Positions 1 to 64,000 of a stretch of DNA of 64,000 bases are shown in pieces (the stretch's first letter is position 1; every line of letters begins with the position of its first letter). This stretch comes from Pecten maximus (lineage: Eukaryota), in contig NC_047021.1 of NCBI RefSeq assembly GCF_902652985.1, positions 26,226,001 through 26,290,000 on the forward strand, read 5' to 3'. The translations under genes were made by a program, and so were the position numbers. The notes under the pieces are model-generated. The model searched no databases. It saw only the letters and a program-made list of their open reading frames with translations, and was not told where the DNA came from.

Positions 1-915
1 TGTAAAAAATAACAATCTCAATTTGCTCTCCTTTGTAAAACCATTTCTCATTACATTTGACAATTCCACCTCTTCTGAATACAACAATCTTGGTCTTATC
101 CAGGTTTACTTTCATACCATACTTATCACAGAAAGAAGATACACAGTAAATTTGTTTTTGTAACCCAAGCACTGTATCTGCTAGGCTTGCAATTTCATCA
201 GCATATAATAAAGACGTAATGTTGTGAACATTTTCATTAACAAAAACACCTCTACATCCATGATTGTCCATTGATTCAAGCAGTTCATTTAAGAACAACA
301 CAAAAAGTAGCGGACTGATCATACAGCCTTGTCTTGTACCCACAGAGCAGTTGAAAAATTCAGATAACATGAGTTTGTCTACTTTCACACAGGATTTGAA
401 CTGAGAGTACATAGATGATATAACAAGAAAAAATCTACCTTTGACATTATTTTTCAAAAGGATATATCTTAATAATGTATGCTGAATACTGTCAAAAGCT
501 TTTGAAAAGTCAATAAAAATACAATATAATCTGCCTTTGCGCTTAGTGACGTACTTTTGTACCATAGCAAATAATGTAAAGATATTGTCAGTAGTACTAT
601 AGCCAGTTCTACATCCAATCTGATTTTCATAAAGTTTGTCATAAACTTCACACCAAAATCTCAATCTGTTATTCAATATCTTAGTAAATATCTTTCCAAT
701 TACTGAAGATAAAGAAATACCCCTATAATTATTTGGATTATGTGTGTCACCCTTCTTATGCAATGGAGTGATTACAGCTTCACACCAAGCTGCTGGAAAT
801 AATCAAGATCCAAGTATAGCATTGAATAACACAGAGAGATATGGTTTCAGGAGTGAATATGCATATTTCGTATGCTCATTCATGATGCCATCAGGACCCG
901 GAGCTTTTAAAACAG
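1..915 (-). mobile_element. Degenerate non-LTR retrotransposon (CR1/L2-like LINE) reverse transcriptase fragment; runs off the window start
   Basis: Minus-strand translation gives RT motifs in order: KAPGPDGIM (~880-910), NYRGISLSSVIGKIF (~690-735), GYSTTDNIF, IFIDFSKAFDSIQH (~479-520), VGTRQGCMISPLLF (~302-343), LYADE (208-194; normally YADD), VNLDKTKIVVF. There is an in-frame TGA at ~805-803. Confidence 0.93.
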
Positions 916-2720
916 TATATTCTGTATCTAGTAATAAAGAGTATATACTGTTTCTAGTATTAAACAATATTTTCTGTATCTAGTATTAAACAGTATATTC
1001 TATATCTAGTAATAAACAGTATATACTGTTTCTAGTATTAAACATTATTTTCTGTATTTAGGATTAAACAGTATATTCTGTATCTAGTAATAAACAGTAT
1101 ATACTGTACCTAGTATTAAACAGTATTACTGTATCTAGTATAAACAGTATATACTGTTTCTAGTATTAAACTGTATATATTGTTTCTAGTATTAAACAGT
1201 ATATACATGTACTGTATCTAGGATTAAACAGTACATTCTGTATCTAGTATTAAACATTATATACTGCTTCTAGTATTAAACTGTATATACATACACTGTA
1301 TCTAGGATTAAACAGTATATTCCGTATCTAGTAATAAACAGTATATAATGTATCTAGTATTAAACAGTATATACTGTATCTAGTAATAAACAGTATATAC
1401 CGTATCTAGTATTAAACAGTATATACAGTATCTAGTATTAAACAGTATATAATGTTTCTAGTAATAAACAGTATATACTGTTTCTAGTATTAAACAGTAA
1501 ATACTGTGTCTATGATTAAACATTATATATTCTGTATCTAGTAATAAACAGTATATACTGTTTCTAGTATTAAACATTATTTTCTGTATCTAGTATTAAA
1601 CAGTATATTCTGTATCTAGTAATAAACAGTATATACTGTTTCCAGTATTAAACATTACTTTCTGTATCTAGGATTAAACAGTATATTCTGTATCTAGTAA
1701 TAAACAGTATATACTGTTTCTAGTATTAAACATTATTTACTTTATCTAGGATTAAACAGTATATTATGTATCTAGTATTAAACATTATATACTGTACCTA
1801 GTTTTAAACAGTATTACTGTATCTAGTATAAACAGTATATACTGTTTCTAGTATTAAACAGTATATACATGTACTGTATCTAGGATTAAACAGTATATTC
1901 CGTTTCTAGTAATAAACAGTATATACTGTTTCTAGTATTAAACATTATTTTCTGTATCTAGGATTAAACAGTACATTCTGTATCTAGTATTAAACAGTAT
2001 ATACTATACCTAGTAGTAAACAGTATTACTGTATCTAGTATAAACAGTATATATTGTTTCTAGTATTAAACTGTATATACTGTTTCTAGTATTAAACAGT
2101 ATATACATGTATTGTATCTAGGATTAAACAGTATATTCCGTATCTAGTAATAAACAGTATATACTGTATCTAGTATTAAACAGTATATACTGTATATAGT
2201 ATTAAACAGTATACACTGTTTCTAGTATTAAACAGTATATACTGTATCTAGTATTAAACAGTACATACTGTATCTAGTATTAAACAGTATATACTGTACC
2301 TAGTATTAAACAGTATATACTGTATCTAGTATTAAACAGTATCTACTGTTTCTAGTATTAAACAGTATATTCTGTATCTAGTATTAAACAGTATATACTG
2401 TATCTAGTATTTAACAGTATATACTGTATCTAGTATTAAACTGCATGTATTGACTTTATCTAGTATTAAACAGTATATACTGTATCTAGTATTAAACAGT
2501 ATATACTGTATCTAGTATTAAACTGCATGTATTGACTTTATCTAGTATTAAACAGTATATACTGTATCTAGTATTAAACAGTATATACTGTATCTAGTAT
2601 TAAACTGCATGTATTGACTTTATCTAGTATTAGACAACATATACATTGTACTTATTCTGGTATTAAACAATATATACTGTATCTACAATTTAACCGCATA
2701 TATTATATCTAGCATTAAAC
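910..2720. repeat. 26-bp minisatellite (AAACAGTATATACTGTATCTAGTATT)n, about 68 copies, with an internal palindrome ACAGTATATACTGT
   Basis: Period 26 read directly (AAACAGT at 2282, 2308, 2334). The array begins right at the LINE fragment boundary. Confidence 0.95.
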
Positions 2721-3104
2721 TCCTATGTAAATGTACGGTTCATTTAGGTTACTTTTGTAGAACCAGTTCGAGGATGCCTAACAAGTGAAAGTAAAAGATG
2801 CATTTTTGTTTCATTTAGATGATTAAGAGTTTACTCCACACCAGATACACTGGATTGTTTAGGGCTTTTACAGTATTATTTGCAATTATGTGTTGAAATA
2901 AATTTTGAAAAGATGAAATAAGTTATTTATTCGCTTTAATGTTGTCTTGTTTGTTAGTATCACGGCGATATCGCATTGTTTGTTTTATTTAATTCTGTCA
3001 ACATTTTCTCGGTTCTTTTGTTTTACTGGGCGACATTTCAGTCTTTCTCAGTTTGATAGTGAAGAGTATGAAATAGATATTTATTTGTAAAATTCTGTTC
3101 ATTT

Positions 3105-3470
3105 ACACTTCGTAAGGTTTAGAGAGATGCAAGTTGATGAAGATCACACAGGGAAGTTATATAGTCGACACCCATTCAGAAATATTCCATTCCCTTGTGC
3201 GATATCAAGTCAAATGTGTCCCATGCTTGTTGATATGCCTAGTGATCCCCTTGTCACAACCTCAGATCTCATTTTGAAGATGTGACTTAACCCGAATTTG
3301 ACCTTGAAGCAGAAGACGCTTACTTTTCCGGAACGCAAGAACTCCCAATGAAATATTTATACATGTATAGTGTCTTCGTATTTTGCACTCGTTTTATGGA
3401 TTTTATTTAGAATTAAGGTTTCGAAATTATGACGGTATTCTCTGTCCGATTGTAATACGCATTATTTCCA
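3105..3470 (+). mobile_element. Probable degenerate 3' remnant of a Penelope-like (PLE-type) retroelement
   Basis: Frameshifted peptide resembling GLERCKLMK..KLYSRH, similar to the RLKSSLRKFYGRH C-terminus I recall for these elements, followed by GCAGAAGACGCTTACTTTTCCGGAACGC (3309-3336), similar to their usual downstream motif. Recognised from memory only. Confidence 0.45.
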
Positions 3471-3687
3471 TACAAATATTGACAAGGTAAAAAGTATCTT
3501 ATCGCTTTGTCGCCATGCTTTTATAACTGGTAATGCGCCACCATGCATCCTTAAAAATAAATAACATGAGTTTGAAAATTTGTAAACGATTCAGAATTCC
3601 TCGGCCTTAATTGCAACATTTGGGGTCTTAAATCTTTCCTTTTTCCGTCACTGCACTGTTTTTTTTCCTCAAAAGGTCTCATTAACA

Positions 3688-3931
3688 CACGTCCTCATAT
3701 GACCCTCACTGTTGGTGTGACCTTAACATCCGTCCTCATATAACCTTGACTGATGGTGGGACATTGACACCGGTCTTCATATGACCCTGGCTGTTGGTGT
3801 CTCCTTGACACCCGTCCTCATATGACCCTGTATGTTTTTGTCTCCTTGACACCTGTCCTCATATAGCCCTGGCTGTTGGTGTCGCCTTGACACCTGTCCT
3901 CATATGACATTGGCTGTTGGTATCGCCTTGA
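3688..3931 (+). repeat. 41-bp minisatellite, 6 copies (GTCCTCATATGACCCTGGCTGTTGGTGTCTCCTTGACACC-like), resembling a mollusc SINE 3' tail
   Basis: Units start at about 3691, 3732, 3773, 3814, 3855 and 3896. The SINE-tail resemblance (..GTCCT..ATGACCCTGGCTGTT..) is from memory. Confidence 0.85.
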
Positions 3932-4112
3932 ATCTTAGGAGGACGAAACAGCTGTATGATGTCCCTATCATCACTGACGAGTCTTAGAAGGACGAAACAG
4001 CTGTATGATGTCCCTATCATCGCTGACGAGTCCTAGAAGGAATGACGAAGCAGTTTTATGATGTCCCTATCATCACTGACGAGTCCTAAAAGGACGAAAC
4101 AGCTGTATGATG
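3932..4112 (+). ncRNA. Tandem array (~3.6 x 49 bp) of minimal hammerhead ribozymes
   Basis: Copy 1: CATCA 3969-73, CTGACGA 3974-80, stem II GTCTT-aga-AGGAC 3981-93, GAAA 3994-97, CAGCTGT-A (GUA triplet ending 4005), TGATG 4006-10. Copy 3 is intact (CTGACGA 4076-82, GTCCT-aaa-AGGAC, GAAA 4096-99, GUA ending 4107, TGATG 4108-12). Copy 2 is degenerate. Copy 0 is 5'-truncated. Confidence 0.85.
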
Positions 4113-4996
4113 CATGCCTATGTAAGTCTATATTCATATATACAATGGTAATACTTGTGCTATTCATCCGTGTATATAATCCGTTGATATTTAAGCTAAC
4201 CCGCATATAAATATCACAAAATACGCGTATCCTATTACAGTAGAGGTAAAATGTGGGAATACCCAATGTGTTGTATGTAGGAGGTAGGGTTAACAAACCG
4301 TACTGAATGTTAGTCTGGCGTTTGTATGGATTAATTCATAGTAATACATTCGAAAAAAATAATTATGCAATTCATTGATTTTGTGCGAGGTACAGTTTCC
4401 ATCAACATCCTGTACAAACCTCCTATAATGTTATTATCACCAAACTTGAATCAACAGCCAATTAATTATAACCTATTGACTTAAAGCGCAACCATGAAAA
4501 TTCACTGAAGTGAATGGACGGTTATCGTATGGTGTTGCCGGCATAGTGGCAGAATAAAACATCTTGGAAATGTTTGCTTCCTGGCATGGTGTCATTATAG
4601 AACCAGTTACTGTGATGTAACCTAACATGTCCGTTACTAGCCTCAAATGATTAAAAAAAGGAATTTAAATAAATTAAACATCAAAGCTGTCTTTTCATTT
4701 GATTGGTTACACACTTGACACTAATGTATTAAAAAGCTGATTCCATGGAGCTAGACCCGGCAGGTAAGAAATGTACATACCGAGATTAGTTCCTAGAATG
4801 TGGGCGTAATAGTCGAGAAGGCAGTATTACGTAATAGTTCAGACCTAAACACCGAAACGCTATATCTAGGCTATCGTGTAGACACTGGTCTCCACTAATC
4901 AGGCTGCGTGTATGGCTGAATCAGCTGTAATGTAACTATAACGGTAAAGTACAAACAATTTTCATTAATAACTCAGAAGTAGACCAGCTACACTTA

Positions 4997-5641
4997 GGGC
5001 AAATTTGTTGCAAATAAACTGGTTTAGGTTTGGGTTTATGGTTTAAACCTGGTTTTCAAAACGGTTTGTAAACAAAAACTGGTTTGCTCTTGAGAAACAA
5101 ATGCGAAATTCTAGTTTTCAATATGGTGTCTTTGGGAGAAAAAGCTTCAGAGCAGTATTTGAAACGTTAATACCTCCTGAACGCACAAAAATCCCCCGAA
5201 TCCCAAATTATGTTGAAGACATACTTCCACAATGCAATGACAGGGAAACGCATGCAGTTCTAGCAGACTTTCTTTCAAACACAAGGGAAAACTGTCATAC
5301 CAATGGGAAAACAATTATTAATATTTATAATTTATATTTTATTTGTCCAGTTAAATGACACTACAAGCCATAGCTGGCAAGTTTGGAGCACGTAGCGCAC
5401 TTCAAGAGAACATTCTGCATGTGTGTTGACAACATTCGCCATCTTGTTTTCAGAAACGAAACCTTCCAAACCACAACCGGTGGTGGTTTGATTGGTTTAA
5501 TAAACTAGTTAAGGTTTATCAGAAACAAATGAATGAACCGGTTTCAGTTTAAATGTGGTTTGAAACTGGTTTACTCAACAAATGGAAAGTTTACAGAACC
5601 GGTTCGAAACTAAAACTGGTTTTAGGAGAACAAATTCGCCC
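4997..5641. mobile_element. Non-autonomous PIF/Harbinger DNA transposon (645 bp)
   Basis: TIRs GGGCAAATTTGTT / AACAAATTCGCCC match 12/13. TTA target-site duplication at 4994-96 and 5642-44. Multiple subterminal AAC(T/C)GGTTT motifs. Internal peptide PRIPNYVEDILPQ resembles a Harbinger transposase N-terminus. Confidence 0.85.
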
Positions 5642-6108
5642 TTAATGTCGGTGACACTGGTCGTCATTACGGGATATATACTGTAGGACACGCCACCGCC
5701 ATGTGGTATTGTGGTCATTCTTAAAGTGTACCAGGAACGATTTGCTATAATTAAGCTCATAAATTGCAATTTAGGATAAAACTAAAAATGCTGAAAGTGC
5801 GACTTTCATAGTGACTTTTTTTTTAGAGTAATTGAGATTTTTCTCGAAAACACACCTGAAGCCCAAAGCCATTGACCTCGTTTCGGTGACCTCTGACCTG
5901 TGACGTCACAGGTTTAACGGGATCAGAGCCGCCATATAGGAAATATATATAAATAAACGTGAACACGTGCCTTCAATTAATGCGAATTAGACAACAATCG
6001 TATACGTGCTGATTGAAGTGTTTAGTTATATTTGTGAATAAATTAATAACAAGTGCTACCGAAACCAGGGACATATAATTTCATATTATAACGGGTCGTA
6101 TATAACAT

Positions 6109-7296
6109 CAGAGACATATATACAGAGAGATTGGTAACTCTCTATTTGCCCTTGTGTTAACATAGTGGCCCCTGACCTTCCCACAATCCTTTGCGGTCGC
6201 TCGGTTCAGTCTTCACTTGACGCCATATTAGAGAAATCGTGAAAACCACACACATAATTATCGATAATTTCTATTTGAAATCATCACCAAGATCCAATTA
6301 TGTGCTTTAATTTTATTAATATCAAAGTGCAGAAGTGTCATCAATATGAAATATATCACAATTTGCTGTCCAAGTGTTTGTATTTTGAGTATGAAAGTCA
6401 ACCTCACCGCAGGAAAGATCGGCGGGAATCTCCAATTTTCGAAAAGTCCCTATGGGGTTTTCGAGAATACGGATAAATGACAACAATGTGCATGATAACA
6501 AGATCATTTTCCATAAGTATGATAGTTTTTGGTTAATGTGGTAACTTTTGTAGTGGCCTAGATAAAACGATGTGCTTTTTGTGTGCGTTTAAAATTGACG
6601 ATGTTTTGGTCTGACGTAATGGCTGCTTAATTACAAAACTTGGACATAGGACCCAATGGATTTTCGAAAATACGGATAAATGACAACAATGTGCATGATC
6701 AATAAGACTATATCCCATAAGTATATGGTAAATTTTGGTTAATGTGGTAACTTTTGTAGTGGCCAAAATAAAACGATGTGCTTTTTGTGTGCGTTTAAAA
6801 TTGACGATGTTTTGGTCTGACGTAATGGCGGCTTAATTACAAACTTGGAAATGTCGAATAGGACCCAATGGATTTCCGAAAATACGGATAAATGACAACA
6901 ATGTGCATGATCAATAAGACTATATCCCATAAGTTTGATCGTTTTTGGTTAATGTGGTAACTTTTGTAGTGGCCAAAATAAAACGATATGCTTTTTGTGT
7001 GTATTTAAAATGACGATGTTTTGGTCTGACGTAATGGCGGATTAACCAGAACATGTCGAATAAGTTCCAGTACATCGATACACACATGCGCAAAGCCCGA
7101 TTTACCTGTGCTCGCGTGTGTTTGATAGGGGACAGGGCGCTCTCGATAAGGGATATGCTTGAGTGGTCACGAATAAAGGGAGCCACCACTTGTACGGGAA
7201 AATAGCGATGTTACTTATCTCTGTATATATGTCTCTGATGTTATATACGACAAGGGCAAATAAAGAGTTACCAATCTCTCTGTATATATGTCTCTG
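6109..7296. mobile_element. Non-autonomous TIR element (TIR CAGAGACATATATACAGAGA) with three internal ~200-210-bp tandem repeats and a duplicated right end
   Basis: TIR at 6109-6128 has inverted copies at 7218-7237 and 7277-7296. Internal repeats start at about 6460, 6662 and 6873. Possible 7-bp TSD ATAACAT (6102-08) / ACAACAT (7297-7303). Confidence 0.85.
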
Positions 7297-10200
7297 ACAA
7301 CATGCAACATCTTCCTAATTTTCTATTATAACGGGCCGTATATAAATTGTAGCATCTTCCTTAATTTCTATTATAATGGACCACTTGCAACATGTAATAT
7401 GTCTGACTTTTTTTTCTTTTACAACGGGTCGTATATAAAACGTAAAATTTGAATAATTTTCTATTATAACGGGCCGTTTGTAACATGTAACGACTACATC
7501 ATATAGCAATTATTATGAGGGCATCGTTAATTTGCAATTCATGCATAATGTGAAATAAATGCTTAAAACTTCTTACTATAGCTAGCCAAAACGGCAATGG
7601 ATACATTGCAAATCCACTTGACGATACATGTACATGTACCAGTATTTGTGATTTTCGGATAATTGTCCAAAATTGATAAAACTTGTCCATGAAAGGTTCG
7701 TAGCTCCCACACAAGATGCACAGAGTAAATTTTCAACATCGTGGGTATATGAATGAGCCAACTTTATAGGTTAGTTATTTTATAGGCAAACTTTTGCGAT
7801 ACGAAGTTTGATTGGCTGTAGGGAAAACGGAATTGACTGAACTCAGATTTCAATAATGTGTTTAGTTTTAACAAATTATGAATCCCCAATAGTATAAACG
7901 CAATTCTGAAAAAAATCAAGCTAAATTTACTTACAAACGGTAAAAGCATTTCTTCGGAACATGTTTAATGTGCATGGAAACCAAACGCGTCAACTCACAA
8001 GCAATTATCGGTGCGTACAGATTAGAGCGCATGAAATCACAGACACCTGTGGTGCTGTGACAGGTACATGTATGACGAGCTTGTGGACCGTAATTTCACA
8101 CCTGGTAATTATTTAGCAGTATACTAACCCACTCAGAGTTGAGTATTATACCTAATTCTCCGAACAGGTTTGTATATTTTATTATATTTTAAAGTGTTCT
8201 TTTAATTGAGAAGACATGACTTGCGACACACGACTGGAAAGTAAAATTACAAGGATACCAATCTCTTCACGATCATTTATTTTACCAAAACACTTTAATC
8301 ATAACGAGTAAAATTGGTACATAAGAAGTCGTTTCTTTGAAAAGATCGAGAGAGAGAGAAAAAAAACACATTAAAACCAAAATTTATCAATTATGTATGA
8401 AGTGTTTAATTACTTACCCTCACCAGAGACATATAGGTCTCTGCCCTCACACATATTTGTCAAACTTTTTATTTAATTTTCGGCACATGTGGTCAGAAAT
8501 AAAACGTATTTCCTCTTAGCCTTTAGTCTCTGCCATCTATCCTGATCTTATACAAGATATAATAGATAATTATTTTATAGTCGGAGTACTGGTTACTACA
8601 TCTTTATCTGTATTAGTACGTCATAGATCGGTAATATAACAGAGAATGAATGACAATATATACAGCGCGGACTATAAACGGAAATGGAGTTCGAAACATT
8701 CGTCGTTCAGAGATAGTCGATATAGATATCCAGGGTCGGGTTTTAGAAAGATCCTGGGGTACACCGTACAAGAGAATTGATTTACGATAGTGCCACTGGC
8801 CATAAAAATCATATAATACAGAACTGATAGATTTCACAATTTCATGTATATAAAACACTTTAAAATGCGTTATGTTTTTTAGGAAGTGTTTGATTCACTG
8901 TGAGCATCGTTCACTCATTTAATCAGAGTTATTCCCCTTTGTATGCATCTAGACCACTTGTAAGTTGTTTCAAACCAAGTTCATGTCAAGTGTCTGCTCT
9001 TGGTTTATAGAAACATTGTTTGTGTGTTGTTGGTTATAAAACAAGGGTCGTGTAACAAAGTCAGCCCTTCTGCAATATATATATATGGTCAAGTCGTCAT
9101 CTGAATACATTTACATGAATTTCCGTTTTTTTTTTTAGTTAATTAATTAAACTGTTGACGTCATTCCTGTATAGCATTAATATCTCGCAGCTTAAGTGGT
9201 CGGAAATTATTTATTCGCAATAAGGTGCAGTTAATTACAGGAGTAATTAAGAGTTTTATGTAAATTTGAAGCAAATTAGCAATCTTACGAAATTTTCGGC
9301 ACAGATTTAAATTTCGATCGTAGTTGTACTTGTGGCAATGTGCTGTATTAGCAATTTTTAAATAGGAAATTTAGCATAAATTATTATATGTTTTTGCTGC
9401 TAACTTTTATTTATTACAATAAGCCAAAGCCATTTTGAATTTTTATTGATCTTCCTCGACAATCCAACATGAGACGTCCGAGTTAAAAGTACATATTAAA
9501 TGCACTCGGTACATCAGAATACATACCACTTAACCATGACCAATATATAATATAGATCGCTGGTCTAAACACTTAACAATAGGAATGCTGTTTAGGTCAT
9601 CGTACATGTATGGACAAACGTTGTAGATCAGTTCTGGATAACTCGAGCCGTGTCGGTTAAATCCACTGAATCACTAGATCCCCGGACATATAACAAAGAC
9701 GAGACGAAATGACTTTTTTTTCTTTTTATTAGAAAGTTACAGCACTTAGCATTACATCCATTGCATATAAATATAACCTGAACTGCGAGGACACTTCGAC
9801 ACTAGCCAGGGCAACCTCGCCTGTATGTTATATATAAATAATGATACCGACATTGTCGAAATGTAGCCTATATATAAATAAGATACCGATAATGTCGAAA
9901 TGTAGCCAAGGTTATGTAGATCTACAATGTCAAAGCCCAATATATCGATTATCGGACAGATTAGAATCTTGTCAAACCTGACTTTAGAACTAGCTGGATA
10001 AGATTGTGGTTTTGACCTGGATAAGATTGTTGACCTGGATAAGATTGTGGTTTTGACCTTATGGATCAAGGTCAACATTTTGACCTTCCTCGGTTAACAA
10101 GACTTCATTTCTCGATATGGAATCTTTGCTCGCCGTTCATTACGTAAAGCTTATAACCAGGTTTCCAGGAAAATTTGAACTTGATATTATCTCGTGTTAC

Positions 10201-11034
10201 TACTTTCTAATTTGCCTAAACAGGGCGCGTGTAGTATATAATGACGTTATCCGAAATAATGCTGAATAAAATTAATACCACATTTTGTGCAGCGAAAAAT
10301 TGCTATCAGTTGTCGAACGAAGGGAGGTAACCGAGGCTAGTGTCATTAGCGTGTTCGGTGACAATGGTAATATATGTGGTTACATTGTCACCTGAACTTG
10401 TCCTGTCAAAGCGCAAAGTTGATAGAAATCCCTTATAACGAGATCGTTTTGTTAACTTAATACAGGAAGTAATTGTCAATTACTCTATATTTCCACAATC
10501 CGTGGAACGAAAAAGAAAATTTGCTGTGAAATATATTTGTATATAAAAGGAAAATACAAATGTTAATTAAGTGAACTTCAAGTTTGAAAAAAAAAAAAAT
10601 TCTTATTATTGAATTTCTATTTTTGCAAATTCTACCAAAACTGATTTTTTTTCTATTCTACCAAGGTTATTGAAACTTTCAAGCTAATAAAATACAATCA
10701 ATAGGCGGAACGAGACCTAGCTGAACTGACGCGGAGTATTGAGTATTATAATACATTATTGCTATAGAATTCATCCTACATCTATGGGTATACTACAATG
10801 GTGAGTATTGGCCGGTGTAAACAGTAACTATCCAATGTAGAATTACGTCACATCACCCAAATTTTAAATTCTCAATATTTCCATCGAAGAATACAATTTC
10901 TGCACACATCGATCGTACCGTAAATTTAGCCTACAACTATTAAAACTTGATTGATCAAATACCACTTTACCACGAATATTTTCTCATTAGTTTTGTTGAA
11001 AACTTTTGTTTCAACTCCATCAAATTAACACCGC

Positions 11035-11040
11035 TTTATT
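11035..11040 (-). terminator. Candidate polyadenylation signal (AATAAA) for the GPI-protein gene
   Basis: First canonical minus-strand AATAAA I found downstream of the stop at 13321. The intervening sequence is U-rich on the sense strand. Confidence 0.3.
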
Positions 11041-12298
11041 AAGTTTTCGCAGTTCTTGCACTGACATATTATGGGATAGATCTAACCGAATTCTGATTTT
11101 GTGACGTAATCTTCAAATCACTTTTACACAATACACAAATATGAAAAATAAATATAGAACTTATTATTAATAAACGTACACGTGTTCAAAACTTACAATA
11201 GCGCACACCACATGACCAGAGCTCGTACTATTTAGAAGCCAATCGAAATCTTGTGTTAACTAATATGCAAAAACAGTCAATTATTCAATTATACACATGA
11301 GAAAGAATTTATCAAACATCCAGAACCAGGAATCTTGTACAACATGGACACACGTGTTGAACTGGCCAGGACGTGGCGTAGTTCTGAACTGAAGTCCTTA
11401 TATATATATATATACATGTATATATATGTATATATATATAGAAAGCGTTATTGACTTGAAATGCACATTCTCGCTACAAACGCACACTTACACTGTCATT
11501 TACTGCGGAATTTCCACCAATAGTTGGAAAATAAATAATCATAAACTAAAATGTGTCATGCATTGAATATCGTAACACGTGGATATATTTAACACTTTCA
11601 AAAGGACCTGTATCGCATACTTCTTAATAGATCTGCACGAAAACAAGCGTTTTGTTGATAGCGACATATGACACAAGCACACAGTTGATTGAGATGATGG
11701 CGTGGACAGTGGTGACTAGAGGTTTAACATGGACCGTAAACTAGGGAAATGAGTTAAATCATCTTAAATTGTATTAAATAAAATGGAATAAACACAAAGC
11801 GTAGATAAAACAAGTTGCTGTACTGTCTATATACAAATAACGAACCGAACGTGTACACAACAAGTGCACCGTCTATATACATGTAATGAACCGAACTCAT
11901 AAACAAGTGCTATTTTGCTAAACAATAATTTGTCCACCGATTACCCGTGAATACAGGACTTCCTGTCCGTTCCGGGGTGATGACTGCCTATGGATTCGAA
12001 CCCTCGTCACTTTCCAGCAGATAGTAGCTACCTATCCCCTAGTGAGAGAACCGTTTTCTCATTCTCCTGTGATGAACACATTTACATGGGTTGGCGCGAC
12101 AGCTTACATTTAAACTACAAATAGTCTCGTTTTCACACACCAATTCGAATGAGTTTCTACATTCCTATGGTAACCACGTGGCATGGCCATAATATGCACA
12201 TGCCATGCGCTATGCACAATAATATTCCCGTTACAATAAGGCGTATATATGGTATATCTCACCGTGTAAGGCATACAGGTTATCCTCCCAATGTGTAC

Positions 12299-12760
12299 CT
12301 CCTCTGTAGAACCAACGTTCTATTGTGTAGCTCTCTGTAGAACCAAAGTTCTATTGGGAAGCCCCCCTGTAGAACAAACGTTCTATTGTGTAGCCCCTCT
12401 GTAGCCCCAATGTTCTATTGTGTAGCCCCTCTGTAGAACCAACGTTCTATTGTGTAGCCCCTCTGTAGAACCAATGTTCTATTGTGTAGCCCCTCTGTAG
12501 AACCAACGTTCTATTGTGTAGCCCCTCTGTAGAACCAATGTTCTATTGTGTAGCCCCTCTGTAGCCCCAAAGTTCTATTGTGTAGCCCCTCTGTAGCCCC
12601 AATGTTCTATTGTGTAGCCCCTCTGTAGCCCCAAAGTTCTATTGTGTAGCCCCTCTGTAGCCCCAATGTTCTATTGTGTAGCCCCTCTGTAGAACCAATG
12701 TTCTATTGTGTAGCCCCTCTGTAGCCCCAATGTTCTATTGTGTAGCCCCCCTGTAGAACC
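12299..12760. repeat. 32-bp minisatellite (GCCCCTCTGTAGAACCAATGTTCTATTGTGTA)n, about 14 copies
   Basis: Period 32 (12425, 12457). Confidence 0.95.
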
Positions 12761-12821
12761 TCCTATGACTGTAGGCGTATACATATAACATATCCCCACT
12801 AGCGTATGGTGTATACATGCT

Positions 12822-12822
<1 letters not shown>

Positions 12823-12856
<34 letters not shown>
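12823..12856. repeat. Poly-C tract (34 nt; poly-G on the gene's sense strand)
   Basis: Read directly. Confidence 0.9.
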
Positions 12857-12857
<1 letters not shown>

Positions 12858-13320
12858 TGTATTGTTACTCTGTTATATAAAATAAACTAACAGAGAAGGT
12901 CGATATTTCTAGGAAAGCAGTATAATAATACAAACTGTTCCGAGCACCTATATACCGCAACTTTAAAATGTCAATCAACAATCAAAAATTGGTTTCTGCC
13001 AAAAGTTAGGTAGAGAAAAATATTTTCACGCGTTTTCTATCATCACGGTCACAATTCCAATGAAATAGGGTCACAGTGACCTCGGTTTTATATCAACAGT
13101 TACATGATGAGCATGCTTCTGTCCTAATCTAGAGGCATGCGGTCAAAGACGATGTGCCAGTTGATGTTCTACAGATTTTGCTGTCCGAGCTTAATTGATG
13201 TCTAACTGACCACTCGTGGAGGTGACCGTACTGCCCTAAATACGTATTTATCTGTACATATCACCCGTGCATAGAGGAATGATTGAAGAGTTCTGCCTGA
13301 ATATCTAATTATTGTTATAA

Positions 13321-13427
13321 TTACAACATAAGCAATGACATTACAAATGATAAGAATGACAATGCGCATGACAGGAAGTTGGTTGTTGCAGCGTTGGTTC
13401 CATCCCCTTCTGGTTCTGGTGTTGCTT
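13321..13427 (-). CDS. Exon 4 (last coding exon) of NtA/TIMP-like GPI-anchored protein: (E)ATPEPEGDGTNAATTNFLSCALSFLSFVMSLLML*
   Basis: Acceptor ttgttgtttcag| at 13428; phase 1 matches exon 3. Small-residue omega-like site (NAA), spacer, hydrophobic C-terminus and TAA fit a GPI signal. Confidence 0.88.
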
Positions 13428-14382
13428 CTGAAACAACAATAATTATAATATGTATTCACCGACAAAAATACTTCAGTACTCGTTGTAGATATTAGTGAAG
13501 CTCAGTAGATATTTGTATACCAGTATATATCAGTAAATACATTGTAAAAGCAAGAGCCCCGGAGGGTCTGCATTGCTCTCCTTGATATTTTAATGCTCGT
13601 GGCAAAACATGATTAGTTATAATACAAATACTTAAACATTTTAGGATTTAAATCTTATTATTTATTTAAATGTAGCGATCAACAAATCATTAAAGCATAA
13701 AAAAATTATATGTCTAGATACTATTATGAAAGACCCATTACATTCAATTTAAATACCCTTTTTAATTTTGTAGTAGATGATGAATTGAAATAACCTGTGA
13801 AATTAATTAAGCAAATAGATATAAAACCCAGCACTATCTAAAATATATTCTTTTTTGCTTAACAAATGTATACATGTATTATATCATATGTCCTGTACAT
13901 TTTTTTATGTATGTCATTCTCTACACTTTTTATGTTTATGATAATAAAATCTTGACATTGTCATTGTCAATAACCAACCTGAAACTCTATCGATGGGTAC
14001 TTGCCCCTACTCTGCTACCGCAGGGATAGATATTTATGTAATACAATGTTCACTTCCCTTCGTACCAGGATGCTGCAGACAGATTCAGTTTTCAATTTCG
14101 GACTCATATCACTATACATGTATTACTATGTTAAGCAATCCTTGTCGAAAAGTCGAAACGAATACATCAATTCTTCACCCCTCTCTAATCACGGAAAAGC
14201 AGCTTAAAATATATATCTATATCAATGTAACCTGCCAGCTAGATAGAGCGGGTCACCTCCAATTATCCCTGTCTTTAGTATGAATCTCTCAATTCTATAT
14301 ATACCTTGATTTCACGTTACATCAAGTATAGTGTCATGACCTTCCCCCTCACACACCACTTTTTCTACCCACACTAGCTTAC

Positions 14383-14544
14383 CTTGACCTCCAACAACAA
14401 CATCCACATCTCCTGGTTTTTGTGTTCCAGGTTCCGACTCGGGAGTGGCGTCCGGTTCTGGCTTCGATGTTGGAGGGGCGGGTTTCTGTGTTGTGGGGTA
14501 CCTGACACAGTTACTTGGAGGCTCTGGTTGGGGACATACTTCAG
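14383..14544 (-). CDS. Exon 3 of NtA/TIMP-like GPI-anchored protein: (A)EVCPQPEPPSNCVRYPTTQKPAPPTSKPEPDATPESEPGTQKPGDVDVVVGGQ
   Basis: Acceptor tttctttttcag|, donor CAAG|GTAAGC, 162 nt, phase 1-1. Encodes two Cys and a Pro/Thr/Glu stalk. Confidence 0.9.
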
Positions 14545-14795
14545 CTGAAAAAGAAATCCACACACTTACTACCTACGTCAGTCCATCATTTCTTATTCAA
14601 TTGTATCATGCAAATTCAAAACAACGTGGTCGATCAAGCGCTTTATTGAGATTGCTGTTTCCAGTGTGAGTGCTAACTTTACTTTTCTCTGTATTACAGA
14701 ATGTTGGCTGGTCGTTATTGCTTGCAGTTTCTTTAGCGTAAAACTGCTTCAGTGTGACCAACTTAAAGGCCGATTAATGGTGTCAGCTTACTGGA

Positions 14796-15272
14796 CTATC
14801 ATGTCACAGGCACACTCGCAAATCTCTCACAGCCAATTATACTGACAATGGAATGTCATGTCCCAGGCACACTCGCAAATCTCTCACAGCCCATTATACT
14901 GACAATGGATTATCATGTCACAGGCACACTCGCAAATCTCTCACAGCCCATTATACTGACAATGGATTATCATGTCACAGGCACACTCGCAAATCTCTCA
15001 CAGCCCATTATACTGACAATGGAATGTCATGTCCCAGACACACTCGCAAATCTCTCACGGCCCATTATACTGACAATGGAATGTCATGTCCCAGGCACAC
15101 TCGCAAATCTCTCACGGCCCATTATACTGACAATGGAATGTCATGTCCCAGGCACACTCGCAAATCTCTCACGGCCCATTATACTGACAATGGAATGTCA
15201 TGTCCGAGGCACACTCGCAAATCTCTCACAGCCCATTATACTGACAATGGAATGTCATGTCCCAGGCACACT
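14796..15272. repeat. 57-bp minisatellite, about 8 copies (degenerate copies continue to ~15530), intronic
   Basis: 19-aa periodicity in the ORF track; unit TCATGTCCCAGGCACACTCGCAAATCTCTCACAGCCCATTATACTGACAATGGAATG. Confidence 0.93.
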
Positions 15273-15891
15273 GGTATGACTTCTCTCTCAGTCGTCCAAT
15301 GTACGGATACTTGAATGCCATGTCACAGACACAATAGCATGACATCTCTCTACTGGACTATCATGTCACGTGACATCTTTTCGAGTACATTTAATGATTA
15401 TGCTGAAATGGCATGACACAGACACACTAACATGGCACCCCCCTCAATCCATTATACTGGCACTTCACTGACACGCCACAGACATTCTAGCATAACGTAT
15501 CTTCCAGTTCATTATACGGACACCAGAATGGGTCAGTTGGACTTCCACGACCATTACGTTCATTGGTTAGAATGACTTAGTGAGATTGGTACAGTGTACG
15601 ATACCGCGGCTCGGGGACACAAACCAATAGCGTTCTCTATATGGCCGAGCAAACAACACAAAGCCAAAATATCAGACAGTACTGTCAAGAAATAAAAGTA
15701 ATTCAGAAAGTGAATGATGGAGATAACAAATTAGGTCACCTTGTACGAACCAGGCAATGAGGAAACAGTACAATTCTTACGTCTAACTCTTAGAGAAGCT
15801 TGAGACCTGGACATTATTTTGCATGTGTGTATCTTTCAAAGAAATGTTGTTTTTTTCACTATAACATTTCGGGAATGTCATATATACTCAC

Positions 15892-16057
15892 CGTCGTCAG
15901 CGAAGGAGGTAAGTTGGATTCCACATACGCTGGCCACTTCGTAGATTACTTCCTCTTCGAACGCCGTGTATCGGAGTGAATAGCCTTGTTTTGACGTTCC
16001 CTCCAGGAACAGCAGGTAGGCATTCCCAGGCTCCAGGGGTGAGTTAGGGACAACTAC
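15892..16057 (-). CDS. Exon 2 of NtA/TIMP-like GPI-anchored protein: ..PNSPLEPGNAYLLFLEGTSKQGYSLRYTAFEEEVIYEVASVCGIQLTSFADD (apparent +1 frameshift near its start)
   Basis: Acceptor cccccttgtttacttcag|, donor GACG|GTGAGT (phase 1, matches exon 3). LxxGxxYLLFL motif fits the NtA/TIMP-like fold. Length is 166 nt where 165 is needed. Confidence 0.85.
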
Positions 16058-16065
16058 CTGAAGTA

Positions 16066-17088
16066 AACAAGGGGGAACATGAGAACATCAATAAGACTAA
16101 CAAGGGGGAACATGAGAACATCAATAAGACTAACAAGGGGGAACATGAGAACATCAATAAGACTAACAAGGGGGAACATGAGAACATCAATAAGACTAAC
16201 AAGGGGGAACATGAGAACATCAATAAGACTAACAAGGGGGAACATGAGAACATCAATAAGACTAACAAGGGGGAACATGAGAACATCAATAAGACTAACA
16301 AGGGGGAACATGAGAACATCAATAAGACTAACAAGAGGGAACATGAGAACATCAATAAGACTTACAAGGGGGAACATGAGAACATCAATAAGACTAACAA
16401 GGGGGAACATGAGAACATCAATAAGACTAACAAGGGGGAACATGAGAACATCAATAAGACTAACAAGGGGGAACATGAGAACATCAATAAGACTAACAAG
16501 GGGGAACATGAGAACATCAATAAGACTAACAAGGGGGAACATGAGAACATCAATAAGACTAACAAGGGGGAACATGAGAACATCAATAAGACTAACAAGG
16601 GGGAACATGAGAACATCAATAAGACTAACAAGGGGGAACATGAGAACATCAATAAGACTAACTAGGGGGAACATGAGAACATCAATAAGACTAACAAGGG
16701 GGACATGAGAACATCAATAAGACTAACACGGTGGAACATGTGAACACCAATAAGACTAACAAGGGGGAACATGAGAACACCAATAAGACTAACAAGGGGG
16801 AACATGAGAACATCAATAAGACTAACAAGGGGGAACATGAGAACATCAATAAGACTAACAAGGGGGAACATGAGAACACCAATAAGACTAACAAGGGGGA
16901 ACATGAGAACACCAATAAGACTAACAAGGGGGAACATGAGAACATCAATAAGACTAACAAGGGGGAACATGAGAACATCAATAAGACTAACAAGGGGGAA
17001 CATGAGAACATCAATAAGACTAACAAGGGGGAACATGAGAACACCAATAAGACTAACAAGGGGGAACATGAGAACACCAATAAGACTA
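16066..17088. repeat. 33-bp minisatellite (ACAAGGGGGAACATGAGAACATCAATAAGACTA)n, about 31 near-identical copies, abutting the exon 2 acceptor
   Basis: Read directly; 11-aa periodic ORFs on both strands. Confidence 0.97.
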
Positions 17089-18929
17089 AGATAGTCGGGG
17101 TATTTATCGACACTGACAACACAGTAAGATAGTGGACACCTTTGCAGACAACACGGATTATTGTACATAACCAAAAACGGCGTTTATGGTTAAGCTGAAA
17201 TGGGGAACATAGTTATTCCCAAAGATGACATGTCGCTGAAGTTCATCGGAGTTCAGATTAAATAGCGAATGAAACTAACTTATGTAGTGAACGAACATAC
17301 GTTGAAATCCTTGTTGTGATAGGGGTACCTAGAATATGGACAGAGTTGGGTTTGGATTTGTATTGTTTTATCAACAGCTTGGTCATTAAAGGGAGGACAT
17401 AATTCACGAAGAAGAATTTGAAGAATATTGATAGCCATTGGTAGAAAATGGTAACCATTTCGTAACGCACTGTACCAGTACATGTTGATACTAACAGTGG
17501 CCTAGTACACAGCGCGATGTTAGTACATTCACAAGTTATGACACTAGGATTAAATCTGTTGATCAGCGACAACGTTAATGTGTATAACTGAAAAGGCACC
17601 ACACAAGAAAACATGCTTCTCAACAGAATTTGTTACATGAGTTATACCAGATAAATATTGTTTAAAAAGCTCGAAGGCCTTATAATTGTAAACTCCTGCT
17701 TATTGAAAGGCAGCCGTGCATCCACTGTGACGTACAGTGATTCAATATCGTTAGCAGGGAAACTATCTTCAGTCGGTGGGAGTTACGACTGAAGATGATA
17801 AATTTGACTGTTTACGACTTTTAAATCACTGCATATTTTTGTTATTAATAGTTTTCATCAAAGGCAAGCAAGGTCTGTATGCAAATAAATGACGAATAAT
17901 TCTTCCAGCTCGCGTATTATGCATGCTTCACTATATTGTGAGCGACACAAATCACGTGAATATTATACGAAGACGACGACCTTGACCTTTGGGTTAATAG
18001 ATGACGTCCTGTACAGCATTTTAACTCGTGTTATACTATATCTAATATGAATCCCCACTTGACGCCATTAATATCATTGCCCTATTGAGTTACCTCGTGT
18101 CTATAACCATGGAGATATGATGGCTGAACTAGAGTCCGACCTACTCGCCCAGTTCTCCCGAGGAGTAGGATTTACATATGTATAATGGAATGGAGGCATA
18201 ATATGATGAGGTTTTCATCAGACTCCTGTATCGACATATTTATAGATAATATTAAGGCAGACATTGCTCGACCTGAGAACAAAATATATCCTCAGCCGCC
18301 CTCTAACTTATAATTAAGGATATCTTATACTCAGACACAAATAATTCCACGAGGTCAATGGTAGGAGCATTGTACAATGTACTACAGCTAAATGAGCAAA
18401 AAAAATCGCTCTCCCTGTACTGATTGCGTTCGCAAACATCGACTAGAACATCCAGGAGAAGATCAAGGAGGGAACGATCGCTGTTGTATCACGATATTTC
18501 ACTTTCATCACTGCCATGTCCATCAGCAGCTCGAGCAAGTCTCGTGCAAGACACGTTTTCTTCATTCCTATAAAGTGTTATCAATCAAAGCCGGTTTCCC
18601 CGGCTCGCAAGGGTTTCCAATGACCATTGTCACGATAGCTTTTGTTTTAAACATGCAAATAACGAAGACATCTGGAATGCATGCGATTGTTTGATGTTGA
18701 AAAGAGAAAAGTTTAGCAGATCGGTCTCGTGTCTTGCCTATTCTTCTATTATCTCAGACAGATCGTAATATGAAATGTTCCGAGTAACTGGAGACTGTGA
18801 CTGATGTCCCAGATCTCTTATTGACCTAAATAGTATTAGTGAGGACAACGAGCGGTAATTTTCTTGGTAACAGAGTTTACTGTCTAATGGAACAGTGAAA
18901 TCATACTGGACTACGAAACAACCGAAAAC

Positions 18930-19255
18930 ATAACAACTGTCCAAAACCTGTATACCTGACGAGTTTCTACATAAAACCTGCCCTTATAACAACTGTCCAC
19001 ATAAACACTGTCCATATAACAACTGTCCAAAACCTGTATACATGTACATGTACATAACGAGTTTCTACATAAAACCTGTCTATATAACAACTGTCCACAT
19101 AAACACTGTCCATATAACAACTGTCCATATAAAACTCTCACAAAACAACTGTCCACATAAAAACATGTCCACCTAACACTGTCCACATAAACACTGTGCA
19201 TTTAACAGCTGTCCATATAGAACTGTCCACATAAAAACTGTCCACATAACATCTG
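18930..19255. repeat. Degenerate ~15-16-bp tandem repeat (AACTGTCCACATAAA-like)
   Basis: Recurring ACTGTCCA(C/T)ATAA motif. Confidence 0.8.
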
Positions 19256-21692
19256 CCTATGCAGTGCCAGCTTACGTCGGCTCGATATGATTATAAAATT
19301 ATAAATTGTACCATTTCTGGTTACACTTAACTTTTTGACAATGATATGATGCTGAAAAAAAATGTTCGTTGCTATTGTTCCATTCATCTGCCCTACTAAA
19401 TCCCCCACATCCAGCGGTACTCTATGACAACGCAATTTCAAATTCAATAACATCAACAGAAGGGGCAGGATTTTAAAGTGATTTGCCTCGAATTTCTGAA
19501 TTGGGTCACAATTCTGCCCCGCTATTCACTTTGTCCTGTATTACTGTACACCAAATTCATTATCGCATATTACTTAAACTGTGCTTGCTTGATATCATCA
19601 CAACTGAAATCTAGTTCATATGACCTAAATTATGATTAAGAAGATTGCAGAACACTACAAAATATGTATTAAATAACAGAAGTGGCGGTGGGTTTTTTTC
19701 AGAGGGGGAGAGTGTAATATCGGAATTATTACCGCGGAACTAGATAATGGTTTGTTGATTGTCTTACAGTGACCCGATATAACTGGCATGTCTGTTGCCT
19801 CTCTCATCTTACCGCACATTTAACTCCGCTAATCTGTTTAGCATTTTAGAGGTATTTGAAGAGCGCGTCAATTGTCTTCTCGCCCTGTGTTGTGGAGTAG
19901 GCTTGTTAACCCGTTTGTCATCGCTACATTCCGTAACTACACCGCGTATCTCCGATTTGACATTATTTTCATTTGTAAATTTAAGGTTGTTTATTTACTT
20001 TGGAGTGCCCAGACATGCTATGTTTGAACCTGTAGAAGTGCCACACTCGTCTACTCCGCTCTTGTGATACAAGCCATGGGGAGCTGTGAAGTGTCCGACT
20101 GTCAGCTTATAGAAATCTTATCGGAACAGGCAAAATTGTATCTTCATGAAACTGACACATTAAAACAAGTATAATTAGTCCTAAAACAAAACCACGATTA
20201 TAACCGCATATAAAAAGGGGTATGTGTTGTATAAACTCACCTCCCATCGGCTGCGCGAGACAACTTTACGGTCTTCGTGTTCGGGTTTATATGGCTTTGG
20301 CCGAAAAACAGGTTTTGATCGCGAGCTTTGCGGGAATTCCCGAGGTAAAAGAACATCTAATAAATCTTGGCTGATTAGCAATTTTATTCATTTTCTCGTT
20401 CCAAGTCCATATTTTATCTCTTTTGTGATATTGTATGTCATTTGCAAAGGTAGTTAATAAAAGCGTTACTAAGGCGACGGGTAGAGTACTATTAGGGAGT
20501 ATCGTTACTATGGAGACGGCCGGGGAGGTTAGTACTATATGGGAGGAGAAAAACTCGTGATTTATTCACATTGCTAATTAATCTCATTCATTATTTCCCT
20601 TTTTTATTTATGACAGGAAATAGAAGAAATGTATCAGTGAGAGTACAGAGCTATTTCGCCGAATCCGATCCTATTAACCGGATTGAATTATCCGCCATTG
20701 TATTTTTGGCAGCAACGGACGCTTTAGCATTACAAAAGTAATGATTGGAATTAACATAATACATAGTCGTTGACTTTGTTTATTTCGTGGGATGGCAGTA
20801 GTGCATTGTTATCTGTGACCAGCATGCGACCAGCAAGCACTCATTTCGTCTAATTAATCGTATTTAAATATCTAACAAAGGCTACCAGTCCCAAAAGGGC
20901 CCAAGAAACCCCCTATAACCACCAATCAATGTCGGGAATACATGCGACAGATCTTTATATAGCATCACCGTTTGACCCAAAACCTCTCGGGGAAAGGTCA
21001 ATTTTGAAGACCTTACGTGTCTTTGAAATTTCATATGAACATATGTTAGATCTGTGGGTACTAGTCCTAGTTAAATGTGCAAAGATATATGATTACCATT
21101 GACATAACTGTGATCATCGAGGTCAAAAGTTCACCCAGAAAACTGGTTTACGTTATCTCTAAGACAAAGACTTATTATATTACACGTGGAATGTAGCGTC
21201 TGTCAACCTATCTCTCCGTAGACTCGCTCGACAGTTAGCACGCATCCATCACTACTTTCACAAACATATCGTGTTAGCATAAGGATTTTCATATGGTTTG
21301 TTTAATCCGATAGCTATCTTTTTCGGAAATGTGTTCCCGGTTTGTCAAAAGAAAAACTTGAATTTGGAGAACAACATGTCTAGAGAGTACAGCATGTATG
21401 TGTACTTGTGTATCCGTCACGAGGTAAATAATATACCCCATAGCGTGCACGTGGTGTGGTCAGGTAGAGATTTATATTTGGTGGGGTGGGTTAAGGTGGA
21501 AATGTATGTGGTAGGGTGGGGTCAGATGGAGATATGTGTGGTGGGCTGGGTTAGGAAGTAATGTTCGTGTGGCTGGGAAAGATTAGGTAGAGATGTATGC
21601 GTGGTAGGGTGGGGTTAGGTAGAGATTTATGCGTGGTAAGGTGGGTTAGATAGATATGCCTCTTGTGAGGTGGAATTTACAAAAAAAATGTA

Positions 21693-22205
21693 TGTAGAGA
21701 TGTCTGGTGGGGTGGGATTTATGTAGATATGTCTGTGACGTAGGTTGGGTTAGGTAGAGATGTCTGGTGGGGTGGGATTTATGTAGATATGTCTGTGACG
21801 TGGGTCGGGGTTAGGTAGAGATGTCTGGTGGGGTGGGATTTATGAAGAGATGTCTGTGACGTGGGTCGGGGTTAGGTAGAGATGTCTGGTGGGGTGGGAT
21901 TTATGTAGATATGTCTGTGTCGTGGGTCGGGGTTAGGTAGAGATGTCTGGTGGGGTGGGATTTATGTAGATATGTCTGTGTCGTGGGTCGGGGTTAGGTA
22001 GAGATGTCTGGTGGGGTGGGATTTATGTAGATATGTCTGTGACGTGGGTCGGGGTTAGGTAGAGATGTCTGGTGGGGTGGGATTTATGTAGATATGTCTG
22101 TGACGTGGGCCGGGGTTAGGTAGAGATGTCTGGTGGGGTGGGATTTATGTAGATATGTCTGTGACGTGGGCCGGGGTTAGGTAGAGATGTCTGGTGGGGT
22201 GGGGT
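21693..22205. repeat. 61-bp G-rich minisatellite, about 8 copies (two ~30-bp subunits; degenerate lead-in from ~21450)
   Basis: Period 61 (TTAGG at 21811, 21872). Four G3-G4 tracts per unit. Confidence 0.93.
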
Positions 22206-24825
22206 GAGGAAGTAATGTCTGCGCTGGGGGTCGACGTAGTAGATAAACAGATGTGGAGTTTGTGTCACCAGGGAGACAGATACGTTCGACGGATCAATTC
22301 GATGTAGGGCGGGGTCACGATTTTTAACGCTATAACCATTTCTCGCGCGGGATAAACACGTCCGAACGATTCAAAATAGCCAGCGCACATGTTGTTTGAA
22401 GTACAGAGGTCTAACAAGTGACGGCTGATAAGTAGCCGACCTTATCGGACCAGGTATCGGGCATTGTTGCCTTTGTGTGTTAGTGTTTTGGACACCGGAG
22501 TATTCATCAAAAGATTACCGAGAGCACGCACCAGAAGTGACAGCTGATGGGATCTCTACTTCCCTGACCCGCCTCCCCGATCTTCCTGATTCACGTGCGA
22601 CGCCTATTCAACTTGATGCCTCTTGTCACTTTCACTCTGAAGAAATGCTTCACAGGAAGCATATATCAGTCAAATGCGAAGGCCGCCAGGCGTCAGTAGT
22701 TTTGGTACCGAAGGAACATTGGGAAGAAAAACCATAATTTCGGAAAAAAATGACACAACTGGAATGTTGTCAATAAAAGTGTTTTATGGCCTGTAGGAAA
22801 ACTTGGAATACACATGTCTGTAATTTATCTCATTAACGTCAGTCCGGGGGGGAGGGCGTGACTTCAACAAAATTCGAATGTCTTTAAACACGGTTCAATA
22901 ACTAGCTCTAAAACGGTTGCCCTAAAAAGGACATGCCGATTGCCAACAACTTGCCGTTATTCCTGAATAGCAATGTTTTCCCAACTATGAGACATTCCCC
23001 AAAATTATTTAATATATGTAACATTTTCATGTTTCCAGGAAACGGCATAGTTATCCCCGGCTTTGTAACAGTTGTGGCAGGTCGTTATAGAAACCCTTCA
23101 GTTTAGCCAGGTGTCGCGGTAAAACTCAATTCTGTCTGTCAAAACATGTCAATAAGCTGACTCATACATGCTATCCAATCTGTACCTAATTTTATAACTA
23201 TGTATCTTCATAACAGTTCTATTGTGCAAAAAACATGGATGCGTGCAGCATGCTAGACTTTCCACTCATTCTCCGCTAAACATTTTATTGGCGATAATGT
23301 AAACTATCTCACTAATTCTCCGCTATGGGGTTTACTTGAGTTATCAGGTGATATTAACGTACCCACCAACCTGATTAAAACACAGATCATATACATTGTA
23401 AATAAACATATATACTTCATTCAGCACTACACACCACGTAGTCAATGTAATGTATAGCGATGATCTGTATTTTGATCAGATTGCGTTCCCATTTATCATC
23501 ATTATTAAGAAACATACCTGGTGTTTTTTATTTGTTCTGATAGGCCTAACATATTCCCTTGCTAAATTGTTCACCTTTTCCCAAGAAGCTTCCGAAGCGA
23601 CTGTTTGAACTGAGCTACATGCACACCATGTCGTTCAAACCCATAAACCCGCAACAAAATTGAGGCGTGACTAACTATCTCGCACCTGTCTGTTCTCCAG
23701 TACAGATAATAGACTTGTAAAAGCTAATTAGAGACCGATGATACTGATTTAAGATGATTGATGAGGCACAAAAAGAGAATGCAGATGTGAAAGCGACGCT
23801 CTACTTACTATCAAGTCAGAAATACACGCAGACATCCTCGACAAAATACAAGGGAAGCGACTTATTTCGGTTATAGTGAGGACACCCGCCACGTAAATCT
23901 AGGTCAAATTCAGGTAAAGTAATGTTATCAAAGTAAGAATAGGGGCAATGACTTTTATTTACATGTACAGTGGTGAAAAAGGGTGGAATCACAACTGCGA
24001 TTATGATGGCGAGTAGATTAAGTTTTGGTTTCAATATACATATACGCGTTAGTTCACAGTACCAAAAAGACTATTAAAGTCCCTGTGTGGAGGAAAATAA
24101 TAGTTGGTACTCCTGCTAACAATTATCAGAGTTATCTCCCTTCCGTAACTCTGGTTTTGCTAACAGCATATAATGTGTCCGACATACTGTGAACATCAAA
24201 ACCGAACGCACTAGCACAAATATTAACGGAGGACTTGGGAACAAACATAGTACTGATTCTTATGTTACAATCTTACGAAACAACACTTAGCTGTCCTTAG
24301 ACTGAGTACCGTGCATGGCTGAGGCAGTATAGGTGTGTACGCGTGGAGGCATGGCGTGGATGTGTTTTCCATTAAGCGGCTAATTGGTTTTGTTGGTCTA
24401 GGAGAGCGTTTCTAATCGACACACCACGCGACTGCCGTACATAGCCCACAGGTAATGCATGTGCACAAACACCGGTACATTCAAACATCCCCTGGTAAAC
24501 ATAGTGCAATTTTCAGCAGAGCCATGCACGCAAACCATTCCAACTATTCCCATGTCAATGGAGGGGGGTTCCAGTACAGAGCCCCACACCTAACTTCATT
24601 AACCCAATTCCTGCTTACAGACTGCTTGGAGTATACCGTAATGATGCTAATATACATTATAATTAGTCAGTCAATTCTAGCCTTCGCTACATCATAATAC
24701 AAACGTTATAATTCGGTGCTATATATGCGTCCATATAAGATTTCGAGGGAGACTAGATATACATTACATGAATAAAGTTTAGATTACCGATATGTGAATG
24801 ACAAACAACGTAGACGAAAACAACT

Positions 24826-25553
24826 CGTGTACGTCACAGGGACCAACATATCACGTGTACGTTACAGAGAAGAACATATCACGTGTACGTCACAGAGACC
24901 AGCATATCACGTGTACGTTACAGAGACCAACATACCACGTGTACGTTAGAGACACCAACATATCACGTGTACGTTAGAGACCAACATATCACGTGTACGT
25001 TACAGACACCAACATATCACGTGTACGTTAGAGACACCAACATATCACGTGTACGTTAGAGACACCAACATATCACGTGTACGTTAGAGACACCAACATA
25101 TCACGTGTACGTTAGAGACCAACATATCACGTGTACGTTACAGACACCAACATATCACGTGTACGTTAGAGACCAACATATCACGTGTACGTTAGAGACC
25201 AACATATCACGTGTACGTTAGACACCAACATATCACGTGTACGTTACAGACACCAACATATCACGTGTACGTTACAGACACCAACATATCACGTGTACGT
25301 TACAGACACCAACATATCACGTGTACGTTACAGACACCAACATATCACGTGTACGTTACAGAGACCAACATATCACGTGTACTTTAGAGACCAACATATC
25401 ACGTGTACGTCTCAGAGACCAACATATCACGTGTACGTCACAGAGACCAACATATCACGTGTATGTCACAGATACCAACATATCACGTGTACATTACAGA
25501 TACCAACATATCACGTGTACGTTAGAGACACCAACATACCACGTGTATGTTAC
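24826..25553. repeat. 26-28-bp minisatellite (ACGTGTACGTTACAGACACCAACATATC)n, about 27 copies, with CACGTG in nearly every unit
   Basis: Period 28 (25263, 25291) with 26-bp variants. Confidence 0.95.
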
Positions 25554-38700: not shown

Positions 38701-41700
38701 ACCATTGTTTACATACATATATATGTTAATGTATATATTCAGATACACAAACGTACCAGATCGTACTGTAGATGCTTTGAGGTTTATTGGCGGGGGTTTG
38801 TGACATTAAACCTGGGAATATTCAATGATCAGGGTAACCACCTAACATCACTAATCAGCTGCCTCAAGAGTATAACGCCCGTGTCCATTGTATGGCCAAA
38901 CGGTGTAATTGCATTTACAATTGATTTTATGGAATTTAACAGGCGTCAAAACATTATCTGGTGTTTAAATGACCCACGGGTGGTCATCGGCGGTCAGTTT
39001 GGCCCATGTATTAGATGTTAAGTGTCATATACGATGTAGCTCCTGGTCATATTTACTGGCTGACTGGACACACAAACATCTGTCTGTTGACCATCCGCGC
39101 GTCAGACAACAGTGTATAAAAGGGGCTCCCATCATCTATGCACAGCAATGAGCAAGCACAAAGAAATATAGAAGTTTTCTGGTCACAGCTAAAATGCTAA
39201 ACGATGGTATATATTGTACACATAATATAGCACATATTTATTATATTAGGACTACATTTTTAGAACCAAGTTGTACGAGATATAATGCTTACCCAGCATT
39301 AACGTGACGTATTGTTTACATGAGTATGTTTTGTCATGGTACATAGTTGACATTTTAGAGTGTCGTTTAGGTTTGATGATTAAATGATATACCTTTCTCG
39401 TTTTGATAGCCTGGAATATTTCAAAAGTTACTGGCGCGTCTGAGGAATGTACTGCGTGGCTATAATATGTATGTTTTGTCGTTGTTTGTGAAACCTACAT
39501 TTATTTATGACATGATATAATAGTACGATTATTTAGTCCACACTACAGCGGTCCCCACCGAGATGTGACGATGTAGGTCTTCATTTTTTTTCTCGTCGGG
39601 GCATCTTATAATACTTAATGTAAATTGTATGTACGCAGGGATTGGCTCTGAATATATTATAAATTTAGCTTGAGGTTGATGTCTTCATCAGACATCAGTT
39701 CAACACCACATAAAAATACACGTATGATATGGTAGACAACCAACGAGGAAACCCCATCTCCCAAGTAAATCGTGCATAATGGCCAGACTATTGAGGCCTA
39801 TCCCTTCAAAACCTCGTCTCTCAGTATGTGTCTCACACGACTCTGGACATTTTGTCATACACTATGTATCTGGACAAGATTGTAGGTAGTGCATATGGAA
39901 TTCTGGACAGGGAATCGCTCCGAAATACATCTACATATTGTGTCAATATGACTGGGCTGCATGCGTTACACTGAAACCGGAAGTTGATACCATATCGATC
40001 AAGTCGGTGCGACAGGAGGTATCACACCTGGATTGATTTCCGATAGATGTCCACGCCAGATAAAAGCTCGATAACCTATAAATCACAGGATCACACACTG
40101 AGTATCATTTACACGTTTTTCTCTCGATTATACGGCGCTGTCGCCGTTATATGAGCTAAACCGGATGTGTGGAGTGTCTAGTAGCAGCCAACGTTTAAGG
40201 ACATCTAGTGTCGACTTTGCTGTGAGAAAAAACAAAACAATTGATTGACCCTGTCATTCTCAAGTCGTCATATTAAGGTACAAAAACCGATGGACAACTC
40301 AATGTTGATAGTGACAGCCACTCTGAGGTCTCCAAGAAATGAGCAAACGGTTTTAATTCCTAGAGATCATCATATCAGAGAGCAAATTTTCAGTTACCTA
40401 TAAAAACACTTTATGATCCTACAGATCCCTTCCTTTACTTTTTCGAATTCGCATCTTTTGCGTACGTTGCTTCTAACGTTCTGCCCGGACAGGTTGTATT
40501 TTGGTATCTGACGTGATAACGTAGGCGCTAGAATAAAATGTGACAGCATTGTGATTAATATCGATGCCATTTGTGGTGTGTTTCTCTGGTTTTGATAGGC
40601 TCACTTTGTTCTAGTTTGCATACAATCTGTAGACAATTAACCACTGTTTGTTACTGTTGTACAAAGGGGCGGTTCGTTCTACCAGACAGTGCAACATCTA
40701 TCTGCGATTTGTAAGGCTCGAATTACCAACAGTACAATATATAACATGTCCGTCAATTTTGATAGTACAGTTGCATTCATACCAAATCTACCAGACCTCA
40801 CTAAATGAGCGCTCAGATCGCAGTGAGCTCTCGGAAGGTTTTAATCGGTGCGTTATGCAATCCCACAACTGTACATAACAATCACCTTCTATTTTACTCT
40901 TGGAACATTCGTCACGTTTTGTATGTGACAAAATCCCCATTTAGGGTTCCAGCGTATACCGATATTACAGGGCTGGTAAATCACTATATATGACAATCGT
41001 TATGTAACCCTAATAGCGACCAGTGGCCCCAGCCGTTCTGGCGACGGAGGAGGGTCATAATGATGGATACTTCCACTTTGTTATTCAAATTCCATAATAG
41101 CTGAGCGCGCACACACGTACGTGCCCGCGGGAGATATTAATTTCATTGCCTGCACGTGTCGAGGAGCCTAATATAACAGCAATGTATTCTACAGGCCAAA
41201 TAAACACTCAGATGAAAGAATCCGTTTTTTTCTGATTACATTCAGTGATTGTAATACGGTTCATTTCTGATTTGGATGATACTATTAAACTATGTCGTTT
41301 GGCTCTACCGACGACAGATGTTATCTCGATTCTAATTGGTTGATTTGCTTTCAAAGTGGATCGACTACAGCCGTGCCCTGACATGTGTTCTCGCCTTGCT
41401 GGGGTAATGGGGGACGGGCTGAATGACGTCAGACTATTGAATTTGTCTAGTGACTAAATAGGGCAAATATTTATAATACCACAATTTAACATCGATCTTA
41501 TTCGAAAGCGGGAACACTTTTGACACATTTAATATGAAGCGCAATAAGACTGTACGTTAAACCTTACCCTTCATCCCAGTTTCCGGTACCAAGGATTTTG
41601 ATCATTCTTTTGTTTTGTATTTCTGTATAGGATTATTATTCTAACTCAGTTCAGTTTCCCAGAGAAAGGCTGTCGTGCGGGTATACAAGCCTGATTAGTT

Positions 41701-44661
41701 CTGACAACTTCCATTTTGTCATGTGTTGCCGCGACATTCCTAACAGGCGGGGATAATTCGGCAGGCGACCATTGAAAGGAACAATGCCCTCAGCCAAGAA
41801 ACAGGTTTGCACTGTGGCTCCGAACATTAACCGTACCTGCAGTTGATCCCTGTTAATTCACACGGAAACTGATACCCCAGTGTTATAAAGAGAATGGAAA
41901 GGGTAGTTGGTATTGAAAACAAAAACTACAAACAGCATATTTCGGTTGAAGTCTGACAAAGTCCACGGAAGTATCGTGATAAACAGTACGGGTGATATTA
42001 AAATGACTGGCAATGAAGGCCGCCGTGATCTAGCCAGCGACACAGTCCAACGATTAGAAGGCTATTAAAATCTAGTTATGATATGTAATTGAGCGAGTAG
42101 GGTTATTTAACTTTCTCTGTCATAATTATTCACTTCCTCTGGAGGAGTAATTCGATGGTAATTTCACAATCCGTTAATTCTCCATAAATAAAGAATAAAA
42201 TACATACATATAGATATAAACTTGTGGATGAATAAGCCACAAAGCCCTTCTACATTTGTAAACTAAATTCACTGACGTTTATGTATCGAATTTATGAATA
42301 TGTAATCTGTATTTCAAGCCGATTTCAGCCAACATCAGATGTCACCAGTGGCAGAAACCTTCAATACTGTTTTAGATGACGTTTATGAATGACTTTTTAC
42401 AGGGCTGCCAAACACAGGTGGTGACAGGTTGTACCGTGCATGGGACGTGTGTTGATATAAACACGTGTGGGAGGCATTGCGCAACATGCACGTGCATTAC
42501 AGGACAATGCATGCAGCAACTATGTGGACGTGTCTGTGGGTCGGTGGCAGGATTCTGGCTATGACTGCGTTGCGTCACATTCAAATTAATTTTGAAAGTT
42601 TCCTGATTAAACTAGTCGACAGGTAAGATATAGTGTACAGATGTCGCTAACATTATATTCTGGACGTGTACTACTGTAGGTTTTTCGCGCTCATCTGCGA
42701 GGCGGTGCCGTGGTGATGGGGTACCACACTCCAGGCGGTAACGATTTCAGCAGCCTACACAATTCACGTGCAATCACCGCCTTGACATGCTTTTGTTATT
42801 TTTGGTATGTGTGGGTACGCCCATTGTTCTAAACTCATGCTTATTTACTCTGAAGTAAGGGAACTGCACATATGGCACAGATTCCACAGCGCGGGGCCTT
42901 GGTGGGACGGAATGAGGCGACATGAACGTGGACCTCTGGGAGGTGTACGGGAATGTCGTGGAATTTTTATTTAAATAACACTAGAGTGTGGAAAGTAAGT
43001 CACGCCAATTTCTGAGCGTCAAACCCGACAAGTAACACGTGGTATTAATAATTTATAGAATGTTTCATTTGCATATATTCAGTATTAAATATATCAAGTA
43101 TTTTATTGTTCCAGTCATTAACTGGTAACGACAAAAATACTTCTTTACTTTTCCATTCACTTCCGGTTTTCATTGTAGGTCGTTTCGGTGCATTGGTTCA
43201 CAGCAGGCTGGCCGAACGTATCCCTTATGACCTTACATTAAAACAGACTTTAATGTAATAAAACTCCTCACGTTTCACAACTCGACTGAAGTCACAGATG
43301 GACTGAAGCGCGCGTGAAGCCATTAAGAGGGCAATGTCGTGTGGCGAGAGTTCCACACACAACAGCAACGACGTTCCAATCAAAGCTCAGCTCGACTTAA
43401 TAGTGATTGTTTGGTAATACTGTTTAACTATGACAGTGACACAAGCACACAGAACACCAATACTGTGGGGAAAATGTCTTATCTACTGGCTATCTTAGTG
43501 ACCTTGAGAATCCACAGAAAAGCACGTGGTAGGACGTTGACCTGATTTTACAAATATTCGATAAGGCAATTGAAACTGATATACAGTTGTATGTGCCTCG
43601 AATAATGAAGTCATTGACGCATAACCAGTGTGTTGTATATCTCGGTGTCCACAGCTAACACGTCGCCTCAATGTCATTGTTTCCAGTTATATAACTAACA
43701 GTAGTCGACCTTCAAATGTTTCAAATACTATGTAGTCCATGTATAATATCCTCACCTGTCAACGTCAACCTTGCTCGAACCTAACACACATTGCCAAACT
43801 GTACAATGTTTAACGTTACACATACATTCATTACCTAACAGACTATAACCGGATTTTAACTGTATTAATTACACACGAGGAGACGCGTGTACCGTTCAGT
43901 CTGGGATCCGTCAGGGACGTACATTCATGTCCACGAGTCCGTCAATGGATAGCACGAGAAGATAAATGTCCATTTAGCCGTTTGCCAATGTGAAGACAAC
44001 TTCCTATCCCATAGGTCCATCTCTGTCAACTTGATGACAATGCTTGACACGGAAGTTAATCGGTTGCTTTGTCACGCCTTCTGTCGAAAGACCTGGCCAT
44101 AGACAGTGACCTCTGAGGCGAAAACGTGGTAAACAAGTAAACGGTCACATTAACGATTGTATATACTTTACATACAGGTAAAGCAATGCAAAACAATTAC
44201 CGCTGGCAGGAATAAAACATTACATCACGATCTAGAGCTATATACACAGTAAATATGCACAAATGATGATAAAGAGTCTGGTTTCTCAGCATCATCAGCC
44301 ATACATATAGTACATAGAGAAAGTGACAGCGGACCACGTGGTGACCACGCCCCTCACGGACCAATAAATGTAGAACAAATGTAGAGCATGTCTTCCTTAT
44401 CGAGATACATTACCAACTCCAAGAGACCACACCACAAATCGGCAGATGTTAATGTTATCGGGTGGGGAGGGGGGTGTCAGGTTGGAATGAGGGACTTGCG
44501 AAAGACAGGTAGGAGTGAGGTGTCAATTCGCTAGAGAATGCACTTTCGTTTGAAACTTTAGAGTTATCATTGCAATTAGCATACACAGACTTTTGAATCA
44601 GAGGTAATGAAAGATATATTCATGCATACACTCATTTGAAATAATAAAGTTTTTAACCTAC

Positions 44662-44905
44662 TTTCACGCACTGTTATCCGCTCTGCACTCCTGTCGTCTG
44701 TCTTGTATACACAGTTCAGTTTGATGCTAGCCTGACCATTTTCTTTGGTCAATACCTCGCCAGAGACTACAGCGTCCGACATATATGTCATTTTCTCGAA
44801 GGGAATGACATCGGCACTCATATCTATATCCTTTTCACAACCCTGGGCCCGGACCAGACCCAAGAACAGAAGCGACGTAATCACACCCAACACTACACGA
44901 GCCAT
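44662..44905 (-). CDS. Exon 1 (coding part) of NtA/TIMP-like GPI-anchored protein: MARVVLGVITSLLFLGLVRA-QGCEKDIDMSADVIPFEKMTYMSDAVVSGEVLTKENGQASIKLNCVYKTDDRSAERITVRE
   Basis: ATG in strong context (AGCATGG). Clear 20-aa signal peptide, Cys at mature position 3, DAVVSGEV and CVYK motifs typical of NtA (agrin N-terminal)/TIMP-like OB-fold domains. Donor GAAA|GTAGGT, phase 1. Confidence 0.9.
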
Positions 44906-45672
44906 GCTGAATTGAGGTAGAGCTCCCGACACTGCCACTCAGATATATATGTAATCCACTAACAACGCTAAGGTCTGCTCTGTTTCTCTCGCGTTGCGAT
45001 AAATGGCATGCGAGTATCCGAAACTGTCCTCTGCACTGGTTGTACTGTGCCCGTTCGTAAAATATACCTTACAAACGTTCGCTGTGCTACCCTCGACAAC
45101 CGAAGAGCGACTGACGGCCCGGCACAATGCGTCCGCTCAACCTTCATTCAGAAACTACTGACAAGTCAACCATGCGTATCGATCGCGATACAGCCGAGTA
45201 ATTTTCACCACTCAGCCTTAACTTCCTCCAAGACATCTTGAAGTTGATCTTGTTGACTTCAAATAACCGCGGGACTTATTTTAATAGTAGCCAATCAATC
45301 AATAGGGATTATACCTGGGTCCTGTTGTGACAATGTTATATTAGATACAGCTCGAGCTGTTTTATTGATCCACCGTCACTGTGTCACATCTGTTGGCATA
45401 ATGGCCCTAAGTGAACAAAGACCTCCGATTTTAGTTATTGATATCGTCAAAAATTAATTAGCATCATAAAAAGGCGCGTCGCGTTCTTGTTACAAAGGTG
45501 TCGAGATCACGACTAAGTTTCCCTTTCCGTGATTCGCACGCTGAGTCAAAACAGATCGATATGTTTCAATAACATAAAATCAATTTACGGAAATCTGTCG
45601 GGAGACAAACGTATTTCATCTGCCATAATAACATCACGTCCTTTAATCTATGATATGTACTTAACTCATTTG

Positions 45673-47640
45673 TTTTACTCTATAACCTGTACTAGCATCA
45701 CGTGTTTTACTCTCTAACCTGTATTAACATCACGTGTTTTACTCTCTAACCTGTATTAACATCATGTGTTTTACTCTATAACATGTACTAACATCACGTG
45801 TTTTACTCTATAACCTGTACTAACATCACGTGTTTTACTCTATAACCTGTACTAACATCACGTGTTTTACTATATAACCTGTACTAACATCATGTGTTTT
45901 ACTCTATAACCTGTACTAACATCACGTGTTTTACTCTATAACCTGTACTAACATCACGTGTTTTACTCTATAACCTGTACTAACATCACGTGTTTTACTA
46001 TATAACCTGTACTAACATCACGTGTTTTACTCTATAACCTGAACTAACATCACGTGTTTTACTCTATAACCTGTACTAACATCACGTGTTTTACTCTATA
46101 ACCTGTACTAACATCACGTGTTTTACTATATAACCTGTACTAACATCACGTGTTTTACTATATAACCTGTACTAACTTCACGTGTTTTACTCTATAACCT
46201 GTACTAACATCATGTGTTTTACTCTATAACCTGTACTAACATCACGTGTTTTACTCTATAACCTGTACTAACATCACGTGTTTTACTCTATAACCTGTAC
46301 TAACATCACGTGCTTTACTCTATAACATGTACTAACATCACGTGTTTTACTCTATAACCTGTACTAACATCACGTGTTTTACTATATAACCTGTACTAAC
46401 ATCAGGTGTTTTACTAAATAACCTGTACTAACTTCACGTGTTTTACTCTATAACCTGTATTAACATCACGTGTTTTACTCTATAACCTGTACTAACATCA
46501 CGTGTTTTACTCTATAACCTGTACTAACATCACGTGTTTTACTCTATAACCTGTACTAACATCACGTGTTTTACTATATAACCTGTATTAACATCACGTG
46601 TTTTACTCTATAACCTGTACTAACATCACGTGTTTTACTCTATAACCTGTACTAACATCACGTGTTTTACTCTCTAACCTGTACTAACATCACGTGTTTT
46701 ACTCTATAACCTGTACTAACATCACGTGTTTTACTCTATAACCTGTATTAACATCACGTGTTTTACACTATAACCTGTACTAACATCACGTGTTTTACTC
46801 TCTAACCTGTACTAACATCGCGTGTTTTACTCTATAACCTGAAATAACATCGCGTGTTTTACTCTATAACCTGTACTAACATCACGTGTTTTACTCTATA
46901 ACCTGTATTAACATCACGTGTTTTACTATATAACCTGTATTAACATCACGTGTTTTACTATATAACCTGTACTAACATCACGTGTTTTACTCTATAACCT
47001 GTACTAACATCACGTGTTTTACTCTATAACCTGTACTAACATCACGTGTTTTACTCTATAACCTGTACTTACATCACGTGTTTTACTCTCTAACCTGTAC
47101 TAACATCGCGTGTTTTACTCTATAACCTGAAATAACATCACGTGTTTTACTATATAACCTGTACTAACATCACGTGTTTTACTATATAACCTGTACTAAC
47201 ATCACGTGTTTTACTATATAACCTGCACTAACTTCACGTGTTTTACTCTAAAACCTGTACTAACATCACGTGTTTTACTCTATAACCTGTACTTACATCA
47301 CGTGTTTTACTCTATAACCTGTACTAACATCACGTGTTTTACTCTATAACCTGTATTAACATCACGTGTTTTACTCTATAACCTGTACTAACATCACGTG
47401 TTTTACTCTATAACCTGTATTAACATCACGTGTTTTACTCTATAACCTGTACTAACATCACGTGTTTTACTCTATAACCTGTACTAACATCACGTGTTTT
47501 ACTCTATAACCTGTACTAACATCACGTGTTTTACTCTATAACCTGTACTAACATCACGTGTTTTACTCTATAACCTGTACTAACATCATGTGTTTTACTC
47601 TATAACCAGTTCTAATATAAATTGTTTTGCTCTATAACCT
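45673..47640. repeat. 32-bp minisatellite (TTTTACTCTATAACCTGTACTAACATCACGTG)n, about 61 copies, with an E-box in most units
   Basis: Period 32 (45961, 45993). Lies 0.8-2.7 kb upstream of the ATG at 44905. Confidence 0.97.
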
Positions 47641-48722
47641 GTGTATAGCTGTCAGATACTTACAAGTCTGTTTCAACCAGTATTTCATGTACTTCAGTTG
47701 ATAGATAAACAGAAATAACATTACAATAATTGTAATTGTAGGATCAGATGTGTATACAGTACACAGGCGAACAAATGATAAGGATTACCGAATTATGCGG
47801 TCCTCACAGTAGACTACAAATCTTTGGTAGAATGTGTCCAGTTCTTGTACATCTTATTGTTCCCTATAAATAGAAGACAATCACTTGTTGGATTTTGTTC
47901 TGTGATACATGCATGCCCATGTGCGCGTGTTTCCCTATCATACATGCACATGTATATTACGTACTTCACACTTTGACACCATGACGAATACTATTGACAA
48001 GTCACCTTCAAACTCTTACGTCATCAGTGAACTGTACACGACTGAGACACTGAAGCCGAAAACACAATATATATATACAGTGTATGCTCATTAAATCGCC
48101 AAAGTCGAGCTCGTCGCCAGGGAGACGGTGTTGGCTATGAGATACTGAGTATGTTAAAATCAGCGTTAATACTAATTGTTATTTTTGCAAACACAAATAT
48201 TTATTTGTCTAATTTGTTGTATCCTGTATCGTCAGTGTTTGCGTAAAATAACCTAAGGCGATATGACTGAAACCTGTTTTAGAAGTAAATCCTCGAGTCA
48301 AATATTGTCTTTTACACCGCTGTGTTAAGGTATAGGGAGCTAGGTTAGGATAGCACATTGGTCCTTTATAAACTGCCTGGGGAAGGCGACACCAGACATC
48401 GGCCACATACGTACTGAACGCTTGTCCGCCCGCAAAATGTAAATAATATTTCTCATGAACAACTGTGTTTACGAAGCAGTGACCCGCCCTAGTTTGAGTA
48501 TTTCCAGTCCGGACTCGGTGACGGATAGACGAGGCCGAGTACCGCATAATCGCTCATGAATGATTTAATTGGAAATCGATGAGTAATATTGGGCCATTTT
48601 TCCATATCGGTATATGATGGAGGATGAGATGGTCCCAGTGAGATTACAGAACCCGCTAATGACATCCTAAGTGATATGTTTGTGGATCAGCTGCAAAATC
48701 ATGTTCGTTAGCGACCTGATGA

Positions 48723-48990
48723 CTCAATCCAATGTGGTGCTTGTCCTTTTGTCTGCCTCAGTGTGTCTGGTATTTGCCATTTGTTTATAAATAAAGCCGA
48801 TCAACAATTTCAATGACAACAATATGCATGGGCTACACGCGATCGTGTCATACCTCAATCAAATGTGGTGCTTGTCCTTTTGTCTGCCTCAGTGTCTCTC
48901 GTATTTGCCATTTGTTTATAAATAAAGCCGATCACAAATTTCAATGACAGCAATATGCATGGACTACACGCGAACGTGTCATACCTCAAT
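48723..48990. repeat. 131-bp tandem duplication (2 copies)
   Basis: CTCAATC..AATGTGGTGCTTGTCCTTTT at 48723 and 48854. Confidence 0.9.
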
Positions 48991-49251
48991 GAATTTTCGT
49001 ATTGTATCATACTGTGTTTACACTTACGGGCCTCCATAGTGTGACATATATTACATATATACAGGTACTTATAATAATGGAGATACAAATGTATGCAAAC
49101 TGCAGACACAGATAGTGATCTTACATTCCTGTTAGTATAAGGTTACTAAGCTAAAAACTACTGTCAACTGGAGAAGGAGAGGTTTTTTTAACAGATGCAG
49201 AATAAGATACCTTAATGTGTATGGGATTTCTAGTATATGTGTTCATAGTAT

Positions 49252-52200
49252 GTATATAGATGTGGTGTGAGTACCTAGTGTAGATATAGATGTGGTGTGA
49301 GTACCTAGTGTAGATATAGATGTGGTGTGAGTACCTAGTGTAGATATAGATGTGGTGTGAGTACCTAGTGTAGATATAGACGTGGTGTGAGTACCTAGTG
49401 TAGATATAGACATGGTGTGAGTACCTAGTGTAGATATAGATGTGGTGTGAGTACCCAGTGTAGATATAGATGTGGTGTGAGTACCTAGTGTAGATATATA
49501 CGTGGTGTGAGTACCTAGTGTAGATATAGGCGTGGTGTGAGTACCTAGTGTAGATATAGACGTGGTGTGAGTACCCAGTGTAGATATAGATGTGGTGTGA
49601 GTACCTAGTGTAGATATAGATGTGGTGTGAGTACCTAGTGTAGATATAGATGTGGTGTGAGTACCCAGTGTAGATATAGACGTGGTGTGAGTACCCAGTA
49701 TAGATATAGACGTGGTGTGAGTACCTAGTGTATATATAGACGTGGTGTGAGTACCTAGTGTATATATAGACGTGGTGTGAGTACCTAGTGTAGATATAGA
49801 TGTGGTGTGAGTACCTAGTGTATATATAGACGTGGTGTGAGTACCTAGTGTAGATATAGATGTGGTGTGAGTACCTAGTGTAGATATAGACGTGGTGTGA
49901 GTACCTAGTGTAGATATGAATGTGGTGTGAGTACCCAGTATAGATAAAGACGTGGTGTGAGTACCTAGTGTATATATAGACGTGGTGTGAGTATCTAGTG
50001 TAGATATAGACGTGGTGTGAGTACCTAGTGTATATATAGATGTGGAGTGAGTACCCAGTGTAGATATAGACGTGGTGTGAGTACCCAGTGTAGATATAGA
50101 TGTGGTGTGATTACCTAGTGTAGATATAGATGTGATGTGAGTACCCAGTGTAGATAAAGATGTGATGTGAGTACCTAGTGTAGATATAGATGTGGTGTGA
50201 GTACCTAGTGTAGATATAGATGTGATGTGAGTACCTAGTGTAGATATAGATGTGGTGTGAGTACCTAGTGTAGATATAGACGTGGTGTGAGTACCCAGTG
50301 TAGATATAGACGTGGTGTGAGTACCTAGTGTAGATATAGACGTGGTGTGAGTACCCAGTGTAGATATAGACGTGGTGTGAGTACCTAGTGTAGATATAAT
50401 GTGGTGTGAGTACCTAGTGTAGATATAGATGTGGTGTGAGTACCTAGTGTAGATATAGACGTGGTGTGAGTACCCAGTGTAGATATAGACGTGGTGTGAG
50501 TACCTAGTGTAGATATAGATGTGGTGTGAGTACCTAGTGTAGATATAGATGTGGTGTGAGTATCTAGTGTAGATATAGACGTGGTGTGAGTACCCAGTGT
50601 AGATATAGACGTGGTGTGAGTACCTAGTGTAGATATAGATGTGGTGTGAGTACCTAGTGTAGATATAGATGTGGTGTGAGTACCTAGTGTAGATATAGAC
50701 GTGGTGTGAGTACCTAGTGTAGATATAGACGTGGTGTGACTACCCAGTGTAGATATAGACGTGGTGTGAGTACCCAGTGTAGATATAGACGTGGTGTGAG
50801 TACCCAGTGTAGATATAGACGTGGTGTGAGTACCTAGTGTAGATATAGACGTGGTGTGAGTACCTAGTGTAGATATAGACGTGGTGTGAGTATCTAGTGT
50901 AGATATAGACGTGGTGTGAGTACCCAGTGTAGATATAGATGTGGTGTGAGTACCTAGTGTAGATATAGATGTGATGTGAGTACCTAGTGTAGATATAGAT
51001 GTGATGTGAGTACCTAGTGTAGATATAGATGTGGTGTGAGTACCTAGTGTAGATATAGATGTGATGTGAGTACCTAGTGTAGATAAAGACGTGGTGTGAG
51101 TACCTAGTGTAGATATAGACGTGGTGTGAGTACCTAGTGTATATATAGATGTGGTGTGAGTATCTAGTGTATATATAGATGTGGTGTGAGTACCTAGTGT
51201 AGATATAGACGTGGTGTGAGTATCTAGTGTAGATATAGATGTGGTGTGAGTACCTAGTGTAGATATAGACGTGGTGTGAGTACCCAGTGTAGATATAGAC
51301 GTGGTGTGAGTATCTAGTGTAGATATAGATGTGGTGTGAGTACCTAGTGTAGATATAGACGTGGTGTGAGTACCCAGTGTAGATATAGATGTGATGTGAG
51401 TACCCAGTTTAGATATAGACGTGGTGTGAGTACCTAGTGTAGATATAGATGTGGTGTGAGTACCTAGTGTAGATATAGATGTGATGTGAGTACCTAGTGT
51501 AGATAAAGACGTGGTGTGAGTACCTAGTGTAGATATAGACGTGGTGTGAGTACCTAGTGTATATATAGATGTGGTGTGAGTATCTAGTGTATATATAGAT
51601 GTGGTGTGAGTACCTAGTGTAGATATAGACGTGGTGTGAGTATCTAGTGTATATATAGATGTGGTGTGAGTACCTAGTGTAGATATAGACGTAGTGTGAG
51701 TACCTAGTGTAGATATATATGTGGTGTGAGTACCTAGTGTAGATATAGATGTGGTGTGATTACCCAGTGTATATATAGATGTGATGTGAGTGCCGAGTGT
51801 AGATATAGACGTGGTGTGAGTACCTAGTGTAGATATATATGTGGTGTGAGTACCTAGTGTAGATATAGACGTGATGTGAGTACCTGGTGTAGATATAGAC
51901 GTGGTGTGAGTACCTAGTGTAGATATAGATGTGGTGTGAGTACCCAGTGTAGATATATATGTGGTGTGAGTACCCAGTGTAGATATAGACGTGGTGTGAG
52001 TACCTAGTGTAGATATAGACGTAGTGTGAGTACCTAGTGTAGATATAGACGTGGTGTGAGTACCCAGTGTAGATATAGATGTGGTGTGAGTACCTAGTGT
52101 AGATATAGATGTGGTGTGAGTACCCAGTGTAGATATAGACGTGGTACGAGTACCTAGTGTAGATATAGACGTGGTGTGAGTACCCAGTGTAGATATAGAC

Positions 52201-52527
52201 GTGGTGTGAGTACCTAGTGTAGATATAGACGTGGTGTGAGTACCTAGTGTAGATATAGACGTGGTGTGAGTACCCAGTGTAGATATAGACGTGGTGTGAG
52301 TACCTAGTGTAGATATAGATGTGGTGTGAGTACCTAGTGTAGATATATATGTCATGTGAGTACCTAGTGTAGATATAGACGTGGTGTGAGTACCTAGTGT
52401 AGATATAGACGTGGTGTGAGTACCTAGTGTAGATATAGATGTGATGTGAGTACCTAGTGTAGATATAGATGTGGTGTGAGTACACAGTGTAGATATAGAT
52501 GTGATGTGAGTGCCGAGTGTAGATATA
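49252..52527. repeat. 30-bp minisatellite (GTGTAGATATAGAYGTGGTGTGAGTACCTA)n, about 109 copies
   Basis: Exact 30-bp period visible in column alignment; a single 1-bp deletion near 50399. Confidence 0.97.
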
Positions 52528-53756
52528 AATTTATTAGGGATATAATGTGCATGCTTAAGACATAGTTGAAGTTTTTTGAAAAGTTAATTTATTGAAAATT
52601 ATTCATTCATTTATCTATTTCTTGTTATGCATGTATATTAGTTTTCAGAGATGCTGTACATGTAATTCTATAGTTACTTGTTATGATAATTGGTGGACGT
52701 ATGTCAATATATATTGGTGATGTTTTCTAAGATGGTTATTAAAAGCCTGAAACGCAAGCTATTGTAGTGGTACAGCAATATTTGTGAATCTTAAAAAGTG
52801 TTTCGAGTTCGGTGTTCAGACGACTATATTACCTCTAGTATTGTATGTAATGCTTTTAGTGTTATTACCTAGTTATAATTCAGTCTGGCCATGACAAGTT
52901 GTTTTCTGGTCACATCTTAAATACAACATTAAAAACCGGGTTTAATTATCACTGTTACTCACGCAGAATCCATTTAAATACAGTCGCACGCTCATCGGGG
53001 AAATGAATACCCCGAGAAAATCGTACAAGACATTCCCGCTACAACTTATTTATCAATATTTATTATATAAATCTGCAATAAAGCTGAGAGTCTTGTTATG
53101 GAAATCGATCAATAAACATCAGCTCTCATAAAACGGCAAGGAAAGTTAATGTGATTGTGCTGTGTTTTGTATCGGAGTCGTGCCATCTCTCTTCCTCAAC
53201 ACGTGACAGAGTTTGACATATCACGCGGACATCTCGTTCTCCCCCAGATTGTGCAGACATACACAATTAATAAATTAATTCTTTGATACGCGTTTATTTG
53301 GATTTGCGTTGTAACAATGATCCATGGCAAGATGAGAGGGAAACCTAATGTTCATGTTTCCAAATGTCCCCTGTCGGCCCCCAGCTGGAGAGCTTCTCCC
53401 AGGATCCGACGACGGCTGGACCACGTGTCGGTAAGGGCCAGTCGTCGGTCCAGAGTTGATCGGATTTACATTACCATAGTTTTATTGATTAGAAATGAAA
53501 ACTCATAAACCATATAGCTTTGACGACAGCTTTGATTTGTAAACGTTGTATTCGCCTTCATATACTTTACAGATACCTGGTCACTTCTTGTATTATCAAA
53601 TACGATTGTCTTTGAACCAGGCTCTTTAGACGTACCTATTAGAATTGGATGCTAAATATCAAACACTTGATCAATATGTGATAATAGACTGGAATCAGGT
53701 TGGGATTGCTTTGTTAAAAAATGTAAAAATTCGTCACATCACACATTCGTAATGAA

Positions 53757-55452
53757 GGTGATGACGGTCACACGACACATATCAGTGGTGACGGTCACAC
53801 GACACATATCGGTGGTGACGGTCACACGACACATATCGGTGGTGACGGTCACAAGACATATATCGGTGATGACGGTCACACGACACATATCGGTGGTGAC
53901 GGTCACACGACACATATCGGTGGTGACGGTCACACGACACATATCGGTGGTGACGGTCACACGACACATATCGGTGGTGACGGTCACAAGACATATATCG
54001 GTGATGACGGTCACACGACACATATCGATGGTGACGGTCACACACATATCGGTGGTGACGATCACACGACACAATCGGTGGTGACGGTCACACGACACAT
54101 ATCGGTGGTGACGGTCACACAACACATATCAGTGGTGACGGTCACATGACACATATCGGTGGTGACGGTCACACAACACATATCGGTGGTGACGGTCACA
54201 CGACACATATCGGTGGTGACGGTCACACAACACATATCGGTGGTGAGGGTCACACGACACATATCGGTGATGAGGGTCACACGACACATATCGGTGATGA
54301 CGGTCACATGACACATATCGGTGGTGACGGTCACACAACACATATCGGTGATGAGGGTCACACGACACATATCGGTGATGAGGGTCACACGACACATATC
54401 GGTGATGACGGTGACACAACACATATCGGTGACGGTCACACGACACATATCGGTGGTGACGGTGACACAACACATATCGGTGGTGACGGCCACACAACAC
54501 ATATCGGTGGTGACGGCCACACAACACATATCGGTGGTGATAGTCACACAACACATATCGGTAGTGACGGTCACACGACACATATCGGTGACGGTCACAC
54601 AACACATATCGGTGTTGACGGTCACATGACAAATATCGGTGGTGACGGCCACACAACACATATCGGTGGTGACGGTCACAAGACATATATCGGTGATGAC
54701 GGTCACACGACACATATCGATGGTGACGGTCACACACATATCGGTGGTGACGATCACACGACACAATCGGTGGTGACGGTCACACGACACATATCGGTGG
54801 TGACGGTCACACAACACATATCAGTGGTGACGGTCACATGACACATATCGGTGGTGACGGTCACACAACACATATCGGTGGTGACGGTCACACGACACAT
54901 ATCGGTGGTGATGGTCACACAACACATATCGGTGGTGAGGGTCACACGACACATATCGGTGATGAGGGTCACACGACACATATCGGTGATGACGGTCACA
55001 CGACACATATCGGTGGTGACGGTCACACAACACATATCGGTGATGAGGGTCACACGACACATATCGGTGATGAGGGTCACACGACACATATCGGTGATGA
55101 CGGTGACACAACACATATCGGTGACGGTCACACGACACATATCGGTGGTGACGGTGACACAACACATATCGGTGGTGACGGCCACACAACACATATCGGT
55201 GGTGACGGCCACACAACACATATCGGTGGTGATAGTCACACAACACATATCGGTAGTGACGGTCACACGACACATATCGGTGACGGTCACACAACACATA
55301 TCGGTGTTGACGGTCACATGACAAATATCGGTGGTGACGGCCACACAACACATATCGGTGGTGATAGTCACACAACACATATCGGTGTTGACGGTCACAT
55401 GACAAATATCGGTGATGACGGTCACACGACACATATCGGTGGTGACGGTCAC
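53757..55452. repeat. 27-bp minisatellite (GGTCACACGACACATATCGGTGGTGAC)n, about 63 copies, with a 692-bp higher-order duplication
   Basis: Read directly. Paired ORFs are offset by 692 (54146/54838, 54129/54821, 54062/54754). Confidence 0.96.
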
Positions 55453-58400
55453 ATATCACATCGGAGGAGACTATATATTACATAAAATGTTGATAAAGAC
55501 GGTTATACGACATATTTATTAAAGTTATTTCGAGTATGCATTGCATATATTCGACGGTACCTTCACAGAGGAACTTCCAGATAAATCTGAGCTTCCTTGA
55601 TCAATCATATCACAATACGGACACTGAAAGATGTAAAAAGAGCCCTAGAAAATAAATATATAGTTTGTGTATATTGTGTCCTTACGGATATCCAATTTAT
55701 CAAGTTGTGTTATCTTATCCGTCCGCTTGTATTGTGATATTTCCCGGTGTTTACCAAATGGTATTATCTGATACTTTTTTCCATGTCTCTCTGACTGACT
55801 GTTATAAAAGTTCTCCTAGAATCCTTATTCTGTAACAGTGTATTATAATTAGTATCAATTCTGTGATTGGGCGCAGCCCTTGTAAGATTAAGTGGAATAC
55901 AATGTATTTTTTGCTGATGTTGCCAGTAGACAATATGGTTGATTAATATTCCTCATAATATAGTACATATGTTGGTTAATCGGTTTCCGTATTTAATTAT
56001 AATAAGTCAATTACGTTTTGTAATTTTATTATAATACATGTTGTATTCATATATATATATACATGTATATTAATTTATGTACTGATGGGTCATAGACCTA
56101 AAGTCAATAAATGAATTGAATTGATATTTCTTGATGGTGTTTGTAGTGCCCCTACCACAAAGTTACACCTGTTATAAAGGATTAGATATATCTATAAAAA
56201 CATACATGTATACTAGTATGTACAATGTACATAAGGTTTTCCTACTAGTAACCTGTTAACTCTATGTTTTTTGCTTAAATCATTATCGTTACACTATTTT
56301 AAAAAGTAAAATATTATCCGATGAAAAAAGGTTCGAGAAGATTAATTAATATTGTCTATGTCCGCCACTTTGTTTAGCTGTTCATCGAATATTGAAGTAT
56401 ATGTAACTTTAAAATATCCGATCATAAGCAAAATTTCTACATACTGAAATATGGCATTCAGTTTAAATAAATTGTGTCATGATCTTTAAAATAATTTAAA
56501 TGGTGCACATTTTAAAGATAACATTCGATATCCGACAGACCAAGCGCAATCCTGGTAAGGCAAGACGAGTTGTAGTTCTTGTATCGTAAATCTCTTGGGA
56601 AATCAGGGGAGGGTACTCTTCATATATCTACGGATGATCCTTATACTTGTAGTTTAATATCTATGTGTCCCATTCGTCAAAAATGACGGGGCATTCACAA
56701 ATGTGTGATTTGATCCAGCAAACTGTAGATGTACGTATGGCGATTTTTAGCCCACTCACACAAATAACTACAATGTAGTTTAAGAAAATAGTAAATATAT
56801 ATATAAAAAAATAAAACAAATCATTCCATCCTACTAGTTTACAAAACAAGCTAAAATATCTTCTTTTCTAAATACATAATTTAATGTATTAAGTAACAAG
56901 GTTTAGGCCTCTGTGGTATGCTAGATTAAATTAAGTGATCGACAAACTTATGACGTCAGTAATGTGTAACCTTGATATTTGCTCATTACATTGATCTTTT
57001 TTATCGTTTGATATATGGAGTACATAACATGGCCCGTCAGTTACAATATGATCATTGTCAACCCATTGTTCTCTAGGCTCTGTAGGCGTGTGTCACACTG
57101 GAATAAGACATTTATGCGAAACAACAACATTAAGAGTAATCACAGAAGTTTATTTGGCAACTTTCTACGTACAGTATACATATATATTGACATTTACATA
57201 TATTTGCTGTTATTTCCTTTTAATTGTAACAAGTGTAAATGTATTTATGATACTGTTATAAGGATACACAACATTCTCACATAATATTAACGCATTAACA
57301 CAAACAAATAAACGTTTATGAACGGAAGGCACTCTTACACAGTACATTAGAGTCTACCCCAGACTGATAGAGAACTAAATTAACATAGCGAACTGATTGA
57401 CAATCATACCAACTGTGTATGGATTACAGAATATCTATGATCTGGGGGAGGGGTTGTGTTGTTTAATACAGATATAAATATAGAGATTATACAACAAAAA
57501 ATATGGAATGCTCCACAGGTATACAGTAGTAATTATACATGGATACATATGTAGATAGCTTGACTGGCTAACAGTTAACTAATGACAACTTCAAATTAAA
57601 CGTTAAATAGGTATCCTTTTATGCAGATGCATAATGAACATGCATACTTGCAGAAATCTGATGTCATTATTTGCTGTAAAAATGTGGGAATTCGGAAAAG
57701 TAACACGTGCAGTACTGCCAGGAAGACATGCTATATTGACTAATGCTGAGATAAGGTATCTGTACAGTGATTTGGCGCTGAGGATTTTAATATCACATCA
57801 TGATTAACATGTTCAGACTCTTGAGGAGTAATACAACACTGTGTACATTACTTCAGGGGACAGAATACCAATGAAAATTGAACTGATATAATACAGTCCA
57901 TATAAAATTTAAACATCGTTGTGACTTTTCAAAGAACAGTGCAATGACTTCATCAATTTACAGCAAATGCAAAACTGGTCGTGGTTCTTAACTTGGTGCA
58001 ATCTGAACATACTAAACATTGAAATGTACATTCTTTGGTTGAGCATATAATAAAATAAACATAAAATTTGTTCTCGTTCGATCCTGAATTAAATAGTTGG
58101 AAACTCGTTGAATTTTGTTGCATTATAACACGTGTAACGTGGTGTAACAGTTCAGTGTACATGTGCTGTGAACAGATTTGCATGATAATTTATATACAAT
58201 CCAACATAACCACTGGTTACTGATGAATCTTTCTCCTGAGAGGGAGCAACTATAACACACAGGCTTCTTGTCACACCCCTAATGGTTAGTTATTTTTTGG
58301 CAAATATTAGGTATAAATAAAAATGTATAAAACAATACATTGGAATAAACAATTAAAGGGATATGTTTTTCTTATTCCTTAAACAAACAGTTAACACGTA

Positions 58401-61119
58401 AAATCATGAAACATTTCTCTTTGGGATTCAATAAAAATACCAGAATTTTTATTGAAAAAAAATGTGCACTTATGATCATGGGTCTATAATAAATTACTAC
58501 GATTTTATATGATGCTGATATCACGTCATTGACAGAAATGTGATTTAAAGTTTCTTACATCAAAGTTTGTAATTTACCACTCCCTCATAAACCAGTCTGC
58601 CACACAGGACCAGCCAACGATTCAATGAACGAAGGGACATAACTCTTACACAACACGTCCATTCGTATATACATTGTATGGAGGTAGGGTCTTTCTCATG
58701 AGTAAATCATGCATGAAATATTCTTATTAAAGTGAAAAGCGTAAACCAGTCTTAAAAGAAATAAAGAATTGAAATAAGTTTAATTAACATATCGGCACAT
58801 CTGTCATCATGTACATACTTGTCAGGACAATTTGTCAAAATCTCAAGCCTGTAGTACAGTGTACATGCAGTCTATCCAAAGACTGATGGGGAAGCGTAAA
58901 ATAAGGAAAACATTGCTGGTTCTGAGTGAGTTTCCTGAAATTCTATCATACTCACCGAGCCCTGTTAAAGTTTAGATGAAGGACTCTGTAATTAGCTTGA
59001 GTCACACATGAAATCCAAGACTGGAAAAGCCAAACTGAACATATCATCTACATTTTTTTAGCAATATCCACATATCTTGAAAAACAGCTTCTCTCTAAAA
59101 ACTTGCTGAATTCAATAGGGAGGTAAACATTGGTGTACTAATTTTAAATTGGCTACATACATGTACACATTTAATACCTGATAGACAATTAGCCTATTGC
59201 AATACGATACATATTCTCAGAAAAGTACAAATTGTAACTGATGAAGACAATAAAGAAGCTATTTTAACATTTGAAAATACTTTGAGATTATAATGCTAGC
59301 ATAAATATTGGGAACAATTGTCATGAAATTTCTTGAAATGTATTTTTCAATGTTTGTGAAATAAAGAATCTTAATGAAAAGTTGAAGTGTGAAATTTGTG
59401 GACACAACATTATTGTCACTGTTATATCTGTAACTAGATTCATTTACAGATGCCTGAAATATTTCAATAGTTCATTTCTTTTTAATACAAAATGTAATAA
59501 TGGAAAAAACATCTTGAATAAATATAAGCACTTCTAAAATTCTGAGAAAAAATACATGGGTTAGATATATACTGCAGTATACTTAAAAACATTATATAAA
59601 CCTTCATGTTTTGTTAACATCTTAAATATTATAGAAAAATGTAGTTCATGGATTGCCTGAGCCAAAAGTGAACATATTAGAAAAAATTCTAATATCTAAT
59701 TTAAAATCTTAACTTTTGTTATCTAAAAACTGTGAACATTATAGACGGCATCAAAAACAGCCACCTTACAGGAGGAAAGAATAGTTTTCGTGCAAACATC
59801 ACTTCATATAAAATATAGGTCACTACTGTTTTCAATTGATAGTTGGGGGTCTGAACAAATTGGTAGATCATAACCTTTCCTGTAAAAATGGATACTCTTT
59901 ATGTTGCAAACAGATCGACAAATAAAATTGGTTATTTGTATATTATTAAAACCAAAATTTTGTTAAATGAAAATGGCACAATTGATAATAGTTAGAAATC
60001 AATATGAGGGAGAGGGCGAGACAACACATTTTCTGACCTCCATTTACCTGGCCCAAAGTTCTGGCCTTTCTGGTCCCACTACACCAATGTTAGACCCACA
60101 ACTCTGGTGATCAACAACTGTATGTATCTCGATCAGCATCCCCTTATAGCTGGCATAAAGCATAGACATGAGATCTTATTGCTGTTAAAATTGATTCGCT
60201 AAAAGGTCTACAGTATGTAAAACAAACAATAACCATTCCATTAAAGACAAAATAGTAAGAAAATTAACAATTCTTTCTTTTTTTAATTAAGAAAACAAAC
60301 CAAAGCCAAACCTGACAAATTTGTACATTATTTTTAAACATGAATATATATATAATTACTTCTGAACATTCAAAGTCATTCAGTCTTAATCAAACTGGAT
60401 ATTTACAATCTACACAAATCACAAATATCACTGATATATTAATATAACTATAAATTCAACAAAACAAAAATGAAATCTGCACAAAACATTTGTTAAAACA
60501 AAGGATTTTACAATGATGAAGCTACAGAAAATAACATTCTCATATATATTGGTATAATATATAAATAAAATTATAATGATTTGGCAGGTGTTTTCAATTA
60601 ACAGCAACTCTTAAATATCACCACCATACAAACATGGCACATTCTACAAGACGAACTCTCTTCATATCCATGTGTAAAACCTTACAAACATAAGCTGTAC
60701 TACGTACATTTCAATGTATCTAAATTTGACTATGTGGAGAACTGACTGTATTACAGTATTTAAATTTGATTATGAGGAGGAAATTACAAAAGAAAATTAA
60801 TTTACAAATACATTTACATATACTGGTCATATTAAAAAACAAATATGATTTAATTCTATTTATTTTTAATGCTGAACAAATGCACCAATATGTTTAACGT
60901 TAAACAAACATTCTGAACTTACAGGCAGAAACAACATCTGATGTGGTGAAGCTCTTGAGCACTACCTGTTGATCAGTTAGGGGAATATTCAACAGTTTAG
61001 TACATTTAAGGAGAATCATCAACATTTTGGTACCTCAAGGGGAATCTAGTGCCACTTTATCAGTACTTCTAAACAAGGATCGAAGCTCTTAACTGGTCAA
61101 TAGATATACATCTAGACAA

Positions 61120-62380
61120 GATGAACCCTTAACATAGGGAAGAGGAGAATCCATACTTGTTCAGAACAAATGGATAAGGAGAACCAATCCTTGCTCAGTA
61201 CATATGGACCAGGAGAACCTTACTTGTTCAGTACGTAGGGATGAGGAGAACCCTTACTTGTTCAATACATACATAAAAGGAGAACCCTTACTTGTTCAGT
61301 ACATATGGGCAAAAAACCTGTACTTGTTCAGAACATATGAGCAAGGAGAATCCTTACTTTGTCTGTACATCTAAACTAGGGGAACCCTTATTTGTTCAGT
61401 ACATATGGACGAGGAGAACCCTTACTTGTTCAGTACGTAGGGATGAGTAGAACCCTTACTTGTTCAGTACATACATACAAGGAGAACCCTTACATGTTCA
61501 GTACATATGGACGAGGAGAACCCTTACTTGTTCAGTACGTAGGGATGAGGTGAACCCTTACTTGTTCAGTACATACATACAAGGAGAACCCTTACTTGTT
61601 CAGTCCATATGGACAAGGATAACCCTTACTTGTTCAGTACGTATGGACAAGGATAACCCTTACTTGTTCAGTACATATGGACGAGGAGAACCCTTACTTG
61701 TTCAGTACGTAGGGATGAGGTGAACCCTTACTTGTTCAGTACATACATACAAGGAGAACCCTTACTTGTTCAGTATGTATGGACAAGGAGAACCCTTACT
61801 TGTTCAGTACATATATGGACAAGGAGAACCCTTACTTGTTCAGTACATATGGATGAGGATAACCCTTACTTGTTCAGTACATACATACAAGGAGAACCCT
61901 TACTTGTTCAGTACATACATACAAGGAGAACCCTTACTTGTTCAGTATGTATGGACAAGGAGAACCTTTACTTGTTCAGTACATATGGACGAGGATAACC
62001 CTTACTTGTTCAGTACATATGGATGAGGATAATCCTTACTTGTTCAGTACATATGGATGAGGGGAACCCTTACTTGTTCCATACATATGGGTGAGGATAA
62101 CCCTTACTTGTTCAGTACATATGGATGAGGGGAACCCTTATTTGTTCCATATATATGGATGAGGATAATCCTTACTTGTTCAGTACATATGGGTGAGGAT
62201 AACCCTTACTTGTTCTGTACTAACGGACTAGGAGAACCCTTACTTGTTCTGTACTAACGGACTAGGATAACCCGTACTTGTTCAGTACATATGGGTGAGG
62301 AGAACCCTTACTTGTTCTGTACTAACGGACTAGGAGAACCCTTACATGTTCTGTACTAACGGACTAGGAGAACCCTTATT
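61120..62380. repeat. ~34-bp minisatellite (GGAGAACCCTTACTTGTTCAGTACATATGGACGA)n, about 37 copies
   Basis: Period 34 (61411, 61445) with recurring variant units. Confidence 0.93.
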
Positions 62381-63105
62381 CATTTTTCAGTATAGATCAG
62401 ATGTAGATCTTCTACAGGGATTTTCCCCTGCTACCTGGTGAGATGATTATTTAATTACTTTATATTAAAGCCATAGTATGTATGAAAAGGGTATACTTAC
62501 AACTTTACCTATACATTTGGAAATCAAGTCCTAGCTAGTATATATTAATACATCTTTCATTAAAACACAAGAAATATTAAATGATATTTGTGTAGTTCAA
62601 TGACAATCTTACTCCTTCATATTTTCACAATATTTCATACGAATAACTTAAATTCTAACAGAACTTCTATTGGAATTGTAGCTATAACAAGGGCAAAACA
62701 TTTATATCAACTTTAAATATGACCTGACCAACCAACATTATACCAGGTAGAATGTAATGATCACACATTTCAGATGATAAATATTGGGTAAGCTGACTAT
62801 GTGTTAAAACTCCTGGAAGACAGGATCTATCACAGACTATTTCTACCTTGGTTGTTAACAGTAAATGCATTGTCTGCTGTGCATGTGTGGTTATCACTGT
62901 ACAAAAAGCACCATTGTGTGTTTGGTCACTGTCCTCTATCTACATCTAGTGTGAAACCTAACAAGTGATATCACCCTCACCAACATCACAAACAACAACT
63001 GTTCTATACCTGCATTCTATAAAAAGGCACGGTGATGTAACATCTCCCATGCTTGTTACTGCAAACACATAAATCAATATATCTGTCTCTAAGAACCTAT
63101 TGTTA

Positions 63106-63369
63106 TCATTTCTTTTTCTTCTTTCCTCCTTTCTTTCCTTTCTTCTTTGGTGCATCAGCCCATCCAAATCCACGTTTATCCAGAGCGTCTGGGGCATCGT
63201 GTGCTATGTAATATAAATTTTCCATGGCTGGACCACTCATAATATCGACTTCAGTCTTTTCTGCTTTAGCAGATTTAGCTGACGCTGCTTTTGACTTTTT
63301 TCCTGATTTTTTGCCAGATTTCTTTCCTCCCTTTTTAGCAGATTTTTTTCCACTTTTCTTTTTTCCAGG
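63106..63369 (-). CDS. SMKR1: Small lysine-rich protein 1, main/last coding exon (87 aa; ATG presumably on an upstream exon)
   Basis: Acceptor tcatattacag| then [93 protein letters not shown]. The core matches the SMKR1 motif EVDILSPAAMLNLYYIAHN..D.L..RGF.W. Missed by the ORF track. Confidence 0.92.
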
Positions 63370-64000
63370 CTGTAATATGATAATTCAAATTTCAGTTAAG
63401 TCTTGTATATTGGTTAAATATCCCCTAAAGTTGATGACAACATGGTGTCTTACCTAACCAGATGTCATTCACTGAAGAAAACAAAGAGGGGTGACTGGTA
63501 ACAAATGCACTTAACACTCAATCAATTTTAACATTGCTGTTTAAAAAGTTGTAAAGGCAACACAGAAATAATGGATTCCTTGATGTACGGCCCGATAAGG
63601 TTTGTTTGTTGGCTGCGTTCATTTTGAAGCGGGGTCTCCTTGTAGTAGTTGGTGACTACGTCACTGAACAACATACAGGAGGTCTGTTGCATGCCATCAA
63701 GAGCAATTAGGGTTAATTTAAGTGCCTTGCCTAAAGACAGTACCATGACAGCACAGTAAGGAAATACAAATCATTATCTACATGTGTATATACTTTTCAA
63801 TCCATCCAAGAATTGGAATTAATTTTCATTGATGATTTTTTAATTTCAAACTGTGATAATATGTGGTATGATTTTTATAGCCAGGTGTTTTCTTCTGGCA
63901 ACAAATTTTTAATTTACTAGGTACAATATCTAACTACAGATTTTTTTTTTGTAATATAATCAGCCATGTTGTGTCTAACTTCAGTGAGTCATGATCTAAT

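What the first reader, a model, noticed from the sequence alone, without database searches (positions are those of the whole stretch)
3932..4112. 49-bp minisatellite whose unit is a minimal hammerhead ribozyme, completed by its tandem neighbour
Seen: each unit holds the catalytic core CUGACGA-stem II (5 bp, 3-nt loop)-GAAA, a palindromic stem III (ACAGCTGT), a GUA cleavage triplet and stem I strands CATCA/TGATG, with only 7 further nt (TCCCTAT). A single unit has a loopless stem III. In tandem, ACAGCTGT 3948-55 pairs over 8 bp with ACAGCTGT 3997-4004, and TGATG-tccctat-CATCA (3957-73) closes stem I. This gives a complete type III-topology hammerhead cutting after A3956. Established: minimal hammerheads with palindromic stem III act as dimers in Penelope elements, Schistosoma Sm-alpha and metazoan non-LTR retrozymes, whose monomers are typically a few hundred nt. 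Inference: a transcript could be cut after 3956 and 4005, releasing a 49-nt ribozyme-only monomer that could circularise and resist re-cleavage. That would be an extremely small retrozyme-like unit or a self-cleaving minisatellite.
Basis: partly seen in the sequence, partly recalled or inferred. Interest (0 to 1): 0.9.

Follow-up and report, generated by a model that had tools for sequence, protein, structure and literature searches.

The report
Hammerhead-ribozyme minisatellite, worn scallop copy
This is a short, partly worn run of 49-base repeats in which each repeat is one self-cutting "hammerhead" RNA motif; it is one of hundreds of such runs in this (king scallop) genome, a very compact offshoot of a known kind of ribozyme-carrying mobile repeat, and its cutting has not been tested at the bench.

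Summary
Window 3936-4112 holds 3.5 copies of a 49-bp unit that is a complete hammerhead motif, and neighbouring units complete a type III fold (Rfam Hammerhead_3, 40.6 bits, below the 48.5 gathering score).

It is not a local slippage product. The genome holds 3,917 near-consensus units in hundreds of arrays of up to 58 or more units. The scan had already found this family on other pieces of the same genome.

Wherever the flanks are recognisable, the array sits in one fixed phase at the hammerhead position of an old mobile repeat of about 380 bp that normally carries one type I hammerhead. That carrier resembles the 350-390-bp mussel retrozyme monomer in size and layout only.

For the family consensus the cross-unit hammerhead is the minimum-energy fold. 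For the window copy it is a minor fold (P about 0.02). One of the window's units is damaged, and the array is cut off at its 5' end by an unrelated 41-bp minisatellite.

Arrays made entirely of dead-core or deleted units show that growth at the DNA level does not need cleavage. No array without a carrier was seen, so a free 49-nt replicon is not supported.

One thing stays unexplained: array units are 3-5 times less diverged than the carriers around them. No RNA data could be obtained.

The parts
3635..3931 (.). 41-bp minisatellite (about 7 units) abutting the hammerhead array. It is a separate genome-wide family, not part of the hammerhead unit. It occupies the place where the carrier's L arm and the first hammerhead half would be.
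   Evidence: TRF and the repeat finder. At least 188 matches and 1,137 candidates genome-wide. No significant similarity to the L arm. Absent next to hammerhead arrays in the other loci held.
3932..3956 (+). Partial first unit (unit positions 25-49): 3' half of stem II, GAAA, palindrome P1 at 3948-3955, and GUA with the predicted cut after A3956. It has no catalytic core of its own.
   Evidence: Sequence. Unit HMM positions 23-49 at 3930-3956.
3957..4005 (+). Intact 49-nt unit. Stem I hairpin 3957-3973 (5 bp, 7-nt loop), core CUGACGA 3974-3980, stem II 3981-3993, GAA 3994-3996, palindrome P2 3997-4004, A4005. Together with P1 it forms the type III hammerhead that cuts after 3956.
   Evidence: Hammerhead_3 40.6 bits at 3949-4003. 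Hammerhead fold -15.6 against MFE -17.0 kcal/mol, P 0.02.
4006..4058 (+). Damaged 53-nt unit: A2.1->G (a wobble), a 4-nt insertion in stem II, A15.1->G, and a degenerate palindrome GCAGTTTT at 4050-4057.
   Evidence: The unit HMM matches only positions 1-36.
4059..4107 (+). Intact 49-nt unit. Core 4076-4082, stem II 4083-4095, GAA 4096-4098, palindrome P4 4099-4106, A4107.
   Evidence: Hammerhead_1 30.9 bits at 4070-4113. Coordinates checked.
4108..4112 (+). TGATG, the 3' strand of stem I of the terminal type I hammerhead. The array ends here in the family's usual phase (...GTATGATG|CA...). The R arm that follows in other loci is not detectable here.
   Evidence: Junction comparison across loci. 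No R-arm HMM hit in the window.

Best explanation
Window 3932-4112 is a small, 5'-truncated and partly decayed array of a genome-wide 49-bp minisatellite.

The unit is a canonical metazoan type I hammerhead (helix I 5-6 bp, helix II 4-5 bp, helix III 2 bp plus a palindromic AGCU loop) together with the 7 nt that precede it. The family arose by tandem duplication of the hammerhead module of an old non-autonomous repeat of about 380 bp (L arm about 200-240 nt, one hammerhead, R arm about 100 nt). That repeat resembles the non-LTR retrozymes of mussels in size and layout.

Shown here:
- the motif;
- the genome-wide arrays;
- the fixed phase inside the carrier;
- that single-hammerhead carriers are the norm.

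Shown in silico only: in a transcript of two or more units the 7-nt linker closes helix I and the palindromes of neighbouring units form an 8-bp helix III. This turns a weak type I motif into a stable type III hammerhead that should cut after GUA every 49 nt.

Inferred:
- Arrays grow and are homogenised at the DNA level, regardless of ribozyme integrity.
- This locus, if transcribed, would be cut mainly after 3956 and only inefficiently elsewhere.
- The array has no demonstrated role for the host.
For: Motif and tandem completion.

Family size: at least 261 BLAST matches and 1,781 candidates; 3,917 near-consensus 37-mers against 0 in the control; arrays of 5-58 units at dozens of loci.

Fixed phase: arrays start ...TCC.TA.CATCA|CTGACGAG and end ...GTATGATG|CAGTTTAATTCA. 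L-array-R layouts are mapped by HMM.

Single-hammerhead carriers: loci selected through the arms carry mostly 0-1 hammerhead. BLAST alignments run contiguously through L-HHR-R over about 320-370 bp.

Folding: the consensus cross-unit fold is the MFE with P 0.44, against 2e-4 for the monomer, and multi-unit transcripts fold as nested hammerheads.

DNA-level growth:
- The same core-killing change is fixed in 17/17, 23/23, 18/18 and 11/11 units of single arrays.
- Arrays are built from 39-, 43- and 53-bp variant units, and some show higher-order periods of 97-491 bp.
- Core sites are no better conserved than loops (0.903 against 0.892).

Literature: mussel retrozyme monomers are 350-390 bp, and type I hammerheads lie in tandem repeats of 150-450 bp (PMC7229834). 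Tandem type I hammerheads fold as dimers through an extended helix III (PMC4209133). Retrozyme consensus lengths of 51-972 bp are reported in bioRxiv 10.64898/2026.07.22.740005.
Against: No copy reaches Rfam's gathering score; the best in the genome is 47.1 bits against 48.5.

There is no compensatory covariation. Pairs are kept about as often as independence predicts.

In the window the carrier arms cannot be demonstrated, and the active fold is a minor conformer.

Simple in-situ slippage does not explain why array units (0.04-0.10 from the family consensus, array consensus 0-2 changes) are 3-5 times less diverged than the arms beside them (0.23-0.48). The orphan carrier L002 shows this, and all carriers are only 66-80% alike.

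Homology of the carrier to mussel retrozymes or to PLE pLTRs was not tested. Only size and layout agree.
Confidence: 0.72

Rival explanations
1. The 49-nt unit has an RNA life of its own. Array transcripts self-cleave, and monomers or dimers are ligated into circles of 49 or 98 nt. A retroelement reverse transcriptase then copies the circles by rolling circle. Priming or recombination at resident hammerheads of old carriers would renew or create arrays in phase.
For: Array units are far younger than their carriers and stay within 0-2 changes of one genome-wide consensus.

The carrier L002 has no sibling arms, yet it holds a 96%-homogeneous array.

Divergence steps down within the first unit at both junctions.

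Two 49-mers cofold through the palindrome into the hammerhead fold at -32.9 kcal/mol, and a 49-nt circle rarely adopts the active fold (P 3e-4), so it would persist.

The arrays meet the operational retrozyme definition of the 2026 preprint (at least 2 consecutive units, each with a hammerhead).
Against: Arrays exist in which every unit has the same dead core, or a deleted stem II (39- and 43-bp units). These cannot have come from a self-cleaved RNA.

Higher-order periods of 97-491 bp point to unequal exchange.

No array without a carrier was seen.

No inter-locus tract exceeds 93.5% identity, so there are no recent transfers in the sample.

There are no RNA data. DNA routes (eccDNA, ectopic conversion) would leave the same traces.
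Confidence: 0.12
2. It is a plain DNA minisatellite whose unit happens to descend from a ribozyme. The motif is a relic that does not cleave to any relevant extent in vivo, and the arrays are neutral.
For: Core positions are no better conserved than loops.

Only 199 of 494 adjacent-unit hammerheads keep the core, and only 126 also keep all stems.

Several arrays are entirely dead.

All copies score below Rfam's gathering score.

The minimal hammerheads of PLEs cleave poorly in vitro (PMC4209133), and the mussel hammerhead is slow (PMC7229834).
Against: The family consensus is a flawless hammerhead whose cross-unit fold is the MFE.

About 3,900 units are within 2 mismatches of it.

Canonical type I hammerheads of this architecture in retrozymes do cleave and give abundant circRNAs in a mussel (PMC7229834).
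Confidence: 0.14
3. It is a local replication-slippage product of a single hammerhead at this locus only.
For: The array here is short (3.5 units) and imperfect.
Against: The same 49-bp period, linker and phase recur at hundreds of loci on all chromosomes. The window units carry the T12 variant that is shared with arrays on other chromosomes.
Confidence: 0.01

Closest known systems
Metazoan non-LTR retrozymes (Cervera & de la Pena 2020, PMC7229834), in particular the Mytilus galloprovincialis repeats of 350-390 bp
   Same: A canonical type I hammerhead with a short palindromic helix III. A low-GC non-coding repeat without LTR, PBS or PPT. The carrier here is about 380 bp, the size of the mussel monomer. 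The principle is the same: two neighbouring hammerheads are needed for processing.
   Different: In retrozymes the whole monomer of 150-450 bp is the tandem unit, and it is what circularises. Here the carrier is mostly dispersed as single copies, and only its 49-bp hammerhead module is repeated, nested inside the carrier. Sequence homology of the carrier to mussel retrozymes was not tested. No circRNA is shown.
Very short non-LTR retrozyme families catalogued in vertebrates (Li, Clavereau & Pollet 2026, bioRxiv 10.64898/2026.07.22.740005; consensus lengths 51-972 bp)
   Same: Tandem repeats whose unit is barely longer than a hammerhead, detected by TRF plus a hammerhead descriptor. The scallop arrays meet that paper's operational definition.
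   Different: That paper gives only the length range. It offers no anatomy, no folding, and no carrier or age analysis of the shortest families. It sampled vertebrates, three insects and a coral, and no mollusc.
Dimeric (double) hammerheads of tandem repeats: newt satellite 2 and ASBVd (Forster et al. 1988, as cited in PMC4209133), and the minimal hammerheads of Penelope-like elements (PMC4209133)
   Same: An unstable helix III with a palindromic loop, so that two copies pair into an extended helix III to form the active structure.
   Different: Here the two copies are only 7 nt apart. As a result helix I is closed by a hairpin loop and the pair reads as a compact 57-nt type III hammerhead. 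PLE minimal hammerheads have a long helix II (7-8 bp), a bulged base and no helix III, which this motif does not. No PLE ORF lies near this locus.
Tandem-repeat-containing mobile elements of bivalves (e.g. DTC84 of Donax trunculus, PMC3879986; abstract only was read)
   Same: Conserved left and right arms flank a central array with a variable number of repeats. High copy number and a dispersed distribution.
   Different: The core repeats there carry no ribozyme. Terminal inverted repeats, a microsatellite and target-site duplications were not found or tested for the scallop carrier.

Membership tests
Hammerhead ribozyme (Rfam clan CL00010) | Conserved core C3-U4-G5-A6-N7-G8-A9 and G12-A13-A14, with a G10.1-C11.1 pair | tested here: met
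   Present in units 3957-4005 and 4059-4107 and in the family consensus. The unit 4006-4058 keeps these letters, but its stem II carries a 4-nt insertion.
Hammerhead ribozyme (Rfam clan CL00010) | A15.1-U16.1 pair and a non-G H17 at the cleavage site, with three helices around the core | tested here: met
   Met for the site after 3956 (P1:P2, adjacent unit) and for the type I motif ending at 4107. Not met for the adjacent-unit hammerhead at 4005 (G15.1), and weakened at 4058.
Hammerhead ribozyme (Rfam clan CL00010) | Score at or above Rfam's gathering threshold | tested here: not met
   Hammerhead_3 scores 40.6 against 48.5, and Hammerhead_1 scores 30.9 against 34. The best copy in the genome scores 47.1. 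The shortfall lies in the loops and stem II, not in the core.
Hammerhead ribozyme (Rfam clan CL00010) | Site-specific self-cleavage | not testable with these tools
   Needs in vitro transcription.
Non-LTR retrozyme | Tandem repeats in which each unit carries a type I hammerhead (at least 2 consecutive units) | tested here: met
   This is the operational criterion of bioRxiv 10.64898/2026.07.22.740005.
Non-LTR retrozyme | Monomer of a few hundred bp (150-450 bp) that is itself the mobile and circularising unit | tested here: not met
   The unit is 49 bp. Arrays are always nested in phase inside a carrier of about 380 bp and were never seen without one. A lower bound of 51 bp is reported only as a number in the 2026 preprint.
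Non-LTR retrozyme | Expression as linear and circular RNAs of unit length | not testable with these tools
Penelope-like element pLTR hammerhead (min-HHR) | Location in the flanking repeat of an element with an RT/GIY-YIG ORF, and the min-HHR architecture (helix II 7-8 bp, bulged base, no helix III) | tested here: not met
   No ORF of 110 aa or more within the first 10 kb of the window. The motif has helix II of 4-5 bp and a 2-bp helix III with an AGCU loop, which is the canonical type (PMC4209133). A PLE origin of the carrier was not tested.
Bivalve tandem-repeat-containing MITE-like or Helitron-associated elements | Left arm, central tandem repeats, right arm; plus terminal inverted repeats or Helitron ends, a microsatellite, and target-site duplications | tested here: inconclusive
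   The arm-array-arm layout is met. No tail, TIR or TSD was recognised at the termini by eye. No formal search was done.

The most novel reading that the evidence does not exclude
The 49-nt hammerhead units are renewed through RNA. Array transcripts self-cleave into 49-nt pieces that form circles of 49 or 98 nt, which would be the smallest natural ribozyme circles. Rolling-circle reverse transcription, primed at the resident hammerheads of old carriers, writes fresh near-consensus arrays back into the genome in phase. This would explain why arrays are 3-5 times younger than the elements that hold them.
Probability: 0.1. Interest if true: 0.85.

Novelty: new variant of a known kind. Interest (0 to 1): 0.42.

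Why it matters
If the arrays are transcribed and do cleave, they would yield a ladder of 49-nt RNAs. That unit would be several times smaller than any retrozyme or viroid-like RNA. It would also be a natural example of tandem repetition turning a weak type I hammerhead into a stable type III one.

The family is abundant (about 3,900 near-consensus units) and is missed by standard Rfam annotation, so it is a practical warning for ribozyme surveys.

The age gap between young arrays and old carriers offers a tractable test case for how dispersed minisatellites stay homogeneous across a genome. The routes to separate are DNA exchange, eccDNA and RNA-mediated renewal.

The copy in this window is itself ordinary: short, truncated and partly dead.

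Tried and rejected
- Other collections: exact-pattern scans of metagenome and viral contigs found nothing.
- Carrier arms in the window: the HMMs give only a 2.6-bit L-arm hint at 3567-3629 and no R arm, so carrier membership of this copy rests on the 3' junction phase alone.
- 41-bp repeat: I considered it a derivative of the L arm. The local alignment score of 16 is no better than shuffles (14.7 +/- 2.3), so I rejected this.
- Arm phylogeny, to test one origin against many origins of array-bearing carriers: an unresolved star with no supported branch.
- Compensatory covariation in stems I-III: none beyond what independence predicts.
- Recent array-to-array transfer: no inter-locus tract above 93.5% identity.
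- Recent transposition as the explanation for young arrays: rejected for L002, which has no sibling arms, and unlikely in general, because all carriers are 66-80% alike.
- The generic CTGANGA...GAAAC pattern is not significant on its own in 64 kb (3 hits against 0.66 expected). Significance comes from the full motif.

Full report
**1. The observation**

The sequence at 3932-4112 is as described. TRF reports a 49-bp period, 3.5 copies and 85% matches at 3936-4112.

Cut at the GUA triplets, the array consists of:
- a partial unit at 3932-3956;
- an intact unit at 3957-4005;
- a 53-nt unit at 4006-4058;
- an intact unit at 4059-4107;
- TGATG at 4108-4112.

At gathering thresholds Rfam reports only a tRNA in the whole window. 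With permissive filters the best matches in 3850-4200 are:
- Hammerhead_1 at 4070-4113: 30.9 bits, E 6.4e-6.

Both lie under the gathering scores of 48.5 and 34, so routine annotation would miss them.

**2. Audit of the window's hammerheads**

Only the hammerhead that cuts after A3956 is fully intact in the adjacent-unit (type III) form. It uses palindrome 3948-3955, the helix I hairpin at 3957-3973, the core at 3974-3980, helix II at 3981-3993, GAA at 3994-3996 and palindrome 3997-4004.

The next unit has a 4-nt insertion in helix II and A15.1->G. The site at 4058 has C15.2 opposite U16.2.

A cut after 4005 is still conceivable in two ways:
- the core of the last unit pairs 4099-4106 with 3997-4004, with P of those helices about 0.003;
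- the weak type I monomer fold forms.

For the intact window hammerhead the active helices have P about 0.02 (fold -15.6 against MFE -17.0 kcal/mol). The window variant (TAT instead of TAA in the linker) shortens helix I to 5 bp, and loop 1 competes for the 3' strand of helix II.

**3. Not a local product**

The 181-bp array finds at least 261 matches (1,781 first-look candidates) on most chromosomes, with kilobase arrays.

TRF on the fetched loci shows 49-bp arrays of 5 to 58 units. Some have higher-order periods of 97-491 bp, and some are built from variant units of 39, 43 or 53 bp.

The 37-nt stretch from the core to the 3' strand of helix I occurs 3,917 times with up to 2 mismatches (2,057 forward, 1,860 reverse). 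The reversed control gives 0.

The genome has 918,306,378 bases in 3,983 contigs. Earlier agents of this scan call it king scallop. That matches what I recall of the Pecten maximus assembly, which is from memory and not verified.

The same family was reported before by this scan on other pieces of this genome.

**4. The unit**

I extracted 632 ungapped 49-nt units. Their consensus differs from window:3957-4005 at two positions (A, not T, at unit position 12; C, not T, at position 28).

The consensus gives helix I of 6 bp with a 5-nt loop, helix II of 4-5 bp, and the ACAGCUGU palindrome.

Read as a single motif, this is the canonical metazoan type I hammerhead as defined in PMC4209133: helix I 6 bp, helix II 4 bp, and helix III 1-2 bp capped by a small palindromic loop (here AGCU).

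For the consensus, the cross-unit type III fold is the MFE (-19.6 kcal/mol, P of the exact helices 0.44). The lone type I monomer almost never adopts the active fold (P 2e-4). Transcripts of 2-6 units fold into nested or alternating hammerheads.

The principle that tandem type I hammerheads act through an extended helix III is established (PMC4209133, Fig. 1A, and references there). What is particular here is the 7-nt spacing, which closes helix I into a hairpin.

**5. The carrier**

Array boundaries are in one phase at nearly all loci. Arrays begin ...TCC.TA.CATCA|CTGACGAG and end ...CAGCTGTATGATG|CAGTTTAATTCA.

The flanks are divergent but homologous. The L arm is about 200 nt (about 240 with a further shared 5' motif), and the R arm is about 100 nt, ending near ...TTTTGTACAATCC.

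Loci recovered through the arms, which are not selected for arrays, mostly carry 0-1 hammerhead, and a few carry 2, 3, 7 or many.

A near-consensus single-hammerhead carrier (L069) finds 643 candidates. The alignments run straight through L-HHR-R over 320-370 bp at 66-80% identity.

A single type I hammerhead in an element of about 380 bp is therefore the ancestral and usual state. The 49-bp unit is that hammerhead plus the 7 nt before it.

The size and layout match the 350-390-bp retrozyme monomers of the mussel (PMC7229834). Homology was not tested.

In the window the arms are not demonstrable. The 3' junction is in the family phase. The 5' side is cut mid-unit by a 41-bp minisatellite, which is a separate genome-wide family.

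**6. How arrays grow**

Conservation is flat along the unit: core 0.903, non-core 0.888, loops 0.892.

Stems are paired about as often as independence predicts.

Of 494 adjacent-unit hammerheads, 199 keep the core and 126 also keep all stems.

Several arrays have the same inactivating change in every unit (17/17, 23/23, 18/18, 11/11). Others are built from units with a deleted helix II.

Array growth and homogenisation therefore do not depend on cleavage. No array without a carrier was seen. This argues against a free 49-nt replicon.

**7. An unexplained age gap**

Divergence from consensus is:
- R arms: 0.23;
- L arms: 0.29 overall, and up to 0.48 in loci selected for their arrays;
- interior array units: 0.075;
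- edge units: 0.11;
- the hammerheads of 1-2-copy carriers: 0.13-0.24, as decayed as their arms.

Array consensus sequences differ from the family consensus at 0-8 of 49 sites, mostly 0-2.

L002 has arms at 0.48 and 0.23 and no sibling arm in the genome. Yet it holds a 10-unit array that is 96% homogeneous and one change from the family consensus.

No carriers are young. Divergence steps down from about 0.33 in the outermost 12 nt to 0.13-0.14 in the first unit and 0.06-0.09 further in.

Neutral in-situ amplification or concerted evolution predicts that an array consensus drifts as fast as its flanks, which would be about 11 of 49 sites. It does not.

BLAST ascertainment cannot account for this, given about 3,900 near-consensus units.

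Candidate explanations:
- exchange or reinsertion between arrays at the DNA level (ectopic conversion, eccDNA);
- RNA-mediated renewal primed at resident hammerheads;
- heterogeneity of the arms before insertion, as seen in mussel retrozyme RNAs (PMC7229834);
- faster decay next to minisatellites.

I found no recently shared tracts between loci (maximum 93.5% identity). The arm tree is an unresolved star. This point nuances the earlier agents' 'ordinary DNA duplication' verdict without overturning it.

**8. The released RNA**

A 49-nt product folds with helices I and II plus a CUG/CAG pairing that sequesters part of the core.

As a circle, the active type I helices have P about 3e-4, so resistance to re-cleavage is thermodynamically plausible.

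Two 49-mers cofold through the palindrome into the hammerhead fold at -32.9 kcal/mol.

All of this is inference. No RNA data could be obtained.

**9. Comparison and verdict**

The closest known systems are:
- the non-LTR retrozymes (PMC7229834);
- the very short retrozyme families listed, without analysis, in a 2026 preprint, with consensus lengths from 51 bp (bioRxiv 10.64898/2026.07.22.740005);
- dimeric hammerheads of satellites and PLEs (PMC4209133);
- tandem-repeat-bearing mobile elements of bivalves (PMC3879986).

I found no paper describing a hammerhead satellite in scallops.

The finding is a real but worn and truncated member of an abundant family. That family is a compact architectural variant of a known kind. 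Its activity is untested, and the age gap is the one point worth following.

**10. Surroundings**

The first 10 kb of the window has no ORF of 110 aa or more. It is rich in unrelated minisatellites: a 26-bp unit x 68 at 910-2720, and a 206-bp unit x 2.8 at 6458-7045. GC is 0.24-0.47.

Noticed in passing
window 3635-3931: A 41-bp minisatellite that is itself a genome-wide family (at least 188 matches, 1,137 candidates, kilobase arrays on many chromosomes). Here it directly abuts the hammerhead array and cuts it mid-unit. It was not seen next to hammerhead arrays at the other loci held.
   Followed up: partly
window 910-2720: A large 26-bp minisatellite (68 copies, 82% matches) 1.2 kb upstream. 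Many hammerhead loci likewise have unrelated minisatellites (periods 17-67 bp) within 1.5 kb. I did not test whether this exceeds the genome's background.
   Followed up: no
window 29260-29377 (- strand): A tRNA gene with a 53-nt intron in the anticodon loop (Rfam tRNA, 33.1 bits). It was the only Rfam match over the gathering score in the window.
   Followed up: no
L025:1409-2562, L030:1109-2494, L046:1500-3053: Three loci where two hammerhead arrays meet head to head in inverted orientation, with no L arm between them and R arms on the outside where present. These are palindromic array pairs.
   Followed up: no
L035:868-1909, L039:847-1109, L020:673-1901: Arrays built from variant units of 43 bp (helix II deleted), 39 bp and 53 bp (4-nt duplication in helix II). 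Whole arrays have been amplified from structurally dead units.
   Followed up: partly
L002 (G000:C18:16972244-16972730) and flanks: A 96%-homogeneous 10-unit array one change from the family consensus, inside a carrier whose arms are 23-48% diverged and have no sibling in the genome. This is the clearest case of the age gap between array and carrier.
   Followed up: partly
window 6458-7045: A 206-bp tandem repeat (2.8 copies, 91% matches) of unknown nature.
   Followed up: no
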